The notes under the pieces are model-generated. The model ran no database searches and had not been told where the DNA came from. It worked only from the letters and a program-made list of their open reading frames with translations. Below, in pieces: positions 1 to 64,000 of a stretch of 64,000 nt of DNA. This DNA is from a virus (taxonomy: Duplodnaviria > Caudoviricetes). The DNA is taken from the IMG/VR virus record IMGVR_UViG_3300033177_000258; one strand, written 5' to 3'. Numbering within the stretch: position 1 is the stretch's first letter; each line of letters starts with the position of its first letter. Position numbers and translations under genes: made by a program.

Positions 1-1
1 C

Positions 2-3000
2 CGCCGTGGCGCCGCCGCTCCGGGCTCAGACTCCCGCCGCGCACTCGCTGCCGAGCTCGGGGACATGCTCCGCATGCTGTCTGTGGCGGGCGCCCCGATG
101 TACGGCCAGGACACTCTGCAGTTTGCCACTGGTGGGGCGCGCGCGAGCGTGGCCAAGGGGGCCATCGGACAGTTCATAGCCAGCGCCGGCGCGGAGCTGG
201 GTACCATCATCGAATCCCTGCAGCAGGGCTCTCTCCCCATCATCGGCTACGAGGGCGGGCAGTTCCCCATGCGGCAGGTGCAGCGAGTGATGTCTCGTCT
301 GGGCCCCGGCGTCCAGACCAGGCCCGATAGTTTCGTCCGCCCGCTGCAGGCTCTCGTTTCCCAGAACATCCGCTCCTTCCGAGAGTTCCACTCCGGGGCC
401 GGCCGAGAATGGTTCAACGCCCTCAGCAAGGGCTCGGGCATGGGCGAGTTCTGGAAGCAGGACTCCTCCGGTGGCCGCTCCGGTAAGCGTTCAACTCCGC
501 TTGACGCCTGGCGCTTCTACTCATCGCTTCCGACAAGCGAAGAGGCGTTGGCGCTGGCCGCCGCCAACTACAGCGGCAGCGATACGGCGTTCGTGGCCGA
601 TGTGGCCAAGGCGTTCGAGAAGGCTGCGCCCGGCTTCTTCGATGAAAAGAAGGGTAAGGGCACGGTAGGCATCAACGAAGAGCAGATGAAGGCTCTCTCG
701 GGCCACTTCATCGAGTTCCGCCGCAAGGTGGCCGCCGAGTTCCGCGCCAACCCCACCGGCGCTGCCATGACGAACGCCAGGTCCCACTTCAGTTCCCTGA
801 TGGAATCTCTCGGCGGCCTGTTCCCTGGCAAGGAAGGCCCGTCCAATTGGGGGTCTGGTGGAGCCTACGTCAACCAGGCCATGCGGCTGTGGGGAGAGCG
901 CCTGGGAGTCCCGATGGGAGAAGGCGGCCTGGGCGGCGGGGTCCTGACGCCGCTGGCGCCAGAGTTCCTCACCCCGAGCTCGTTGGGCGTCCTGGCTTCT
1001 GGTCGTATGACCAGCGGCATGCCCAAGCTCTCAGGGATGGCTAACGCCAGCAGCATGATGGGGCTGTACAACCGCGACCCCTACTATGCCGCTCTCTTTG
1101 GCGGGGTTTCCAAGGCTAACCACAGGGGCTACGGCCTCCTGCGCCTGCACCAGGTTGCGTCCGGTATGAAGTACGGCGACACCAACCTCATCCAGGCCAT
1201 CACTGCCGCCAAGGGCGACCCGGCCAAGCTCGAAGCCATCGCCAATTTCTTCAGGACCCAGGCTGCCAATGTCCCATTCTTTGAGACCGGGGGTATGTCG
1301 CAGGGAGAGCTGACCAAGATGCTCCCCGGCCTGTCCCAGGAGCAGACCGGAAACCTGAGCCGACGCGGCCTTCTGGAAGCGTTCGGCGGCAACCTCACTA
1401 AGTACCTCGGAGCGCTCGGCGTGGGAGGTGGCGTCACCAACGCGGCCGCCCAACACCTGTCTCAGCTCTCGGGGATGCCTTTGCAAGACGTGATGAAGGA
1501 CGAGATGGGCGCCCTCACCAAGGCGTATGGCCTCTCGTCTGCCAAGCAGTTCATAACCCTAGACGACTTCATTTCCCAGTGGGCAGATGCTACCGGCCGC
1601 AGATACCGACCAGGCGGGGCTGGCATGCAGGAATTGCATGCTATGTCTGCCGGTCTCCACTCGGCCAAGGCTACAGGCGAACTGCCGCCCTGGGTTGTGG
1701 ATGATGCAAGTGTGCTGGCCCAAAGACACGGCGCGTGGCCAGCCGGCCAAATCACTGGAGAAGGTGGTTCCCTGATGAATGCCATCAATGAACACTACCC
1801 AGGAGAGTTCTCTTCTGGGGCGGGAGTGGGCATTGGCTCAGTTCCCGGAACCGTAGGTATCGGCTCGGGTGGTGCTTTCACCCTCGATGCCCTCATTGGG
1901 CCCATCAACCACCTGTCCCAGGCTATCGCCAGCCTGAGCCAGCAGATTGGCACCCTCACCGAGCGTGGTGGAAGCGCCGCCACCCCGCAGGTAGAACGTG
2001 GAAGCGTACAGTCGGTTGGAATTGCCCCGCCCACTCAGACGGGCGGCGGAGGCAGCGGAGGCGGCGGAGGTCAAACACCTCCTCCCGATGGCCGGGTTCG
2101 TCCCATCGCCCCCATGGGGGGCGGCAATAACGGCGGCGGCAACGGTGGCAGCGGTGACAACCCCCCACCGCCCGAAGATGGCGATTTCAAGCAGAGGGTC
2201 TGGGCATACGAAGAGAGCTTCAGGCTACAGCGTGAGCTGCAGAAGCAGTTTGACGCCCAGGCTGTGGGGGCCTTCCCGAAACTGGGTTCGGAGGATGTGT
2301 CGAGTGCTAGAAGGCAGTATGCCCAGAGCGTGGGGTACGGCCGCTTCGGGCGCCAGTACCAGGTTGGCTCGGAAGAAGCCAGCATCGGGCTAGAGTTCCG
2401 TCCCGACACCGAAGGCAATCTGCAGCGCGTCATTCGCGGCAACGCGAACGCCGCCAACATGGAGCAGGCCAGGGCGCAAGCCGAAGTGTACGCCAAGGAA
2501 TTGTTCAGCAACTACCACCCGTCTCGACCGGGTATGACCGCCGACGAAATCCGCGCCGAGCGCGCGGGCCACGCTCTTGATTACGGGTTCCTGGGCCAGT
2601 CAGTAGCCTCTGGCAAGGTGGGCCACGGCCTGGCATCAACGGCCGTAGACTACATCGCCACCGGCTCTGGAGTTCAGGTTGTGCCGCGCACTCCGTCCGG
2701 GATGATGCCGGTCAACCGGACTGACCTGCCGGGCGTCCTCCGGGCACTCGAAGCGGCAGAGAACGAGAAGATGCGGGAGAAGGCCCGCGAGAAGTTGGGC
2801 GCCAATGCTAGTGAAGCAGACATCGCCCGCGACATGCGCCGCGCACAATTGGAACGAGTTGGCGAGAACATCCGCCCCATCAATGTCGTGGACTCCTACG
2901 GGAACATGAACCGGCGCATGCTGCGCTGGGGAATCTCCGCCGACCCCAATGGGAGGGTCTCGCCCCATCTGCAGGATGTCGCTCCAGAAGGCAAGGTCTT

Positions 3001-6000
3001 CCGCTCATTCGATGAGGTTGCCACACACGCCCGCAACCTGAGCGCCGTGTTTGACGAGCTGGCCCGAGACGCTCGCGGCGCCGGCAACGCCATGACTGAT
3101 GAGGGCGCGTTCTACGGTGAAGTCGGCCGCGAGAAGATGCGGGTCGCGGGCCAAGAGGTTGGCGTGCGCTTCCTCCGCACTGCTGGCGGCGAAGTCATCG
3201 CGTCTCCAGAAATGGGACGCTCCATCCAGGCACTGCCCACACCCCAGGCACACGCTGAGGTCCAGAACCTGCTCAGGATGAGGGCCCAGGAAATCGAGAA
3301 GAGCCTGGACGCTCTCTCACAGGTTCCTGGCATCGGTAACCTGCGCAGCATGGGGCGTGTCTACGACAAGGTTCCGGTCCAGTGGACCAGCCCTGGCGGG
3401 CACACTCTCCTCGAACAGCAGTACAGCATGACGCAGACGGCTCGCGGCGTCAAGGCCATCCCTGAGCAGGGGCAGCTCGGCTTCGCTCGTGTGGGCGGAG
3501 ACATCACCAACGCCATCGAGAAGGTTGGTCTGTGGGCGGTAGCCACCGGCGCCGTCTACAACTTCATGGCGGCGGTTCGTGGCGCCTACAGCCTCATGAC
3601 CAAGTTCGAAGAAGAGCTGGCCACCAGCCGCGTTCTGCAGCCCGGCTACAGCGACCTGGGGCGCGTGCGCAAAGAGTTCATCGGCATCGCCAATGACTAC
3701 GGCCAGTCTCTGACCAACGTTACCCAGGCGGCTCACCTCTGGGAGCGCCAGTACAAGAACGTCTACCAGGTCCTGGAACTCACCCGCGAGAGCATCAAGC
3801 TCTCCAAGGTGGACAACATTGACTTGGCCCAGGCTAACAAGTACCTCGAAGCCACCATTAACGAAATGGGCTTCGCGGCATCTGATGTTGGCCGCATCGT
3901 TGATAGCTGGACCAACGTCACCAACAACGCCCAGGTTACGATGGAAGACCTGGCTGAGGGTGTGGCTCGGGCCGGCGCCTCGGCCAAGATGGCCGGCGTT
4001 GACTTCGACACGCTCAACGGTCTTATCGCTGGCGGCGTGCGCGCCACTGGCGCCGCTGGTTCCGAAATCGGGAACATGCTCAAGACCGTGTTCGCGAAGA
4101 TGTACACGACGGACGCGGCTCGTGAGCTCAACCAGATTGGTGTCGCCACTCATGAAGTCGTCAACGGCGTGCGAGAGTTGCGCCCGGCGCAGGAAATCTT
4201 GGGCGACCTGGCTAGCAAGTGGGGCACGCTCACCCGAGCTCAGCAGGAATCCATCGCCCTGGGTATGGCTGGTGGCGTAAGGCAGGTCAACCGCCTCTCC
4301 GCCGTTCTGGGCGACTACCGCACGGTTTTGGATGCTGCAGCCAGAAGCTCCGAGGGCTTCGGGGCTGCCAACCGAGAGGTAGGCATCCGAATGGACACCT
4401 TGGCGGGCCAGTTCGCCAAGCTCAAGGCCAATGTCCAAGGTGTCATGTCCAGCTCGTTCTTCGAGGGCGGCGGCCTCAATATTGCGCGAAGCGGCGTCAG
4501 CGTCGCGCAGAATGTCGTCGGCGCTGTAAGCGCAGCTCCGCCCATGGCTCAGGGCGTTCTTGTCAACTCCCTCTACGGCATCGCTGGTGTGACCGGCCTC
4601 AACATGATGTCCCGCATCTTTGGGGGAGAGGCCGCTCTCAACATGGGCCACTTACGCATGCTGGCCAACGCAGGCCGAGCAGTGGGTCCCGTAGGAGCTG
4701 TTGAGACCGGAGTTGGGGGCGTCATCAATGCAGGAGCCAAGGCGGTAGGCGCGGCTGGGTCAGCAGTTTCTGGGTGGCTGGGTCGCAACAGCTTCGGGCG
4801 AGCCCTGCAGGAGGGTTACCGCCTGACGGCTCGTTCCCCCATTGTCGCTGCCGAGGCGGCCGAGGCGGTAGCCGCTCGTGGCGCCGTGGAAGGCTTCACG
4901 AGTTCGCTTCTGGGTGGCACTTCTATCATCGGCGGCTTCATCGGCCACATCAAGAACATGAGCCGCGTCATGGCCATCGTGATATCCGCTGTCGGCCTGC
5001 TGACCGGGGTAGGGGTTGCCGCCCACTATCTGAAGACCACGCCCGAAGAGCGCGAAATCGAGCGGGTACAGAACCGCCAGATTCGCCTGCGGCCCCTCTA
5101 TGAGGCTCGCGAGCGGGTAGACCAAATCAACCAGGACGAACGCAAGTTCGGGGCTCTTGGTATCGCCCAAGTCATTGAGCGCGACGAGCTCCAGCGTCGC
5201 ATACAGGAACTCGGGTACAAGTTTGGAGTTGGCGATGGCAGCGGCGTTGTGGGGCTCGATAGCGCATCCAAGCAGGCCGCGCTCAACGCCTACGCTGGGG
5301 CTATCGGTGACATGAGCCGAGGCCGTGGCACCGAGCGCTTGTCTGCCCTTGGAGCCACAGTTAGAGGACTCACTACCTGGGTCCCCGCCAACGAAGGCGG
5401 CATGACCGGCATCCGTCAGTCGCTGGACCTGCGCGATATGGCGGTAACCATCGGCGGCCAAAAGGCCGGGGCAGACCCCAAGCTCCAGAACCAATTGATG
5501 GCTGGGCACATGGGTGAAGCTACCCGTGAAGTCGCTATGCGTCTCGGCATCGCGGCCCCTCAGTTGCGCCAAGACGCCTCTGTCTTCGAAATCTTCGAGT
5601 CTCTCAGTCCCAATCGGTATGTGGTCGAGGGAGACTCTGCTTTGGGCGCGTTCGGGCAGGCGGCACAGTCTGGCAAGGACGCCATGCTGTACTCCTGGCG
5701 GGGTTCCAACGACCGCCGCACCGACCGTCGCGTCTACTCGTTGGGTTGGGATAATGACGCCAAGCAGTACGCGCTCACCCAAGCCACAGAGAAGGGCGAC
5801 ACTTCCCTGGTCGGCCTCTTCAAGACAGTAGAAGAGGCGCAAAGGCACATTGCTGCCTCCGGCGACAACTTCAAGGCTATCGCCGGCGACCGCAAGGCCG
5901 AGCTGACATTCCAGGAAACCACCAAGTCTCTGGAAGTCTTTGATGACCGCATCAAGCGGCTGGGCCAGACCACGACCGAAGTCATGCGGGTCATGTCGTC

Positions 6001-9000
6001 CATCAACAAGCAGTTCACAACCAGTGGCGTAGCCGTTGGTGTGGGCGCCTACGGCTCCACCGCCGCGAGTCGGCTCACCGGCCCCATGGCTGGCGCCATG
6101 AACCAGATGTACGAGGCCCAGCAGCAGTACAATGAATCCATGGGCCAGGCGGCCCTCGCCCGGCGCAACCTGCAGTCTAGCATCATGAAACGGCGCCGCA
6201 AGGGCGACACCCGCAGTGATGAAGAGATTATCCGCGATGCTCGCGAGGACGCACGCGCCGCCAAGCAAAATCAGGCCGGCGCCGCAGACTACGTATCGCT
6301 GGAAATCTCCGAGGCAGACCAAGCTCTCAATGGTTATCTGGATAGTGCGCGCCGGGCGTTGGATGTCACCCGCCAGACGGCCGAGGCCCTGCGTGAAGCC
6401 GTCGAGAACATCAAGAGCCTCCAGGACTCATCGCTTGAGCTCTACAACGTGTGGAGCGAAGTGGGGCAGGCCGTCAAGGCGAGCCGAGACGCCGCGTGGG
6501 CGATGTACGAGGTGCAGAAGACCATGGCCGCAGACGCCATGGCGTCTTCCATGTCAGCGTCCATCGGACTCGGGGGCTCTCAGCACGAAGCCGCCTTGGC
6601 GCTTGACCGCAAGTACGAAGAGGCATCGTCGCGGGCCATCTCTCAGATTGCCGGCGCCTACGTTGGCGGGATGGCCGCAAACGCCCGAGCCTTTGGGGGC
6701 GAGATGCCCATGGGCATCAGGCTGCCCAGCTTCGCTCAGGGCGGTCCTTCTGCGTACTCGCTGCTGGAGAACCAGCTCTACGCATCCTCAGACTTGGCGG
6801 GAAGCGGAGCTTACAGCGGCGCGCCCGAGAATGTGCTGAACGAAGCCGCGATGACGTTCTACCGCGCTGTGGGCATCTTCGCTGGTGCGGTTGGGGCCCC
6901 CGGTGGAAGCACCGAGGGTGCTGACACGAGCAAGGGGCGTATCTTTGGGGCGGGGCTGGCCGAAGGCGGGTTCTCTGACCGCATCGTAGCTCAGTCTCCT
7001 CACAAGAGCAAGGACAGCTTCCTCGCCTGGCTCAACAAGGGCGAGTATGTGCTGCCTGCTGGCATGGCTGCCGTATTGGGCCCGGCACTGGAGCAGGGGC
7101 GCACCAAGGGCGGCACCGGCGCCCTGCTTGGCCTGCTGAGCGGTATCCGTGGGTACGCCGAAGGCGGCTACGTTTCTCCAGATGAAGAGACCGCGCGACG
7201 CTTCATTCAGCGAGGCCAGCGCTACGGCTCTGCTGCGGGTGAGATTCCGTTCGGTAGCGCGGCTCTTCGCCGCTCCCCGGACTTGCTCCTCCGCATTGCT
7301 GAGCAACTGAACACCGAACCGGGTCTGCTCCGAGATGGTTTCGACCCCACAGCCGGTAGCAGCTCACGTGCTTTGGCCGACCTGAACTGGCTCCTGCGGA
7401 AGGGCGGGGCGTTCGGCCCGCAGTACACTGATGTAATCAGGCAGCGGCTCGCCGATGCTGGCTTGCCCGCCGCGTCAAACGCAACGCGCTTCTCTCGCTT
7501 GGCGGAGCAGGCACAGGCTGCTGGCCGCTATCACAGTTGGCCTGCAACCACGCTTCGCCGTGTAGGCCCCGCCTGGGATAGCTTCCTGGGAACCATTGGT
7601 CGTGGCGAAGAGGCGTTCATGTCGGCTTACGAGCGCTCATCTGCGGCCCTGGGGCGCGGCTTCAACCGCATGGTAGGCGGTATCGGGGCCGGCATGGACC
7701 GCACATCGCAGTTCATCATGGGGAACGAGGCTGGGGACCTGTTCCCGCGCTTGGGTCGGGGCTTCAACCGTCTGACCTCACGACCTATGGCGTGGGGCCA
7801 GCGCGCCGCCGACTGGATGTTCGAGACTGAGGGCGGCTTCAGGCCAGCAATGGCCGGCATCGGTCGTCTGCGTGCCGGTGCTTCCGGTCGCCTCGACCGC
7901 CTGTCTCAATTCATCATGGGTAACGAGGCTGGGGACTTGTTCCCGAGCATGGGGCGGGGCTTCAACCGCTTGACGGAGCGGCCCATGGCTTGGGGGGACC
8001 AGGCTCTAGACTGGTTCACCAACACCAGCGGCGGCTTCGACCCGGCCTGGGCTGCGGCACGGCGTCTCGGCGGTGGCATCAGCCGCTTTGCCGGTAACGC
8101 GCTTGACCGCACCTCACAGTTCATCATGGGCAACGAGGCTGGGGACCTGTTCCCGCGCTTGGGTCGCGGCTTCAACAACATGATGCGCCGGCCTGGGCAG
8201 TGGGGCAACAGCGCGCTCAACTGGTTTGTCGAGAACGAAGGCGGGTTCCGCCCGCTGGCGTCTGGTGCGCGGCGTCTTGGGCGAGGCATTTCCAACGCCG
8301 CCTACCGCTTCCCTGAGTTCATCATGGGCAACGAGGCTGGGGACCTGTTCCCGCGCTTGGGTCGCGGCTTCAACAACATGATGCGCCGGCCTGGGCAGTG
8401 GGGCGACAGAGCTCTCAACTGGTTCCATGAGACCGAAGGCGGGTTCCGCCCGCTAGCGACCGGAGTTCGGCGTGGGTACGACTCGCTGCGCGGCGCGTGG
8501 ATGCGTCGCGGCGGCCTGCCCGCAGCGCTGCAAGAGCCCGTAGGAATCGGAAGCACCGAGCCCGCCATCGCGCGGCCGGCCATCGCTCCCGAAGCCCCGG
8601 CCCCAGTCCTGCGCCGCCCGCGCCGCCCGGCATCCATGATGCCGCCGTCCACCATGCCCGCAAGTGCTAGAGGCATGGGCGGCAGTGAGTTTGGCGCCAT
8701 GGTCGCCGAGCAGCGGAGACGCTATCGCAGTCAGTTCACGCTTACCCCAGAGCCGGCAGCACCCACTCTGCCTCCGGTGGGCAGCCGAGCCTACTACCAG
8801 ACAGCCCGCCAGTACGGAACTGGCTACAGGGGTCTCGCTGGTCGTCCGCTGCTGGACAACGAGATTGGCTACCTCCAGAGGCTGCCCGGCCGCTTGCAGG
8901 GCATGAGTCGCGAAGAGGCGCGAGGGCTCTACGATTCTGGAAGCCAGGCGTTCTTCGAGAGGACCGGGCGCGCCCCGGCTACTTCTTCTGAGCGCCGCAT

Positions 9001-11641
9001 TGGCATGATGTGGCACGAACAGAATCAAGCCGCCGCGCGTGGTGGGTACGGGCGCCCTGCGGGTACGTCTACCGGAGTCGTCCCAGACTTGGCTGACAAT
9101 GTGGAAGCCACGCCGTCGCCCAGGCCTGGCGACGGGCCGACACCGCAACGGAGAGTTGGTGCTTCGGCCGACGACGCAGTACGGCCCGCAACCACACCGC
9201 GAGCTCCTCGCATCCCGCGCGCGCCAGCGGCTAGAATCGGCGTAGCGTCTAGATTGTTGGGCGCCGTTGAACCAATCACAACTGGCCTTTATGCTTCCGG
9301 TCGCTACATGGATGAGCGTGGCGTTGCCAACATGAGCGGGCTGGAGATGACCGCCGTCACGGCTGGTGCGCCGGCAGCCATGCTGGGGATGACCGCTTTG
9401 GTTCGTCGCGTTGCCCCGGCTGCTGGGCGGGCTCTCGCCCCTATTGGACGCGGCATTGCCGGAGTCGCGTCTAGGGTTCCGGGTGTCTCTGGCGTCGTAG
9501 GCCGAGTCGCCCCATGGGCGACCAAAGCAGCCCCTGCCCTTGGCCGGTGGGCTGGCCCTGTCGGGTCGGTCGTTACGGGCGGAATCGTTGGCTATGCCGA
9601 TACTGGTGCCATTCATGAGGCTTACGACCGTGGGGCGACGACTACCGGGGCACAGGCGCTAGAAGGTTTCGGGGCTGCCTACGGTGGGCGCACAGTTGCG
9701 GGCTGGCTTGAGAAGTACGCCGGCATGGACCACAAGCGCGCTGGCCGCTGGGGCCGCAATATAGGCATAGGTATCGGGGTAGGCGGCACTATTGCGGGCG
9801 GCCTGCTGGCTGGCCCTGGGGGTGCGCTGGCGGTAGCTGGATACGGTCTCGGAACGGCCGGAGGCCGGGCCCTCAGGTTTGCTACCGACCAGAGCACCCA
9901 CCATGGTCGCTTCACGTACCAGAAGCCGAGCGGCTCAAGCGCCCCGGTAGAGCAGGCCGATAGCGCTCCGCTTTCTTACCTGCCGCAGGTCCAGCGCACC
10001 ACCGGAGTGCGCCAGATTAGCCGCGACTTCGCCAATACCCTGCTGGCGCAGCAGCGCCAGATGGGCCAGGAAATCCAGAAGAATCTGGCCGCGTCTCTCA
10101 CCGAGTTCCGGCGCGAATCGCCCAACATGCTTGGTCAGGTCTACAAGGGCCGCATGCGCGGGCTGCTCCCCACCGAGTTCTCCGGTCTGGGGCCGCTTGG
10201 GACTGCGTGGGGCATGTCGGATAACCCGCTGACTGGCGTTGGCTCAATCGCGCGCATGGGTGTTACCGAGGGCATCATCAACCGTCTTGGTTACGGCGGC
10301 TCGTTTGGCCGTGGTGGTGGTGTTGTAGCGCAGGAGCAGGCCCAGGCCGCCGAAGGCGCATGGCGCTCGAAGATGGACGCCGCTGTGCAGCAGTTCGGCG
10401 ACTGGAGCTCTTCACAGGACCCGCGCGTGCGCGCGCTGGGCACCTCCATGATGAAGGCCGCCGCCAACCTCGACAAGTTCGGCACGGGTGAATGGGAGAA
10501 GGTCCTGCAGGAAATCCCAGCCGAACTGCGCGGCTCAGCCAATACGTGGGCCCGCAACATGAAGCTGGCGGCGGAGCAGGTCGCCATCTTCAAGGACCGC
10601 TCAGAAATCCTCGGCACCCACCAGAAGGTGGCGGAAAGCGCCGCCAAGCTCGTTGGTGGTGTCGGGCCTACCGGGCGCCAGGAAGTGGGTCGTGTCCAGG
10701 CCGACGCGGCCGCCAACATGCTGCTGAATGGCCTGGCTCCGGGCCGGGTCCGCTCGCCGTTTGAGATGCAGCGCGAAGCCGCCCAGGCTGCCGAGCAGCA
10801 GTTCCGCTCCGGCGCTGCTGACATCTACCAGCAGACCATCCGTGGGCGCACGCCGCAGGACCGAGCCAATGCCCAGGGCGCCTGGAGCGCTCTGCAGGCG
10901 CTGCAGTCGGGCGACACGAAGACCTACAACAACCTCCTAGGAGGTCTGTCCACAGAGTCTCGCTCTGTCGTCACCGGCCTGGCGAAGTTGGCGCAGACCG
11001 CCAACTGGCAGCCGCCGCGTCGGGGAGAAGTCGAGGAGCAGATGCTGACGGCCGCCTATGGCGCCAGCTCTGAGTTCCTGAACTACGCACTCAAGCCCGA
11101 GCAGTACAGCTACCTGATGGGCCAGGGCATGGACATGTCGCCTGTCGTTATGGGCCCCGGCGCAGCACGTGGTGGCCGCGAGCAGTACGCGGTCAACATG
11201 GACTACATGCGCCAGTGGAGCCCAGGCACCGCTGACATGTGGGGCGGGTTCAGTGGGCAGTACACGATGTCTGATGTGTGGGGCCGCTCCACACCGCATG
11301 CGGAAATGGGGCAGAGCAACACCGTGGCCAAGCTCACCGCCAAGATAGACACCTTGGCCCAAGCTCTCTCCGAGGCAACTCAGGTGCAGACGCAAGCCGC
11401 GACACAGCAGACTGAGGCGGCTCAGCGGCAGGTAGAGAACGCCCAGATGTTCGGTGGCCACGTCGCGCGCCTGAATGATGGCGTTGAGGCCGCCGCCAGC
11501 CACGGCCGCGCAGCGGCGCAAGCTGCGATGTCTGGTAGCGGGCGGCACATCCCGCCGTCGCAGATTCAGGGCGGCTCCATAGCAGCCAGTATCGCCGCAA
11601 AGGCTGAGCTTGGAGCGGAAGTGATAAGGCGCATCCACTAG
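2..11641 (+). CDS. Giant phage tail tape-measure protein (5' end outside window)
   Basis: The frame is open from position 2 through the ATG at 65. A TP901/PhageMin_Tail-type core lies at about nt 3590-4440 (IANDYGQSLTNVTQAA...IVDSWTNVTNNAQVTMEDLAEGVARAGASAKMAGVDFDTLNGLIAGG...GSEIGNMLKTVFAKM). It has the TMP motifs KDSFLAWLNKGEYVLPA and GYAEGGYV, is Ala/Gly-rich, and precedes tail genes. Confidence 0.9.
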   Translation, partial: RRGAAAPGSDSRRALAAELGDMLRMLSVAGAPMYGQDTLQFATGGARASVAKGAIGQFIASAGAELGTIIESLQQGSLPIIGYEGGQFPMRQVQRVMSRLGPGVQTRPDSFVRPLQALVSQNIRSFREFHSGAGREWFNALSKGSGMGEFWKQDSSGGRSGKRSTPLDAWRFYSSLPTSEEALALAAANYSGSDTAFVADVAKAFEKAAPGFFDEKKGKGTVGINEEQMKALSGHFIEFRRKVAAEFRANPTGAAMTNARSHFSSLMESLGGLFPGKEGPSNWGSGGAYVNQAMRLWGERLGVPMGEGGLGGGVLTPLAPEFLTPSSLGVLASGRMTSGMPKLSGMANASSMMGLYNRDPYYAALFGGVSKANHRGYGLLRLHQVASGMKYGDTNLIQAITAAKGDPAKLEAIANFFRTQAANVPFFETGGMSQGELTKMLPGLSQEQTGNLSRRGLLEAFGGNLTKYLGALGVGGGVTNAAAQHLSQLSGMPLQDVMKDEMGALTKAYGLSSAKQFITLDDFISQWADATGRRYRPGGAGMQELHAMSAGLHSAKATGELPPWVVDDASVLAQRHGAWPAGQITGEGGSLMNAINEHYPGEFSSGAGVGIGSVPGTVGIGSGGAFTLDALIGPINHLSQAIASLSQQIGTLTERGGSAATPQVERGSVQSVGIAPPTQTGGGGSGGGGGQTPPPDGRVRPIAPMGGGNNGGGNGGSGDNPPPPEDGDFKQRVWAYEESFRLQRELQKQFDAQAVGAFPKLGSEDVSSARRQYAQSVGYGRFGRQYQVGSEEASIGLEFRPDTEGNLQRVIRGNANAANMEQARAQAEVYAKELFSNYHPSRPGMTADEIRAERAGHALDYGFLGQSVASGKVGHGLASTAVDYIATGSGVQVVPRTPSGMMPVNRTDLPGVLRALEAAENEKMREKAREKLGANASEADIARDMRRAQLERVGENIRPINVVDSYGNMNRRMLRWGISADPNGRVSPHLQDVAPEGKVFRSFDEVATHARNLSAVFDELARDARGAGNAMTDEGAFYGEVGREKMRVAGQEVGVRFLRTAGGEVIASPEMGRSIQALPTPQAHAEVQNLLRMRAQEIEKSLDALSQVPGIGNLRSMGRVYDKVPVQWTSPGGHTLLEQQYSMTQTARGVKAIPEQGQLGFARVGGDITNAIEKVGLWAVATGAVYNFMAAVRGAYSLMTKFEEELATSRVLQPGYSDLGRVRKEFIGIANDYGQSLTNVTQAAHLWERQYKNVYQVLELTRESIKLSKVDNIDLAQANKYLEATINEMGFAASDVGRIVDSWTNVTNNAQVTMEDLAEGVARAGASAKMAGVDFDTLNGLIAGGVRATGAAGSEIGNMLKTVFAKMYTTDAARELNQIGVATHEVVNGVRELRPAQEILGDLASKWGTLTRAQQESIALGMAGGVRQVNRLSAVLGDYRTVLDAAARSSEGFGAANREVGIRMDTLAGQFAKLKANVQGVMSSSFFEGGGLNIARSGVSVAQNVVGAVSAAPPMAQGVLVNSLYGIAGVTGLNMMSRIFGGEAALNMGHLRMLANAGRAVGPVGAVETGVGGVINAGAKAVGAAGSAVSGWLGRNSFGRALQEGYRLTARSPIVAAEAAEAVAARGAVEGFTSSLLGGTSIIGGFIGHIKNMSRVMAIVISAVGLLTGVGVAAHYLKTTPEEREIERVQNRQIRLRPLYEARERVDQINQDERKFGALGIAQVIERDELQRRIQELGYKFGVGDGSGVVGLDSASKQAALNAYAGAIGDMSRGRGTERLSALGATVRGLTTWVPANEGGMTGIRQSLDLRDMAVTIGGQKAGADPKLQNQLMAGHMGEATREVAMRLGIAAPQLRQDASVFEIFESLSPNRYVVEGDSALGAFGQAAQSGKDAMLYSWRGSNDRRTDRRVYSLGWDNDAKQYALTQATEKGDTSLVGLFKTVEEAQRHIAASGDNFKAIAGDRKAELTFQETTKSLEVFDDRIKRLGQTTTEVMRVMSSINKQFTTSGVAVGVGAYGSTAASRLTGPMAGAMNQMYEAQQQYNESMGQAALARRNLQSSIMKRRRKGDTRSDEEIIRDAREDARAAKQNQAGAADYVSLEISEADQALNGYLDSARRALDVTRQTAEALREAVENIKSLQDSSLELYNVWSEVGQAVKASRDAAWAMYEVQKTMAADAMASSMSASIGLGGSQHEAALALDRKYEEASSRAISQIAGAYVGGMAANARAFGGEMPMGIRLPSFAQGGPSAYSLLENQLYASSDLAGSGAYSGAPENVLNEAAMTFYRAVGIFAGAVGAPGGSTEGADTSKGRIFGAGLAEGGFSDRIVAQSPHKSKDSFLAWLNKGEYVLPAGMAAVLGPALEQGRTKGGTGALLGLLSGIRGYAEGGYVSPDEETARRFIQRGQRYGSAAGEIPFGSAALRRSPDLLLRIAEQLNTEPGLLRDGFDPTAGSSSRALADLNWLLRKGGAFGPQYTDVIRQRLADAGLPAASNATRFSRLAEQAQAAGRYHSWPATTLRRVGPAWDSFLGTIGRGEEAFMSAYERSSAALGRGFNRMVGGIGAGMDRTSQFIMGNEAGDLFPRLGRGFNRLTSRPMAWGQRAADWMFETEGGFRPAMAGIGRLRAGASGRLDRLSQFIMGNEAGDLFPSMGRGFNRLTERPMAWGDQALDWFTNTSGGFDPAWAAARRLGGGISRFAGNALDRTSQFIMGNEAGDLFPRLGRGFNNMMRRPGQWGNSALNWFVENEGGFRPLASGARRLGRGISNAAYRFPEFIMGNEAGDLFPRLGRGFNNMMRRPGQWGDRALNWFHETEGGFRPLATGVRRGYDSLRGAWMRRGGLPAALQEPVGIGSTEPAIARPAIAPEAPAPVLRRPRRPASMMPPSTMPASARGMGGSEFGAMVAEQRRRYRSQFTLTPEPAAPTLPPVGSRAYYQTARQYGTGYRGLAGRPLLDNEIGYLQRLPGRLQGMSREEARGLYDSGSQAFFERTGRAPATSSERRIGMMWHEQNQAAARGGYGRPAGTSTGVVPDLADNVEATPSPRPGDGPTPQRRVGASADDAVRPATTPRAPRIPRAPAARIGVASRLLGAVEPITTGLYASGRYMDERGVANMSGLEMTAVTAGAPAAMLGMTALVRRVAPAAGRALAPIGRGIAGVASRVPGVSGVVGRVAPWATKAAPALGRWAGPVGSVVTGGIVGYADTGAIHEAYDRGATTTGAQALEGFGAAYGGRTVAGWLEKYAGMDHKRAGRWGRNIGIGIGVGGTIAGGLLAGPGGALAVAGYGLGTAGGRALRFATDQSTHHGRFTYQKPSGSSAPVEQADSAPLSYLPQVQRTTGVRQISRDFANTLLAQQRQMGQEIQKNLAASLTEFRRESPNMLGQVYKGRMRGLLPTEFSGLGPLGTAWGMSDNPLTGVGSIARMGVTEGIINRLGYGGSFGRGGGVVAQEQAQAAEGAWRSKMDAAVQQFGDWSSSQDPRVRALGTSMMKAAANLDKFGTGEWEKVLQEIPAELRGSANTWARNMKLAAEQVAIFKDRSEILGTHQKVAESAAKLVGGVGPTGRQEVGRVQADAAANMLLNGLAPGRVRSPFEMQREAAQAAEQQFRSGAADIYQQTIRGRTPQDRANAQGAWSALQALQSGDTKTYNNLLGGLSTESRSVVTGLAKLAQTANWQPPRRGEVEEQMLTAAYGASSEFLNYALKPEQYSYLMGQGMDMSPVVMGPGAARGGREQYAVNMDYMRQWSPGTADMWGGFSGQYTMSDVWGRSTPHAEMGQSNTVAKLTAKIDTLAQALSEATQVQTQAATQQTEAAQRQVENAQMFGGHVARLNDGVEAAASHGRAAAQAAMSGSGRHIPPSQIQGGSIAASIAAKAELGAEVIRRIH
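7650..8470 (+). repeat. Four in-frame 66-70 aa tandem repeats inside the tape-measure gene
   Basis: FIMGNEAGDLFP(R/S)(L/M)GRGFN... recurs with TTCATCATG at 7712, 7910, 8120 and 8318 (periods 198, 210, 198 nt). Copies 3 and 4 share about 89 identical nt. Confidence 0.95.
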
Positions 11642-11656
11642 GCAGGGCAGGGACGA

Positions 11657-14600
11657 ATGAAGAGATGGACAGGGTACACGCCAGTTCCCGGCACTATCGT
11701 CAAGCAGAGCGAGGGCTTCACCAGCCTCGCTCTGCCTGACTACTACTGGCATGGGAAGAACAAACTGCGCGTCAGAGTGGTGATGTGGCCCGACATGACC
11801 CAGGCGCTTACGCCGGTGGTTGACGGAGTGTCCATCAAGCAGCCCACCTACGGCATCGAACGCGGAGCGCTGTCTTTGTTCGGCGAGTACACCGACAGCA
11901 CCATCTCAGCCCACACCGGGGCAGACAACGGGAACAGCAACACCGGCCGCGCCGACCGGGTGGCTGACCGGCTGGTTCTCGGCAACTACCCGTTGCCCAC
12001 GAGAGCTGGCGCCCACGGCACCTACATTGACACTGCTGTTGGTTGCCGTGCCTGGGCTGCCGCCATGCCCTTCTCGCTCTTCACGCTCGACACCGTGCTG
12101 TGCCCCAAGTGGGAGGACGGCGGTGGCGGCTGGGGGTGGGACCCGGCCAGGTTCTGGATTATCGCCACACCTCACCCCGAAGGCGGGGTTAGTTTCGTGC
12201 GGATGATAGACTACTACGCCGGCCTATATTGGGGGGAAGAGCGCTGGTTCTGTGACGCTCCCGAGCTGATGTTCGGGGGGCGGGCCCCAGAGGGGCACAA
12301 GCCCATCCTGTACATCTCTGAGTGGTCCGACGACGTACCCCCGAGCCCCTATGGCTACCTCTACATGTGCGAAGCCTGCCGCAAGCAGGCCCTTGCCGAG
12401 GGCCGCAAGGACAAGGGTTTCGGCGGGGACAACAGCGCCAACCGCCTCATCAAACTCATCATGGTCAATGGCCAGAACGAAGATGGGGAGGACATCCCTG
12501 GGGCCTGCGCGAACACCACATACAGCTCGCCGGCCACCGCGTCGGGGCGCTCTTACGAGTTCTACTACGGGCACACGCCGCTCCATGGGACCATCGTAAC
12601 GGCTAACCCTGTTTCCGTGAACTCCGTCAATGGCGTTGAGAGGCTCAAGCCCATCCGGCGCATCACGGACCCCGGTGAAGTCGGGGAAGCTGTGCAAGAA
12701 ATCACCGCAGGGTGGAAGTGGAGCAACGGCGAGACGCTCTACGAGACCTGGGGCAGGAACTATGACCCTCGCGGTCTCATGCTGGGGGAGATTAGCACCC
12801 GTGGCTTGGCCCAGCCCAACATGCGGATGTTCGACCCCTACTTCTCCAATGACCGGCCCACCCCGGAAATGCTGGAGTCTGACTTCCTGGCCCCGCGCCA
12901 GTGGATGGACGCCAAGCACGTTCTGAGAAAGAGCTACCCGGTGGGGGAGTGGAGTTTGCCTCCCGAAGTCATATACAAGTGGAAGACCAAGCCAGACCCA
13001 ATCTTCAATGAATCTCTTCCCATTGACGAACCCCTCAACATGAGGGTTTTCAACATGGGTTTGAAAGACAGGAAGAAGAAGTATGTCGCGGGCGAAGGCG
13101 AAGGTTCGGCTACCTGGATATGGGTTCCTAACCGCATGCTCGATACCGTATGGGAAGTGCTGGTCGAGGCAAACCACTTCTACATTGGCTCCAATAGCTC
13201 GACTGTTGGAACTGGCAAGGCCAAGCACCACATTGACCGGCTCTTGATGGGTGAGAAGGAGCTACGCGAGGCGTTTACCAAGGCCATGCTCTGGGGAGCT
13301 GTTGGCGGTGTCGGTGGCCTGCTCATCGGCGGCCTCAGCGCCATCAATGGCGCCATCAACAACCTCAACCTTATCTACGGCAATCTAGTGGAGCCCAAGT
13401 ACGGCGCTGGCGGCTCCGGCGACAAGCCTACGCGCTACGTCCGCACGCAGTACGATACGGAAAAGCGTCTCTACACCGTCACTCTCGCCAATAATGAAGC
13501 CGAGCGCAATGTGGTGCTCCCCAATGGGCAGTTGATGTTCGCCAAGGAGCGTCGCATTGAGAGCCGCTTCGGCTGCGTTCCATCCATTAGCGGCTACTTC
13601 GACCAGCGCGGAGAAATCGTCGTGATGTGGCCTCACAGCAAGCGCTGGATGCAGTCTCCCAGCTTGGTGATGCAGGTGGCCGGGGTCGAGCAGCAGTATG
13701 TCATCGAGAAGTACAGAGCCGTCACGGGCGAAGACAGCAAAGGCCGCAAGACTACCGAAGAAAAGGTCAGTGAGGGATGGGCGGCCAACCCCAACCGGGT
13801 ACATCGGCCGGCTGACTATGGGGTGCGCAATGTCCAGGCGTCAACGGACGAGACCGAGCGCTACGTTGCCTTGGTCTGGGACCAACACCTCGACAACGGA
13901 CACTACATCCCCTATGTCCAATTGGTAGACAAGCACAGGTTGTTCGCGCCACGCGGGGTCATTCGCTCCATCAACGGTGGGGGCAAGGCGTTCATCCCAA
14001 GCGAGTCGTTCGAGCACTTCAAGAGTAACGACGGCGACGGCAAAGTCAACCGTGGCACCGAGTTGGTCCAGCGCGCGGAAGACGGCGTAGAGCGCCTAGC
14101 TGATGCTGAGATGGACCGGCCGCAGGACTGGCGACACGTGTACCCCCTGCCCATCGGCAAGACACAGGTCGTGCTGCTCATTGGGGACAAGGAGCTCATC
14201 TGCGACTACGACCCGGAGACCGGAGTCATGAACCCGGTCACCGCATCGAACGCCGCAACAGTGAACCTCTCAGACACCCAGGCCCCCGTGTCCCACATCT
14301 TCCTGCGGGTGTTGCCGTTCGGACTTTTCAACCCACGCCCAGGTGATGCCGGCGACGGGGCCACGGCCGTTCTGAACACCGGAGTCTTTGAGGGGCCCAA
14401 GTACAACTCTGAGCCACTCGCGCAGGGTTACAACCCAACAGCAACATACGACAACAAAGACGTTCACGTGTTTTTCAATTCGATGTCGGAGCCGGGCCGC
14501 GTTCCCCCTCTGCATGGCGGCGGCTTCTGTGAGTTCGAGGTGAACATCTCTCCCGGCGACGAGGCTCAAGTCAAGGTCTACGGGGCAGAGATGAGGACAG

Positions 14601-15976
14601 CGCCGGGGGGCTCCAGCCCCGCAGTGCAGTGCTACGTCGCCGCATACCCGGCTCGCACGCCGGTCAGACACATGCGTATACCGGCATCGAAGCTGGGCTC
14701 CATGCTCAACACGTACACAAATCCAGCAGAGACAGAAGTGGCCGAGTCCGGGCAGGCAGAGACGGCAGCCGTGGAAGCGATGTTGAGATACCAGGACACC
14801 ATCGCCGACGAGCTGACCAACAACACGGAAGACTTGGGGCTCCTGGTGGCGCGCTGTGGCCCGCAGTTGACCAACAAGGAGTTTAGGCAGGCAGACAGCC
14901 GCATCACCGGCTTCTACAACGCGTACATCGCAAAGCACGCGCCGCCCAAGCCCTACAATGACAAGAACCCCGGCACTCCCAAGGAGTGGGAAGACTACGC
15001 CAACGCCATCACCGACTACGTGTACAACGCGATGGCCGGCTACCTCAACCTGTCGCGCAGACAGATTCTGGTCTTCCTCTACGACAAACTCATGGGAACA
15101 CCCATCGGGCAGACCGCCGTCAAGCTGGCGCTGAGGACCTACTTCACCAACCAGGATGACGACGTGAGGTGCCCCAAGTGCGGCGCCATCGCCCTGTTCT
15201 GCACTGACGTTGTTGAGGGGCTCCACCAGATAGGGACATTCCGGTGCGCTGCTTGTGGTCATGAGTTCACCGATGATTGCCACTACATCGAGATGGAGTA
15301 CGTAGACGCGGCCTGTGACCCGGCGCGCGGGCGCATCTGGCTGGTGGGCGGCATCTACGATACCAACCTCGCGCTCGGCTGCGATGAGGGCTTCCCCTAC
15401 ATCACCAGCAAGATACCGAGCTCTGGCATCTGGGGCGCCGAGCGCGTCATCATGCCCAACGAAGTTGACTACAAGCAGATAGTGGATGAGAACCCCGGCC
15501 CCAACGACAACAAGGCGAAGCCCTACCTTTGGGACACGGCAGACACCCGACAGTGGTCTACCGACAGTTCGTTGCCGGCCGAAGGGGCCAACAATGAGGT
15601 GGACAAGCTGGTGCCTCCCGTCGAAGACGGGCTTGACCACATCAGCTTCATTCCGCCGCACAAGCCGAAGATAATGGCTACGAAGCGTGGCTTGACATGC
15701 TTGCTGCTCACCAGGGAATACTATGATGCGGCGCTGTCCAAGCGAGGACAAGGGGAAGACGAAGAAGAGCTCCAGACGAACCCCGGCGACCATATCGCGT
15801 CCACGGCTTCGCCCAGCATCCCGCGCACGTACTACTCCCGCGATGGGTTCCTGTGGGACTCTGACTATCACAAGGTATGGAAAAGGGAAGCGCCCGAGGC
15901 CGACATCTATGTCCAGCCGAAGCGCGACTGGTGGGAACTACCACTAGACCTCAAAGACAAGACAGGCCATGGGTAA
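11657..15976 (+). CDS. Large putative tail/baseplate structural protein (1439 aa)
   Basis: Long ORF directly after the TMP, with a Gly-rich hydrophobic segment and a CPKC...CAAC motif. No family recognised. Confidence 0.6.
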   Translation: MKRWTGYTPVPGTIVKQSEGFTSLALPDYYWHGKNKLRVRVVMWPDMTQALTPVVDGVSIKQPTYGIERGALSLFGEYTDSTISAHTGADNGNSNTGRADRVADRLVLGNYPLPTRAGAHGTYIDTAVGCRAWAAAMPFSLFTLDTVLCPKWEDGGGGWGWDPARFWIIATPHPEGGVSFVRMIDYYAGLYWGEERWFCDAPELMFGGRAPEGHKPILYISEWSDDVPPSPYGYLYMCEACRKQALAEGRKDKGFGGDNSANRLIKLIMVNGQNEDGEDIPGACANTTYSSPATASGRSYEFYYGHTPLHGTIVTANPVSVNSVNGVERLKPIRRITDPGEVGEAVQEITAGWKWSNGETLYETWGRNYDPRGLMLGEISTRGLAQPNMRMFDPYFSNDRPTPEMLESDFLAPRQWMDAKHVLRKSYPVGEWSLPPEVIYKWKTKPDPIFNESLPIDEPLNMRVFNMGLKDRKKKYVAGEGEGSATWIWVPNRMLDTVWEVLVEANHFYIGSNSSTVGTGKAKHHIDRLLMGEKELREAFTKAMLWGAVGGVGGLLIGGLSAINGAINNLNLIYGNLVEPKYGAGGSGDKPTRYVRTQYDTEKRLYTVTLANNEAERNVVLPNGQLMFAKERRIESRFGCVPSISGYFDQRGEIVVMWPHSKRWMQSPSLVMQVAGVEQQYVIEKYRAVTGEDSKGRKTTEEKVSEGWAANPNRVHRPADYGVRNVQASTDETERYVALVWDQHLDNGHYIPYVQLVDKHRLFAPRGVIRSINGGGKAFIPSESFEHFKSNDGDGKVNRGTELVQRAEDGVERLADAEMDRPQDWRHVYPLPIGKTQVVLLIGDKELICDYDPETGVMNPVTASNAATVNLSDTQAPVSHIFLRVLPFGLFNPRPGDAGDGATAVLNTGVFEGPKYNSEPLAQGYNPTATYDNKDVHVFFNSMSEPGRVPPLHGGGFCEFEVNISPGDEAQVKVYGAEMRTAPGGSSPAVQCYVAAYPARTPVRHMRIPASKLGSMLNTYTNPAETEVAESGQAETAAVEAMLRYQDTIADELTNNTEDLGLLVARCGPQLTNKEFRQADSRITGFYNAYIAKHAPPKPYNDKNPGTPKEWEDYANAITDYVYNAMAGYLNLSRRQILVFLYDKLMGTPIGQTAVKLALRTYFTNQDDDVRCPKCGAIALFCTDVVEGLHQIGTFRCAACGHEFTDDCHYIEMEYVDAACDPARGRIWLVGGIYDTNLALGCDEGFPYITSKIPSSGIWGAERVIMPNEVDYKQIVDENPGPNDNKAKPYLWDTADTRQWSTDSSLPAEGANNEVDKLVPPVEDGLDHISFIPPHKPKIMATKRGLTCLLLTREYYDAALSKRGQGEDEEELQTNPGDHIASTASPSIPRTYYSRDGFLWDSDYHKVWKREAPEADIYVQPKRDWWELPLDLKDKTGHG

Positions 15977-15985
15977 GGTGGTTCA

Positions 15986-18900
15986 ATGCCTGATGCACCT
16001 ACAATAGACATCACTAATCGCGTCAAGCGGGCCGTCTGGTTCACCAAGGTGGAACCGTTCACCGCCACTGCTGCCGTGCCTCCGCTGGTGTCGTTCCACA
16101 AGGCCGGGCCCGAGATTTCCGACCCTACCGCCCCCTTCACTGGTGGCGGGTTCACGCCCGTGGGCAAGCCGGCTGAAGACATGAGTGCCGAGGTCTATAT
16201 CACGAAGCCCCTGGTTCCGTGTGTGGTGATGAAGACTGAGACCTCATCCAACTGGATGGGCAACGACGATGATGGCTGGATGGCCGGCTTCACCCCTGTG
16301 GCCGGCGCCACTGTTGAGGCCGACCAGATTTACACAGCCGGCATGCGGCCGGGCCCAGGCGAAACCAAGTGGTACATGGGCGCCAGCAATATGCTGCCGT
16401 CTGTCTACGTGTCCACCGACAAGTTCTTCTGCCTCAAGGGACCCACGCACTGGCGCAACTTCAAGCTGCGCGGCATCTTCAAGGTCGCCCCCATCCCCGA
16501 GAACTTTGGGCACTTCCACCAGGAGTCGCTCATGTCCGTCTCGGGGACCAACTGGACCGTCCCGGTGATGGCGTCTTCCAACCCGGCGCAGTCTGGCAAC
16601 CCCTACGCGAACTTCGTCTCTATCTGCATGGGGGACTGGGGTTCTTCAGCCCAGAGGGCCCCGCGCTACTGCCTGTTGTTCCGCCTGCCGTCATGGGAAC
16701 CCATCCTCTACGTGAGCCGGAGCGCCACGACCGCCCCGGATGTCGGAGAGATGACGCACCCGTCCAAGAACCCCCAACTCAATGAGTGGCAGGAGGTGCC
16801 TCGCTCGAACGACCCGCGCGAGGGCTTCCAGTTCGACACCGGGGAAGCGCAGGAAATCAACTTCACCGCCTACATCGAGGGCGGCTGCTTCTACGTCGCG
16901 ATGCAACCTTGGGGCACCGGGCAGAAGACGGCGCGCTTCTCATGGAAGCTGGATGCTGCCGAGGGGCGCAAAGACGAGTCCTGGTCTGAGGGCGCAGCCG
17001 ATGGCGAGTACAAGAGCGACCTCGAATTGCAGGGCAAGACCGACAACGACAAGCTGAATACACAGTTGACCGAAGGCCGCATCCTTGTCATGGGCAACGG
17101 CGCCCCCGTCAACTTCTGCCTTGGTACCGAGTTCGAGCCCTACGACGGGGGTGGAGACACCAGGGAGCTCGTCGCCCACTATGTCACATCCTGGTCATCC
17201 CTCAAGCAGATGGCGGCCGACAACAACGCTGGCGGGACAGTCGAAGAGAGCGACATCAAGGACATGCTCAAGAGTGGCACGGTGGTTGTCTCACACCACC
17301 CTATCCACGACAGCAGCCTGACGAACTATGTCAACCCAACGATTGACTCGGTGACTGTAGACACCGACCATGCCACTGCCGCCGCCGATGGCAGCACGAA
17401 CTCGGATGACTGCATTGTCAAGGTCACTATCAAGGCCAAGGCCGGCTACGCTCAGGCTCCCAATGGCGGCCCGAAGACCAAGGTCTTCCCGAAGATTCGC
17501 TATGTCCGCTTCATCGCAGAGCCCTACACCAACCTTGGCGACGGTATGCTGCCGGAGACCGGCTCTTTCTACCTACAGAACGGGCTGGACTTCAGTCTGG
17601 AAGCTGGAGCTGAGGGCGAGGTCAGCGGCAGTACGCGGTTCGACATAGGCGAGAGCGGGGGCTACTTCCCCGGCGTCACGGACGACCCTCGCACAGGCGC
17701 CTGGCAGGACACCGACGAGTACATGTCCGCTGAAGGTCTGCGCGGCTTCCCGTCAAAGACCGTCTGTGGGTACGCGTTCATTGATGACAGCGGCAACGAG
17801 GTCTACAAGATGTGGCCCGTTGCGAAGAAGTACACGGACAAGGCCACCTTCCAGATGTCCGCTGGCGGGGAAGTGGGCTCTGCGTCCATCATCGGCCGCA
17901 TGAACGAAGTGGGCCGGCATGCCTTGTTGCAGAAGGCGAAGGGCTTCAGCCTACCGGCCATGGACGGCTACAGCCACTTCTACGCCATCAAGCTGCTGGC
18001 TAACTATGCCGGCATTGCGGACACAGAAATGGCCCCATGGACTGTTGGGGTCAGCGGCCCGAAGGCTTCGAGCGGCCAGTACCAGAAGACCGACAGCAAA
18101 CCATCGCTCGCTTTGGTAGACAAGCAGTTCGCGCCTCAGACCGATGCCGTACTGGCGTCTTGGGACGCCCCGTGTCCAGGCCAGGTCGAGAACGTTGGGG
18201 GCGAGAACGGCAACTGGCGCTTCCTGCTCTCTCCAGGAGGCTCAGTCTACGACCTGATGCAGCAGATTGCCAGGACGTTCGGCTTCCGGTTGTACTTCGA
18301 CAATCTGGGGCTTCTACACTATGAGCCAGACCTGTTCCCGCTGATGGCTGGCGGCATCATCGCCAATGCCAACGCCGCGCCCATCCTCCAGCACCTGGCG
18401 AAGGGCGAGTTCATCACTGAAGACCACTTCTCCTACGAGAACAGCATCATCACCATGGAATCGACCAACGTGATGCTGGGCCGTCACGATGGCGTGATGG
18501 TCATGGGCGAAGCGCTCTACCCAACGTGTGTGTGCGGCCGGGCGAACTGCCGGCTGGTGGGCCAGACCGTGAACAATGTCTACCACTATGTGCGCTGGGG
18601 CGGCTCTCTGCCGTGGAACTCAACCAGGAAGATACCAGCGTTCCGCTACGTCTACGCCAACACTCCGCAGCAGGCGCGCAACCCAATGTTGCGCAAGACC
18701 TGGTTGTACATATCGTCGCCACACCTGACGACCCCGGCGATGGTCAACTCCTACGCCGCCTATCTGCAGAACTGGTGCTCGCAGTGGTGGGTCGGAGACC
18801 TGTACAACATCACGATGATTGGGCAACCACACCTGTGGCCGGGAGACTTCATTTCCATCGCGTTCCCCAACGGGACGGACGTGCATGGATACCCTCGGTA

Positions 18901-19141
18901 CAGATACTTCTACATTAGGACTGTACATCATGGCTGCTCCAACGGCCGCTTCGATACTACGGTCACAGGCATGCTGCTGCCTACCCAGGAGTCGGAAAGC
19001 GCAAGGAAGTCGTTCAGCAGCACCTACACTTCTTCCAGCGCAATCCTCCCAACCCCGCCAGCATCCGCTAGCAGTCTTGAGTGGGGCGGGCGCAAGCCGA
19101 CACTCACCACCTATGGCGGAGAAATGGAGGACTGGTTCTAA
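15986..19141 (+). CDS. Putative baseplate hub / tail-tip protein (1051 aa)
   Basis: C-terminal hub-like signatures VYDLMQQIARTFGFRLYFDNLGLLHY and ITMIGQPHLWPGDFISI...FYIRTVHH...FDTTVT; position downstream of the TMP. Confidence 0.65.
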   Translation: MPDAPTIDITNRVKRAVWFTKVEPFTATAAVPPLVSFHKAGPEISDPTAPFTGGGFTPVGKPAEDMSAEVYITKPLVPCVVMKTETSSNWMGNDDDGWMAGFTPVAGATVEADQIYTAGMRPGPGETKWYMGASNMLPSVYVSTDKFFCLKGPTHWRNFKLRGIFKVAPIPENFGHFHQESLMSVSGTNWTVPVMASSNPAQSGNPYANFVSICMGDWGSSAQRAPRYCLLFRLPSWEPILYVSRSATTAPDVGEMTHPSKNPQLNEWQEVPRSNDPREGFQFDTGEAQEINFTAYIEGGCFYVAMQPWGTGQKTARFSWKLDAAEGRKDESWSEGAADGEYKSDLELQGKTDNDKLNTQLTEGRILVMGNGAPVNFCLGTEFEPYDGGGDTRELVAHYVTSWSSLKQMAADNNAGGTVEESDIKDMLKSGTVVVSHHPIHDSSLTNYVNPTIDSVTVDTDHATAAADGSTNSDDCIVKVTIKAKAGYAQAPNGGPKTKVFPKIRYVRFIAEPYTNLGDGMLPETGSFYLQNGLDFSLEAGAEGEVSGSTRFDIGESGGYFPGVTDDPRTGAWQDTDEYMSAEGLRGFPSKTVCGYAFIDDSGNEVYKMWPVAKKYTDKATFQMSAGGEVGSASIIGRMNEVGRHALLQKAKGFSLPAMDGYSHFYAIKLLANYAGIADTEMAPWTVGVSGPKASSGQYQKTDSKPSLALVDKQFAPQTDAVLASWDAPCPGQVENVGGENGNWRFLLSPGGSVYDLMQQIARTFGFRLYFDNLGLLHYEPDLFPLMAGGIIANANAAPILQHLAKGEFITEDHFSYENSIITMESTNVMLGRHDGVMVMGEALYPTCVCGRANCRLVGQTVNNVYHYVRWGGSLPWNSTRKIPAFRYVYANTPQQARNPMLRKTWLYISSPHLTTPAMVNSYAAYLQNWCSQWWVGDLYNITMIGQPHLWPGDFISIAFPNGTDVHGYPRYRYFYIRTVHHGCSNGRFDTTVTGMLLPTQESESARKSFSSTYTSSSAILPTPPASASSLEWGGRKPTLTTYGGEMEDWF

Positions 19142-19869
19142 TGCCTGGAAACCCAAGCCTCTTCGGAGCATCCGTGTGGGGCGGCCCGAGACAGATGACG
19201 GCTTCGCTGCTGAATACTTCTCGCCAGGAGAAGTATGTGGCTTCGCGCGATTGGCTATTGCCCGTAGTCCCGGCGCTGGTCCCGACGAACCTTGAGACGG
19301 CGACCGTCTCCGGCGCCGGAGCGGCCGGCGCCGCTGTGTCGGATGGCACTTGGGTAGCGACGGACTCGGACGGCAACCAGAAGCTCATCGTGGTAAAGCC
19401 GGCACCCATGCGTACCATCGTGTGGCTCTCGGCTTACGTCCCACAGTTCGATGGTAGCGAGCTACGCTCCGTCCTCCTGCAAGACAACGACCTGGTGGCC
19501 GCTTCCGCAGGGGGGCTCGGTTCTCCGGTCTTCTGGAGCGAGCAGGCCGACAACTCTGGCAACTGTGAGCTCATGGGCCTGCCGCCTGGCAATTTGCTGC
19601 TTGTCCGGTACCGCGCTTCCGTGAGCAACAACCTGTGGTTCGTGTCGTTCGATGAGAACGGCGCCCACACCATCAGCATCACACTGACGAAGATGCCCAC
19701 AGAAATGGCCCTGGCCTCCAACTCCTCCGACATCACGGTGACCGTGGGAGGAGAAGAAGTAGAGGTGGAGAGTGTGGACGCCGCATCGGGCGCCGTCGTG
19801 CTGGCGGCAGTCCCGGCGTCAGTACCGCTCTGCACATTCTGGACCATCTCGGGAGACGTGTTCGGCTAA
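19141..19869 (+). CDS. Hypothetical virion protein
   Basis: The ATG overlaps the upstream stop (TAATG), so the start is moved from 19081 in the ORF track. Beta-rich composition. Confidence 0.6.
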   Translation: MPGNPSLFGASVWGGPRQMTASLLNTSRQEKYVASRDWLLPVVPALVPTNLETATVSGAGAAGAAVSDGTWVATDSDGNQKLIVVKPAPMRTIVWLSAYVPQFDGSELRSVLLQDNDLVAASAGGLGSPVFWSEQADNSGNCELMGLPPGNLLLVRYRASVSNNLWFVSFDENGAHTISITLTKMPTEMALASNSSDITVTVGGEEVEVESVDAASGAVVLAAVPASVPLCTFWTISGDVFG

Positions 19870-20795
19870 TGTCAGCTCAACGCAACATCTATGGCAACAG
19901 GGCTACCGCCGCGCGACCCGTCATCATTGACGGTATGACGCTGCTGCCTGGCCCCGCCTCTGCGTCTTCCGACCTGTCCAGACGAGCGGCGTTCACTTCT
20001 GTGGGTAACCCGACCATCGCCCTGGAGCGCCCCCCGCTGCTGTCCATGCAGTGGGTTGACGTTGTTAGCGACTTCCCTGTGGCTAGTTGGCTGCGCAGCC
20101 TGGAGCGCGTGCTTCTCGCCCCCGCCAACATCAACGAGAGCCGGCTCTTTGCTTGGCCGGAACTCCTCCACGCCATAGAGCTGGACCGGCAGCAGTATGT
20201 GGGCTACCTGATGTCTTACGAGGTAGGCGAGGACGCCAAGCGCGCTTCCAACGGCGCCACCTACAACAACAACCATACCTGGAGCGCCGGCCTGGCGTTC
20301 AGTCTGGCGCCCAACCGCACCATCAACCCCCTGCCCAGTCTGTCCGACGCCCCGGTAGTGACGGGCGGCACCGGGTCCATCTTCCGCCATCTGTCTATCG
20401 TTCACAGCGCGGTAGGGACCCTGCACTCCCCCTCTTCCATCAGATGGTCGAATGGGGGAAGTCGGGACAACAAGTACACGGTCGCGGGGGAAGCCATGGT
20501 GATGGCCAACTTCAGGGAGCCGGGAGAGCTCACGTTCTCCTGGTCGAACCTTCCCGACGTGACCCCTGGTGCGGACATGTACAACGTGTCCTACCCGCAG
20601 TACATCATGGTCTCCAAGTTCGAGGCGTTCCGTAAAGTCTCAGCCTATGTCCAGATTTGGGGCTTCGACCCCATTGACGGCAGGATGAAACAGTTGGCGT
20701 GGGGCAAAGTTATACAGATTAAGTACGCTCCGTTGGCCGGGCAACCGCCTCGCTACGAGGCAACTATGCGGGTGGCGCTCAAAGCGGCGCGATAG
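19869..20795 (+). CDS. Hypothetical tail protein
   Basis: TAATG coupling with the upstream gene; lies in the tail module. Confidence 0.6.
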   Translation: MSAQRNIYGNRATAARPVIIDGMTLLPGPASASSDLSRRAAFTSVGNPTIALERPPLLSMQWVDVVSDFPVASWLRSLERVLLAPANINESRLFAWPELLHAIELDRQQYVGYLMSYEVGEDAKRASNGATYNNNHTWSAGLAFSLAPNRTINPLPSLSDAPVVTGGTGSIFRHLSIVHSAVGTLHSPSSIRWSNGGSRDNKYTVAGEAMVMANFREPGELTFSWSNLPDVTPGADMYNVSYPQYIMVSKFEAFRKVSAYVQIWGFDPIDGRMKQLAWGKVIQIKYAPLAGQPPRYEATMRVALKAAR

Positions 20796-20811
20796 GAAGA
20801 CGACGGCGACG

Positions 20812-21012
20812 GTAGACCCGCGCGGGACGAGCCAGAAATGCTCGCGGTGCGGACACGTCGCGCGGGGCAACCGCGTGAGCCAGTCCGAGTTCCGGTGCCA
20901 GAAGTGCGGGTTCCGAATCAACGCCGACCTCAATGCGGGACGGAATGTGAAGGGGAAGTACCTGGTCCGAGAGGGCAGCGCCGTCTCGGGCGGGCCGCGT
21001 CAACCGGCCTAA
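20812..21012 (+). pseudogene. tnpB: tnpB 3' remnant (Zn ribbon plus RuvC-III)
   Basis: Translates to VDPRGTSQKCSRCGHVARGNRVSQSEFRCQKCGFRINADLNAGRNV..., with no start codon or N-terminal part. Confidence 0.85.
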
Positions 21013-21060
21013 AGCAGCGTGTTGTTTGCGGCTGCAAGCTGCCTTCGGGTAGTGGTTGAA
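20990..21060 (+). ncRNA. Putative omega-RNA (reRNA) scaffold 3' end / IS right end
   Basis: GTCAACCGGCC...GCAGCG..TTGTTT..GCTGCAAGCTGCC...GTGGTTGA parallels the right-end tails at 32698-32771 and 60314-60390. Confidence 0.55.
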
Positions 21061-21123
21061 CAACCCCGTATTTGCCGGATAGCTATAGGACAACAACAAA
21101 GCAGTTGTCAACAAGGTGATTCA

Positions 21124-24100
21124 ATGGATGTTGCATACAACCCGGCACAGACCGGGAACGTTGTAGCAGCCCCTGAGTACAACGCCAACATGGCGGCCTT
21201 CCAGGCTGCCTTGGACGCTATGGAAGGGAAGATTTCCGGCGTCATCAGCGACATGCACGGGGAAGGCGTCCTGCGCGGTCTGCAGTTGATAGACGGCGGT
21301 AACTTCATCACCATCACCCCCGGAGTAGCCTACAGCGAGGGCATCCGGCTGCTGTTGAGCACCGCCTACAATGTGGCGCTGCCGCCCTATTCCGTCTGCC
21401 GCGCCTGGGTACTCGACAGCGACGATACCCCGGCCATTGTCAATGTGCCGGCCGAACGCGTGAACTACCCGGACAATTCCAGCAGTGTCGTCTACGACGG
21501 CGACACGGAGCGCACCGCTGTCTCTGGTGCCCTCCAGGGCTACGTGACGAAGCTCACGGACGGCACCGCCACCATCCTCTACAGTGGCAAGGGCCCCATG
21601 CACCTCATGCTGTCTCGGGACAGCGCGGGCGGCTCGGCTACCATCCAGACGCGGACCCAGAACGCCGATGGCTCCTGGGGTGCTTGGTCCACGGGAACGG
21701 CCGAGACCTCGGTTTCGTTCTACTCCTCCATCGCGCAGAAGCGTCGGGCCATCTGCATCGGTGCCCCCGATTCGGCTGGCGCCACGAAGCAGATTCGCAT
21801 AACCGCCACCGGCGATGCCTACATCGAGGGCTTCTATTACCTCGACCCCGAGGCCGAGTCCGACGCCAGGCCGTCTACCTATGCTGTCGCGCTGGCCTGG
21901 GTCTACACCGGGGCGGGCGGCGACATCCTTGAGGTCGTGGACACGCGGACCAACATCGTGCTCAGCAACTACTGGCTGAAGCTCATCGAGACGATGTACA
22001 AGCTGCTGGCCACGCAGGTAGTATGCACCGACTTCTGGTTCGACGGCTTTGGCTCGCTTGTGAACGTGGGCCTGGGCTCAACCTGCAACGTGGACACGGG
22101 GGCTCACCAGGCGGATATGGGAGCACTGCCGCCCTACCCCGTCGCGACCTGCGGCCAGTACACCATCCCTGGTCGCGGCACTTCAGTCACTGAGACCATC
22201 GCGCTTTCCCGCACGGCTGTGCAGCTCACCTACCCACGCCTGCAGGGGGGCTCGGTGGTTGTCAAGAACGCCACCGGCATCACCACCTACGCTACCGGCT
22301 ACATCGTGGACACGGCGGCCGGCACCATCGCCTGGGACCCCGACGCGGACCCGCAGCCCATCACGGAGAACGAGACCGTTAGGGTGACCTACACCGGAAT
22401 CTCAACTCTGGTCCTGACGGCGCGCGAGCCCGGAGACCGCAAGGTTCTGGTCGAAGTCTCCGAAGGCTCGACCGCCGACGCCGACGAAGCGTCGCTGAGT
22501 TGGTTGCGGCAGAATGGAATCCAGGGCTACATCTTCACTCCCAAGGCCGGCATTGTTGGTCGCGACGGCAACGGTCTCAAGGTGACAGTAGAGCACGGCA
22601 CCAACAACCGCAGCACCCTGGCCGAGCTGCAGCTCAATGACCGCGCCGTTCCTCCGACCCACAGCATGGAACTCAAGTCTGCTGTGCTGGGGACCGAAGG
22701 CAACTTCGTGCGGGCCAAAATCAGCAACGACACTGGTCAGCGCCTACAGGAAGAGGGTTTCGAGACGGTATCCCCGGCAAGCTGGGTCTTGCAGGCGAAC
22801 TCCAAGGGCACCGTCGCCGTGGCTACCGACCAGAAGCGCGCCGGCATCTACTCCCTGAAGTTCCACAAGACCTCTGACGGTTCCCGCATGCGGGGCTACC
22901 AGCTCTTCGACGCCAAACAGAACTTCGAGTACCAGGTGACCCTGTACTTCGCGTCATCCGCGTGCACATCGGACATCAACGGAACCGCTCGCATCTTGAG
23001 CGCCGACCGGGCCACCGAAGTTGCCTCATCGCAGTTCCTGAGCGGAGCCAACCGCAACAACCTGACGTTCGCGTCAGCTACGTTCACGTTCGTCTGCCCG
23101 TCCACAATGAACCGCCTGGCTCTCGCGCTGGACATTGACGACGGCACTGGTGATGTCTGGGTGGATGACTGCAGCATCACCGTCGTCACCCCCGACTCCT
23201 TCAAGCTGGAGGTTGAGGACGGGCATCTCTACCCGTTCTTCAGCCCTCTGACGCTGACCGGCGAGGAGCTGTCCGCGTCATCATCCGAAAGCGACGCGGA
23301 CCACGTTCTGGATGGGGACAAGACCACCTACTGGCAGGGCGGAGAGAACACATCCTGGCTGGCGGCCGACTTCGCTACGGCCCCGCAGGCCATCACCGGG
23401 GTCTCCATCTTCGTCCCCCAGAATGTGCTCGATGCGGCCGTGGACGTAGAGCTTGAGACCAAGGACGGCACTGGCGTCTATACCTCGGTACGCACGAGTA
23501 CCATCAAGGCCGGCTGGTGCGCGCTGAAGCTCCCAGGCGAAGTTGACGCCTACGGCGTGCGCCTGACCACCGCCGCCCCCATCGCCATCCTCCGCGTGCA
23601 CACCGATACTGCGGGAAGCAACCCTCAGCCCCGCGATGGCGCCCTTAACGACTCGCTCCTCCTGGGCGGGGGCTTCGAAGCGTGGGAGACCCGCTCCGGC
23701 AAGCAGCAGCCCATGACCTGGACACGCAAGGTGGCCGGCGTTCTCGCTGACGGCGCCTACAGCACCCAGGCATCTGTCGTCTTGGCCGGCTCTCGGTCGG
23801 CCGAGGACGCTTCAGTCACAGACAACATCGGCACCTACGAGAGTGACACCATTTCTCTCGCCGTTGGCAAGGACTACACCGCTTTCGTCATGGCTCGGGC
23901 AAGCGGCCTCACCGCCGCCGAGGTGTCCGCCAGCATCGTGCCCATGGACGGGGAGACCGAAGGTACCCCCATCCCACTGGTGACCGAGGCCGGGGCTTCG
24001 TCCATCACAGCGGATTGTGAGTGGACGCTGTTGGCCGTGCGCTTCACCGCCACTACCACGACCGCCAAGATGCTCCTGAAGCGCGATGGTGTCGGCACTG

Positions 24101-26127
24101 TGCACTGGGACGGCGCCGAGTTGTTCTTGGTGGGTGAGACGTACCGCAACCTGACGCTGGACGCGCAGGACCCGGCCATCGGCTGGGAAGTGCCCTACAC
24201 CAAGGCCGAGAACGCGGTCAATTCCGGCGACACCAAGTCCGAACTCGTTTCCCTGGTGAACCTCACGGGCGCCACCGGCTTCCCCGACGACGACACCGAC
24301 ATGAACCCGGCTGCCGTTGACTTCTGCTACCTGTCGGGTGGCGGGACGCAGTACATCACCACCAAGCTCACCATCCAGCGCTATGCTGTGGGGCTTGACG
24401 GGGTGCCTACCGGCACGCTGATTTCCAGTGAAGAGTTCGACAACCTGACGGTCGCCGCGAACGACGTACCGGGTGGGTTCACCCCCGTGAATGAAGACCT
24501 GGAGACCGTGATAGACCAGCAGTCCGCCCTGGTCAATGTGCAGGTGACTCCCAAAACAGCAACGGCCACCTACCTCGACAACCCGGTTGTCGGGAGCTCT
24601 TTCCTCACTGGCGGGGCAACCGACTACGATACGGTCAACCTGGACATCTACGCGACCAGCTCGGTCACGCAGGAAGCCGAAGACCTGTTGGGCTTCAACA
24701 TGGGGGGCGCCGACTTCTACGCTACGGATGTGGACTTCAATAGCCAGACCAACGACACCGGAGCCCACGACGGGGCCTATGTCTCGGGGTCTGGCACGTT
24801 CTACCTGCACATCACGGAAGCTCTGGCTAAGCTCTACCTCGTCTACTACTCGGACGCCGCCTTCGGCACGCTGCAACTGGCCATCGCCGAGTACGACTCG
24901 GACGGGGTTCTAGGCGCCTTCTCTTCTGCGCACGCGGCCCTGCTGGTCTCCAGCGTTGACCAGTCGGCCGGCGCCGGCCAGCAGCAGGAAGTGGCTATCG
25001 CCCAGCGGATGGTAGAGACATACAACAACGGCGACCCGAAGCACTACGTGCTTCGCCTGACCCCCGCAAGCGGCACCTGCAACATTGACGCCTTCCGGTT
25101 CCTGGTGGTGGCGCATCACGAGACATTCACCGACCTGAGCGTGCGGCCGGCTGTATTCTCGCAGAGCGGCAAGAGCCCTCTGCTGACAGTCATCAACAGC
25201 GGCTACGGCAGCCAGGGGCCCAGCTCCATCATCGGAGCGGCGGGCGCCAACTCCAACTCGAACTATGACAACCCGACGCTGGGGGGCTACTGGCTCGAAG
25301 GCGAGTCTGGCACTACGCAGGTCCTGTACGGCCCTATTCTGGACAGCTCCCCGTTGGCCTACTGGGACGCGCTCGTGCTCTATGCCGACACGCTCATTCC
25401 CGAAGGCACCAGCATCACCTTCCAGTACAGTCTGAACCCGCTGAACGATACGCCTGTGTGGGCTCCGCTCACAGCCGGAGCGTACAACGCCCTCAATGGT
25501 GAGGTTGGCGACAACAAGCTGCAGTTGCGCGCGGTCCTGGCGACCGAGGTAGCTGGGCAGACCCCGGTCCTCTACAACTGGGGCGTGTTCTGGGGCTCGC
25601 CGTCATACACCCCAGAGGGCGCGCGCACGGTCGTGCTGGAAGGCGATGCCTACATCATGTCCACCAGCAGCACCGTGGCCAGCAGCAGCGCGGGGGGCTT
25701 CCACGCCTCCAGCACTGAAGTGGTGGAAGGCTCCGGCATCATCAACATCCCAGTTGCCTGCCGGCCGTCTCGGGTCGCCCTCTCCATCGAGTCGGTGTAC
25801 GTGGGCCCGTACCATTCCTGGGGCGAGCACTATGCCCAGCAGGTCACCAACCCCTACGACCCGTACTACGGCGAGTACGGCTATTGGGACAACTATGGCT
25901 ACACCGGAGCATATGGCTACGGCTACTACGGCTACGATTGGCCGGCCGACTATTTCGGCTGGCAGTCCGTCGAAGTTGAGAACCTTGATGGACAGGCTGC
26001 CACCATCAATGGGTCTCCCGTAGAGATATACGTTGGCGGCCAAAGCAGCAACCAATTCAGTATCTTCTGGCGTTTTCCTGTGGGCTGGCAGGTCAAGGTC
26101 CACTACGTGTGCGAAGGTTGGAGGTAG
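21124..26127 (+). CDS. Large tail/baseplate protein with carbohydrate-binding-like domains (1667 aa)
   Basis: Start placed at ATG 21124 after the RBS AAGGTGA. Contains the module MHGEGVLRGL...ITPGVAYSEG, CBM-like segments (EEGFETVSPASW; GGGFEAW), an F5/8C-like segment (SASSSE..DHVLDGDKTTYW) and a Tyr/Gly-rich C-terminus. Confidence 0.7.
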   Translation: MDVAYNPAQTGNVVAAPEYNANMAAFQAALDAMEGKISGVISDMHGEGVLRGLQLIDGGNFITITPGVAYSEGIRLLLSTAYNVALPPYSVCRAWVLDSDDTPAIVNVPAERVNYPDNSSSVVYDGDTERTAVSGALQGYVTKLTDGTATILYSGKGPMHLMLSRDSAGGSATIQTRTQNADGSWGAWSTGTAETSVSFYSSIAQKRRAICIGAPDSAGATKQIRITATGDAYIEGFYYLDPEAESDARPSTYAVALAWVYTGAGGDILEVVDTRTNIVLSNYWLKLIETMYKLLATQVVCTDFWFDGFGSLVNVGLGSTCNVDTGAHQADMGALPPYPVATCGQYTIPGRGTSVTETIALSRTAVQLTYPRLQGGSVVVKNATGITTYATGYIVDTAAGTIAWDPDADPQPITENETVRVTYTGISTLVLTAREPGDRKVLVEVSEGSTADADEASLSWLRQNGIQGYIFTPKAGIVGRDGNGLKVTVEHGTNNRSTLAELQLNDRAVPPTHSMELKSAVLGTEGNFVRAKISNDTGQRLQEEGFETVSPASWVLQANSKGTVAVATDQKRAGIYSLKFHKTSDGSRMRGYQLFDAKQNFEYQVTLYFASSACTSDINGTARILSADRATEVASSQFLSGANRNNLTFASATFTFVCPSTMNRLALALDIDDGTGDVWVDDCSITVVTPDSFKLEVEDGHLYPFFSPLTLTGEELSASSSESDADHVLDGDKTTYWQGGENTSWLAADFATAPQAITGVSIFVPQNVLDAAVDVELETKDGTGVYTSVRTSTIKAGWCALKLPGEVDAYGVRLTTAAPIAILRVHTDTAGSNPQPRDGALNDSLLLGGGFEAWETRSGKQQPMTWTRKVAGVLADGAYSTQASVVLAGSRSAEDASVTDNIGTYESDTISLAVGKDYTAFVMARASGLTAAEVSASIVPMDGETEGTPIPLVTEAGASSITADCEWTLLAVRFTATTTTAKMLLKRDGVGTVHWDGAELFLVGETYRNLTLDAQDPAIGWEVPYTKAENAVNSGDTKSELVSLVNLTGATGFPDDDTDMNPAAVDFCYLSGGGTQYITTKLTIQRYAVGLDGVPTGTLISSEEFDNLTVAANDVPGGFTPVNEDLETVIDQQSALVNVQVTPKTATATYLDNPVVGSSFLTGGATDYDTVNLDIYATSSVTQEAEDLLGFNMGGADFYATDVDFNSQTNDTGAHDGAYVSGSGTFYLHITEALAKLYLVYYSDAAFGTLQLAIAEYDSDGVLGAFSSAHAALLVSSVDQSAGAGQQQEVAIAQRMVETYNNGDPKHYVLRLTPASGTCNIDAFRFLVVAHHETFTDLSVRPAVFSQSGKSPLLTVINSGYGSQGPSSIIGAAGANSNSNYDNPTLGGYWLEGESGTTQVLYGPILDSSPLAYWDALVLYADTLIPEGTSITFQYSLNPLNDTPVWAPLTAGAYNALNGEVGDNKLQLRAVLATEVAGQTPVLYNWGVFWGSPSYTPEGARTVVLEGDAYIMSTSSTVASSSAGGFHASSTEVVEGSGIINIPVACRPSRVALSIESVYVGPYHSWGEHYAQQVTNPYDPYYGEYGYWDNYGYTGAYGYGYYGYDWPADYFGWQSVEVENLDGQAATINGSPVEIYVGGQSSNQFSIFWRFPVGWQVKVHYVCEGWR

Positions 26128-26134
26128 TGCACCC

Positions 26135-27394
26135 ATGAGCGATAGCAGAACTATTACATCCGACATGGTGCTGTCCCTGGGTTACGACTTCTCGATGCGC
26201 CCCGACGAGGCGATTTCGGCCCGAGCCGTGGCTTTGTCTGGGGCGCTCCCCTCCAATGCTTTCGCCCCGGTCGGCATCAAGGATGACATCCCACAGAGAG
26301 CCATCTGTCTGGCTCAGGCTCTTCGGTTCTACGACATAGAGTCTGTACTCACTCACATGCCCGGTCCCTGGAAAGCGAAAGCGGAAGAGACCGGCCTCAA
26401 GGTTGACGCTGAGCATCCGGTCAACATCGAGCTCTACCAAGAAGGCGGCACCGTGTATGTCGGCATTGAGCGGGAGTTGTTTGTGACTCAGCACGGTGCG
26501 GACTTCGGTGTCTGGGATGGCCAATTGGCCGTCTTCGGCGACAAGCCCAAGCCCAATGACACCTGGCGTCATGGGAGCCACGACCCGTCCATGAATCTCG
26601 CCGACCGCGTATCGCAAGTGTTGCGCCACACGGCGGGCGCCATGGTGGCCGAAGCCGTCCGTCTCGGGACCGTCAAGACGCTACCGCACAGCATCGTTTT
26701 CAGGAAGAGTGATGATGCCAAGCAGTTGCCGGGAGAGGCTGCCATCTGGGCCGGCCGTCTGGCCGGAACCGGGTACAACGTCACGGCCGACAAGCGCATG
26801 GCCGAGCGCCTATCCATCGGCAGGGAGAGCGGCGGGGAAGACGCTGAAGTGACCTGGAACAGACACGGGCAGGTGTTGTGCAAAACCGACCGGGAGTCCT
26901 ATGCCATTTCCTATTCCGGCTCTCTGGCGGCCGCCGCGCGCGCCTGTCTCCTGAGAAAGCCGGTGGTCTTCGGGGTGCCTCGCGTCGCCATCAAGCCGAA
27001 CCAAGGTGTGGACGCAGTTCTGTCTGGTCTTGCTACGGAGCAGGTCGCGGCCGCACTGGCAAAGCGTGGGGTCTCTGTCGCTGTGGTTGAACCAGACAGC
27101 AAGACCCTCCCCGATGCTCGGTGCTTCGTCGCCTGCGACGATACCCAGGCGACAGCAGACCTAGCTCTCTCGGCTCTGATGTCTGGGGTTATCCCCATCG
27201 TCCCGGCTTCTACTCATACAGCCCTGTGGGCCATCCCCAACATCGTCAGCAAGGTTGCCAACAATGACCCGCTGGAGTTGGCCGAGATGACCGCCGAACT
27301 GTGTGCTGTGAAGTCCAAGGTCTTCGACGCCTGGCGGCTACGCGGCGTTGACGGCTGGGGCCGTCTCTTCTCCATAGGGAGGCTGACATGCTGA
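26135..27394 (+). CDS. Hypothetical protein, possibly a degenerate GT-B glycosyltransferase
   Basis: RBS GGAGGT then ATG 26135. The C-terminal FVACDD...LALSALMSGVIPIV resembles the GT4 'EA.A.G.PV' region; first gene of the sugar cassette. Confidence 0.45.
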   Translation: MSDSRTITSDMVLSLGYDFSMRPDEAISARAVALSGALPSNAFAPVGIKDDIPQRAICLAQALRFYDIESVLTHMPGPWKAKAEETGLKVDAEHPVNIELYQEGGTVYVGIERELFVTQHGADFGVWDGQLAVFGDKPKPNDTWRHGSHDPSMNLADRVSQVLRHTAGAMVAEAVRLGTVKTLPHSIVFRKSDDAKQLPGEAAIWAGRLAGTGYNVTADKRMAERLSIGRESGGEDAEVTWNRHGQVLCKTDRESYAISYSGSLAAAARACLLRKPVVFGVPRVAIKPNQGVDAVLSGLATEQVAAALAKRGVSVAVVEPDSKTLPDARCFVACDDTQATADLALSALMSGVIPIVPASTHTALWAIPNIVSKVANNDPLELAEMTAELCAVKSKVFDAWRLRGVDGWGRLFSIGRLTC

Positions 27395-28455
27395 GGGTAC
27401 TCCATTCCACTGGAGGGGCGCGAACGTCCGCTACACTGACCCTGGACAACCCCCGCCCCCTGCATCTACCACAGAGCAGGGTCACGCTCATCATGCCGTT
27501 CTACAACTACAGCAGCAGGATGCGCGAAGCCTTCGACAGCCTGGTCAATCTGTCCGAACAAGAAACCAGTGTGCTTGACCTGGTAGTCGTCAACAACGGC
27601 TCCTCGGTCGAAGAAACTCACAAGCTCTTCGACTACATAGACAAGTACACCTTTCCGTTCCCCATCGAGCTAATCCGCAGCGAGACCAACCTGCCCCTGG
27701 GTTACGCTCGCAACATGGGCGCCCGGCGCGCCAGCGGCGACTTCATTGGCTGGATAGACCCAGACGACGCCGTGCTGACCGGTCGCATCTCTTGCGCCCT
27801 GGAAGTCCTCAGCACTACAGCCGGCATCGGTATCTTCCACGCCAATGCCTGGGTCCGCGACAGCTTGGGCCGGCATACGCTTTACGATAGCGGGGGCCCG
27901 GCAACCTACCAACGGCTACAGGAAGGTTGCTGCGTGTCGTGCCAAAGCACCCTGATGCCCACGTGGCTGTACTTTGCGCTGGGGGGTCAGCGGAACCTGC
28001 CGGCCGCCGAGGACTATGACATGTGGCTGCGAGCAGCGGCCCATGGCGTTCGCTTCATCCATGTGCCGGCGCCCGTGTACGTCGCCGTACAGCATGAGCG
28101 GCAGAAGACGCGAAGCGACATGCTCAACAAGTTCTCCTGGAACATGTCTCACGAGAAGGCGCGAGCGAGCGCCGCCTCGATATATGATGCAAGAGAGCCG
28201 TTGTTGTTGGTGCAGGGGCCGATGGCGGCCACTCCTTTCAGCAACCTCCCCATTGGGGAGACGGCCTACATGATGTCCGGTTTGCCGGCCGCCGTGACGG
28301 TGACCTACCCAAACGGCGTACCCGCAGACTACTCTTACAGCATTGGGCATCTTCTACTTCTCGCCTGGCGCTCTCTTCGAGCGCAAGGACAGCACCAAGG
28401 GCAGGTCAACCTGGATGGCGCCATCATCGAGTTCCGCAACAGTTGTGACGGGTAG
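27388..28455 (+). CDS. Glycosyltransferase family 2
   Basis: VTLIMPFYN, VVVNNGS, ARNMGARRASGDFIGWIDPDD, EDYDMWLR. Confidence 0.92.
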   Translation: MLRVLHSTGGARTSATLTLDNPRPLHLPQSRVTLIMPFYNYSSRMREAFDSLVNLSEQETSVLDLVVVNNGSSVEETHKLFDYIDKYTFPFPIELIRSETNLPLGYARNMGARRASGDFIGWIDPDDAVLTGRISCALEVLSTTAGIGIFHANAWVRDSLGRHTLYDSGGPATYQRLQEGCCVSCQSTLMPTWLYFALGGQRNLPAAEDYDMWLRAAAHGVRFIHVPAPVYVAVQHERQKTRSDMLNKFSWNMSHEKARASAASIYDAREPLLLVQGPMAATPFSNLPIGETAYMMSGLPAAVTVTYPNGVPADYSYSIGHLLLLAWRSLRAQGQHQGQVNLDGAIIEFRNSCDG

Positions 28456-29335
28456 TTCCGGCTTCATTGGCTCTCACGTTATGAGTCTCCTGCCATCCTC
28501 TTCCGAAGCAATAGGGATTGACGTAGCAAGCCCATCCTGTGGTGGCTACGCCCCGTTCGAAGTAGACATCTGCAGCCCAGAGCAAATGTCCGTGCTCGCC
28601 TCCCCCTTCCGCAACTGCTCCCTCATCCATCTGGCGGCCAAGGCCGCAGTTCAAGTAGACGGCCTCGACGCCGCTGCTGAGATGATACGGGTCAACGAGC
28701 TCGGCTTCATCAACACCCTGAAGCACCTGAGCCCCAGGCGCGTCGTTCTGGCGTCATCGGGGGCCGTGTACGGCAATGAGCACGGGTACCAGCTTCACGG
28801 TACGCCGGTAGGGCTCTACGGCTCAACCAAGAACAGCGACGAGAAGCTCCTGCGCCTGTGGGCCCAGGAAAGCGGCGGGCTGGGCTACATCATGCGCTTC
28901 GGGAATGTGGTGGGCGCGCGCTGTCGTGGGCTTGTGCCGTACCTCGTCAAGCATGCCAAGCAGTACCCCAATGCCGAACGGCCGGCGCTCTGCCGGGGTG
29001 ATGGCTCTGTCGGCAGGGACTACGTTCCTGTCGAGTATGTGGCTTCTGTTCTGGTAGCCGCTCTATCCAAGCCGCAAGAGCCGGCCGTCTACGCTTTCGA
29101 CATCGCCTCTGGCTTTGTGATGACCAACGGAGAGGTGGGCGAAATCGTCACGCGCGAACTGGCGCGCGCCGGCTTCAAGATGGTCATTGACTGGTCTGCC
29201 CCCCTGGTCCTTGGGGAAACGCAATGGACCCATCTGGACCCAGCACGGGTGGAAGCTCACTTCCCAGAACTGCGCCGGCCAGATAGGAAGAACGTGGAGG
29301 ACGCACTGCGAGAAGCCGTGCAGTCCTATCTCTGA
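28415..29335 (+). CDS. NAD-dependent epimerase/dehydratase (extended SDR)
   Basis: VVTGSSGFIG, IHLAA, SSGAVYG, YGSTK (YxxxK), RFGNVVG, RDYVPV. Confidence 0.92.
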   Translation: MAPSSSSATVVTGSSGFIGSHVMSLLPSSSEAIGIDVASPSCGGYAPFEVDICSPEQMSVLASPFRNCSLIHLAAKAAVQVDGLDAAAEMIRVNELGFINTLKHLSPRRVVLASSGAVYGNEHGYQLHGTPVGLYGSTKNSDEKLLRLWAQESGGLGYIMRFGNVVGARCRGLVPYLVKHAKQYPNAERPALCRGDGSVGRDYVPVEYVASVLVAALSKPQEPAVYAFDIASGFVMTNGEVGEIVTRELARAGFKMVIDWSAPLVLGETQWTHLDPARVEAHFPELRRPDRKNVEDALREAVQSYL

Positions 29336-29354
29336 CGCGCAAAGGTGTTGTGCG

Positions 29355-30374
29355 ATGTGGTTGTTTTCAGCCCCTTATAGAATCTCGATAGCCGGAGGCG
29401 GAAGCGACGTTCCCGGATGGTTCAACAAGGAACTCGGTGCCGTCTTCAGCTTTGCCACGCACCAGCGCCTCTATGGTCTGGCGCATCCATCTTTCGATAA
29501 GCAGTGGCTGGTGCGCTACCGAAGCGAAGAGAAGTGCGCCGCCGCCTGCGACATCAACCATGACATCATCCGCCAGGCCGTATCAACCATCCACCCGGAC
29601 TGCCCGCCACTGGAAATCAGTTGCCACGGCGAGCTCCCCGGCCACAATACCGGGCTCGGGGCCAGCAGCGCCTTCTCGGCCGGTTTCTGCTCCATGCTGT
29701 TGAGACTGACGGGGTGGAAAGACGACCTGATTCCAGAGGTCGTCGCACAACGCGCAAAGCAGGTCGAGGTAGATGGACTGGGCCGCGACATGGGCCTGCA
29801 GGAAATCTACGCCTGCTCCTACGGTGGCGCCAACCTGCTGCTCTTCGAGAAGGACGGGGTAGAGGTCTACCCGGTCAATGACGACGCCACCGAACGGCTA
29901 ACTGAGTGGGTCTCCTCGCACTGCGCCATCATCCACGTTCCAGAAGAAGAGCAGCTCCAGAATGGCTTCAAAGACTTCTCCGGCAACATCGCGTCCATCT
30001 GCGCCAAGGAGAACATGACGCGCGCCGGGGTTTGCCTGGCCATCGAGACCTACAACCAGGTCAATAACAACAACCCCGGCTACTTGTACGATGCCGTGGC
30101 CGCCTCCTGGGCCATCAAGAAGGAGACACATCCGTCCGCTCTGGCCGGTCGCGCCGGAGCGATAGTGGAAGAGCTACAACAACTGGGCTGCGCCGCGCGA
30201 CTGTGCGGTGGCGGACGAGGAGGGTTCGTTTTAGTATGCCTACGACACAGAAACGACTGGGAGCGCCTGCGCTCTTTCTGCACCGCCCGCTCGCTGGGAT
30301 ACAGGAGTACCTTCGTGGGCTTGAGCCCCGCGACAACTATCTCGCTGTCTACTTTGACCGAGACGGGGTTCTAA
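29355..30374 (+). CDS. hddA: GHMP kinase, D-glycero-D-manno-heptose-7-phosphate kinase-like
   Basis: APYRISIAGGGSD, TGLGASSA, GLQEIYACSYGG, RLCGGGRGGF; adjacent to GmhB and a nucleotidyltransferase. Confidence 0.8.
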   Translation: MWLFSAPYRISIAGGGSDVPGWFNKELGAVFSFATHQRLYGLAHPSFDKQWLVRYRSEEKCAAACDINHDIIRQAVSTIHPDCPPLEISCHGELPGHNTGLGASSAFSAGFCSMLLRLTGWKDDLIPEVVAQRAKQVEVDGLGRDMGLQEIYACSYGGANLLLFEKDGVEVYPVNDDATERLTEWVSSHCAIIHVPEEEQLQNGFKDFSGNIASICAKENMTRAGVCLAIETYNQVNNNNPGYLYDAVAASWAIKKETHPSALAGRAGAIVEELQQLGCAARLCGGGRGGFVLVCLRHRNDWERLRSFCTARSLGYRSTFVGLSPATTISLSTLTETGF

Positions 30375-30829
30375 GCGCCTGTCGCGGCGACAAGAAGTAC
30401 GTCAATAGCCCAGAAGACATCATCCCGGCAGCCGGCGCGCGCGAAGCGATGCAGCTAGCCATGGGCTACACGCCGTTCGTCTTCGTGCTCTCGAACCAGG
30501 GCGGCGTCGAAGCTGGGCACATGACCCCTCAGACGCTGGAGCTCATTGATGATGCGCTCTGGCGCCAGATAGGGCTCCAGCCCACCGCCAGCATCTACTG
30601 CATGCACGGGACAGACGCCCACTGCAAGTGCCGCAAGCCTGGCATCGGCATGGTAGAGCTGGCGCGCGACATCGTGTCCGTCATCACCGGGAAGCCGCCT
30701 GCCCTGGAACTCATGCTGGGCGACATGGACAGCGACGAGCAGATGGCGGAGAACGCCGACATTGCCTTCGAGCGTGTGGGTGATAAGAACGTCATGGAAG
30801 CCCTGGTGGCCGCTTTCAGCGGGCAGTAG
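30236..30829 (+). CDS. gmhB: D,D-heptose-1,7-bisphosphate phosphatase (HAD); start uncertain
   Basis: FDRDGVL, VLSNQGG, CMH...CKCRKPGIGM, MLGDMDSD. Confidence 0.85.
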   Translation: MPTTQKRLGAPALFLHRPLAGIQEYLRGLEPRDNYLAVYFDRDGVLSACRGDKKYVNSPEDIIPAAGAREAMQLAMGYTPFVFVLSNQGGVEAGHMTPQTLELIDDALWRQIGLQPTASIYCMHGTDAHCKCRKPGIGMVELARDIVSVITGKPPALELMLGDMDSDEQMAENADIAFERVGDKNVMEALVAAFSGQ

Positions 30830-30833
30830 GGCG

Positions 30834-30847
30834 GCACGGAATACTTC
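30834..30847 (+). promoter_or_regulatory. Recurrent phage promoter-like motif GCACGGAATACTTC
   Basis: Intergenic; the same core recurs at 31623, 41910, 48822(-) and 63001(-). Confidence 0.5.
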
Positions 30848-30895
30848 ATGGTAGCGAAGCCGTCGCCGGCTTCGTGGTTAGGCAGGGTGAGCGAA

Positions 30896-31603
30896 ATGCT
30901 GAAGCTGCCATACGACTCGGTTGTCTTTGCGGCCGGGCGGGGCACCAGGCTAGGAGAAATCACGGACAAAGTGGCCAAACCCATGCTCCATGTGTTGGGG
31001 CGCCCCCTGCTCTACTGGCAGGTGACGTACCTGCGACATGGCGGTCTGGAGCCCACCGTTACCGCCTGGTGGAAGTCCAATCAGATTCTGGGGCTGGGGA
31101 GCGCCATGGAGTTCGACGTGACCGTGGAAGACTACCTCCAGCCACCCGGCCAGGTGCTACATGCCTTGGCCGAAGGCGGCTGTCTACAGGACATTGTGGT
31201 CTGTCTGAACGGCGACACCATCGTCCCCAAACACCCCGCCATTCTCGCCGAACGACTCCGCTCACTACCCACTACTTTCAGCGCCTGCCTGCTGGTTAGG
31301 CCCTGGACCGAGTATGACCGAGACAAGGGCGTTCTAGTGCCTCACAACGGCAACTGGAAGCCCGTAGAGAAGCCAGACCGGCGTTACCCAGGCTCCAAGG
31401 TATGGACAGGGGCAGCCGCTATCCGCTCCTCCGCGATACTCGAACACCCGAGCGGCGATTCCCTCCTGCAGGCTCTGAGCAGCGAGGGCAAGCTGGCGAC
31501 CATAGAGACGCGACAACCCGAGCTGGACATCGGTACCTGGGCCGCCTACCGCCACGCCGATGAATACCTGACGAGGTACTACATGTCCGAGCTCGTCACA
31601 TAA
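30896..31603 (+). CDS. hddC: Sugar-phosphate nucleotidyltransferase (HddC-like)
   Basis: VFAAGRGTRLGEITDKVAKPML, LNGDT, EKP, DIGT; RBS AGGGTGA before ATG 30896. Confidence 0.75.
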   Translation: MLKLPYDSVVFAAGRGTRLGEITDKVAKPMLHVLGRPLLYWQVTYLRHGGLEPTVTAWWKSNQILGLGSAMEFDVTVEDYLQPPGQVLHALAEGGCLQDIVVCLNGDTIVPKHPAILAERLRSLPTTFSACLLVRPWTEYDRDKGVLVPHNGNWKPVEKPDRRYPGSKVWTGAAAIRSSAILEHPSGDSLLQALSSEGKLATIETRQPELDIGTWAAYRHADEYLTRYYMSELVT

Positions 31604-31622
31604 CCTTTTTTCGTCAATGCGT

Positions 31623-31643
31623 GCCGCAACGCGGAATACTTCC
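31623..31643 (+). promoter_or_regulatory. Promoter-like motif 7 nt before the tnpB ATG (leaderless spacing)
   Basis: GCCGCAACGCGGAATACTTCC is 20/21 identical to 41910-41930; AATACT-N7-ATG. Confidence 0.55.
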
Positions 31644-31647
31644 AGAC

Positions 31648-32754
31648 ATGAAGACCACATTGAAGCTCAAACTTCTCCCATCCGCTGACCAGCACCAGGC
31701 TCTTGTCCATACCCTGGAGGTCTTCAACGCTGCCTGTAACTACCTGGGGGAAGTTGCGTTCGAGAACGGTACCGCCAACAAGCTGAAGCTCCAGAAGTTG
31801 GCCTACCACGAGACCCGAGAGCGCTTCGGGCTACCAGCCCAACTGGCCGTCCGAGCTATTGCTAAGGTCTGCGAAGCCTATAAGCGGGACAGGTCAATCC
31901 GTCCAACTTTCCGGCCACATGGTTCTGCCGTCTACGACCAGCGGGTCCTTTCATTCAAGGGCCTTGATACCGCTTCAATCCTCTCGCTGGCGGGTCGGCT
32001 CAAGGTACCAATTGTTGCCTACGCTTACGCCAGCGACCGCATCACGGCTTACGGTATGCGCGGGCAAGCAGACCTCATACTCGAACGCGGTACATTCTAC
32101 CTCTGCGTCGTAGTAGAGCTCCCCGAGCCTCTCAAGTCAGAGCCTAAAGACTGGCTCGGCGTGGACATGGGTGTCGTCAACATTACCACCGACAGCGACG
32201 GCGAGAACTTCAGTGGGGCCGAGGTCAATGGCCTACGCCGTCGCCATGCGTCACTACGGTCCAAACTCCAAAGCAAAGGCAGCCAGTCGGCTACGCGTCG
32301 GCTAAAGCAGCAGAGCGGGAAAGAGGCTCGTTTTGCCCGAGACGTGAATCACAGAATCTCCAAACATGTAGTCGCGAAAGCCCAAGGCACCGACCGTGGT
32401 ATTGCCGTCGAAGACTTGACGGGAATCCGCGAGCGGGTAACGGTTCGCAAGGCTCAGCGTCGCGCACTACATTCTTGGGGCTTCCACCAGTTGGCCTCGT
32501 TTGTCGAGTACAAGGCTGCGTTGGCAGGTGTGCCGTTTGTCAAGGTAGACCCCAAGAACACGAGCCGAACTTGTCCTGGGTGTGGTCATGTCGCGAAGGA
32601 GAATCGTCCTACTCGCGACCAGTTTCTCTGTGTGTCGTGCGGTCTCGCTGGGCCAGCCGACCACTTCGCTGCGGTCGAAATCGGCCGTAGGGCTGCAGTC
32701 AATCAGCCATACGCGGGGGCTCTGACGAACCACCTGCGAACTACGCTACTTTAG
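31648..32754 (+). CDS. tnpB: RNA-guided endonuclease TnpB, catalytic triad intact
   Basis: MKTTLKLKL, LGVDMG (RuvC-I), IAVEDL (RuvC-II), TSRTCPGC...CVSC, ADHFAA (RuvC-III). Confidence 0.95.
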   Translation: MKTTLKLKLLPSADQHQALVHTLEVFNAACNYLGEVAFENGTANKLKLQKLAYHETRERFGLPAQLAVRAIAKVCEAYKRDRSIRPTFRPHGSAVYDQRVLSFKGLDTASILSLAGRLKVPIVAYAYASDRITAYGMRGQADLILERGTFYLCVVVELPEPLKSEPKDWLGVDMGVVNITTDSDGENFSGAEVNGLRRRHASLRSKLQSKGSQSATRRLKQQSGKEARFARDVNHRISKHVVAKAQGTDRGIAVEDLTGIRERVTVRKAQRRALHSWGFHQLASFVEYKAALAGVPFVKVDPKNTSRTCPGCGHVAKENRPTRDQFLCVSCGLAGPADHFAAVEIGRRAAVNQPYAGALTNHLRTTLL

Positions 32755-32785
32755 TGGCGGCAGTAGTTGACCTGAGGGAAAGCAA

Positions 32786-35700
32786 ATGAGACTCGAACAG
32801 CAAGGGACCGCCTGGAGGAAGACCATCGGGCCTGGTGATGTAGAGAACCGGGTCATGAGCACCGTGGAGACGCTGCGCACATCCGTGGCAGAGCTGCACG
32901 GTGATGGTACTTTGGGGGACACCCTCAAGGTTCTGGAAGCTGCCGGTGCTATCGGGTTTGGGGAAGCCTACAGTGGAATCGTGCTGGTGGAGACCGGCAT
33001 CGCCTACATTGACGGCTACCGCTCTGCCTACTCCGGCGCCTACCTCTCCGTGCCTCAACCATACGTTGCGGTTGAGGCCCAGGAGTTGACGCTGCTGGAA
33101 AGCGAGGGGCCGGGGCAGAACTCCACCCGCTATGAACTGGCGAGAGAGGACGTGGTGGACGATGGCTCGTTCGTGCTCTACAAGCGCAATAGCGCCACCG
33201 GAGTGGATGAGGCTCTCACCCGGTACAGCCAGTACACCCTCGATGCCGCCCACGGCATCGTGACCCTGCTCGTTGAGCTCGGGGCCGAAGAAGAGTTGCG
33301 CGCCACCTACCGTTTCCGCGTGCCGGGCATCCTGTTTGTGGAGCTCGACCAGCAGGGGACACTGCATTGCAGTGTCGGTACCAGTGTGGCCGAGGACTCT
33401 GTGCCCGGTCAGGGCTGGGCCCCCGGCCCGATTGAAGAAGAGGAGTGGGAGTACACCCCCGGAGCCGCAGACGACCCCTACTTCCAGAGCGCCTACAACG
33501 GCTACTTCGCCCTGCCGCCCACGGCTTCTACTGGCACCATCCTGCTGGCTAAGCTGTACTACCCCGGACCCAAGGGCAAGCTGTACCGCAACATGGAAGA
33601 AGACGCGACGCGGGAGCTGACCGGCCTCAGCGCTGACGACATCATCAGTGGTGACTACGGCATCATTGACGACGAGCGCCGCATCCTGACACCGGCTGAA
33701 GACCTTCTGGACTTCCAGCAGGCGTTCAACGACATGATTGACGACATGAACTCAGCCGTGGCCGGGGCGGAGTTGGCCTTCTCCGAGGGGCGCCTCCGGG
33801 CCGCCGACCTGGACGGCGAAGGCATCGTCACCGGGGTTGTCCCGACAGGCGGCATGCAGAGCATGTACGTCAACATCTCGGCCGGCGTGGCCTACATTGA
33901 GCAGCATCTGGCCCAGCACGACTGGCTCATGCGGGTGGTTGTCCCGAGCCAGACAGTCCAGCTTGACGAGCCAACGGACGCCCCAAGCGAGAACCGCACC
34001 GTCACCGAGGGCCACCTGTACTCTCCGTCAACGACAGAGTACGCGCTGAACGTCGAGCCGGCCACCACCATCCTGTCTGTGAGCGGCGAAGTGGCCTACA
34101 GGTACACCCAGGCCAATCCTGCGCTGCTTACCAAGCGCCTGAGCGGCACGTTCTCCGCTTCCAAGCCCGCCGACAAGCCTACCTACGCCCTCTTCGACGC
34201 CACCTGCACGGCGTTGACGACCGTCGAGCGCGCCAAGCTCGAAGCGGCCGATTCGAACTCTGCCGCCAACGACAGCGCCGCCGAGAACCTGCATCACTCA
34301 CTGCACGTGTTCAAGGTCGAGCACCCATACGCAGCCGACAAGGCCCACACCATCAACTACCGCTGGGACGGAACCGGCAGCGGCGGCGCGGAACTGTTCA
34401 TCTTCAACTTCAACACCGACGCCTGGGTGAGCCTGGGGACTGTTGGCGCGACGCTGGCTTCGCTACAGGGCACCATCACAACCAACGTGACCAACTACAT
34501 CAGCGAAGGCGGAGACATCTACTTCGCGGCGGCCTCGACCAGCGCGTCCGATGGCGGTACGGCTGTGTCTGTCACGAGTGACTACTTCTACATCAACCTG
34601 TACGCCGGCCACTACGTAGTGGGAGACCTGGAGCAGGGCGAGAGCGTCCCGAACGACAGCTACAACCTCGCCGGCAACAAGGTGGTCTTTGAGGACGACA
34701 GGTTCGCGTACCCGCGCGCCGGCACCACCTTCGCGGTCCAATACTACGCCGCCCTGCCGCGCTACGACGCTCTGCAGGTGGGACTTGACGGCGCCGTTCA
34801 TGTTGTCAAGGGCACCCCGGCCGAGAGCCCCGTCATCCCAACCATCAATGATGAGCACCTGCTGGTAGCTAACGTCCTGGTTAGGCATGAAGGGGCCGTG
34901 GTGGCGTCCACCGAGGCGGCCGACAACGACAATGCTCTGTACGACCGGCGCCAGGTCATCTGGACAGGCGATGAGGGCCAGGCCGCTCGCGAAGACGCGT
35001 CCAGCCTTGTTGAGAACCTCCGCATGCGTACCTATGAGTTGCACGGCAATGTGGTGAGCAGCGGCTGCCGCGCCTATGCCTACCCCTCGGCGGCCGGCTC
35101 CTCCATCGTGCGTGTGGGCTCGGGCGTCTACTACGCTCTCGGCTACCGCCGCGAGTATGCCGGCTCTCTGCTGACCTACAACTTCGGCAGTCTGGCCGAC
35201 AGTGAACACCGTCGCGACATCATCTACATGGACACCGAGGGCGTCGTCTACAATGCTCTGGGTACCCCAGTGGCGCTTACCGAGGTCTCCGAGCCGCCAG
35301 ACCGCCCAGCCGGCACCATCCTCATCGCCTACGTGGAAATGACCGCTGACCTGGTGGCTGCTTCACGGGTTCCGCAGACCGCAATATACGACATGCGCAC
35401 CGTGCAGGGGCAGCCCGATACCGGAGGAGATGACGGGGAAGACCCAGTTGTGGTGGTAGACAACAATCTTCTGGCATACTTCAACGAGCTAGGCGGGGAA
35501 GGGCTGCTCGCGGCGGATGTCAGTGTTGTCGCCAAGGCCACCCCATCGCGCTCTGTGGACCTGTCTACTGCCACCACCAGCCGGGCCTACATTTCCGGTC
35601 AGCGAGTGCTGCCTGACGCCATGGCTAGCAGCTACAAGACCTACGAGGTGTCGCGGCCGGGCGCCATCGCCGCCACCAACGACGAGAACCCGAACTTCCA

Positions 35701-37837
35701 TCCGTTCATCAGTCTGCCGCAGGAATCCGCCGAGGCCAACTACTTCAACCTTTGGTCTCACCTGAGCCCCATCGAGGGGCTGCAGTTTCCACTGCAGAGC
35801 GTCTCGCGCATCAAGGCCAACGCCTGGTGCGACCACACCTTCCGGCGCGCGCACGGCGCGGCTCACACCAACCGCGCCTGGCACCTCTCGTACACCTCGC
35901 TGGCAGTGGACCCCGAGTCCCTGCCGGGCGCGGCAGAAGAGTTCGACAGCGATGGCTTCGAAGTCAACGGCGAGCCCGTCCTCACCGGTGAGTACGAGAG
36001 CTACGAGAACATGATGTTCTCTGATGGCATCGCGGCCACCAGTGAATCTTCGCCCGACAACGGCCACTACATGATGCACGTGTTCGCCTTCCGTCACGTC
36101 ACCAATGGTGGCACGGTGGCCCGCATCAAAGCGCGTTGGGACGGTACCGGAGAGAAGCCCGACGCCAACAACGACATCAGCTACGGGGCCATCCTTCAGA
36201 TATGGAACGGAAGTTCATGGGAGACCCTGGCCGACTACGACGAAGACAACCTCGGCACGGATGTCGCTATACGGCTGGAAGGCCAGGTAACGAGCAACCT
36301 GGACGACTACCGCCAGACAGATGACTACATCTACATCCGCGTCTACAACCCGCTGGCCGCAGACGGAACGCGCGGCTCGGAACTCTCCACCGACTTCGTG
36401 TGCGTCTGGGTCCTGGAGAACGGGCGGTGGATGGTTCCCAATAAGGTCTACAACGGCCACTTCGAACATGGCACCGGCATGCCTTACGGTTGGGAAGTCG
36501 TACAGGGCTCGGCCAGTTGGGACAGCTCTCAGGCCGACTCCCTGGCCAACAAGTACAACTGGTACAAGGACTGGGACTGGCTGGACAACATTGACACCGG
36601 CAGCCGCACGGAAATGGACTCCGGCTTCTACAATGACTTCCGGTCAAAGTGCCTGTCGCTCAGCAATGGAGGGTCGGACACCATCCGGGTACGCCAGCGC
36701 TTCGCCATTGACCAGGACTCTGGCACGGCGTTCCTGAAGCGGCCGGTGCGCTTCTCGTTTGACTACTGGCGCAACATCACCGAGGGCGAGCAGGACGAGA
36801 ACTTCTCCGTCCGCCTGCGGCTGTGGAACGTGGACAACGAACTGGAAGCCGACAACACCATCATGCTGGATGTGGGCTCGTGTTCATGGGAAGAGAAGGT
36901 CTACAACTTCATCCCCGAAAAGCACCTGAGCTACGGAGAAGTCACCATCCTGCTGGCCGACAAGACCGGCACCGCGAAGTTCGACAACTTCCGTCTCGTT
37001 GAGCTCCCAGATGGGACTTTCGAGACGGTGGACGACGAGACGACATTCTACTCGTTCTACGTGGAGCACGATTACGAGGTGGGGCAGGACCGCATTGACT
37101 GGCGCTGCTCTGGCTTCGACCCCTACATCGCGAGCGACTATGAGGTCACCTACCGGCACTGGCTACTGCGCACCGATAGCTGCCAGCTCACAGCCGGCAA
37201 CAGCTTCGCGGTCTACACCGGCGCTGAGGGTGCCACCGCGACCCCGCCCCCGCAGCAGTTGCGCTGCCTGGAGTTGGCGCGCATCGTCATCCGGGGCGAC
37301 CGGCCCATCAAGGATGCCGACGACGGCTGGTGCTCCTACATCGCGAACCTCAACCCCGTCATCTTCACTGGCGACGAGGGCGTCGAACACCGCGTTGAGC
37401 TGGCCAAGCTCCAAGCCGAGCTCGGCCCCCTGATGCGCAACAGCTTCCTGTTCGGCTGCACGCCCACGCGTGTCAGCAGCACGAAGGTTACGGTGGGCAT
37501 CGGTGCCTATTGGTGCGATGGAGTTGAGATAGAGAGGTTGGAGGTCGGCGAAGCCGGCACTCCGGGGGGAGAGAGCGGACGCTACTACCTGGTGGCTACC
37601 GCCGACGCCAACGGCGCCCCTACCTTCTCATGGGTCTACTGCGCCAGTGGTTGGCCGAGCACAGGCCCGGCCGTGATGCAGATTTCCTGGGACAAGGACG
37701 CCGGGACTTTTGCCGACGACATGGTGGACCTGCGCGGTATCCAGAACGCTCCGCCTCCCGCAGATGCGGTGGGCGTCCTGTCGGAGAGTGTCTTCTCCGA
37801 CCAGCACTTCACGCACGTGTTCAACTTCCGCAAGTAA
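32786..37837 (+). CDS. Large tail/baseplate protein with repeated modules (1683 aa)
   Basis: About five copies of a G.G...G...V.V..G.AY..G module, also found in the 21124 protein; a duplicated 'HVF...RWDGTG...W..L...' domain; a CBM-like NGHFEHG..PYGW segment. Confidence 0.7.
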   Translation: MRLEQQGTAWRKTIGPGDVENRVMSTVETLRTSVAELHGDGTLGDTLKVLEAAGAIGFGEAYSGIVLVETGIAYIDGYRSAYSGAYLSVPQPYVAVEAQELTLLESEGPGQNSTRYELAREDVVDDGSFVLYKRNSATGVDEALTRYSQYTLDAAHGIVTLLVELGAEEELRATYRFRVPGILFVELDQQGTLHCSVGTSVAEDSVPGQGWAPGPIEEEEWEYTPGAADDPYFQSAYNGYFALPPTASTGTILLAKLYYPGPKGKLYRNMEEDATRELTGLSADDIISGDYGIIDDERRILTPAEDLLDFQQAFNDMIDDMNSAVAGAELAFSEGRLRAADLDGEGIVTGVVPTGGMQSMYVNISAGVAYIEQHLAQHDWLMRVVVPSQTVQLDEPTDAPSENRTVTEGHLYSPSTTEYALNVEPATTILSVSGEVAYRYTQANPALLTKRLSGTFSASKPADKPTYALFDATCTALTTVERAKLEAADSNSAANDSAAENLHHSLHVFKVEHPYAADKAHTINYRWDGTGSGGAELFIFNFNTDAWVSLGTVGATLASLQGTITTNVTNYISEGGDIYFAAASTSASDGGTAVSVTSDYFYINLYAGHYVVGDLEQGESVPNDSYNLAGNKVVFEDDRFAYPRAGTTFAVQYYAALPRYDALQVGLDGAVHVVKGTPAESPVIPTINDEHLLVANVLVRHEGAVVASTEAADNDNALYDRRQVIWTGDEGQAAREDASSLVENLRMRTYELHGNVVSSGCRAYAYPSAAGSSIVRVGSGVYYALGYRREYAGSLLTYNFGSLADSEHRRDIIYMDTEGVVYNALGTPVALTEVSEPPDRPAGTILIAYVEMTADLVAASRVPQTAIYDMRTVQGQPDTGGDDGEDPVVVVDNNLLAYFNELGGEGLLAADVSVVAKATPSRSVDLSTATTSRAYISGQRVLPDAMASSYKTYEVSRPGAIAATNDENPNFHPFISLPQESAEANYFNLWSHLSPIEGLQFPLQSVSRIKANAWCDHTFRRAHGAAHTNRAWHLSYTSLAVDPESLPGAAEEFDSDGFEVNGEPVLTGEYESYENMMFSDGIAATSESSPDNGHYMMHVFAFRHVTNGGTVARIKARWDGTGEKPDANNDISYGAILQIWNGSSWETLADYDEDNLGTDVAIRLEGQVTSNLDDYRQTDDYIYIRVYNPLAADGTRGSELSTDFVCVWVLENGRWMVPNKVYNGHFEHGTGMPYGWEVVQGSASWDSSQADSLANKYNWYKDWDWLDNIDTGSRTEMDSGFYNDFRSKCLSLSNGGSDTIRVRQRFAIDQDSGTAFLKRPVRFSFDYWRNITEGEQDENFSVRLRLWNVDNELEADNTIMLDVGSCSWEEKVYNFIPEKHLSYGEVTILLADKTGTAKFDNFRLVELPDGTFETVDDETTFYSFYVEHDYEVGQDRIDWRCSGFDPYIASDYEVTYRHWLLRTDSCQLTAGNSFAVYTGAEGATATPPPQQLRCLELARIVIRGDRPIKDADDGWCSYIANLNPVIFTGDEGVEHRVELAKLQAELGPLMRNSFLFGCTPTRVSSTKVTVGIGAYWCDGVEIERLEVGEAGTPGGESGRYYLVATADANGAPTFSWVYCASGWPSTGPAVMQISWDKDAGTFADDMVDLRGIQNAPPPADAVGVLSESVFSDQHFTHVFNFRK

Positions 37838-37851
37838 GCCGGAGGGACTAG

Positions 37852-40800
37852 ATGAACTGGTATTCACCCAACGCCATTCGATGCGTCGGCACCAAGTTCG
37901 ACGCCCAGTTTGCCATTGGCGTCAACTTCAATTCCGGCGACTACATCAAGGTCTACTGGAACGAGGCGCAGGGCGGCCCGGCCGAGATTGGACACTACGA
38001 TGAGGCCCTCAACATCACGGTCGCCAACTGGGCCTACCGCAAGGTCGCCTGCAACTGTGGTGACAATGCGGGTGGCGGCGACGCGACCTTCACCGTGAAG
38101 CACTTCAACTCCAGCAACACGGTTCTGGAAGAGTGTACTTCGCCAACGCTGAAGCTGGCCAACTGGGATGCTCCCACCCCAGCTTCTACCTTCGGCATGG
38201 AGTTTGATGTCCAGCTCTCCAGCCTGGTGCTCAATAAGAGCGGGGCCATCCGGGTCTACACCATCGAGGGTGGTGTGCCTACTACTCTCATCGGCACCCA
38301 GGCCGTGGCGGCCGGCCAAACATCCGCCACCGTGCCCTGTCTGGCTGAAGGGGAGACCGGGGACAATGTGCTGTTGGGGGCTTACTACTACCCATCAGCC
38401 GGAACCGTTCTCTTCCTGCGCCAGGCTACGGTCAACATCTACGCTCTGCACTGGGTCTACCCCGCCAAGGGGTCTGTGCACGAAGGGCTCAGCTTCACGG
38501 CTCAGATAGCCGGCATCGAGGGGGCCCTGGAGAATGACGAGCTAGTCATCACCGCTGGGCCGGGCCCTGGCGGAGAGCGGGAGGTTGGCTCAACAACGCT
38601 GGTCGCCGGCCAAGCGACGGCCGAAGTTGAAGTAACCGGCCTGGAGGTAACCGATGCCCGATTCGTGGTCACGCACGGTACCAAGCTGGCGTACATACCC
38701 CTCACCATCATCACTGAAGAAGACCTACCGTCTACCCCATATCCTGGCGGGTTCAGCCGGGGGCCGGCCTTCGATTACCAGTACGGGAATATTAGCTTCG
38801 GCGCATACGGCGTCGGGCGCGCCTCTATCGGGGGGACCGACTTCGTGATTGCCGCGCTCCATAGCAACAGCGGGCTAGGCTACAGCTTCATGCTCTACGA
38901 CATCGCCAATGAGAACTGGTTCGCGGTCGAAGGCCCCGCCATCGCATATGGAGTCGGCATCTTCGGTGCTGGGGACGACATCCACATCTGGACCGTGGAC
39001 ACTTCTAACTTCACGTACCAGAACTGGATATCGCCCAGCGACAGTGCTGAGCAGCTCATTTTCAAGAAGTATGCCATTGACCCCAACGCTGGGACGGCTA
39101 CTCTCGTGACTACGAAGAATGTGTTCGTTGAGGGCAGGAAAGAAGGCACTCCCTGGGACATCAGCAACGGCCTCTTCACCCAATTCCTGCAGCGGGACGG
39201 CAAACTCTACGCCTTCGTCAAATATCGTCAGGACCTGACAACGTACAGTAAACCAACAATGCTCATCAGTTGGGACCTGACGGAACAGCCCGACAGAACA
39301 ACATTCATCACCGAGTGGGTATCCACAGACGCGGCGACCATCGGGGTCCGAATCCCAGAACCGAGCACAGAGGGGTACCTTTGGATTGTGCCTTACGCTT
39401 ACGCTCTGCCCTGGCTGAACCTCTCCGACTTCATGGTCATCCTGGGCAACACGCCCCTATCGGTGGGGGAAGACGGTACCGTAGCAGAACTGTCCGACAC
39501 CGTCTACTTCCCAACTTTGCCCATCGGGGGGTTTGGTCTGGATGAGAGAACCGGCCTGGTCCACATAGACACGCTGGGGAGCATCCATTACGGTTTCCAA
39601 GAAACAACTCGCCAAGGCGTCGGGGCTAGCATCCGTTGGGCGCTGGGTGATGATGGCTTCGTCGTCAGCAATCCGCTCATGCCCCAGTTCTCCATGAGAG
39701 AATCGACGTACTACTACCAGACCGAGTACGGGGCCCAGTGGAGAACCACTTTCGGTGTCTACTACTGCTATTTGAGCGGCAACCCACTCGTGGCCGTAGG
39801 CATGGCTGACGATGTGATAAGCGGCCAGTACGTGTGGAAGTTCGACCCGCACCCCGTCGTCACCGGACTCATGGCGTCTGGGAACGCGGCGGGGTACGTT
39901 GCCAGTTGGGTCTACCGAGACCCGGACGGGTACGAGCAGGCCCAGTACCGGCTGAAGCTCATGGACGGCTCGACTGTCGTCCACGATACGCAATGGGTGG
40001 ATTCTGCTCTCAGCAGTCACACCCAGACCGGCCTGCCAGCCGGCACCTATACCCTGAAGCTGTGGGTGCGTAACAACAGCGGGCGGGAGACCGGCCTGAC
40101 CAATGGCCCCTGGACGGCCTCCGTGGTCACTGGGGAAGACACGACCAATCTCCCCCCGGTACCAACCATTACTGCCCCCACGGCAGGGCAAGTCATCACC
40201 GGCACGCTGAGCATTGCCGTGTCCGCCACGGATGACCACGGGATGTCGCATGCGGCTCTCTACCTGGATGGCAACATGATACAGGAGTGGACGCTGGGGG
40301 GTCTCGGGACCACCACCTGGAGCACCACGTCCTCGCTCGACACGGCGCCGCTAGGCGATAGCCAGCACACTCTCAGTCTGATTGTGACCGACAACCATGG
40401 GTCTTCGGCGACCGCAACGAGAGTCTTCACCACCGACAACCACGGTGGCGGCGGCACCCCGCCCACCATCACGTTCAATGCGCCCACGGCCGGCTCCAAT
40501 GTCACCGGCTCCCTGACCATAGATGTGACCGTTGCAGACGCTGAAGATGGCGTCAGCACGCTGGTCGTTTTGGCAGGTAGCCAGGGGTTCAACTACTCCT
40601 ACCCCAACACGCCGGCATCGGTGACCAATACCAGCTCGGTCGTGGACACAACGAAGTTGCCTAACGGGCCTCTTACCATCACCGCGTTCGCGAGCAACCC
40701 GAACGGCCTGATGGGAACCGCGACCATCACAGTCAATGTGGCGAATGGTGGAGTGACCGGCCACCCGCCGACCATTTCGCTGACGGCCCCCGCTGAGCCC

Positions 40801-41904
40801 GACTATAGCGCCCCAATCCCGGTAGAGCTCGAAGCCAGCGACGCAGAAGGCATCGCGTCCATCTACGTCATCGTGGAAGGCAATGGCGCTCCGTCATGGT
40901 CCATCGCCAATGTCCCAGGGACAACGTTCTCGGCAACCATCAACATTGACTTCTCCGGGTACGACGCCGGCTCCTACACCGTAACGGCGACCATCACCGA
41001 CACGGATGGGAACGTGGCCACCGATTCGGTCACCTTATATGTGGATGTTCCGCATCCCATCCCGCACGTCGTCTCCAGCGCCGACGTGGAGCACTATAAC
41101 GAACTGGTGGGCCCGGAGTCCATCCCAGTACCAACCGATGCGTCGTGGGTCGTCTGGCCCGGCACTGAAGTGGACAAGCTCTCTGAGCGTGGCGGCAACG
41201 GCGTGTCCGTATACCCGAAGGGCACGCCCTACTTGCCCGTCACCATGTTCGACTTTGACGTGTCCTCCATGTTCTCCTGGCAGGCTGAGCAGAAGGATGA
41301 TGGCGGCGCGGCTACCGCGTTCGACCCCAGAAAGAAGAACTCAGGTCTGCGCCGGCTCCTCTTCACCTGTACCTGCAACTGCATGGACGGCGAAGACCCA
41401 GGTCTGGTGCGCCTGTTTGTCTGGGACGTTGTGGAGAGCCGCTGGCGCCACTTCAACTATGGCAACCCGGCCGTCCTGGCCGACCAGCCGGAAGACGCCG
41501 CCCTGGACCTCAATGCCGCCAACATCAACCTGAGCCGCTTTGTGGGCATCGGCCCCAACGAGACCCACATCCGGTTCGCGGTCGTGCCCAAGCGCACCAT
41601 GCCGGTAGGCGACTACCTGGTCAACTTCGACTTCGCCGACCTGCAGGTCGAGACCGACATGCGCATCTGCGGAGGGCGCTCAGAAGTCACCGGGACAGGC
41701 ACCTACTACCTGTGCTTCGACACCGGACGGGTGATACGGGAAGTCCCCGACCTGCCTACAGGCGCCACATACCGGCAGACGCCGGGCGTGACAGTCACGC
41801 TCAGCACGGGGGAGGCCGTAGAGATAACCAATGTGAACGTAGCTTACGCTACCATCACAGTGCCAGAAGCCGGCGTGCTGCACTGGATGGCGTTCGGTTG
41901 GTAG
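37852..41904 (+). CDS. Virion protein with FN3-like and tandem bacterial Ig-like domains (1350 aa)
   Basis: Three PP(V/T).(I/L)..P...I.V.A.D..G repeats (NLPPVPTITAPTAGQVITG; PPTITFNAPTAGSNVTG; PPTISLTAP) and WVYRDPDG..QAQY...GTYTLKLWV. Confidence 0.75.
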   Translation: MNWYSPNAIRCVGTKFDAQFAIGVNFNSGDYIKVYWNEAQGGPAEIGHYDEALNITVANWAYRKVACNCGDNAGGGDATFTVKHFNSSNTVLEECTSPTLKLANWDAPTPASTFGMEFDVQLSSLVLNKSGAIRVYTIEGGVPTTLIGTQAVAAGQTSATVPCLAEGETGDNVLLGAYYYPSAGTVLFLRQATVNIYALHWVYPAKGSVHEGLSFTAQIAGIEGALENDELVITAGPGPGGEREVGSTTLVAGQATAEVEVTGLEVTDARFVVTHGTKLAYIPLTIITEEDLPSTPYPGGFSRGPAFDYQYGNISFGAYGVGRASIGGTDFVIAALHSNSGLGYSFMLYDIANENWFAVEGPAIAYGVGIFGAGDDIHIWTVDTSNFTYQNWISPSDSAEQLIFKKYAIDPNAGTATLVTTKNVFVEGRKEGTPWDISNGLFTQFLQRDGKLYAFVKYRQDLTTYSKPTMLISWDLTEQPDRTTFITEWVSTDAATIGVRIPEPSTEGYLWIVPYAYALPWLNLSDFMVILGNTPLSVGEDGTVAELSDTVYFPTLPIGGFGLDERTGLVHIDTLGSIHYGFQETTRQGVGASIRWALGDDGFVVSNPLMPQFSMRESTYYYQTEYGAQWRTTFGVYYCYLSGNPLVAVGMADDVISGQYVWKFDPHPVVTGLMASGNAAGYVASWVYRDPDGYEQAQYRLKLMDGSTVVHDTQWVDSALSSHTQTGLPAGTYTLKLWVRNNSGRETGLTNGPWTASVVTGEDTTNLPPVPTITAPTAGQVITGTLSIAVSATDDHGMSHAALYLDGNMIQEWTLGGLGTTTWSTTSSLDTAPLGDSQHTLSLIVTDNHGSSATATRVFTTDNHGGGGTPPTITFNAPTAGSNVTGSLTIDVTVADAEDGVSTLVVLAGSQGFNYSYPNTPASVTNTSSVVDTTKLPNGPLTITAFASNPNGLMGTATITVNVANGGVTGHPPTISLTAPAEPDYSAPIPVELEASDAEGIASIYVIVEGNGAPSWSIANVPGTTFSATINIDFSGYDAGSYTVTATITDTDGNVATDSVTLYVDVPHPIPHVVSSADVEHYNELVGPESIPVPTDASWVVWPGTEVDKLSERGGNGVSVYPKGTPYLPVTMFDFDVSSMFSWQAEQKDDGGAATAFDPRKKNSGLRRLLFTCTCNCMDGEDPGLVRLFVWDVVESRWRHFNYGNPAVLADQPEDAALDLNAANINLSRFVGIGPNETHIRFAVVPKRTMPVGDYLVNFDFADLQVETDMRICGGRSEVTGTGTYYLCFDTGRVIREVPDLPTGATYRQTPGVTVTLSTGEAVEITNVNVAYATITVPEAGVLHWMAFGW

Positions 41905-41909
41905 AGCCG

Positions 41910-41930
41910 GCCGCGACGCGGAATACTTCC
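41910..41930 (+). promoter_or_regulatory. Recurrent promoter-like motif GCCGCGACGCGGAATACTTCC
   Basis: Intergenic, upstream of ATG 41946; near-identical to 31623-31643. Confidence 0.55.
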
Positions 41931-41945
41931 CAAGAGTGTGACCCA

Positions 41946-42323
41946 ATGAAGTTCAACATCGAAGCCAGGGTCCCAGAGCCGGTTACCTGCCCCAAGTGCT
42001 TCACCAGGTGCCAGCCTAAGCACCTGGTCTCTATTCTATGGGACCGCTCGAAGAACTCTTTCGCGGCCATGTTTCTCTGCCCTTGCCAGAACAGGTTCAC
42101 AGTGCAAACAGATGGCGGGGAGAGAGCCGCATCGCAACCACAGCAGCAAGTAGAGAGCAAGCCGGCCACCCCCGGCCCCACAGCGCCGCCGCTTTCCATT
42201 GCTGACGGTCGGCGCCTGTCTTCTCAGCTAAGTTCTCCGCAAGGTCAACAAGACTTCCTGCGGCAATTACTGGCGGCAGAAGAGCAAAGTGGAGGTTCTA
42301 ATGCCATCGCTCCCGACCCATGA
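41946..42323 (+). CDS. Small Zn-finger-like protein
   Basis: MKFNIEARVPEPVTCPKC...FLCPC; start moved to ATG 41946. Confidence 0.55.
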   Translation: MKFNIEARVPEPVTCPKCFTRCQPKHLVSILWDRSKNSFAAMFLCPCQNRFTVQTDGGERAASQPQQQVESKPATPGPTAPPLSIADGRRLSSQLSSPQGQQDFLRQLLAAEEQSGGSNAIAPDP

Positions 42324-42558
42324 CCCCTTGGCCCAGGCTCTGCCAGAGGAGAACCGCGCACACGTAGTGGCGGATACCCTGAGCAGGCTACGGGAGGCCG
42401 TTAATGTCGGACCACGAGTTGACGAAACGTTCCAACGAGCCCGAGACGCCGCCCGGCGCTCCGCCGACGACGGAGCCGCAATCGTTGGTGCCGGCATCCT
42501 TGCCAGACGCCACTTCCGGGAATCTACCAGGCTGGCTTCTGGTGGGGCAAGCGGTTAG
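42301..42558 (+). CDS. Possible small overlapping ORF
   Basis: Strong RBS GGAGGT at 42290-42295, but it overlaps the next gene by 155 nt. Confidence 0.3.
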   Translation: MPSLPTHDPLAQALPEENRAHVVADTLSRLREAVNVGPRVDETFQRARDAARRSADDGAAIVGAGILARRHFRESTRLASGGASG

Positions 42559-42928
42559 CGGAATCGGCGAAGGACTCCTCCGGCTCTCGGAGCAAGTGGG
42601 GGGTCACGCCGGCCAATGCGAAGGCCACTTCGGGCAGATTACGCAGATTCTCATTAGCCGCGACTCCCGCTTCGCGGTCATCGAGTCGCTCATCGCCTCG
42701 GCCAAAGATGAGATACTCAAGAAGATGGCCGAGCAGGAAGCCGCTCGTGCGTCCCAACTCACAGAGGCCCTCGGTATCCTGCATAGCTTTGAGGCGGCAC
42801 GCAAGGTGTTGGTCTCCAGAACCCTCTGGACTGTGGGTATCATCGTCTTCATCTTCTCCATGCTGCAGTTCATTGGCATCGAAGGAAGGGAAATCCTCCA
42901 GTTCTTCCATGACCACATGACCAAGTAG
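42404..42928 (+). CDS. Coiled-coil protein with C-terminal transmembrane helix (holin-like?)
   Basis: RBS GGGAGG; hydrophobic helix LWTVGIIVFIFSMLQFIGI. Confidence 0.6.
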   Translation: MSDHELTKRSNEPETPPGAPPTTEPQSLVPASLPDATSGNLPGWLLVGQAVSGIGEGLLRLSEQVGGHAGQCEGHFGQITQILISRDSRFAVIESLIASAKDEILKKMAEQEAARASQLTEALGILHSFEAARKVLVSRTLWTVGIIVFIFSMLQFIGIEGREILQFFHDHMTK

Positions 42929-42937
42929 AGGTACCCA

Positions 42938-45049
42938 ATGTCCACCGGAGCCTTCTTCCTAACCCCCTCGCGACCGAAGTTCGTCATGGCCCAGTTGGCC
43001 CAGATGGTTGACTGGGGCGCGTTGATGGTTGGCTCTTCCGTGCATAAGGGCGAGGGGGTCAAGGTGGGAGTGCTGGACACCGGGTGCGCTCGCAACCACC
43101 CCGACCTCAAGGATGCCATCTTCACGTTCAATGACATCAGCGGCGGCAGCAAGGATGATGGCGACGGCCACGGGTGCGTTACCCCTGACAGCATGGTCTA
43201 CTCTTCTCTATGCGGGCTCCAAAACATCGAGACCTTGTTCGACGCAGCCCCAGGCATAGCGCACCTTCTCCCCGATGGTTCGGTCATCAAGGATGTGTCT
43301 CGTTACAGCCTGAAAACATTCTCTTTGGGCGCAGACGGACGGTGCGTCCCCTCTAATCTCAGCCACATCCACAAGTTGGCCTACGCCGGAGAGCTGGTGG
43401 ATGTCGTCACCAGACACGGGGTATTGCGTCTTACGCCGTGGCACCCCGTCTATGTGGTGGGTTCGCGGGCGGGCTCCGAAACGGTTAAGAGGATTCGGGC
43501 CGACGAACTCAGGGTTGGTCATTGTGTCGCGATAGCGCGCCAGCCAGCGGGCGAAGTAGGGGAGACAGTGTATATCCCGCTCAGCCGGCGCTGGGTCTGC
43601 AGGTGGTGTGGCTACGAAGCAAAAGGGGGAAAGAGAGCCACCTGTCGTTCGTGCAACAGGAGGAACTGGCATGAAGGAGCATCCGACCGCTCTATCGCCC
43701 TGGATGAACGACTTGCGTATTGGCTTGGGCTGGTCGTGTCAGACGGTCATGTGGCCAAGAGCGACACTTGTGTCTCGTTCACGTCAAAAGACCCAGAGCT
43801 TCTTAGTATCTTCGAGTCGGTGTCCGCCGAGCTGTTCGGTATTACGAGCAGCCGCCCCCCAAGTCATCCCATAGAAACCCGCCTGCACTCGGTTGACGTG
43901 TGGAGAATGCTTGTGGACGGGCTTGGTATTCCGGCCGGCAACAAGTCGCGGTGTATTGCACTTCCTGAGCTTGTGGCTAAGTCGCCTACGCCCATCATCG
44001 CGGCGTTCGTAGCTGGGTTGGTAGAAGGTGACGGTAGTGTGGGGGAGCAACGGCGTGTCCGTATAGCAACTGGCTCCATCCAGTTTGCCCAAAAGCTCTC
44101 CATGCTTCTGAAGACGATTGGCGTTTCGGCGAGCTACAGTGAAAACCGCTCTGAGGGTGGATTCAAGGTTAAGACCGCGAAGCCATCATATTCGGTGCGC
44201 GTTGGCCGCTGGAGCGCCCTAGACGCCCAGCTTAGGTTCAAAGTATCAGTTGGCGCGGGGATGCGCAAGGAGAGAAAAAGCTCCGAGGTGCTGTCCGTGG
44301 GTCGGTCCTCCTACAATGGCCCGTTGTACGACTTCACCGTTCCCGAGCACCACAACTATGTAGCTAATGGCTTCATCGTGAGCAACACCCACGTCTCTGG
44401 CATCATCGGCGCCCGCGACAACGACGCCGGCATTATCGGCGTCGCGCCTTCCTGTCAGCTTGGCATCTACAAGGTCCTGTCTGACACTGGCTGGGGCGAG
44501 TTCGACTGGTTCGTCAAAGCCATCTATGCCGCCCTGGAAGACGGCTGCCAGGTCATCAACCTAAGCCTTGGCTCCAACGAAACCCCTCCCGAAACCGTAC
44601 ACAATGCCATCCAAGACGCGCGCCGCGCCGGCTGCCTCATCTTCGCGGCTTCGGGCAACGACGGGAACGGTGTACCCGCCACGGGCGACGCGGTGGATTT
44701 CCCGGCTCGTTGGGAAGAAGTCATCGCCGTCGCTGCCGTTGAGCGCGACAGGGCCCACTCCAACTTCAGCTCCCCCGGCCCGAGCGTAGCCATCTGCGCC
44801 CCCGGACGCGACATCTACTCCTGCTGGCCCGAGACAGGCTACGCCCTCGACACCGGCACCAGCATGGCGTGCCCGTTCGTTTCTGGTGCGGCCGCTGTCT
44901 ACTGGTCACACTTCCTGGCCGAGGGCCATGAGCACAAGGACATTGCCCAGCTCGTCTGGGCTCAGATGCAGAAGGACGCACAAGACTTGGGCGACCCAGG
45001 CTGCGACCCACTCTATGGTTGCGGGTTGGTTAGAGTCAAGGTGAACTAA
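42938..45049 (+). CDS. Subtilisin-family (S8) serine protease containing an intein
   Basis: VGVLDTG, DGDGHG/THVSGII, INLSLG, AASGN, GTSMACP. Confidence 0.95.
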   Translation: MSTGAFFLTPSRPKFVMAQLAQMVDWGALMVGSSVHKGEGVKVGVLDTGCARNHPDLKDAIFTFNDISGGSKDDGDGHGCVTPDSMVYSSLCGLQNIETLFDAAPGIAHLLPDGSVIKDVSRYSLKTFSLGADGRCVPSNLSHIHKLAYAGELVDVVTRHGVLRLTPWHPVYVVGSRAGSETVKRIRADELRVGHCVAIARQPAGEVGETVYIPLSRRWVCRWCGYEAKGGKRATCRSCNRRNWHEGASDRSIALDERLAYWLGLVVSDGHVAKSDTCVSFTSKDPELLSIFESVSAELFGITSSRPPSHPIETRLHSVDVWRMLVDGLGIPAGNKSRCIALPELVAKSPTPIIAAFVAGLVEGDGSVGEQRRVRIATGSIQFAQKLSMLLKTIGVSASYSENRSEGGFKVKTAKPSYSVRVGRWSALDAQLRFKVSVGAGMRKERKSSEVLSVGRSSYNGPLYDFTVPEHHNYVANGFIVSNTHVSGIIGARDNDAGIIGVAPSCQLGIYKVLSDTGWGEFDWFVKAIYAALEDGCQVINLSLGSNETPPETVHNAIQDARRAGCLIFAASGNDGNGVPATGDAVDFPARWEEVIAVAAVERDRAHSNFSSPGPSVAICAPGRDIYSCWPETGYALDTGTSMACPFVSGAAAVYWSHFLAEGHEHKDIAQLVWAQMQKDAQDLGDPGCDPLYGCGLVRVKVN
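43175..44386 (+). mobile_element. Intein (404 aa) with LAGLIDADG homing endonuclease
   Basis: Begins CVTPDSMV; block B LRLTPWHPVY; motifs WLGLVVSDG and FVAGLVEGDG; ends YDFTVPEHHNYVANGFIVSN followed by +1 Thr. Removal restores HGTHV. Confidence 0.95.
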
Positions 45050-45195
45050 TGGAACAGCCAGGCGAAGGTATGCAAGCGCTTGACGAAGAAGCGCCGTACA
45101 CCACACCCCCCACAGGAGGCGCAGCCACTCTCACAGACGCCCACGTCGTATACACGGACGACCCAGTAGACCTGGAAATCATCCAGGTGACGTAG
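45049..45195 (+). CDS. Small acidic hypothetical protein (48 aa)
   Basis: TAATG coupling to the protease stop; MEQPGEGMQALDEEAPY...DLEIIQVT. Not in the ORF track. Confidence 0.4.
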   Translation: MEQPGEGMQALDEEAPYTTPPTGGAATLTDAHVVYTDDPVDLEIIQVT

Positions 45196-45229
45196 CTCAA
45201 TGCGTGTCCCAGTGCTGCTCATCCATGAG

Positions 45230-45269
45230 AGACGGTGCCCAGGTTTCACTGGCACCGTCTTTCCGTTTT
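45230..45269 (+). terminator. Putative intrinsic terminator ending the tail module
   Basis: AGACGGTGCC-N11-GGCACCGTCT followed by TTCCGTTTT. Confidence 0.5.
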
Positions 45270-45284
45270 CCCGGAGTGAGATTC

Positions 45285-46133
45285 ATGAGCAACCCCAACC
45301 TGCACCCTGAAGTAGTCGTAGTGCCCGCCCCCACAACTGAACCAGAAGAGATGCGTCAAGGCTTCCCCTTCGAGGGAGACATCCCCCAGAACGCGTTCGC
45401 GTCCGTGACCTTCAGCGGCTACGAGCACGACCCACAGAACCGTGTCGTCTGTCGGCGCAAAGGCGACTTCCTGCGCCCCGTGCCAGCCGACTTCAACCGG
45501 CGCTTCACCATCCACCCCAAGGACCTCACCCAGTGCCTGGCCATGGACCTGCTCATGGACCGATACCTGGAGGGCGTCCTGCTGACGGGGCCGGCCGGCA
45601 GCGGAAAGACGTTGCTCTCTCTGGCGGCCGGAGTGGCCCAATGCGAAGCTGGTCACTATGAGGAGATTCTCTACGTCAAGCCCCTGGTCACCATCGGGAG
45701 CAAGGAGCTCGGGTTCTTCCCAGGCTCCATCTGCGAGAAGCTGGACGAATGGGTGCAACCCATCTGGGAGAACATGGAAGTGATTCGCCCGGACTACAAC
45801 CCCTACGACGACCGCGACGAGCTGGTCGTGCCCATCGCCCTGCCCTACTGCCGGGGCCGCACGTTCAGGCGCTCTTACATCATCCTCGATGAGGCGCAGA
45901 ACATCACCCGGCACGAACTCAAGTCCATGATTACGCGCTGTGGCGAGGGCACCAAGCTGGTCCTGCTGGCCGACGTGTCGCAGATAGACAATGCCGAGCT
46001 CAAGCTCGACGGGGACGACTGCGGCGCCGTGCTTGCCAAGAAGGCGTTCTTCGGCGAGCCAGTCTTCGGCTGCGCCGAACTGGAGCAGTGCTACCGCAAC
46101 GGGCTGGCTCGGCTTGCGGTCGAGCGCCTGTAG
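45285..46133 (+). CDS. phoH: PhoH-family ATPase
   Basis: GPAGSGKT, ELGFFPGSICEKL, RGRTF, ILDEAQN, ITRCGEGTK, D.SQID. Confidence 0.93.
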   Translation: MSNPNLHPEVVVVPAPTTEPEEMRQGFPFEGDIPQNAFASVTFSGYEHDPQNRVVCRRKGDFLRPVPADFNRRFTIHPKDLTQCLAMDLLMDRYLEGVLLTGPAGSGKTLLSLAAGVAQCEAGHYEEILYVKPLVTIGSKELGFFPGSICEKLDEWVQPIWENMEVIRPDYNPYDDRDELVVPIALPYCRGRTFRRSYIILDEAQNITRHELKSMITRCGEGTKLVLLADVSQIDNAELKLDGDDCGAVLAKKAFFGEPVFGCAELEQCYRNGLARLAVERL

Positions 46134-46140
46134 AAAGCAT

Positions 46141-46168
46141 CAGGGGCGCCCCGTCTGGGGCGCCCCTG
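46141..46168. terminator. Perfect GC hairpin between convergent genes
   Basis: CAGGGGCGCCCC-GTCT-GGGGCGCCCCTG between phoH and the Ro60 gene. Confidence 0.7.
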
Positions 46169-46204
46169 TCGTGTCAGCTTCGTTGTCGGCTACTCGGCCG
46201 GCTC

Positions 46205-47938
46205 TTAGCCGGGCTCCCCGCATCCGTTGTTGTCAGGGCCCTTGTAGGTGGCCGTGGCAACCTTCCTGATGTAGTCCTCCACGTCCTTCACCATACCATC
46301 CCGCCGCCATCCCCCGAGCAGCTTGAACATGGAGTCGTTCATGCCGGAGAGCTCCAAGACCCACGGGGCCTCCGGGAAGTCCAGGGTGCCGTAGCCGCCC
46401 AGGCACACGTTGACCAGCTTCATGCCGGGGTTGCGGTGCCGGAGCATCTTCAGAGGCTCGCTCTGGAACACCGTGTCGCCCCGGTAGTACGCCTGGCACG
46501 GGCGGGTCTCCCCTACCTGCTTGCGCGGCACGCGCTGGGTGCCCGGCAGCCAGCTCTCGTTGTCAGTCAGCGCGAACACCATGTCGTACTTGTTACCCGT
46601 CAGGGCTCCTTCGTACAGGGCGTTGGTGACCGACGTGGCACCCCCAGCCTGCGGGATGGCGTCCATGATGGCGCCGATACCGTAGGACGGGTCCACATTG
46701 ACGCGGAACGCGCGGTTGTTGTAGGCGATGATGTCCGCATGGTCGGACTTCTTGTAGATGGCGGCCGCGAACAGGGCGGCGATGTCGCGGAGGCAGCGTT
46801 CGCTCTTCTCCGATACCTTCTCGTCCATGCTACCGCTCACATCCACCAGGATGAGGGCATTGCCAACCTCCGGGATGTTGCGGCAGGAGCGTACCATGGC
46901 TTCCTCCAGCGCCAGGATGGCGTCGCGGTAGCGTCCACCAGTGATGGTGCCGCTGGCTGCCTTGAGCGCCTCACGCGCAGAGTAGAAGCGGTACGGGAAG
47001 ACCAGGCCGTCAGCCGCCGCCATGATGCGGTCGCGGTCTACCGGCAGGTCGGTCATCTGCAGGATGGAGCGGATGTTCATGACGTAGGCCATCGGCTGCA
47101 TTGAAGCCGCAGCCATGGTCCAGGCTTCCTTGGTGCGCCCGAACTTGGACGTGATGTTGTTCCAGGCCGGCCCGCGCGCGATGTCCGCCACGCTCTCGAT
47201 GTCCTCAGCCAGGTCCACGCGGAACTTGTTCACCACGTCGGTGAGCCCGCGCTCCTGGGCCCACGCCATGTCGAACGTGCGGCCCTCGGCCTCGAAGTTG
47301 ACCAGCCAGTCGAACAGTGCTTCCTGCTCCGGCGAAGTCGGCTTCGGCCGGCTGATGCGGATGGCGTCGCGCATCTCGATGGACCGGGAGCGGCCGTGGT
47401 ACTTGATGGCATCGTACTGCGTGATGCGCTGCAGGCGCTGGGCCAGGAGACGCAGCATGGAACGCGGCATGACACCGCTGTTGCCCGAGAGCATGTTGTA
47501 GGCTGCCAAGAGCTCGGCCGGCTCGTCGGCGCGGCGCAACACCTTCATCCCGAACTCGCGCATCCAGTTGACGGTCTTGCCGCCGATGACGCACGTCTTC
47601 GGAGCCAAGGTCTGCTTCCAGTACGGGTGGGTGGCCATCATGGCCGTCAGGAAGACCGGCATGGCACGGAGGCCCAGCTCATTGCGCAGGTAGGCCGCCA
47701 ACCCCATGACGTACTCGGGGCGGTGCTGGCCCAGCGGGCCGTGCACGATGGCGCGAATCTGGTCCATGAGCTGGTCGCCCTGCTGGTAGTAACGGTCCTC
47801 CACGAAGTTCGTGGCCGTCATGAGCAGGAGCTTCTTCTCATCGGTCTGGGGCTCCCAGGCCGGTCCCCCGGCCAGGTTGCGGGTGTTGGTGGCCGGGACT
47901 ACTGAGCCCAGGCCGCGCGTCGTGGTTGTTGCCTTCAT
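46205..47938 (-). CDS. rsr: Ro60 orthologue (TROVE plus vWA domains)
   Basis: TRNLAGGPAW, LAAYLRNELGLR, RADEPAELLA, IKY...MRDAIRISRPKP, A.VMNIR, FPYRFYSA; vWA MIDAS LVDVSGSM and LTDNESW. Confidence 0.93.
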   Translation of the reverse strand: MKATTTTRGLGSVVPATNTRNLAGGPAWEPQTDEKKLLLMTATNFVEDRYYQQGDQLMDQIRAIVHGPLGQHRPEYVMGLAAYLRNELGLRAMPVFLTAMMATHPYWKQTLAPKTCVIGGKTVNWMREFGMKVLRRADEPAELLAAYNMLSGNSGVMPRSMLRLLAQRLQRITQYDAIKYHGRSRSIEMRDAIRISRPKPTSPEQEALFDWLVNFEAEGRTFDMAWAQERGLTDVVNKFRVDLAEDIESVADIARGPAWNNITSKFGRTKEAWTMAAASMQPMAYVMNIRSILQMTDLPVDRDRIMAAADGLVFPYRFYSAREALKAASGTITGGRYRDAILALEEAMVRSCRNIPEVGNALILVDVSGSMDEKVSEKSERCLRDIAALFAAAIYKKSDHADIIAYNNRAFRVNVDPSYGIGAIMDAIPQAGGATSVTNALYEGALTGNKYDMVFALTDNESWLPGTQRVPRKQVGETRPCQAYYRGDTVFQSEPLKMLRHRNPGMKLVNVCLGGYGTLDFPEAPWVLELSGMNDSMFKLLGGWRRDGMVKDVEDYIRKVATATYKGPDNNGCGEPG

Positions 47939-47960
47939 TGTATCACCTTTCCTCTAACAC

Positions 47961-48076
47961 AAACGGGGCCCTTGCTAACTGATGACGAGAAGAGAAGCGG
48001 CGGCGATGTTGCCGTTCTTACCGAGTGATGTAATCGCAGCCTACTGCTACGTCGTCAGCTAGCAAGGACCACGTTT
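47961..48076 (-). ncRNA. Y-RNA-like hairpin, unit 1 (closest to rsr)
   Basis: Sense GACG-UAGCAGUAGG-CUGCGAU-UACAUCA...AUCGCCG-CCGC..CUCGUC with a long closing stem; same scaffold as units 2-5. Confidence 0.75.
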
Positions 48077-48096
48077 GGCAATGTGGGACCTGCTGC

Positions 48097-48224
48097 GTTC
48101 GTGGGCTGTGCTGGCTCATCGGCGAGGATGGGAGCGGCGGCGACGTGGTATCGGTCTCGATTAGCAGTCGGGTGATGTAGTCGCAACCTACTACTACGCC
48201 GATAGGCCAGCACAGCCTACGAAC
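48097..48224 (-). ncRNA. Y-RNA-like hairpin, unit 2
   Basis: GGCG-UAGUAGUAGG-UUGCGAC-UACAUCA...GUCGCCG-CCGC..CUCGCC; closing stem of about 28 bp; internal CGA-CUGCUAA-UCG hairpin. Confidence 0.75.
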
Positions 48225-48230
48225 AAATGC

Positions 48231-48382
48231 GTTACTGACGAGAATGGATGGCGGAAACGACGAACAGTTTTACTCTACCAACTGAGCTACCGACCGGCGT
48301 TGCCGGTGGGCTGGACTCGAACCAGCGACCTTCACTTACCAGGGTGATGATGTAGTCGTTTCCTGCTACTACGTCAGTGAAC
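48231..48382 (-). ncRNA. yrlA: YrlA-type Y RNA with circularly permuted tRNA-like domain, unit 3
   Basis: Sense order: scaffold, T arm GCUGG-UUCGAGU-CCAGC, loop-closed acceptor-like stem, D arm UAGCUCAGUUGGUAGAGU, scaffold; upstream of Ro60. Confidence 0.88.
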
Positions 48383-48389
48383 AAGCTGA

Positions 48390-48566
48390 GGGACGAGAAC
48401 GGGGTGGCGGCGCCGAGAGTGTATCGGCCGCACTGAGGGTGCGGTTGCTCCCCACTGGAGCACGGTTCCCCATACAGTCTGGGAACCAATGGTTCGAACC
48501 TTAGAGTGATGTACTCGACTGGTTCGAACCTTAGAGTGATGTACTCGACACCTACTACTACGTCCC
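48390..48566 (-). ncRNA. Y-RNA-like hairpin, unit 4 (multi-hairpin cargo)
   Basis: GACG-UAGUAGUAGG-UGUCGAG-UACAUCA...CUCGGCG-CCGC..CUCGUC; three internal hairpins (GGUUCCC/GGGAACC, UGCUCC/GGAGCA, CCGCAC/GUGCGG). Confidence 0.75.
48490..48549. repeat. Exact 30-bp tandem duplication within Y-RNA unit 4
   Basis: TGGTTCGAACCTTAGAGTGATGTACTCGAC x2. Confidence 0.97.
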
Positions 48567-48576
48567 AAAGACGGTG

Positions 48577-48703
48577 AACCGGACGAGATTGGATGCGGTA
48601 GCGAGGGAACGCGATGGTCGCCTGAGCGGCCACACCTCTAAAGCCCCGTGGGGGCTCCGATTGCAGAGATGATGTACTCGCTGCCTACTACTACGTCCAG
48701 GTT
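48577..48703 (-). ncRNA. Y-RNA-like hairpin, unit 5 (promoter-proximal)
   Basis: GACG-UAGUAGUAGG-CAGCGAG-UACAUCA...CUCGCUA-CCGC..CUCGUC; internal hairpins AGCCCC/GGGGCU and UGGCCGC/GCGACCA. Confidence 0.75.
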
Positions 48704-48732
48704 GTTTGTAATGGTTCACGTGCGACAGGTGC

Positions 48733-48761
48733 ATTGTAGAGACGCCGGCGATGCTTGTCAA
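48733..48761 (-). promoter_or_regulatory. Near-consensus sigma70-type promoter for the Y-RNA/rsr operon
   Basis: TTGACA (48761-48756), 17-nt spacer, TACAAT (48738-48733). Confidence 0.8.
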
Positions 48762-48821
48762 GACCCTTTCTGCAAGTTTCTGCAAGAATCTTTCCGAGCC
48801 GCCAGCGGGCACAGGACAGGA

Positions 48822-48853
48822 GAAGTATTCCATGCTCGGCGCGGTAGTGTCAA
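48822..48853 (-). promoter_or_regulatory. Second upstream promoter containing the GGAATACTTC motif
   Basis: TTGACA-N18-AATACT with TG at the extended -10 position (GCCGAGCATGGAATACTTC). Confidence 0.55.
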
Positions 48854-48877
48854 AGTTTTTGCGGCCGACCCGCCTTG

Positions 48878-49338
48878 TAATATGTCTCGTGGGGACATAT
48901 TACCGAGCCTAATATGTCTCGTGGGGACATATTACCGAGCCTAATATGTCTCGTGGGGACATATTACCGAGCCTAATATGTCTCGCGGAGACATACTACT
49001 CGGGTCCATCGGGCTTAATATGTCTCCTGGGGACCAATTGAAGATGGTAAGAAAACGCTAAATGGTCTCGTGGGGACATATTACCGTGGCTATTTTGTGA
49101 AAATCAGGTAAGGAACTGGTAAGACGCCTGTCCGGGCGCCCAGATTGGGCAGGTGGCGTAAAGATACATAAATAGACGCAGAAATGCTCTCTGCCCAACA
49201 AGCCCCTGAGCCCCAGGGGCTGAGCACGTTTCTCCGAAGAATCGGAGAGCCCCATTGTAATATGTCCCCACGAGACATATTAACCCCCAAAGCTGGCCTC
49301 CCATCCGAGAACCTAATATGTCCCCACGAGACATTCAA
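48878..49338. repeat. Eight copies of a 25-bp quasi-palindrome; candidate origin iterons
   Basis: TAATATGTC-TCGTGGG-GACATATTA starts at 48878, 48910, 48942 and 48974 (32-bp period, last degenerate), at 49016 and 49059 (degenerate), and inverted at 49258 and 49314. Confidence 0.92.
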
Positions 49339-49539
49339 AAAAACGCAACAAACAGAGCCAAAAGTACAGGATGACCAGCCAAACCTGTACACTAAATTGT
49401 GTCCAAACTCGGAACTTGGAAGAGAAATCACCTAGAGGAATCTCTTTATTGGGATGTATCCCGAGAAGTAGTAGGTAGAATCCTACTAGGCCATCCAGCT
49501 CCCCCCAACAGTCTCATCGGAGAATCTCCAAGAAACCCC

Positions 49540-49568
49540 TTGCAACCTACCCGACCCTGTGGTATAGT
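49540..49568 (+). promoter_or_regulatory. sigma70-type promoter for the replication module
   Basis: TTGCAA-N17-TATAGT with extended TG; RBS AAAGGAGGA and ATG 49591 follow. Confidence 0.65.
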
Positions 49569-49590
49569 TCGCCCCAAAGGAGGAAGCCCA

Positions 49591-50040
49591 ATGCCATTCA
49601 TCCCAGACATTCCCCCGACCGTTCCCACCTACATCGCCGGCTGCGCCACGCTCGGCGGGGTCGCGCTCGGCCTGGTCATCCAGCAAGTGCTGCGCCGCGT
49701 GTTCGGCAAAGCACGGGGAGACGCGGATGCCAGGAAGCTCGCCAAGGCCATCTTCGCTCTGTTGAAGATGGCGCTCCCGGCCGGCAGGGTCAGGAAGCTG
49801 GCGAGCCTGGTGGCCAAACTCCTGGCAGCGTTGCATGCTGACCACAGGAGCGACTTGGCCACGCTGGCCCCCGCCCGGAAGCGGGGCATCAGTGAGCTGG
49901 CTATAGCATACGAGGACATCGAGCTCACGGCCAAGGAGGAGCGGGCCATCCAGAACATCCTGACGGCGGCCATCAATGTCCCGCAGGCGGGCGTGTTCTG
50001 CGAATTGGCGCTGCGGGTCCGCTCACAACACCAGGCATGA
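49591..50040 (+). CDS. Hypothetical protein with N-terminal hydrophobic helix
   Basis: Strong RBS; YIAGCATLGGVALGLVI; ATGA overlap with the next gene. Confidence 0.6.
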   Translation: MPFIPDIPPTVPTYIAGCATLGGVALGLVIQQVLRRVFGKARGDADARKLAKAIFALLKMALPAGRVRKLASLVAKLLAALHADHRSDLATLAPARKRGISELAIAYEDIELTAKEERAIQNILTAAINVPQAGVFCELALRVRSQHQA

Positions 50041-51521
50041 GAACCTTCTGGGCGTCCTCCCCTTTGGCGCTGGCTTCCTTCTTCTGGCTGACCAAGGAGT
50101 GGTCTGAGCAGGACCTTCCCCTTCGCAACATCGAGGTCGCGGTGACAGACCCCGCCCGCTTTGCCGAGGTTGGCAACAAGGAAGCGGCCGGTACCGAGAA
50201 CTCTGCGCGGCTGGGGTTGGCTCAGCGCATCAAGCTCCTGCGCCGCGACCGGCTCATTGATGGTTGCTGGTACAGGTGCGCATCGTGCTACCGCGAGATA
50301 GCCGCCTACAAGCGGGGCCGGGCGTTCCCCTGCAAAGGCTGCGGGAGCGCCGACCGGGTGCTGACGGTGCGGCTGAACCCTGCGGCGGTAGAAGAGCTGC
50401 TGGGTACGCACAAGATGCGCAGCCGCGTCCACCCGCAACAAGTGGCGCCCCCGCCCGAGCTCTTCCCGACTGTCATACCCGGCATCACTGTGCCCGAGAA
50501 GAGCGCGTATGAGCGCATGGTGACTGGGGCCAACATCCCGCCCCAAGAGCAACTGCCTCCGGGTTGGCGGCGGAACGACGACGGCTGGCCGGTGAACCCC
50601 CAGGAGCAGGTGTGCGACCCTCGCACGCTCCAGCCAATCCCTCCGGCTCTTGTCCCGCAGACCGTAGGCGTGCCGGCGTCCCCGGCCAGTCTCGCCGAGG
50701 TTCAGCCAATCCACATGATGGCGGCTGACCCGCAGGGCATCGAGCGGGAGCGGGCCGTGGGCAACCTGGAAGCGCTGGCGGCGACCGGGGCTCCGGGAGG
50801 ACTTTCTATCCCCCTGCCGCAGCAGTTGTCCACGCCGCCCTGGGTGGGCAAGCTGGACGATGCGCGTACTCTGGTGGCCGGGGCCATGGAGACCGGCCGG
50901 CCCTGGCTTGAACTGGGCGGCTCGCTCGGTCTCTCCACTGACGGCTCAGGTATCATCAGCACCAACATCTACGGCCCGTCATGGCCGCATGACAGCAAGT
51001 ATGTCCCCGGCGTCACCGAAGCAGTCGTGCAATGCAGCATGGGTTGGCTCGGAGGAAACTACTCCGACAAGAAGCTCGCCGCTCTGCCTGGCTCATTGAA
51101 GAAGTCGCGGCCGCTCAACCCCTACGAGCAGACGGGGTTCTGGGCGCCGATGTCCAGCTATGTCGCGCAGCAGGAAGCGCTGTGGGGCTTCCGCCTACCA
51201 GTCGAGCTGCCCTACATCTACTCGTGGTTCAACACCAAGCTCAGCCCATCGGAAGAAGTGCTGGTCTACTGGGATTGGATGATGCAGGCCATGACCATGG
51301 CTGGCAGACCTCTGACGGTAGACGCCGAGCAGGAGTGGTTGGACCTACCTGCTGCGCGCTGGGTCCACGAACGCCTGCGGGAAACCACCTCCATCGAGAC
51401 CGACAACTACCCGCACGTCATCGTGCTGGGCATGGTCAAAGCGCTGGCCAACGCGGTGACCATTCACGACATCGGCCGCATCCTGCGGGGCGACAAGCCC
51501 ATCTACGATAGCTATGACTGA
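50037..51521 (+). CDS. Hypothetical protein with Zn ribbon; candidate origin-binding/initiator protein
   Basis: CASC...CKGC motif, helical N-terminus, Pro-rich linker; first large gene next to the palindrome cluster. Confidence 0.5.
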   Translation: MRTFWASSPLALASFFWLTKEWSEQDLPLRNIEVAVTDPARFAEVGNKEAAGTENSARLGLAQRIKLLRRDRLIDGCWYRCASCYREIAAYKRGRAFPCKGCGSADRVLTVRLNPAAVEELLGTHKMRSRVHPQQVAPPPELFPTVIPGITVPEKSAYERMVTGANIPPQEQLPPGWRRNDDGWPVNPQEQVCDPRTLQPIPPALVPQTVGVPASPASLAEVQPIHMMAADPQGIERERAVGNLEALAATGAPGGLSIPLPQQLSTPPWVGKLDDARTLVAGAMETGRPWLELGGSLGLSTDGSGIISTNIYGPSWPHDSKYVPGVTEAVVQCSMGWLGGNYSDKKLAALPGSLKKSRPLNPYEQTGFWAPMSSYVAQQEALWGFRLPVELPYIYSWFNTKLSPSEEVLVYWDWMMQAMTMAGRPLTVDAEQEWLDLPAARWVHERLRETTSIETDNYPHVIVLGMVKALANAVTIHDIGRILRGDKPIYDSYD

Positions 51522-52224
51522 GTTTGATGCGCAACTGGCGGCAATGGCGGCGGTCGCCCTTTCCGACCCCGAACACGGGGAGGCCTTGGCGTGGCACGTG
51601 GTCTCCCTGCAGGCAAACCAGGAGCCGCTCTTTGTGCCGGTAGGAAGGGGCGACCTGGCGAAGCTCCGTGCGCTGCGTCGCGATAGGGTCGGAGAGGTAT
51701 CCGACATGCGTATGGCGCGGCCACCTTTCTGTCTGTTAGCCAAAGCTCAACTGGGGGAGACCCCATGCGCGCACTACCCGGCTTTGGGTGAGCTCCTCTT
51801 ACAGCAGCCGGCCGGCACCGTCTACAGCCCGCTTTGCCAAGCGCTCGGGATGCCAGACGAACACCTGGCCGCCAGGATGGCATGGCGGGCCGTCTGGGGC
51901 TGTATCTACGAAGCGGTGACGGCCTGCACCAAAGGCTGGCAGCCGGACGGCGAGGTTTGGATGGTGGGCCCCTGGGCCAAGCTCACGGCGATGGTCTGGG
52001 AGACCCCGGTCTTCCCGGTAGAGTACCCGGTTTTCTTGGAGAAGGCAAGGCAGCAGGCGAAGGCTTCTTGGTTGAAGTTTCTGCAAGAAACAAAAAGTGC
52101 TTGCACAAGAAGCGCCCCCCGTGTTATATTCGACCCCATCGCAGTTGACTGTCGTCGTCTCAGCATAGAAGGCACACGTTTGCTGAGAAGTGCGGGGGTC
52201 CTTATCCGGCGAGAGATAGCATAG
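51514..52224 (+). CDS. Hypothetical protein
   Basis: Overlap-coupled ORF in the operon. Confidence 0.55.
   Translation: MTEFDAQLAAMAAVALSDPEHGEALAWHVVSLQANQEPLFVPVGRGDLAKLRALRRDRVGEVSDMRMARPPFCLLAKAQLGETPCAHYPALGELLLQQPAGTVYSPLCQALGMPDEHLAARMAWRAVWGCIYEAVTACTKGWQPDGEVWMVGPWAKLTAMVWETPVFPVEYPVFLEKARQQAKASWLKFLQETKSACTRSAPRVIFDPIAVDCRRLSIEGTRLLRSAGVLIRREIA
52101..52130 (+). promoter_or_regulatory. Possible internal sigma70-type promoter
   Basis: TTGCAC-N18-TATATT with TG extension, preceded by an A-rich tract. Confidence 0.4.
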
Positions 52225-52225
52225 A

Positions 52226-53341
52226 ATGCAGACACGCGACGAAGCAACATTCTTCGGCGGCCCTAACAACAGCCCACGACGGCAAGTCTTCTGGAACGCC
52301 CATCGGGTTCTCAAGGAACTCAGTGGGCAAGGGCCAGATTCGTGGGAAGAAGTAGTGGAAGCCGGTTTCAACCGAGGGCTGGACAAGCTCATGGCCCCTC
52401 TAGCCACCGCGCTTGAAGCCCACGGTGAAGAGTACGTGGTGGCGTTTCTGGAAAGGCTCGCTCCTACCAGTGGCCTCCACACCTATAGCAAGACCTCCCT
52501 GCGCGACCTCATCGCGCGTTGGGCGGCGGCGTTCACGGCGTCCGTCAGCGCTGCTGCCTCCCAGGCACCGACTGGCGCCCTGGTCCTCTCAGAACCCAAA
52601 CCCGACGACGCGCGCAGCATCATCAGCGCCACCTACAGCCAGTACGAACTACTGGGCGCGCTGCTGCAACTCGTGCGAGACAAAGCCAAGCGCGGCGGCG
52701 TTGAAGTCCTGGATGGGCTGGGCCCGCCCTGGTTGGAAGCCCGGCTCTGTCACTCTCTTTGCATCAAGTCCCCCCGCAACCTGATGGACGCCATCGCTTA
52801 CATCGAAGGTCTTGATGGTGGCGGGAGCTCTCTGGTGAGAACCGGGGAGGAAGAACGGTACTTCCTGAAGACGGCCTACCAGCAAGCGTTCGGCATCTAC
52901 GTCTGCGAGCGCTGGGCGACGGGCATCATCGAAGTCACGGATGCCCCCGAGGAATCGTCAGTCATCATTGCCGGCAAGGTGGATGTTGACGTGTCCCAGC
53001 CCTACATCACCAACCTGTTCTCTTCCACCTACCTGACGGTCGTCAAGAGCTGGTGTGACCTTTGTCGCACGCACAACGTGCACGTTCAGACAGCCACATT
53101 CGTCGCCTACTGCCGGCTGTACGGCGGGGCGGCCATGGAGAACATCGTCGGCCACATGGAGGACAAGGGGCAGTTCCCCTCCGCCCACATGATTCCTCGC
53201 GTGGCCTACGAACTGTACGGGGAGAACCCTTGGGTCATCGCTCACAACAAGGTTAAGGAGCGCATCAACCTACTTGCGAACGAGGCCCCCGTGGGTCTCA
53301 TGGAGTTGCTTAATGGCGCAGTCCGCTTTCACACCACCTAG
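52226..53341 (+). CDS. Hypothetical protein upstream of the helicase (loader-like position)
   Basis: 371-aa ORF with genome-typical codon usage; no motif recognised. Confidence 0.6.
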   Translation: MQTRDEATFFGGPNNSPRRQVFWNAHRVLKELSGQGPDSWEEVVEAGFNRGLDKLMAPLATALEAHGEEYVVAFLERLAPTSGLHTYSKTSLRDLIARWAAAFTASVSAAASQAPTGALVLSEPKPDDARSIISATYSQYELLGALLQLVRDKAKRGGVEVLDGLGPPWLEARLCHSLCIKSPRNLMDAIAYIEGLDGGGSSLVRTGEEERYFLKTAYQQAFGIYVCERWATGIIEVTDAPEESSVIIAGKVDVDVSQPYITNLFSSTYLTVVKSWCDLCRTHNVHVQTATFVAYCRLYGGAAMENIVGHMEDKGQFPSAHMIPRVAYELYGENPWVIAHNKVKERINLLANEAPVGLMELLNGAVRFHTT

Positions 53342-54800
53342 TCGTGAAGAACAACAAGCACTCATAGCGGCAGCCTTTCTCCTTGAGGGAGCGGCGGAGC
53401 AACTTGCAGAAGCTAAGCTGACCAACCTGGCCTTTGTTGAGCCACTGTATCAGGCGCTGTACCAGTTGGTCTGCCGTCTTCAGCAGCAGGACCGCCAACC
53501 TCTTCTCAGCGAGGTCGCCCACCGCGCGTCGTTCGTCGCCGTCGTGGGCCAGATACTGCAGCAGACCGAGGCGCACTCTCTGAACTTCTGGCGCCAGATT
53601 ATGCACGCTGGCTCCCACGTCCATCGCGCAGAGTTCAGGGCACTGATTTCTCGCTTCAAGCAGTACGAGCGCTATGAGAGCCTGAAGTCCACCCTGCCTG
53701 AAGTCTCGACCCTGGTCACGGGCTTTGAGCAGGGGGATGTGGGTCTCGACAAGCTGGTGGGCCCGCTCGAAAAGCTCGTCATCGAGGCGCGCTCTCTCAA
53801 CACCCTGGTGCAGGGTACACCGGCCGAGCGCTGGCCCATCCTGTCGGCTACCATCGGGGACCTGGACGGAGAGTTCGTGACGACCGGCTTCCCCGACTGG
53901 GACCGCCTCATCACGAAGTCGGGAGCCAAGACCGGCCAGCCGCTCGGGAGCATCCACTTCATGTCTGCCCCGGCAGGTCACGGTAAGTCAACACTGCTCC
54001 GGTCTCTGCTGAAACAGCAGTGCTTTGGATTCAACTATCCCACCTGCTACTTCAACTTCGAGATTTCGGAGCGAGAGTTCGTAGAAGACATGTTCGCCGC
54101 TGTCATGAACATCAGCCCCTACCAGAAATGGGACTGGATAAAGCGGTTCGAGGCGGACGGCATAGACCGCAACACCTCCTTGGCCAAGTGGGACGAGACC
54201 CGCAAGATGTTCGCCGAGTACATGGTCCAACTGGCGACCCGGAACATCTTCGATGTCATCCACCACATGGCGTTCGAGCTGGAGGAAGTGCAGACCATCA
54301 TTGAGACGCGCTACCGCCAGGGCTACCGCATCTTCATGATAGACACCATCAACCGCATCAAGCACCGCAACGCGCGCGGGCAGCGGCACGACGAGCTGGA
54401 GACCATCATCTACGCGCTGGAACAGCAGGCGCTCCGCCTGAACTGCATCATCAACTGTGCAGCCCAGGAGAACCGGGACAAGTGGAAGCGGGTAGATAAG
54501 ACCCCCACTGTCGCCGACTTGGCCGGCGCCTCCGCCATTGAGAAGGCGGCCTACAGCGTGACGCAGTTGTACCGTACCGACTACTACACGGGTGGTCAGG
54601 TGGACTACTCCGAGGGCATCATCACCAAGGCGCGTGGGCGCGGGGTCAGCAAGGACAGCCGGTTCCGGCTTCTCTTCTCTCGCCAGAACCATTGCTACAT
54701 CCCGTACCCGGAAAGCCAGGGCGACAAGGTGGTTGTCGCTGGTGGAGCAACCGCTTCACTGCCGCCCATGGGTGGGGCCGTCATTTCGTCGGGAGGGTAA
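53313..54800 (+). CDS. dnaB: DnaB-like (SF4) replicative helicase
   Basis: TTGFPDWDRL, Walker A APAGHGKST, FNFEIS, FMIDTIN, AAQENR, DLAGASAIEKAA, KARG. Confidence 0.85.
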   Translation: MAQSAFTPPSREEQQALIAAAFLLEGAAEQLAEAKLTNLAFVEPLYQALYQLVCRLQQQDRQPLLSEVAHRASFVAVVGQILQQTEAHSLNFWRQIMHAGSHVHRAEFRALISRFKQYERYESLKSTLPEVSTLVTGFEQGDVGLDKLVGPLEKLVIEARSLNTLVQGTPAERWPILSATIGDLDGEFVTTGFPDWDRLITKSGAKTGQPLGSIHFMSAPAGHGKSTLLRSLLKQQCFGFNYPTCYFNFEISEREFVEDMFAAVMNISPYQKWDWIKRFEADGIDRNTSLAKWDETRKMFAEYMVQLATRNIFDVIHHMAFELEEVQTIIETRYRQGYRIFMIDTINRIKHRNARGQRHDELETIIYALEQQALRLNCIINCAAQENRDKWKRVDKTPTVADLAGASAIEKAAYSVTQLYRTDYYTGGQVDYSEGIITKARGRGVSKDSRFRLLFSRQNHCYIPYPESQGDKVVVAGGATASLPPMGGAVISSGG

Positions 54801-54806
54801 AGCCTC

Positions 54807-56078
54807 ATGAACGAGCAGGCCGTGCGACAGACGTACAGCATACTGGGCCACAAGATTGGCACCCACATCCGCATGCTGGACCCCAAAGGCGAGCGCCGCC
54901 CCCAGATGCTGGATGTCCAGGGAGAGGAAGAGTTCGTGCGCGCTTGCGCGGAGGCCGGCGAAGACTGGCACATCTACGTGGGCTGCAACGAGCGCGTCTC
55001 GGCTGGCGCCAACGGGGTCATGTCCATCGGCAGCGTCCTGATTGACATTGACCCGCAACTGGCCGGCAACGAGGGCACCAAGTGGGCCATCGCGGCCGCC
55101 GAGACCATCGCGCGGTACTCCATCGCCGAGAATATCCATGAGTACCCATTGGTGGCCTGCAGCGGCAACGGCGCCTACGTGTGGTTCTGCACGCCCCGCA
55201 TCCCGCCCGGAGACACGGCGGAGCGCCAGTCGCTCCGGTTGGCTCTGCGCAAGCTCGGGCTCTATCTGGCCGAGAAGGTCGCCGACTTCCCGGTCAAGGT
55301 AGACGTGCAGGTGACGGCCGACATCGCCCGCATCATCCGGGTCATTGGGACCCGCAACATCAAGGGCCGCTACGCCGACAGCGAGGCCGGCCTCGATGCT
55401 CGCTGGGCCAAAATGAGCTTCTGGCTCTTCCCGCCCAAGCGGCACGAGAGCCCGAACTTCTGGCCCTTCGTGGAGGCGCTCCGCGAGCGCTACAAGCACA
55501 AGGACGTAGACGCTACCCACATTCTTCCTGTGCCGGCACCAGGCGCTCTTGACTTCTTTTTCAAGAACTGCCCGCGCATGGCCAGCTTGGCCGGTCGCAG
55601 CAACACCATGGGAGACCTCAACGAACTGGAGGACTACCAGCTCTGGCTGAGCTTCGGAGCCAACCTGGTCAAAGCCTGCGGTCAGATTGGCGCCGCAGAG
55701 TGGAAACGGGTCTCCGAGCAGGCCCCGAAGTTCGACCCTTGGAACTTCGATGAAAGCAACTCTCGGAACAAAGTGCAGGAGGTGATTCACTGGAACGGCC
55801 CGCCCACGTGCGCCAACATGGGGTGCAACATCGCGGGCAACCCCAACTGCCCCAAAGCCCCCGCTGGCTGGGCGTTCAGATACGCTGGGGCGCTCGTGAC
55901 AGCCGCACGCTTCGACGGCATCCCGCCGCACATGATGGAAGCTCGCCTGATGCAGCTTCTGCTGGACTCAGACTTCCACATGGAACAGGCGCTTGATGCA
56001 CAGACGACAGCCGACCAGAGACTGCACATTGAGACGGTCGGACAGATTCGGGAACTGCTATACGGCCGGCTTCGCTGA
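54807..56078 (+). CDS. Archaeo-eukaryotic primase (AEP)-like protein with Cys-rich PriL-like C-terminus
   Basis: LIDID, SGNGAYVW, DIARIIRVIGTRN.K; C-terminal CPRM...PPTC...C...CP. Confidence 0.75.
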   Translation: MNEQAVRQTYSILGHKIGTHIRMLDPKGERRPQMLDVQGEEEFVRACAEAGEDWHIYVGCNERVSAGANGVMSIGSVLIDIDPQLAGNEGTKWAIAAAETIARYSIAENIHEYPLVACSGNGAYVWFCTPRIPPGDTAERQSLRLALRKLGLYLAEKVADFPVKVDVQVTADIARIIRVIGTRNIKGRYADSEAGLDARWAKMSFWLFPPKRHESPNFWPFVEALRERYKHKDVDATHILPVPAPGALDFFFKNCPRMASLAGRSNTMGDLNELEDYQLWLSFGANLVKACGQIGAAEWKRVSEQAPKFDPWNFDESNSRNKVQEVIHWNGPPTCANMGCNIAGNPNCPKAPAGWAFRYAGALVTAARFDGIPPHMMEARLMQLLLDSDFHMEQALDAQTTADQRLHIETVGQIRELLYGRLR

Positions 56079-56119
56079 GCGAAGCGCGGTCAGATAGAAC
56101 CAACACACGGAGGTAGGAC

Positions 56120-57049
56120 ATGTACGCACAGCAGCAGCCGCAGATTTACGCCAACCAGGTGTACCTCATGGGGGTCATCCGCCGCGTCAACGTGTCGGAG
56201 AAGTTCGGGAGTATGACCCTCAACACCCTGCGCTACGGGCAGAAGAATGGCCAGCCCATCACCCTGCCGCGCAACTTCCTCATCAACTCGTTCGCCGACA
56301 CGGCGGCCCTGCCCGCCTTGCAGCAAGGACAGCCGCAGATTGGCATGGTCGTTGAGGTCTGGGGAGAGCTCGACTTCGGCAAGGTGGGAGGCCAGGACAG
56401 CGAGACCGTCACCCTAGTGCGCGCCACCAACATCGTCGTCCACCCCGAGTTCGGTCTGCAGAACGTGATGGAGTATTCCAATGGCTCCGTCGTGGCCGTC
56501 AGTCCGCAGGACATCGCCTACCAGCAGCAGATGAAGCAGGCCCAGGCGCAGCAGCATGCACCGCAGCCCGGCTATGCCCCGCAGCCCGGCTATGCCCCGC
56601 AGCCGGCCCCGGCTCCGCAGTACGCGCCGCAGCCGGCCCCGGCTCCGCAGTACGCGCCGCAGCCGGTCCCGGCTCCGCAGTACGCCCCGCATCCGGTCCC
56701 GGCTCCGCAGTACGCCCCGCAGCCGGCCCCGGCTCCGCAGTACGCGCCGCAGCCCGCCCCGGCCCCGGCCCAAGCTCCCGCGCCGCAGCCCGCCCCGGCC
56801 CCGGCCCAAGCTCCCGCGCCGCAGCCCGCCCCGGCCCCGGCCCAAGCTCCCGCGCCGCAGCCCGCCCCGGCCCCCGTGGCTCCCGGCCAAGTGGTGCCGC
56901 CCCCGGTAGCGCCGCAGCCGCAGAGCCCGATGCCCGAGAAGGCGCAGGTCGCGCCGCCGCAGGCCACTGGCCCAATCGTTCCTCCCGCCAATGCGGGAGT
57001 GCCCACCGTACCCTATCCGCCTGAGTTGGACCAGGCTACCCAGGGATAG
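56120..57049 (+). CDS. SSB-like OB-fold protein with long Pro/Ala/Gln tail
   Basis: NQVYLMGVI and GMVVEVWGEL are SSB-like strands; strong RBS GGAGGT; replication context. Confidence 0.65.
   Translation: MYAQQQPQIYANQVYLMGVIRRVNVSEKFGSMTLNTLRYGQKNGQPITLPRNFLINSFADTAALPALQQGQPQIGMVVEVWGELDFGKVGGQDSETVTLVRATNIVVHPEFGLQNVMEYSNGSVVAVSPQDIAYQQQMKQAQAQQHAPQPGYAPQPGYAPQPAPAPQYAPQPAPAPQYAPQPVPAPQYAPHPVPAPQYAPQPAPAPQYAPQPAPAPAQAPAPQPAPAPAQAPAPQPAPAPAQAPAPQPAPAPVAPGQVVPPPVAPQPQSPMPEKAQVAPPQATGPIVPPANAGVPTVPYPPELDQATQG
56561..56875 (+). repeat. Coding tandem repeats (18-, 30- and 36-bp units)
   Basis: PQPGYA x2, PQPAPAPQYA-like x5, PQPAPAPAQAPA x3. Confidence 0.95.
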
Positions 57050-57085
57050 GGTCGGCCGTCAAGCAGGAGGCTTCGAAGATGTCTA

Positions 57086-57697
57086 ATGCCCAAAAGGATG
57101 GATGAAGCGGTCGCCGTTCTTCTGCGGACCATCAAGAGTGTGAACTCCAAGCCCGTAGAAGAGCAGACCGAGGAAGAGAAGAAGCAAGCCGCCGACGCGT
57201 TCGGTCGCCTCGTGAAAACGGGTGAGAAGTTCATACGGTTCTGGACGCGCAAGATGATATTGTGCGGCAAAGACGAAGGGGAAGCCAAGAGCTGGGTCAT
57301 CATGTGGCTGCACGAAATAGCCATGACCCACAACATGGACAATCCCTTCTTTTGGGCAAGCGCCGCTTTCTGCATCAACCGGAAACGGCAGCACTATGTG
57401 GATGCTGTCAGGAAACAGAACGACCGGGAGTTCGTGATGGACGTGGCCAAGGACGAAGCCTGTCAGGCTGTCCCCTGCGACCAGAGCGCCTCCCGGCAAA
57501 CGAATATCCTGGCGTCCCAAGTGAACAACGCTGTAGACCGGGTGCTGGATGCTGAAGAGCGAGAGCTCCTGTACTGGGTGGTGGACGGCGGGACGTACAA
57601 AGACTTCGCATCCATGAAGGGCATCTCTGCCCGCGAAGTCTCACAGCGCATGGGAGCCATTCGCAACAAAGTCAAAGCACAGGTCGGAGAACTCTAA
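57086..57697 (+). CDS. Sigma-factor-like protein (region-4 HTH)
   Basis: LDAEERELLYW...TYKDFASMKGISAREVSQRMGAIRNKVK; size of an ECF-like sigma. Confidence 0.65.
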   Translation: MPKRMDEAVAVLLRTIKSVNSKPVEEQTEEEKKQAADAFGRLVKTGEKFIRFWTRKMILCGKDEGEAKSWVIMWLHEIAMTHNMDNPFFWASAAFCINRKRQHYVDAVRKQNDREFVMDVAKDEACQAVPCDQSASRQTNILASQVNNAVDRVLDAEERELLYWVVDGGTYKDFASMKGISAREVSQRMGAIRNKVKAQVGEL

Positions 57698-57698
57698 C

Positions 57699-58877
57699 AT
57701 GGCAACTGCTGATTACGAGAAGTTCGACGGCGCCCTATCACCAACCGGGGTACAGACATACATCCAGTGCCCCCTGAAGTGGTACCGGCGCTACAGGGAA
57801 GGCAAGAGGGAGTCGGCGACGGCCGCCATGATGATTGGAACCGTCTGCCATGGCGCCATGGAGCGCTTCACCAAGGCCAAGGGACAGGAGACCATCGAGA
57901 ACTGCCTCAACCAGTCCATGGCCGCCAACGACATCATCGAGTTCGGCGACTTCGCGGCCTGCCAGAAGATGGTCAAGATTGGTGCGGAGACGGTGGACCA
58001 CAACCGACTGCTCGCGACCGAGCAGTCCTTTGCGTTCCCCTTCGGGGATGTGAACATCACGGGCTTCATTGACCGGGTGGACCGCATCTCGGACGACACC
58101 ATCGAGGTCATTGACTACAAGACGGGTCTCAACCCGAAGTCGTCTTGGGAAATGGAAAGCGACCTGCAGTTGGCCATGTACTACGTGGCCGCGCGCGGGC
58201 TCTGGCCCCAATTCCCCAACGTCATCACCAGTCTGCTCTACCTGCGCACCGGCAAGAAGGTGACGCAGGGCGGGGAAGACGAGTTGGTACCCCGGCTCTA
58301 CGAGTACCTGCGGGGTGTCGTGGACCGCATCGAGGCTGGCCAGTTCGCCCCGCGCATCAACCGCTACTGTGTGTACTGCCACGTGAAGCACGAGTGCGAG
58401 GAGTACATGAAGCTGGACGAGCGGCTGCGCGCCCTGCTGGAGCAGCCCACCACCGACCCGGCAGCGGCCTTCGCTCGCTACGAGCGCTTTGCCGAAATCA
58501 GCTCCACCTCCGAGAAGGAGAAGAAGGGGCTCCAGGAGCAGCTCATTGCTCAGATGGAGGCGGCCGGCGTTGGCGAACAGACGGTTGGCGAGCGGGTATA
58601 CTCCACGACCCAGCGGGTGACGCGAGACACCGACACGCGCATCGCGTTCAACATCCTGCAGAACTACGGCGTGCCCATGGAGGAAATCCTGGCGGCCATG
58701 TCGTTCGGGGCTTCGGCTCTCGATGAACTGCTGGAGCGTCACGCGGCGCACCTGCCAGGACTGGAGGACACCATCAAGACGGCCCAACGGATGAAAGCCA
58801 CTTCGTCGTGGCTCACATCGAAAGCGCTTACCCCCAAGCTGCGCAAGGGCAGCGGCGGCGGCCGGCGCAAGTCGTAA
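57699..58877 (+). CDS. PD-(D/E)XK RecB/Cas4-like nuclease
   Basis: LSPT...CPLKW, GTVCH, GFIDRVD, VIDYKTG, QLAMY, CVYC....C. Confidence 0.9.
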   Translation: MATADYEKFDGALSPTGVQTYIQCPLKWYRRYREGKRESATAAMMIGTVCHGAMERFTKAKGQETIENCLNQSMAANDIIEFGDFAACQKMVKIGAETVDHNRLLATEQSFAFPFGDVNITGFIDRVDRISDDTIEVIDYKTGLNPKSSWEMESDLQLAMYYVAARGLWPQFPNVITSLLYLRTGKKVTQGGEDELVPRLYEYLRGVVDRIEAGQFAPRINRYCVYCHVKHECEEYMKLDERLRALLEQPTTDPAAAFARYERFAEISSTSEKEKKGLQEQLIAQMEAAGVGEQTVGERVYSTTQRVTRDTDTRIAFNILQNYGVPMEEILAAMSFGASALDELLERHAAHLPGLEDTIKTAQRMKATSSWLTSKALTPKLRKGSGGGRRKS

Positions 58878-58910
58878 CCATCACTCCTCAAGGAACGGAG
58901 AACAAGGACC

Positions 58911-59132
58911 ATGTGGGAAAAGATTAGGCAGGCTATCCGGCAATTCAGCGTTGAGCGTCTCGGGCTGGTCGTTGAGAAGACCAACCTGGAGCAGAAGAAG
59001 GACAAGGACGGCATTGACGTGGTGAAGGTCACCATCGTGCTGACCGGCACCAAGGAGCAGCTCGAACTGGCGGCGGCCGCCATCCCCGACAGCATCTTCA
59101 GCTACGGCGAAGACGAGGAAGACGGCGGGTAG
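58911..59132 (+). CDS. Small hypothetical protein
   Basis: RBS AAGGA; genome-typical codon usage. Confidence 0.55.
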   Translation: MWEKIRQAIRQFSVERLGLVVEKTNLEQKKDKDGIDVVKVTIVLTGTKEQLELAAAAIPDSIFSYGEDEEDGG

Positions 59133-59156
59133 CAAACCCGCCTCGCGGTGAACATA

Positions 59157-59837
59157 ATGGGCGTAGGCATTGGTAGCGCGAACTCTGAAGAGTTCGACAG
59201 ATTTCTGGAGAGACTGTCCAATAGCAGCGCGACCGACCGGGTAGATGCGCTGGTGACCTTGGCTGTCAGCAACCCGGAGAGTGCCTACGCCCTTTTGATT
59301 CATGCCCTGGCTACACCCCAGGAGTTCGTGAGCTTCATCGAGCGGGTGAGCCAGCAGCGCGGCATAGGCTCTGGTTTGAAGCGCGCCCTCACGGCTGTTC
59401 TTTCTTCAGCTCCTCCGAACTGGTTTGTTGGCCTGCCGGCCATCGAGTCTTTGGACGGCCGGGAGTGGAGCTGGCGCAAGGTTGTCCAGATACTACATCC
59501 GAAGGGTAGCAACTTCGAGCAGGAGTTGCGGTTCGCCTACATGGCGGGAGCAATACCTGAAGCGGGGCGTATCGAAGCAGAGCGGCTTATCGAGGTGATT
59601 GGCATTGGCAGACCTCATTCAGGTCCAGGTCAAAGGAACACACTGGCGACTGGGATTCGTGGCGTCAGCACCTGGTTTCAACCAGTACAAGCAGGAGGAC
59701 CTGGAGACATTGTGCGAGCAGGCGGGGGCGACGCTGATGGCGATGCTGCTGATGCCTCAGCATGCTCAGGAGAGCTTCCAGATGCTGAGGGACATGCAGT
59801 TCCGCCTGGCGGAGAAAGCCCAGAACCAGTTGGATAG
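59157..59837 (+). CDS. Truncated TROVE-domain-like protein (mini-Ro)
   Basis: RGIGSGLKRAL...WSWRKVVQILHPKGSNFEQELRFAYM resembles TROVE helices (compare RDAIRISRPKPTSPEQEALFDWL in rsr). No vWA domain; the last ~80 codons overlap the next ORF. Confidence 0.55.
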   Translation: MGVGIGSANSEEFDRFLERLSNSSATDRVDALVTLAVSNPESAYALLIHALATPQEFVSFIERVSQQRGIGSGLKRALTAVLSSAPPNWFVGLPAIESLDGREWSWRKVVQILHPKGSNFEQELRFAYMAGAIPEAGRIEAERLIEVIGIGRPHSGPGQRNTLATGIRGVSTWFQPVQAGGPGDIVRAGGGDADGDAADASACSGELPDAEGHAVPPGGESPEPVG

Positions 59838-59850
59838 AGGACAGACCTAA
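59599..59850 (+). CDS. Small hypothetical protein
   Basis: GAGGTGA RBS with TTG start (59599 or 59605); its stop overlaps the next ATG (TAATG). Confidence 0.5.
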   Translation: MALADLIQVQVKGTHWRLGFVASAPGFNQYKQEDLETLCEQAGATLMAMLLMPQHAQESFQMLRDMQFRLAEKAQNQLDRGQT

Positions 59851-60335
59851 TGCCGCGCGGCAGGATGAAGCAGAAGACCAAGGACGAACTCAGAGAAGAG
59901 CTGCGGCTGGCGAAGGAGCGAGAGGCCGCGCTTCGTGACGAGTTGGCCGCCCTGCGCGAGGGCGTCTTGGGCGCCGCGTCGGATGCTCCCATCGTTGTTG
60001 TCGTGGGGCTGAGCGAGACCTTCGAGCCATTCATGGAAGCTGTCCGCCCCGTGCCGGTTCCCGCGTTCGCTATGGATGCTATGGCGGCGCATCTATCCCG
60101 CATGTCTGCCGCGTCATCGCACCGCGAGGTGGATGATGTCGGCCCCAGGGTCACCCAGACTGAAACCCACATCCGCGAGCTCTACAAGCGTATTGGCGAA
60201 TTGTCCGAAGTCCAGCAGAAGACGATGGAGTCGCTGGGGGGTTTGTCGGCCCTGATTAGGAGCATCGTGGATGGCAGGGAGCTGGGCATCTTCGGTGGAG
60301 AGGAGCAGCAAACGTCAACTACTGTTGGGCCCTAA
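59850..60335 (+). CDS. Coiled-coil hypothetical protein; last codons come from an inserted element end
   Basis: Heptad-rich N-terminus; the stop lies inside the 60314-60626 element. Confidence 0.55.
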   Translation: MPRGRMKQKTKDELREELRLAKEREAALRDELAALREGVLGAASDAPIVVVVGLSETFEPFMEAVRPVPVPAFAMDAMAAHLSRMSAASSHREVDDVGPRVTQTETHIRELYKRIGELSEVQQKTMESLGGLSALIRSIVDGRELGIFGGEEQQTSTTVGP

Positions 60336-60626
60336 AAACCCGCAGCTCGCAGCTAGCGAAACAACCGCCGCCGCGTATGGCTGATTGACTGCAGCCCTGC
60401 GGCCAATTTCGACCGCAGCGAAGTGGTCGGCTGGCCCAGCGAGACCGCACGACACACAGAGAAACTGGTCGCGAGTAGGACGGCTCTCCTTCGCGACATG
60501 GCCGCACCCAGGACAAGTACGGCTGGTGTTCCTGGGGTCTTCCTTGACAAACGGCACACCAGACAGGGCGGCCTTGTATTCCACTGATAACGGAGCATTG
60601 ACAGTAAATGAGCGAAAAAGGTTATG
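60314..60626 (-). mobile_element. tnpB: Internally deleted copy of the 31600-32771 tnpB element (ends and omega-RNA retained)
   Basis: Left end CATAACCTTTTTCG..GTCAATGC is joined to about 210 nt that are roughly 90% identical to the tnpB 3' end (EYKAAL.GVPFVK.DP.NTSRTCPGC...), then right end CAGTAGTTGAC. Confidence 0.9.
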
Positions 60627-60676
60627 CTTCTTGCCCCACTGCGTCTGAAGTCTCGCGGCATCATGAGGGTAAGATT

Positions 60677-61801
60677 GTGCGTACTGACATCTTAATCCCC
60701 TGCGCCGCATACCACCGCGAGCGCTTCCTCAAGGCTGTGCCCCTGTGGAACGAAGTCGCTCAGAGCAAGCTGGTGGGGCGCATCCTCGTCGTCTGCCAGG
60801 GCTGGTACCCCGTGGAAGACCAGCTCGGCAAAGTGGACGCCCTCATTGACGTTCCATCTGACAAGTGGCAGCCCAGCGTTGCCCGCAACGCCGGCCTCTC
60901 TGCACTCGAATCCGAGCTGGTGCTGTATTGTGACGCGGATGTGGTCATGCTCCCCGACACCGTGCGGGCGCACGTCTACGCACACAAGGGGTCCGAGGAG
61001 CCCAGGCTGACGGCCAACCTGCACAAAGACATCGCCACTGATGCCCCCCTGCCTTTTACTGTCGAGGAATTGGAAGCGTTGAACGTTCCCGACATGTGGC
61101 GCTCGATGCGCGTTGACTGGCGCGTGGCCATACTCGAAGAGTGCCGCTGGCTGGAGTACCCGCCTTCAGTGCCTCTCTGGTCGCTTGGCGGGGGCAGTGG
61201 TATCTGCCTTCCCCGCGAGTGGGCCCAGGCGGTCGGTGGCTGGAACGAAGACTTCCAGGGGTGGGGCTACGAAGACGCCGAGTTCTGGTACCGCTGCCAG
61301 AAGAGCGGCCTCAAGTTCGAGTTCATCAAGCAGTACGCCTACCACCAGCAGCACGAGGTGGACATCCCGCGCCGCATCGCCGACTCGCAGGAAAACTCGC
61401 AGATGTTCACAATCGAGCGCGACAGTTGCAAGGTCACCTACATCGCTGATGCCGTGACGGATGACCTGGCCCAGCTTGTGCTCGACTCCGAGTACAATGC
61501 CGAAGTCATCGGCGCCTTCCCGCTCAACATGGCCAGCCCCATGGGCATCCGCTCCGTCCCGGCCGCTGCCGACCAGCCGGCCGAAGCGTTCCGCGCCTTC
61601 GCGCGCGGTTGGTACCTGTGCGATATGCGGGGCGACCGGCCCGAGCCGTCCAGTTCCGACTGGCACAGTCTCACCCACTGCGGTAGTCACACCGTCCAGC
61701 TAGGCGGGTTGGACTACATCCCCAAGTCTTCAACCGGGTTCGTGCAGCACCGGGTATCTGGAGGAGCTCATAATGTCGAGACAAGTAGCGGTCCTTACTG
61801 A
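60677..61801 (+). CDS. Glycosyltransferase (GT2 / GT7-like C-terminal motif)
   Basis: GTG start after GAGGGT; DILIP, ARNAG, YCDADV, VGGWNEDFQGWGYEDAEF. Confidence 0.9.
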   Translation: MRTDILIPCAAYHRERFLKAVPLWNEVAQSKLVGRILVVCQGWYPVEDQLGKVDALIDVPSDKWQPSVARNAGLSALESELVLYCDADVVMLPDTVRAHVYAHKGSEEPRLTANLHKDIATDAPLPFTVEELEALNVPDMWRSMRVDWRVAILEECRWLEYPPSVPLWSLGGGSGICLPREWAQAVGGWNEDFQGWGYEDAEFWYRCQKSGLKFEFIKQYAYHQQHEVDIPRRIADSQENSQMFTIERDSCKVTYIADAVTDDLAQLVLDSEYNAEVIGAFPLNMASPMGIRSVPAAADQPAEAFRAFARGWYLCDMRGDRPEPSSSDWHSLTHCGSHTVQLGGLDYIPKSSTGFVQHRVSGGAHNVETSSGPY

Positions 61802-61814
61802 CGCTGCCACCTAA
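61773..61814 (+). pseudogene. Abandoned original 5' end of the downstream glycosyltransferase
   Basis: RBS GGAGGAG plus ATG TCG AGA CAA GTA GCG GTC CTT ACT (MSRQVAVLT), homologous to MRQAAVLT at 63031. Confidence 0.75.
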
Positions 61815-62995
61815 GCGGCTTCTTGCTTGCGCGAGCTATGTGCCGGGCGTCCACCGGAACTACCTGCAACCAAGGCCACAGGATACTTGTAGCGGATGAC
61901 GTTGGGCACGTCACAGCCTGGAGCAAGCTCGCCGCGCATACCGATGCAGCGGATGTTGGTAGAGCCTACCACGTCGCGTGGGGCGCCAAAACCGCATTGC
62001 TTGCAGCGGTAGGTCCGCTGGCACTTGTTCCTGGTTCCGCAAACGGGACACGTTTGGGAACTGTACGCCTCGTCTACGGTGATTGCTCCCGCAGTCTTGT
62101 AGTCGAGTTGCGTAATGAGCCTGCGGTTGCAGGCGGTTGAGACTTGTTGGGCAGTCTTTCGAGACATCTTCTGTGCTGCGTCATTGAACGGTTCGCCGAC
62201 GTAGCACTTTGCTCCGGGGAAAGTGTCAACGACCACCCGAGTGGCTTTGTGGGTGATGTCGTTGATGCGGTTCTCCGACTTCTTTAGCAGCTTGTGTTTG
62301 CGGCGCTGGAGCCGGCCGTACTGACGGGAACCCCGGTGGCAATTCGACAGCTTGCTGCGGAGAGTTGCGAGACGTTTGGCGCGCCACTGAACCGTCGCCT
62401 TGGCTTCCCGACCCGAGACGAGTACGGTTTTTTCTCCGTCTGTGGCAGCAAGGAGAGTATTGATGCCGAGGTCAACGCCGATGGTGGAGCCGGTCGGGAT
62501 GGCGGGCTCCTCGCATTGACAAACTAGGATGATTGCACCGTAGGCGAGTCTAGCTTCCATGAGTCGGCCGGGCAGTTCGAATGGGAGACGGACAAATAGG
62601 TAACCAGAATCCCCGTGAGGGAGACGGACACTTCCATTTCTGACCACGGCACCCTGATTGGTGTAGGGGATGTCTCTGAACTCTGGTTTGTGATTGGGGT
62701 AGGATGACCCCAGGCCTCCCCTTCTTTTTGCTGTTGTGGACTTCAGGGCTTCGCAGAACTCGCGGATGATTTCCTGTACTGACTGGCTGTGGAGATTGGG
62801 GTAACGCCCCTTTGCCCACCTTCTCCAGCGCGCCTCAGAAGGCCACTTTAGTTGGCGACGACGGATACGCAGATGGCGCTCCACCAAGTCAGACCATAGG
62901 CGGCCGGAATCGCTTCGGGCAGCCGTAAAGATAGTCCACTCAGAACGAGAGTGCGGGAGCCAGTCGAGTTTTACAGACCTGTAAACTATGGGCAT
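61811..62995 (-). CDS. tnpB: RNA-guided endonuclease TnpB (second subfamily)
   Basis: LHSQSVQ, IGVDLGIN, HKATR, VGEP (RuvC-II region), EAYSSQTCPVC...CKQCG, RDVVGSTNI. Confidence 0.93.
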   Translation of the reverse strand: MPIVYRSVKLDWLPHSRSEWTIFTAARSDSGRLWSDLVERHLRIRRRQLKWPSEARWRRWAKGRYPNLHSQSVQEIIREFCEALKSTTAKRRGGLGSSYPNHKPEFRDIPYTNQGAVVRNGSVRLPHGDSGYLFVRLPFELPGRLMEARLAYGAIILVCQCEEPAIPTGSTIGVDLGINTLLAATDGEKTVLVSGREAKATVQWRAKRLATLRSKLSNCHRGSRQYGRLQRRKHKLLKKSENRINDITHKATRVVVDTFPGAKCYVGEPFNDAAQKMSRKTAQQVSTACNRRLITQLDYKTAGAITVDEAYSSQTCPVCGTRNKCQRTYRCKQCGFGAPRDVVGSTNIRCIGMRGELAPGCDVPNVIRYKYPVALVAGSSGGRPAHSSRKQEAA

Positions 62996-63000
62996 CACTG

Positions 63001-63014
63001 GAAGTATTTCGTGC
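63001..63014 (-). promoter_or_regulatory. Promoter-like motif GCACGAAATACTTC, 7 nt before the tnpB ATG
   Basis: AATACT-TCCAGTG-ATG, the same geometry as AATACT-TCCAGAC-ATG before the other tnpB. Confidence 0.55.
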
Positions 63015-63030
63015 TACAGGGAGTAGCGAC

Positions 63031-64000
63031 ATGAGACAGGCAGCCGTATTGACCAGCGTACCCATCCATCTGCTCGGGGAGGGGCAGCGTATCCCGCAGA
63101 TGCTGGGGCGCCTAAGCGAGCTGCCCGGCGTCGAGACGCACGTTGTGGAGACGCACATCTACGTGCCCGGCGCCGGCGCCGTCTACACCGGGGAGAAGGT
63201 CAAGGAGGCTCTCGACACCATCTTGCGTCAGGGCCCCACGGTCATCATCATCGCCCAGCCAGTGGCAGCGGCGCTACCCGCATTGTTGGAAGCGCAGAAG
63301 CGCGGGGCTAAACTGGTGTACGACCGCTTCGAGAGCTGGAAGGACTTCCCCGGCAACGAGACCTGGTACCGCCCCCAGCAAGAGACCGCCATCATTGTGG
63401 CCAGCGATGGCCTGGTCTCGACCTACCGCGACTCGCTCTTCGATTCCTATGACCGCCCCAAGCTGCTGCTGCCGAACGCCGCCAGCGACGCGCCACTGTG
63501 GCCCCAGACACAACTCAAGGGCTCGCGCGGCCGCAGTGTGGCTCTGGCCAGCTCGGCCGTGTACGTGGGGAGCATGGACCCCCGCTACATAGACATGGAC
63601 GCCATGCGCCATGTGGGAGAGGCGCGCCCGAGCGCCTTCTACGGCAAGCCTCCGGGCCAGCGCATCATGGAGGACGGGATGTCGCCGGTGCAGTACGGCG
63701 CCTCGGGCTGGCTGGTGGGTTGGGTGAACCATGTCAACCTGAGCTTCGCGCTCGCCTCCGGCGACGGCAAGTACAATGACCGGCGCAAGGTGGGTTTGCT
63801 CCCGTTCCTCGACATCCCGTTGACCGAGAAGGTCTCCCCCATCAAGTGGTGGGAGTACCTGCTGGCCGGCGTTCGCCCGGTCACCATGCACCTGAGCCAG
63901 GTCGCGGAAATGCCCTTCGGCGTCTACACCGACGACATCAACGCGTTCCTGTACGCGGCCATCACCGCTGCCCCGTTCTCCGATGAGGAAGCTCGCGAGG
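63031..64000 (+). CDS. GT-B (GT4-like) glycosyltransferase, 3' end outside window
   Basis: Not in the ORF track because it has no stop in the window. Translates MRQAAVLTSVP...KLVYDRFESW...LLPNAA...VYVGSM...VGLLPF...SPIKWWEYLLAG. Confidence 0.85.
   Translation, partial: MRQAAVLTSVPIHLLGEGQRIPQMLGRLSELPGVETHVVETHIYVPGAGAVYTGEKVKEALDTILRQGPTVIIIAQPVAAALPALLEAQKRGAKLVYDRFESWKDFPGNETWYRPQQETAIIVASDGLVSTYRDSLFDSYDRPKLLLPNAASDAPLWPQTQLKGSRGRSVALASSAVYVGSMDPRYIDMDAMRHVGEARPSAFYGKPPGQRIMEDGMSPVQYGASGWLVGWVNHVNLSFALASGDGKYNDRRKVGLLPFLDIPLTEKVSPIKWWEYLLAGVRPVTMHLSQVAEMPFGVYTDDINAFLYAAITAAPFSDEEARE

What the first reader, a model, noticed from the sequence alone, without database searches (positions are those of the whole stretch)
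46205..48853. Phage operon of five modular Y-RNA-like RNAs feeding a Ro60 gene
Seen: between a TTGACA-N17-TACAAT promoter and the Ro60 ATG lie five hairpins sharing the scaffold 5'-GRCG-UAGYAGYAGG-[7-nt stem]-UACAUCA-[variable cargo]-[stem']-CCGC-(Y-rich)-CUCGYC-3'. The inner stem co-varies (CAGCGAG/CUCGCUA, UGUCGAG/CUCGGCG, AAACGAC/GUCGUUU, UUGCGAC/GUCGCCG, CUGCGAU/AUCGCCG), as do the closing stems. The cargo is unrelated between units, ranging from about 20 nt to multi-hairpin or tRNA-like. Established: bacterial Ro60 binds a Y-RNA stem while the distal module tethers effectors (PNPase in Deinococcus), and Ro60/YrlA pairs occur in some phages. Inference: this is a constant handle with interchangeable payloads, giving one phage protein up to five RNPs early in infection. 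Four of the units lack the tRNA module and would probably be missed by YrlA models.
Basis: partly seen in the sequence, partly recalled or inferred. Interest (0 to 1): 0.85.

Follow-up and report, generated by a model that had tools for sequence, protein, structure and literature searches.

The report
Five Y-RNA-like units before phage Ro60
A large uncultured phage encodes a Ro60-type ring protein preceded by five small structured RNAs that share one conserved "handle" but carry unrelated tips, which extends the known Ro60/Y-RNA pairing to a set of five apparently co-transcribed RNAs, though neither expression nor binding has been tested.

Summary
On the minus strand, a near-consensus sigma-70 promoter (48761-48733) is followed by five tandem units (48698-47960). 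Next comes a 577-aa gene whose predicted fold matches only Ro60 structures.

Both helices of the scaffold covary: 95% of cells pair and 8 of 20 pairs show compensatory changes. A model built without unit 2 still finds unit 2. Only unit 3 carries a YrlA-type permuted tRNA, and it scores below Rfam's threshold.

No sister locus could be fetched. However, the same handle layout (closing helix, UAGU, 7-bp helix, UAC(A/U)UC, cargo, ...CU, closing helix) sits beside the TROVE genes of two public crAss-like phages. In cr112_1, two of its six units carry it in permuted form. This marks the handle as a self-contained module linked to phage Ro60 genes.

It differs from YrlA: there is no CGAA motif and no Rfam hit. 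I read it as a new variant of Ro60/Y-RNA systems. This scan has already reported similar arrays (4-8 RNAs) beside phage Ro60-like genes on other DNA.

Expression, processing, binding, separate partners and early timing all remain inference.

The parts
48733..48761 (-). Sigma-70-type promoter TTGACA-N17-TACAAT. The transcript would start about 25 nt before unit 1.
   Evidence: 11 of 12 positions. No other promoter-like site lies between it and the Ro60 start.
48822..48831 (-). Exact copy of the phage's recurring GGAATACTTC motif, overlapping a second promoter-like site (48853..48824). It may be a second, phage-specific promoter for the same operon.
   Evidence: 9 copies in the window against 1.6 expected.
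48581..48698 (-). Unit 1: handle plus 64-nt cargo of two hairpins.
48390..48566 (-). Unit 2: handle plus 119-nt multi-hairpin cargo. It contains a perfect 30-nt tandem duplication at 48490-48549.
   Evidence: (D6). Found at 46.5 bits by a model that had not seen it.
48234..48378 (-). Unit 3: handle plus an 86-nt circularly permuted tRNA-like cargo (T arm, capped acceptor-like hairpin, UA, D arm).
   Evidence: YrlA model positions 27-81 match at 48272-48330, 27.9 bits.
48097..48224 (-). Unit 4: handle plus 28-nt cargo, enclosed by a closing helix of about 27 pairs (28-nt arms).
   Evidence: I1; z -7.1.
47960..48077 (-). Unit 5: handle plus 18-nt cargo, enclosed by a closing helix of about 26 pairs (28-nt arms) that ends 21 nt before the Ro60 ATG.
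   Evidence: I2; z -7.8.
46205..47938 (-). Ro60 (TROVE plus vWA) gene, 577 aa, with a purine-rich ribosome-binding site just upstream.
   Evidence: Pfam vWA_Ro60 6e-8. PHROG 850 1e-20. phiLo Ro60 4.5e-24. AF2 pLDDT 85. The top 13 Foldseek hits are all Ro60. DxSxS at D366/S368/S370 is invariant in 39 homologues.
46141..46168 (.). GC-rich 12-bp hairpin between the convergent Ro60 and PhoH genes; a likely two-way terminator.

Best explanation
This is a phage Ro60/Y-RNA operon. One transcript starts at the sigma-70-like promoter, and possibly also at the phage motif upstream. It carries five independently folding Y-RNA-like modules followed by the Ro60 mRNA.

Each module has the same handle:
- a closing helix formed by its own 5' and 3' ends;
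- a bulged U followed by A-U and G-C pairs;
- an asymmetric internal loop, UAGYAGYA on the 5' side and pyrimidine-rich on the 3' side;
- a 9-bp inner helix;
- a single-stranded UACAUCA.

I infer that this handle is the docking site for the phage Ro60. I also infer that the modules are cut out of the precursor. The 26-27-pair helices around units 4 and 5 are the kind of duplex RNase III cleaves, and cutting there would also free the Ro60 mRNA. The variable distal parts, one tRNA mimic and four unrelated hairpin sets, would give the resulting particles different partners or targets.

Shown here: the protein's fold, the repeat architecture, covariation in both helices, and the recurrence of the handle beside TROVE genes in crAss-like phages. 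Inferred: transcription as one unit, processing, Ro60 binding, and distinct partners.
For: - Protein: the fold matches Ro60 only. It has sequence matches to phiLo Ro60 and PHROG 850. Four of the seven basic residues that the phiLo study mutated or placed at the RNA align with basic residues here. This comes from the alignment read against PMC12135203, with a numbering offset that I inferred.
- Same strand, with no promoter-like or terminator-like site between the promoter and the ATG. The whole 798-nt leader folds into five separate domains, z -6.75.
- The handle is conserved while the cargo is unrelated. The helices covary. A leave-one-out model detects U2.
- U3 carries the YrlA tRNA-like core in the YrlA order. 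Known actinophage Ro60 loci also give only sub-threshold YrlA hits of 31-43 bits.
- The same handle layout lies next to TROVE genes in crAss-like phages cr112_1 (six units) and cr111_1 (one unit), with unit-specific helices.
- In two cr112_1 units the closing helix is capped by a short loop and the tRNA ends are open, so the handle behaves as a portable module.
- The motif TAGT-N11-13-TACWTCA occurs 5 times in that 8-kb locus, against 5 times in 653 kb of unrelated phage DNA.
- Precedent: M. smegmatis YrlA and YrlB are processed from one precursor upstream of rsr (PMC4201824). phiLo Ro60 binds two upstream Yrl RNAs (PMC12135203).
Against: - There are no expression, processing or binding data.
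- The CGAA core of the published Ro-binding motif is absent; here it reads CGUA. In phiLo the equivalent A-to-U change lowered affinity about fourfold (PMC12135203).
- No close relative of this locus could be fetched, so covariation within the lineage rests on five paralogues in one genome.
- My models do not score the crAss units significantly (4.6 bits). I also widened the shared motif (W at one position) after seeing them.
- The handle is absent from nine other phage TROVE loci I examined. It does not follow protein similarity: crAss TROVE proteins are among the weaker matches.
- U2's minimum-energy fold does not form the inner helix.
Confidence: 0.68

Rival explanations
1. The RNAs are real and processed, but the shared handle is recognised by something other than the neighbouring Ro60. 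Candidates are a host RNase or tRNA-handling enzyme, or another phage protein. On this view the units act as tRNA-like decoys or regulators independently of Ro60.
For: The handle lacks CGAA. It is shared with crAss phages whose TROVE proteins are only about 24% identical to this one, and it is missing from closer TROVE loci. In crAss phages and actinophages these loci sit among tRNA genes.
Against: In all three phages the units lie directly beside a TROVE gene. The overall layout of terminal helix, bulged internal loop and second helix is that of Y RNAs (PMC4201824). The idea that the cargo starts with anticodon-like loops did not hold up: p is about 0.1, and only one unit has a 3-bp stem around such a loop.
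Confidence: 0.14
2. The array is mainly a structured 5' leader that controls Ro60 expression. Ro60 would bind its own leader to repress translation, or the helices would set mRNA stability, and no stable separate small RNAs with functions of their own would form.
For: No terminator or promoter separates the units from the gene. Unit 5's helix ends 21 nt before the ATG, next to the ribosome-binding site.
Against: Five units with unrelated, well-folded cargo, one of them a complete tRNA mimic, is far more than a leader needs. In cr112_1 the units lie downstream of the TROVE gene and cannot be its leader.
Confidence: 0.1
3. The units are selfish or neutral tandem duplications with no function. 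They could be a decaying repeat or a small mobile hairpin element that happens to sit upstream of Ro60.
For: U2 holds a perfect 30-nt duplication, so duplication is active here. No other copy exists in the window for comparison.
Against: The cargoes share no sequence while the handle stays almost invariant and the helices change by compensatory substitutions. Neutral decay of duplicates would give the opposite pattern. The handle also recurs in unrelated phages.
Confidence: 0.04

Closest known systems
Bacterial Rsr with YrlA/YrlB (Salmonella, Mycobacterium smegmatis; Rfam RF02553; Chen et al. 2014, PMC4201824)
   Same: The RNAs are encoded within 2 kb of the Ro60 gene and on the same strand. 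In M. smegmatis they lie upstream of it and are cut from one precursor. The layout is terminal helix, internal loop, second helix, then a distal module. One RNA carries a permuted tRNA mimic (T arm, capped acceptor-like hairpin, D arm) and the others are plain hairpins.
   Different: There are five RNAs rather than two. The loop reads UAGYAGYA rather than the GNCGAAN0-1G motif. A conserved UACAUCA follows the inner helix. The 3' side of the loop is pyrimidine-rich, where the YrlA consensus is A-rich. U3 scores 27.9 bits against a gathering score of 69 and matches only the tRNA-like core. U3 seems to keep a short anticodon-like hairpin, so the handle joins between the D and anticodon arms rather than replacing the anticodon loop. 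That last point is read from the sequence and was not tested.
Thermus phage phiLo Ro60 with Yrl1 and Yrl2 (PMC12135203; PDB 9KOP, 9L5Y)
   Same: This is a phage-encoded Ro60 with candidate Y RNAs directly upstream. It is also the best sequence and fold match to this protein.
   Different: phiLo has two RNAs, which were identified by their CGAA motif. My handle model finds nothing in the phiLo locus. Protein identity is about 20-28%.
Unannotated RNA arrays beside TROVE genes of crAss-like phages cr112_1 (NC_055881) and cr111_1 (NC_055880)
   Same: The handle has the same order of parts: closing helix, UAGU(G/A), 7-bp inner helix, U(U)AC(A/U)UC, cargo, inner helix...CU, closing helix. It sits next to a TROVE gene, in several tandem units with different cargo, some of it tRNA-like.
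   Different: These genomes are AT-rich. In cr112_1 the units lie downstream of the gene. Two cr112_1 units have the permuted topology, with the handle capped and the tRNA ends open. My models give no significant score on them. I found no paper describing these RNAs; earlier notes of this scan describe similar arrays.
Deinococcus radiodurans Rsr with Yrn1/Yrn2, and vertebrate Y1-Y5 RNAs
   Same: One Ro60 protein has two to four paralogous RNAs with a constant Ro-binding stem and variable loops that bind other proteins. In Deinococcus the partner is PNPase. This is as reviewed in PMC4201824.
   Different: Those RNAs are separate genes or a shorter cluster, with a different binding motif. No partner protein can be named here.
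Listeria phage CKA15 (PMC12282133)
   Same: Three very highly transcribed non-coding regions lie within 2 kb upstream of an Rsr-like gene and point the same way. The authors suggested they are Y RNAs.
   Different: No shared handle or structure was described, and I did not compare the sequences.

Membership tests
Ro60 / TROVE proteins | Ring of HEAT-like helical repeats closed by a C-terminal vWA domain | tested here: met
   AF2 model with pLDDT 85 and pTM 0.86. The top 13 Foldseek PDB hits are all Ro60, full length, TM 0.6-0.75.
Ro60 / TROVE proteins | MIDAS motif DxSxS in the vWA domain | tested here: met
   D366, S368 and S370 are invariant across 39 aligned homologues. Pfam vWA_Ro60 6e-8.
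Ro60 / TROVE proteins | Significant match to the Pfam TROVE model (PF05731) or the NCBIfam Rsr equivalog | tested here: not met
   No TROVE hit at E <= 1e-3. Rsr equivalog 20 bits against a cut-off of 900. However, nearly all of the 81 homologues, which mostly cover 60-96% of the protein, carry PF05731.
Y RNA (general) | Encoded close to the Ro60 gene (within about 2 kb) on the same strand | tested here: met
   All five units lie 21-760 nt upstream of the ATG on the same strand.
Y RNA (general) | A long stem formed by the 5' and 3' ends, holding the Ro60 site next to a bulge or internal loop, with a variable distal module | tested here: met
   Predicted folds and covariation in both helices. 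This is prediction only.
Y RNA (general) | Conserved Ro-binding motif (bacteria GNCGAAN0-1G / CGAA; animals GGUCCGA) | tested here: not met
   All five units read G-R-C-G-U-A-G at that position. In crAss units only UAGU is kept.
Y RNA (general) | Bound by, and stabilised by, Ro60 | not testable with these tools
   No RNA-protein prediction tool was on hand.
YrlA (Rfam RF02553) | Score at or above the family's gathering score of 69 bits | tested here: not met
   27.9 bits, U3 only, model positions 27-81. Known actinophage loci also score only 31-43 bits.
YrlA (Rfam RF02553) | tRNA-like domain in the order T arm, capped acceptor-like hairpin, D arm | tested here: met
   Met for U3 only (alignment). 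The other four units lack it.

The most novel reading that the evidence does not exclude
The handle defines an undescribed, widespread family of phage Ro60 adaptor RNAs that spans crAss-like phages and this GC-rich jumbo phage. Each phage would use one Ro60 ring with a whole set of interchangeable cargo modules, here five made from one transcript, to direct it to different host RNAs or enzymes during infection.
Probability: 0.3. Interest if true: 0.78.

Novelty: new variant of a known kind. Interest (0 to 1): 0.6.

Why it matters
What Ro60 does for a phage is still open. The only biochemical study (phiLo) tested two RNAs and host PNPase. A phage that supplies five RNAs with one handle and five different tips is a natural experiment in how the tips set specificity. 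A short, defined handle can be tested directly by gel shift, and each tip can be used as bait.

The handle's recurrence in abundant human-gut crAss-like phages, without any Rfam family, suggests that current annotation misses a whole class of phage small RNAs. If the handle is portable, as the permuted crAss units suggest, it could also be used as a tag to load chosen RNAs onto a Ro60 ring.

Tried and rejected
- Close relatives of the locus. None in the INPHARED phage collection by DNA. None in IMG/VR by Ro60 protein, handle pattern or the neighbouring PhoH gene (best PhoH match 44%).
- Handle pattern in 185,000 species genomes. Seven hits, all inside one conserved coding gene, so chance.
- Handle pattern in JGI metagenomes. 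49 single hits, and none matched the full model.
- No whole genome is held for this window.
- My handle models found nothing in seven known phage Ro60 loci. On cr112_1 they gave only 4.6 bits.
- No similar repeat arrays turned up beside the TROVE genes of HGTV-1 or the 634-kb uncultured phage.
- Anticodon-loop-like heptamers at the start of each cargo: four of five units have one, but shuffles give p of about 0.1, and only U4 has a 3-bp flanking stem. Rejected as unsupported.
- Cargo acting as antisense to other parts of the window: no match beyond chance.
- A protein-coding reading of the units. Unit spacings are 133, 189, 175 and 147 nt, which are not in a common frame, and the variation is compensatory in the helices. 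Rejected.
- The first alignment and model (A1, R1) misplaced U2's 3' half, so I rebuilt them without U2.
- The MIR8670 hit over U4 is only the long hairpin and is not meaningful.
Full report
**What is there.** The features lie on the minus strand. Reading it, a promoter TTGACA-N17-TACAAT sits at 48761..48733 and matches 11 of 12 positions. Five tandem units follow, then a purine-rich ribosome-binding site and an ATG at 47938 that opens a 577-aa frame ending at 46205. A GC-rich 12-bp hairpin at 46168-46141 separates this gene from a convergent PhoH gene. No promoter-like or terminator-like site lies between the promoter and the ATG.

**The repeat.** The repeat finder reports five copies of a 38-nt block (D3). 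Unit spans:
- U1 48698-48581
- U2 48566-48390
- U3 48378-48234
- U4 48224-48097
- U5 48077-47960

Cargo lengths are 64, 119, 86, 28 and 18 nt. The cargoes have no significant similarity to each other or to any other part of the window. A covariance model of the units scores 67-87 bits on the five and at most 15.6 bits anywhere else in the window.

**Structure.**
- Each unit folds on its own more stably than shuffles. U4 and U5 stand out at z -7.1 and -7.8, because helices of about 27 and 26 pairs enclose their cores.
- The whole 798-nt leader folds into five separate domains, z -6.75.
- The first alignment misplaced U2's 3' half, so I rebuilt the model from U1, U3, U4 and U5. It found the unseen U2 at 46.5 bits, E 7e-11, and aligned it correctly.
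- On that alignment 95% of cells pair (shuffles 80%, slid registers 30-64%). Eight of 20 pairs change on both sides. The covariation score is 0.46 against 0.14, reached by 0 of 500 shuffles.
- The native combination of 5' and 3' inner strands gives 32 pairs. It is the single best of all 120 permutations, whose mean is 24.8.

Two caveats apply: these are five paralogues in one genome, and the alignment was fitted to the structure.

The handle reads as follows:
- a closing helix;
- a bulged U;
- A-U and G-C pairs;
- an internal loop with UA on the 5' side and 7-9 pyrimidine-rich nt on the 3' side;
- G-C and Y-G pairs;
- a bulged A;
- a 9-bp helix;
- single-stranded UACAUCA.

**The protein.**
- Pfam sees only the Ro60-type vWA domain. 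NCBIfam's Rsr model scores far below its cut-off.
- PHROG 850 (RNA-binding protein) matches over the full length at 1e-20. The solved Ro60 of Thermus phage phiLo matches at 4.5e-24.
- Of 81 homologues, one is 99% identical and the rest at most about 31% identical. Nearly all of them carry the TROVE domain.
- An AlphaFold model built on 39 homologues has pLDDT 85 and pTM 0.86.
- Its 13 best PDB matches are all Ro60 proteins from phiLo, Xenopus, human and Deinococcus, at TM 0.6-0.75.
- The DxSxS metal site is invariant.

So the gene is a divergent Ro60.

**Relation to YrlA.**
- At gathering thresholds Rfam finds nothing in the window, and ARAGORN finds no tRNA.
- At relaxed thresholds the YrlA model matches only U3, only in its tRNA-like core (T arm, capped hairpin, D arm), at 27.9 bits against a gathering score of 69.
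- Known actinophage Ro60 loci also give only 31-43 bits, so a sub-threshold score is normal for phage YrlA.
- The YrlA consensus has the same overall plan of terminal helix, internal loop and 7-bp helix. Its loop sequence differs.
- The published GNCGAAN0-1G / CGAA motif (PMC4201824, PMC12135203) reads G-R-C-G-U-A-G here, so this defining feature is not met.

**Context.** No genome is held for the window. Its genes are phage-like: a DnaB-type helicase, an exonuclease, TnpB-like transposase homologues and several proteins of more than 1,000 aa. Earlier notes of this scan describe a jumbo phage of about 215 kb from sludge; I did not verify this. The Ro60 operon runs against the direction of nearly all neighbouring genes.

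**Search for relatives.** I found none by DNA or protein in the phage collection or IMG/VR. That ruled out strain variants and expression data.

**Support from other lineages.** A tblastn search found 94 phage records with a relative of the protein. My model found nothing in seven of these loci.

In the crAss-like phage cr112_1, however, an unannotated 800-nt gap lies just after the TROVE and HNH genes. It holds six repeats with the same order of parts: closing helix, UAGUG, a 7-bp inner helix that differs in each unit, UUAC(U/A)UCA, cargo, the inner partner, a loop ending in UUCU, and the closing partner.

In two of the six units the partner strand lies upstream and the closing helix is capped by a four-base loop. 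The surrounding tRNA-like body then has open acceptor ends, and one of these units scores 50 bits with the tRNA model across a 70-nt insert. That is the circular permutation of this window's U3. It shows the handle is a self-contained module.

cr111_1, from a different genus, has one canonical unit just upstream of its TROVE gene, with UACAUC after the inner helix.

Counts of the motif TAGT-N11-13-TACWTCA:
- 5 in the 8-kb cr112_1 locus;
- 4 in the window (U5 has C in place of the T);
- 0 in nine other TROVE loci;
- 5 in 653 kb of unrelated phage DNA.

Caveats: I allowed W at one position after seeing the crAss units, the covariance model gives no significant score there, and crAss TROVE proteins are not the closest relatives of this one.

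**Interpretation.** The most economical reading is a Ro60/Y-RNA operon with an unusual private handle and five adaptor RNAs. Precedents are two Y RNAs cut from one precursor upstream of rsr in M. smegmatis (PMC4201824), two upstream Yrl RNAs bound by phiLo Ro60 (PMC12135203), and three highly transcribed regions upstream of an Rsr-like gene in a Listeria phage (PMC12282133).

Processing at the long helices, Ro60 binding, distinct partners and early timing are all inference. A phage-specific motif at 48822-48831 means the operon need not depend on the sigma-70-like promoter alone.

**Novelty.** The principle of modular Y RNAs with several per Ro60 is known. What is new is the number of units, the single-operon layout, the non-CGAA handle with UACAUCA, and its sharing with crAss-like phages. 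I found no paper describing any of these.

This scan has already reported arrays of 4-8 handle-sharing RNAs beside phage Ro60-like genes on other DNA. This locus is therefore one more instance of a recurring and apparently unpublished pattern. I rate it a new variant of a known kind.

Noticed in passing
window 48880-49336: Eight copies of a 21-25-bp imperfect palindrome (ATATGTCTCGTGGGGACATAT). Six are in one orientation, the first four of them at a 32-bp period, and two are inverted. All lie in the gap between the Ro60 operon and the rightward genes that lead to a DnaB-type helicase. Chance expectation is 0.03 copies. It looks like an operator array or a replication origin.
   Followed up: partly
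window 48490-48549: A perfect 30-nt tandem duplication inside unit 2. It repeats the inner-stem 5' strand, UACAUCA and a GGUUCGAACC palindrome. It could be a recent duplication, a strain polymorphism or an assembly artefact.
   Followed up: no
window 48822-48831 (-) and eight other sites: The motif GGAATACTTC is enriched in the window (9 copies with at most one mismatch, against 1.6 expected). One exact copy lies about 60 nt upstream of the sigma-70-like promoter of the Ro60 operon.
   Followed up: partly
window 59148-59837 (+): A 229-aa ORF aligns with the TROVE helical segment around the HPKP motif of the Ro60 family profile (hhalign probability 75%, E 2.6e-5, 63 columns). It may be a stand-alone mini-TROVE protein. 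The support is weak.
   Followed up: partly
window 42938-45049 (+): A subtilase (Peptidase_S8) gene interrupted by an intein with a LAGLIDADG homing endonuclease (Pfam).
   Followed up: no
L124 (crAss-like phage cr112_1, NC_055881) 5388-6197: An unannotated array of six handle-sharing RNA units sits after the TROVE and HNH genes. Two are tRNA-like bodies with the handle inserted as a capped hairpin at the anticodon position. Nothing in Rfam matches except a tRNA hit that spans one insert.
   Followed up: partly
L127 (crAss-like phage cr111_1, NC_055880) about 2680-2760: A single canonical handle unit lies in the unannotated gap upstream of the TROVE gene. Further structured, tRNA-like sequence follows it.
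   Followed up: no
window 48318-48347 (-), start of U3 cargo: A 4-bp hairpin with an 8-nt loop containing CUGGUAA, followed by AGGUC, precedes the T arm. The permuted tRNA in unit 3 may therefore keep an anticodon-like arm, which canonical YrlA lacks.
   Followed up: partly
L072 and L074 8434-8455 (-), L095, L106, L107: Isolated matches to the handle motif in unrelated IMG/VR phage contigs fetched through PhoH. I did not examine them; they may be chance.
   Followed up: no

Follow-up and report, generated by a model that had tools for sequence, protein, structure and literature searches.

The 64,000-nucleotide stretch of DNA analysed here (the window) comes from a large uncultured phage and carries, at a junction where cassette-free relatives have two overlapping phage genes, an antisense tnpB cassette (~61800–63018). 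The cassette is flanked by two versions of the same gene start: the original one, at the guide position of a predicted omegaRNA, and a recoded spare from which the downstream gene is now read. The reading we consider most likely, with a probability of about 0.5, is TnpA-independent homing in which the recoded start confers self-immunity. At the same even odds, the cassette would be a free-standing, transposase-independent TnpB/omegaRNA element behaving as intronless phage homing endonuclease genes do.

Organization of the cassette and its flanking genes

The upstream gene (60608–61801, plus strand) encodes a GT2-like glycosyltransferase (Pfam Glyco_transf_7C/Glyco_tranf_2), the true start of which is probably a GTG close to 60676. 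The final nine codons of this gene share their DNA with the orphan start, and the TGA that serves as its stop codon (61799–61801), the reverse complement of the final three bases of the right end, is contributed by the cassette; the orthologues in L004 and L091 have the same end point. The old copy of the overlap (61757–61799, plus strand) comprises a GGAGGAG ribosome-binding site (61760–61766), an orphan ATG (61773–61775), a serine codon and seven further codons (61779–61799). This ATG now opens an orphan frame of merely 13 codons, ending at 61814. It is followed by an intact tnpB gene of 395 codons on the minus strand (61811–62998; Pfam OrfB_IS605 and Cas12f1-like_TNB) and a short left-end remnant (62999–63018, minus strand), and then by the new copy (63019–63054, plus strand), which consists of a GGGAG ribosome-binding site (63019–63023), a working ATG (63031) and seven re-spelled codons (63034–63054), and lacks the serine codon. 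The overlap, including its ribosome-binding site, is doubled and forms an imperfect direct repeat of ~42 nt, one copy on either side of the cassette. The sequence therefore reads as the earlier note had described it, with an orphan start behind a ribosome-binding site and a recoded second start. Its statement that the glycosyltransferase restarts beyond tnpB was mistaken, since the gene at 63031 (63031–64000, plus strand, extending past the window edge) is a separate gene, the next in order, which specifies a 349 amino acid protein with no match in Pfam. It is followed in turn by an Anp1-like gene and DNA polymerase III alpha. No DNA match to the window sequence was found among GenBank phages.

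In the cassette-free relatives L003, L004 and L005 (62% identity) the two genes overlap by 29 nt, and in L091 and L092 (42% identity) by 26 nt. The gene start in L004/L005 and L091/L092 lies exactly at the orphan-start position, overlapping the glycosyltransferase tail, and runs straight on into the gene. This bears out the proposal that the orphan start is ancestral, the sole examples being 42–62% identical. Overall, the junction occurs without the cassette in relatives at 39–62% identity and with it in three sampled carriers, which is the pattern of a homing gene: a nuclease between conserved genes, present in some relatives only. Of the cassette-free alleles found, none was so closely related as to match the guide, to which the 62% relative has five mismatches. 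Scans of metagenome and viral contigs for the empty-junction and guide patterns returned 0 matches; they are uninformative, since the window's own sequence was absent from these contigs too.

The TnpB protein and the left end

Pfam analysis of the tnpB product revealed the OrfB_IS605 (RuvC) and zinc-finger TNB domains (E = 1e-12 and 4e-15, respectively). Residues D175, E268 and D341 align with D191, E278 and D361 of ISDra2 TnpB, and the zinc-finger cysteines are present. Since position 268 is Lys in most family members, the family may use a relocated Glu. Comparison of the cassette with its sister cassette, L008, gave a dN/dS of 0.14, by which measure TnpB is under purifying selection.

The left end is only ~20–30 nt long and consists of a promoter-like motif alone, whereas in some 20 canonical relatives YTAC is followed by 110–150 nt containing hairpins. 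The -10 motif (63001–63010), one mismatch from GGAATACTTC, lies directly before the start of tnpB, which is probably leaderless. Subterminal hairpins are absent from the left end of the cassette, no tnpA lies next to tnpB, where there is no room beside the gene, and no intron was matched in Rfam at E ≤ 1 in 60200–63200. These absences are in line with the suggestion that the element may dispense with both TnpA and splicing. An IStron was considered and rejected, there being no group I intron 5' of the element by Rfam. A crude motif search, to which we attach no weight, found no Y1 transposase next to the canonical relatives.

Canonical transposition has to be weighed at this end of the element. 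An earlier tandem duplication could have been followed by TnpA-mediated insertion at CTAC (minus strand, 63026–63023), the near-match to the guide being coincidental to TnpB. This CTAC fits the family TAM and lies 1 nt from the start of the left-end remnant, and the joined flanks give a plausible stop/start overlap. We nevertheless regard this course of events as quite improbable: some ~100 nt of left end would have to be cleanly lost, with the break exactly at the promoter, the sister cassette is truncated at the same point although no YTAC adjoins it, the duplicated but cassette-free state occurs in no relative examined, and the frozen old copy (see below) is left unexplained.

The omegaRNA scaffold, guide and TAM

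The right end was located from an alignment (A3) of 25 sequences, comprising three sister cassettes and 22 bacterial or viral relatives. Family similarity ceases right after a conserved ...GTCA(C), which sets the right end at 61799/61798 and the first guide nucleotide at 61798 or 61797; the guide coordinates previously proposed (61798–61779) are thus correct to within 1 nt. The predicted scaffold core (61798–61888, minus strand) folds into four stems, overlaps the 3' end of tnpB and terminates at the right end with ...GTCAG, and 13 of its 19 predicted pairs show compensatory changes across the 25 sequences. In the window, stem 3 contains one C-A mismatch, and the right end finishes in G where the family has C. 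The putative guide (61778–61798, minus strand) would comprise the 16–20 nt directly 3' of the scaffold, antisense to the orphan start; its placement follows that of ISDra2, in which the guide is the DNA immediately past the right end (PMC8612924). The right-end copy of the overlap both completes the glycosyltransferase gene and lies where a structurally intact omegaRNA has its guide.

Comparison of 20 canonical left ends gave YTAC as the family TAM. At the reconstructed empty site the corresponding bases are CTAG or GCTA, the inferred TAM matching YTAC at three of four positions, and the site of the sister cassette reads GCGA. Because these empty sites differ from YTAC, TnpB may not cut them unless its TAM preference has shifted. 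At the TAM position the recoded copy reads CTGG, the base equivalent to TAM position 3 being changed.

Recoding of the gene start

Across the seven shared codons, the old and new copies in the window differ at seven bases, six of the differences being synonymous, as had been counted before. The near-identical contig L006 (5 differences in 1821 nt) has Val at codon 4 of the new start, and all six of its old/new differences are synonymous; judged from this comparison, the Val-to-Ala difference is a recent polymorphism of the window's lineage. The outgroup L004 matches the old copy at 6/6 sites, which assigns all six changes to the new copy and leaves the old one unaltered. The old copy has changed at none of seven third positions of the glycosyltransferase frame, while the new copy has changed at six of its own ~7–8 synonymous sites (Fisher p = 0.002–0.006 versus the old copy, on just seven codons). 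On DNA alone, the 21-mer match between the copies has a permutation p of 0.007, and the position of the orphan start is the stronger argument against a chance resemblance.

Relative to the guide, the new copy carries mismatches at positions 2, 4, 5 and 8, and in the window also at 12. The seed mismatches which the earlier note had pointed to are therefore present, within the TAM-proximal 12 nt in which double mismatches abolish cleavage by ISDra2 TnpB (PMC10097598). Rare codons, with usages of 0.11 and 0.12, result from GTC>GTA and from CTT>TTG, in which two bases have changed; these three substitutions fall at guide positions 2, 4 and 5. Codon optimisation was rejected as the sole cause of the recoding because half of the substitutions lead to rare codons. 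Release from a double coding constraint together with codon preference accounts for three of the six changes.

These data also bear on whether the cassette is an inert relic, that is, an IS605-family insertion at the junction which was rescued by duplication, after which the left end decayed and the new start drifted synonymously around an immobile TnpB. No insertion between overlapping genes would be viable without a duplication of this kind, three of the six changes are toward preferred codons, and the misfit of the TAM and the mismatch in the scaffold are both in keeping with a relic, as are neighbouring stubs (60314–60584 and the truncated copy in L007), which show that decay of cassettes does occur here. 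The old copy, however, is without any change while the new one is nearly saturated; since the glycosyltransferase tail varies among relatives, an old copy that was drifting should have changed. An intact tnpB with a dN/dS of 0.14, and the recurrence of the same truncated left end at a second locus, likewise argue against a relic, and we consider it unlikely.

Sister cassette and other tnpB loci

The sister cassette shares the truncated left end and lies at a different locus, which together with the dN/dS of 0.14 implies that the cassette moved, and was under selection, once the left end had gone. Its site is within a terminator hairpin, whose original right arm stands at the guide position and is perfectly complementary to the left arm over 9 nt; on the left side of the cassette are a slightly different replacement arm and a T-run.

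In total, the phage carries at least eight tnpB genes or stubs, belonging to three families and all located at gene boundaries. The promoter-like motif precedes many of the cassettes and guide-only stubs and also some phage genes. No near-match to the guide was found past the left end of cassettes F, B and D (p = 0.6–1.0), the flanking genes of which do not overlap; cassette E, with a truncated left side, gave a borderline match (14/24, p = 0.03). The stub at 60314–60584 retains on its left side a degraded relic of the old junction in which a clean duplication could not be aligned, and L007 holds a truncated copy. A survey of the family in IMG/VR recovered canonical elements (L001/L095, L002/L097 and L096) and an internally deleted stub (L101) only, and not the layout of the cassette.

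Perhaps the phage retains TnpB and its guides as a domesticated weapon or stabiliser, directed against co-infecting relatives (allele exclusion) or conferring some other benefit at the level of the phage, with copying incidental or absent. The many cassettes and guide-only stubs behind a promoter-like motif common to some phage genes are in line with this, as is the purifying selection on TnpB, and the homing endonucleases of phages have a known role in competition (reviewed in PMC13565253). No matching competitor sequence was found, in contig scans that did not contain the window's own sequence either. Weapon and homing element are inseparable by sequence because the same cut serves both; we rate the weapon as rather unlikely.

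Proposed mechanism

Under the homing reading, TnpB loaded with its omegaRNA would, in mixed infection, cut related genomes at the uninterrupted junction, and repair of the break from the cassette-bearing genome would copy in the cassette together with the spare gene start. In the carrier, the old copy would remain uncut as the right end, and not a TAM, precedes the guide match; the new copy would be spared by its mismatches to the guide (2, 4, 5 and 8, with 12 in the window) and by the lost TAM base. The left-side copy has its own ribosome-binding site and serves as the start of the next gene. Escape from self-targeting is the probable origin of the recoding, which would also block the recombination between repeats that removes the cassette.

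Comparison with known systems

Paquin, Laforest and Lang reportedly described in 1994 an endonuclease element in the mitochondrial atp6 gene of Allomyces which brings a replacement gene end. That element resembles the cassette in that a mobile nuclease introduces a diverged substitute for a gene end and leaves the old end orphaned; it is protein-guided and mitochondrial and replaces a 3' end, whereas the cassette replaces a 5' end.

Among TnpB systems, the closest comparison is with the TTAC-targeting (IS608-like) TnpB-omegaRNA of IS200/IS605 elements (PMC8612924; 10.1101/2023.03.14.532601), which has the same protein domains and aligned RuvC residues, an omegaRNA over the 3' end of the gene, a guide formed by the DNA just outside the right end, and a nuclease that should cut sites lacking the element (homing after excision: Karvelis 2021; Meers 2023). 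The cassette differs in having no left-end hairpins, no adjoining tnpA and an imperfect TAM fit. Its target site is duplicated, whereas IS200/IS605 elements insert without target duplication, and its empty site would be in another genome instead of the sister chromatid. IStrons (IS607/IS605 TnpB in group I introns; PMC10690162) also place a TnpB element within genes which are not destroyed, although in these the gene is restored by RNA splicing, and in the cassette at the DNA level through a spare start.

The novelty claimed for such a drive was overstated. A TnpA-independent TnpB drive has been shown in multicopy plasmids (Mears et al. 2025, PMC11870625), and a review had proposed 'non-restorative homing' into co-infecting phages (PMC13565253). 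As in the plasmid case, an element-free co-resident replicon would be cut and inheritance biased without TnpA; the plasmid drive involves whole IS elements, with no interrupted genes, spare gene end or recoding. In the intronless homing of T4 SegF, SegB and Mob (PMC13565253) the nuclease gene is likewise flanked by conserved genes of the phage, substitutions close to it distinguish self from non-self, and spread takes place in mixed infection with co-conversion. The cassette departs from these in its predicted recognition by an RNA guide and in its self allele, which is a duplicated, synonymous re-spelling and not a naturally diverged site.

Biological significance

More broadly, and with somewhat less than even confidence, we propose that phages host a class of natural gene drives, built from TnpA-independent TnpB/omegaRNA elements, in which the uninterrupted junction is recorded as the guide and a re-spelled spare (gene start, gene end or terminator arm) keeps the carrier functional and uncuttable. 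Intact nucleases would act in trans for the guide-only stubs, and this jumbo phage would run several drives of this kind, drawn from three TnpB families. As guide and target can both be read from the sequence, the prediction lends itself to a direct test.

Should the cassette function in the way proposed, RNA-guided nucleases would fill in phages the role that protein homing endonucleases play in T4-like phages, and the recoded spare part would be a built-in way to occupy overlapping or essential genes. This would explain the spread and persistence of tnpB in viruses without a transposase, its precise placement at gene boundaries, and how escape from guide targeting shapes coding sequence. The cassette would then be a naturally occurring gene drive that is immune to itself and repairs the gene it enters.

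Organization of the tnpB locus

The window is one part of a large phage genome, with long operons on the same strand encoding giant virion proteins, a PD-(D/E)XK nuclease, DnaB and DNA polymerase III alpha; the stretch 53811-64000 is identical to part of a 195,484-bp JGI metagenome contig and also to a second sample. Within it lie a GT2-like glycosyltransferase gene (60608-61801, + strand), an intact tnpB with OrfB_IS605 and TNB domains (61811-62998, - strand) and a gene starting at 63031 (+ strand). The earlier note took the latter for the glycosyltransferase restarting; it is instead the next gene, which specifies a 349 amino acid protein of no known family. Over its first 970 nt, the window and the near-identical contig L006 (two samples) differ at four positions, three of them protein-changing (63041, 63178 and 63904).

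In an alignment to ISDra2 TnpB, the catalytic residues (Asp, Glu, Asp) and zinc-finger cysteines of this TnpB coincide. Two sister cassettes were found, E in contig L007 (71% identity) and P7 in L008 (76%; TnpB). Against P7, dN/dS is 0.14 at dS 1.2, so this protein has experienced selection within the lineage lacking a left end; the value is higher (0.35) for the 5'-truncated copy E. Residue 268 (62195-62197), aligned to the ISDra2 catalytic Glu, is Glu in this copy and copy E and Lys in the family consensus, P7 included.

In canonical relatives, a left end of 110-150 nt with hairpins follows a YTAC motif; as in IS608, this is usually TTAC or CTAC. In the 61811-62998 cassette only some 20-30 nt separate tnpB from the new ribosome-binding site, and these contain a sequence that resembles a -10 element and is related to GGAATACTTC. 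The GGAATACTTC motif occurs nine times in the window, where 1.6 occurrences would be expected (30838, 31633, 41920, and 48822 and 63001 on the - strand, among others), often immediately 5' of the start codons of tnpB and phage genes alike, and has the appearance of a -10 element serving leaderless transcripts. The same left-end truncation recurs in P7, at a different locus. There is no room for a tnpA beside the 61811-62998 tnpB, and no intron was found at the locus, in keeping with the arrangement previously described as needing neither TnpA nor splicing. Its protein and RNA therefore make the cassette a TnpB-omegaRNA family member, but it does not qualify as a transposon, since it lacks the canonical left end and is flanked by a target duplication.

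The duplicated gene start

An orphan start (ATG 61773, ribosome-binding site GGAGGAG, codons 61779-61799) lies beside the scaffold, and the working start (ATG 63031, ribosome-binding site GGGAG, codons 63034-63054) on the far side of tnpB. The reading in the earlier note is confirmed: they have seven codons in common with seven base differences in the window, six of them synonymous. In L006, which comes from another run and is 99.7% identical, codon 4 of the new start encodes Val, leaving six of six differences synonymous; the seventh is a recent polymorphism. Local alignment extends the repeat to approximately 42 nt including the ribosome-binding site, with a 3-6 nt deletion which takes out a Ser codon.

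Relatives without tnpB at this junction were found via the downstream (349 amino acid) protein. The glycosyltransferase tail and the start of the next gene overlap by 29 nt in L003, L004 and L005 (62% identity), 26 nt in L091 and L092 (42%) and 23 nt in a 44% relative; solely in the most distant one (39%) are the two genes apart. The orphan start occupies exactly the ancestral overlap position and is therefore the original start, as had been proposed. The outgroup L004 has the old-copy base at all six differing sites, so every substitution arose in the new copy. The guide has five mismatches to the 62% relative; searches for a closer allele free of the cassette gave nothing, the metagenome and viral contig collections scanned not containing this phage itself.

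OmegaRNA scaffold and guide

E and P7 share their last 90 nt with the 61811-62998 cassette up to ...GTCA and diverge beyond. In genomes of the Chloroflexi type and others, thirty-odd relatives have the same four-stem scaffold with a terminal GTCAC, and copies inside one genome diverge directly after it. In an RNAalifold analysis of 25 sequences, 13 of the 19 pairs carry compensatory changes; one pair is broken in the 61811-62998 cassette. The shared scaffold thus places the right end at 61799/61798 and has the guide descending from 61798 or 61797, supporting the position first suggested.

The TGA stop of the glycosyltransferase gene (61799-61801) is formed by the last three bases (TCA) of the right end, read on the opposite strand. 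Likewise, the right end of E gives the TGA stop of a convergent helicase gene (L007 6036-6038) and that of cassette D the TAG stop of its convergent gene (L007 about 3753). Antisense cassettes terminate exactly on the stop of the convergent phage gene, with TGA in family 1 and TAG in family 2.

Recoding or drift

Since the duplication, the old copy has had to serve the glycosyltransferase frame alone, whose tail varies among relatives, and the new copy its own frame alone. None of seven free third positions has changed in the old copy, against six of about 7-8 synonymous sites in the new one (Fisher p = 0.002-0.006). In three cases the resulting codon is a commoner one. The GTC>GTA substitution and the two within CTT>TTG, giving codons with usage of 0.11 and 0.12, fall at guide positions 2, 4 and 5, and ACT>ACC alters position 3 of the would-be target-adjacent motif (TAM). 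In ISDra2 TnpB, double mismatches in positions 1-12 abolish cleavage (PMC10097598). Although the numbers are small, neutral decay does not predict that the guide copy should stay unchanged next to a working copy close to saturation.

Other cassettes

P7 sits within an intrinsic terminator that follows a capsid-like gene (L008 1100-1266, 2461-2531). On its left are the left arm and loop, then a slightly different right arm and T run; the original right arm, whose 9 nt are perfectly complementary to the left arm, forms the first 9 nt of the P7 guide position. P7 repeats the pattern, a displaced functional element being replaced on the left with the original at the guide. The replacement arm has the better T run, and the promoter-like motif is present on both sides.

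In this phage, three tnpB families are represented by at least eight genes or stubs, every one at a gene boundary. Besides 61811-62998, the window contains a third-family stub at 20797-21123 (+; 71 codons, 91% identical to copy C), a full-length second-family gene at 31648-32754 (+, the phage-gene strand) and a second-family stub at 60314-60584 (-; approximately 70 codons from the C-terminal end, with 92% identity to full copies). Outside the window, DNA polymerase III alpha has B on one side, between it and an Anp1-like gene, and C on the other; D and E also lie outside. The 20797-21123 stub is followed by a structured tail and lies in a virion-gene operon. The 31648-32754 gene has about 50 nt of left end in common with B (L009 4435-5601), and its guide position spans the start of the next gene together with the ribosome-binding site; no duplication of the flanks was seen there, and the neighbouring genes do not overlap. 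The 60314-60584 stub, with an intact-looking scaffold ending at 60314, occupies the preceding junction, where the genes of relatives again overlap. Its right end supplies the last seven codons and stop of a 161 amino acid gene (59850-60335), to whose C-terminus the guide position is antisense; possibly it is a guide-only cassette served in trans.

A guide-only family-2 scaffold (L117 4639-4720, -) lies directly upstream of a 670 amino acid DNA methylase gene (L117 2589-4601, -). Its guide position matches methylase codons about 19-22, 90 nt downstream, with 1-2 synonymous differences over 12-14 nt. The first 20 or so methylase codons are unusually AT-rich, and a faint LAGLIDADG match may reflect an intein.

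Proposed homing mechanism

The earlier proposal, that TnpB homes using the old gene start as guide with the recoded start conferring self-immunity, is partly supported. Layout, guide and recoding agree with it; the TAM fit is imperfect, the reconstructed empty site being CTAG or GCTA versus the family YTAC, and the site of the sister cassette is no closer to the motif. Speculatively, one-ended repair completed by end-joining could account for the arrival of cassettes lacking a left end at new loci and for the origin of the 42-nt duplication. A TnpA-independent TnpB drive has been demonstrated experimentally in plasmids (PMC11870625), and a 2026 review includes, as a theoretical possibility, a mode of homing in which co-infecting phages are the recipients (PMC13565253); in the literature searched, we found no description of self-immunity through duplication and recoding of the target.

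Guided by this omegaRNA, TnpB would cut the uninterrupted junctions of co-infecting relatives, and repair from the carrier would copy in the cassette together with the spare start. The carrier's old copy would be protected because no TAM precedes it, and its new copy because it mismatches the guide and no longer has the TAM base. Recoding would also keep the flanking repeats from deleting the cassette.
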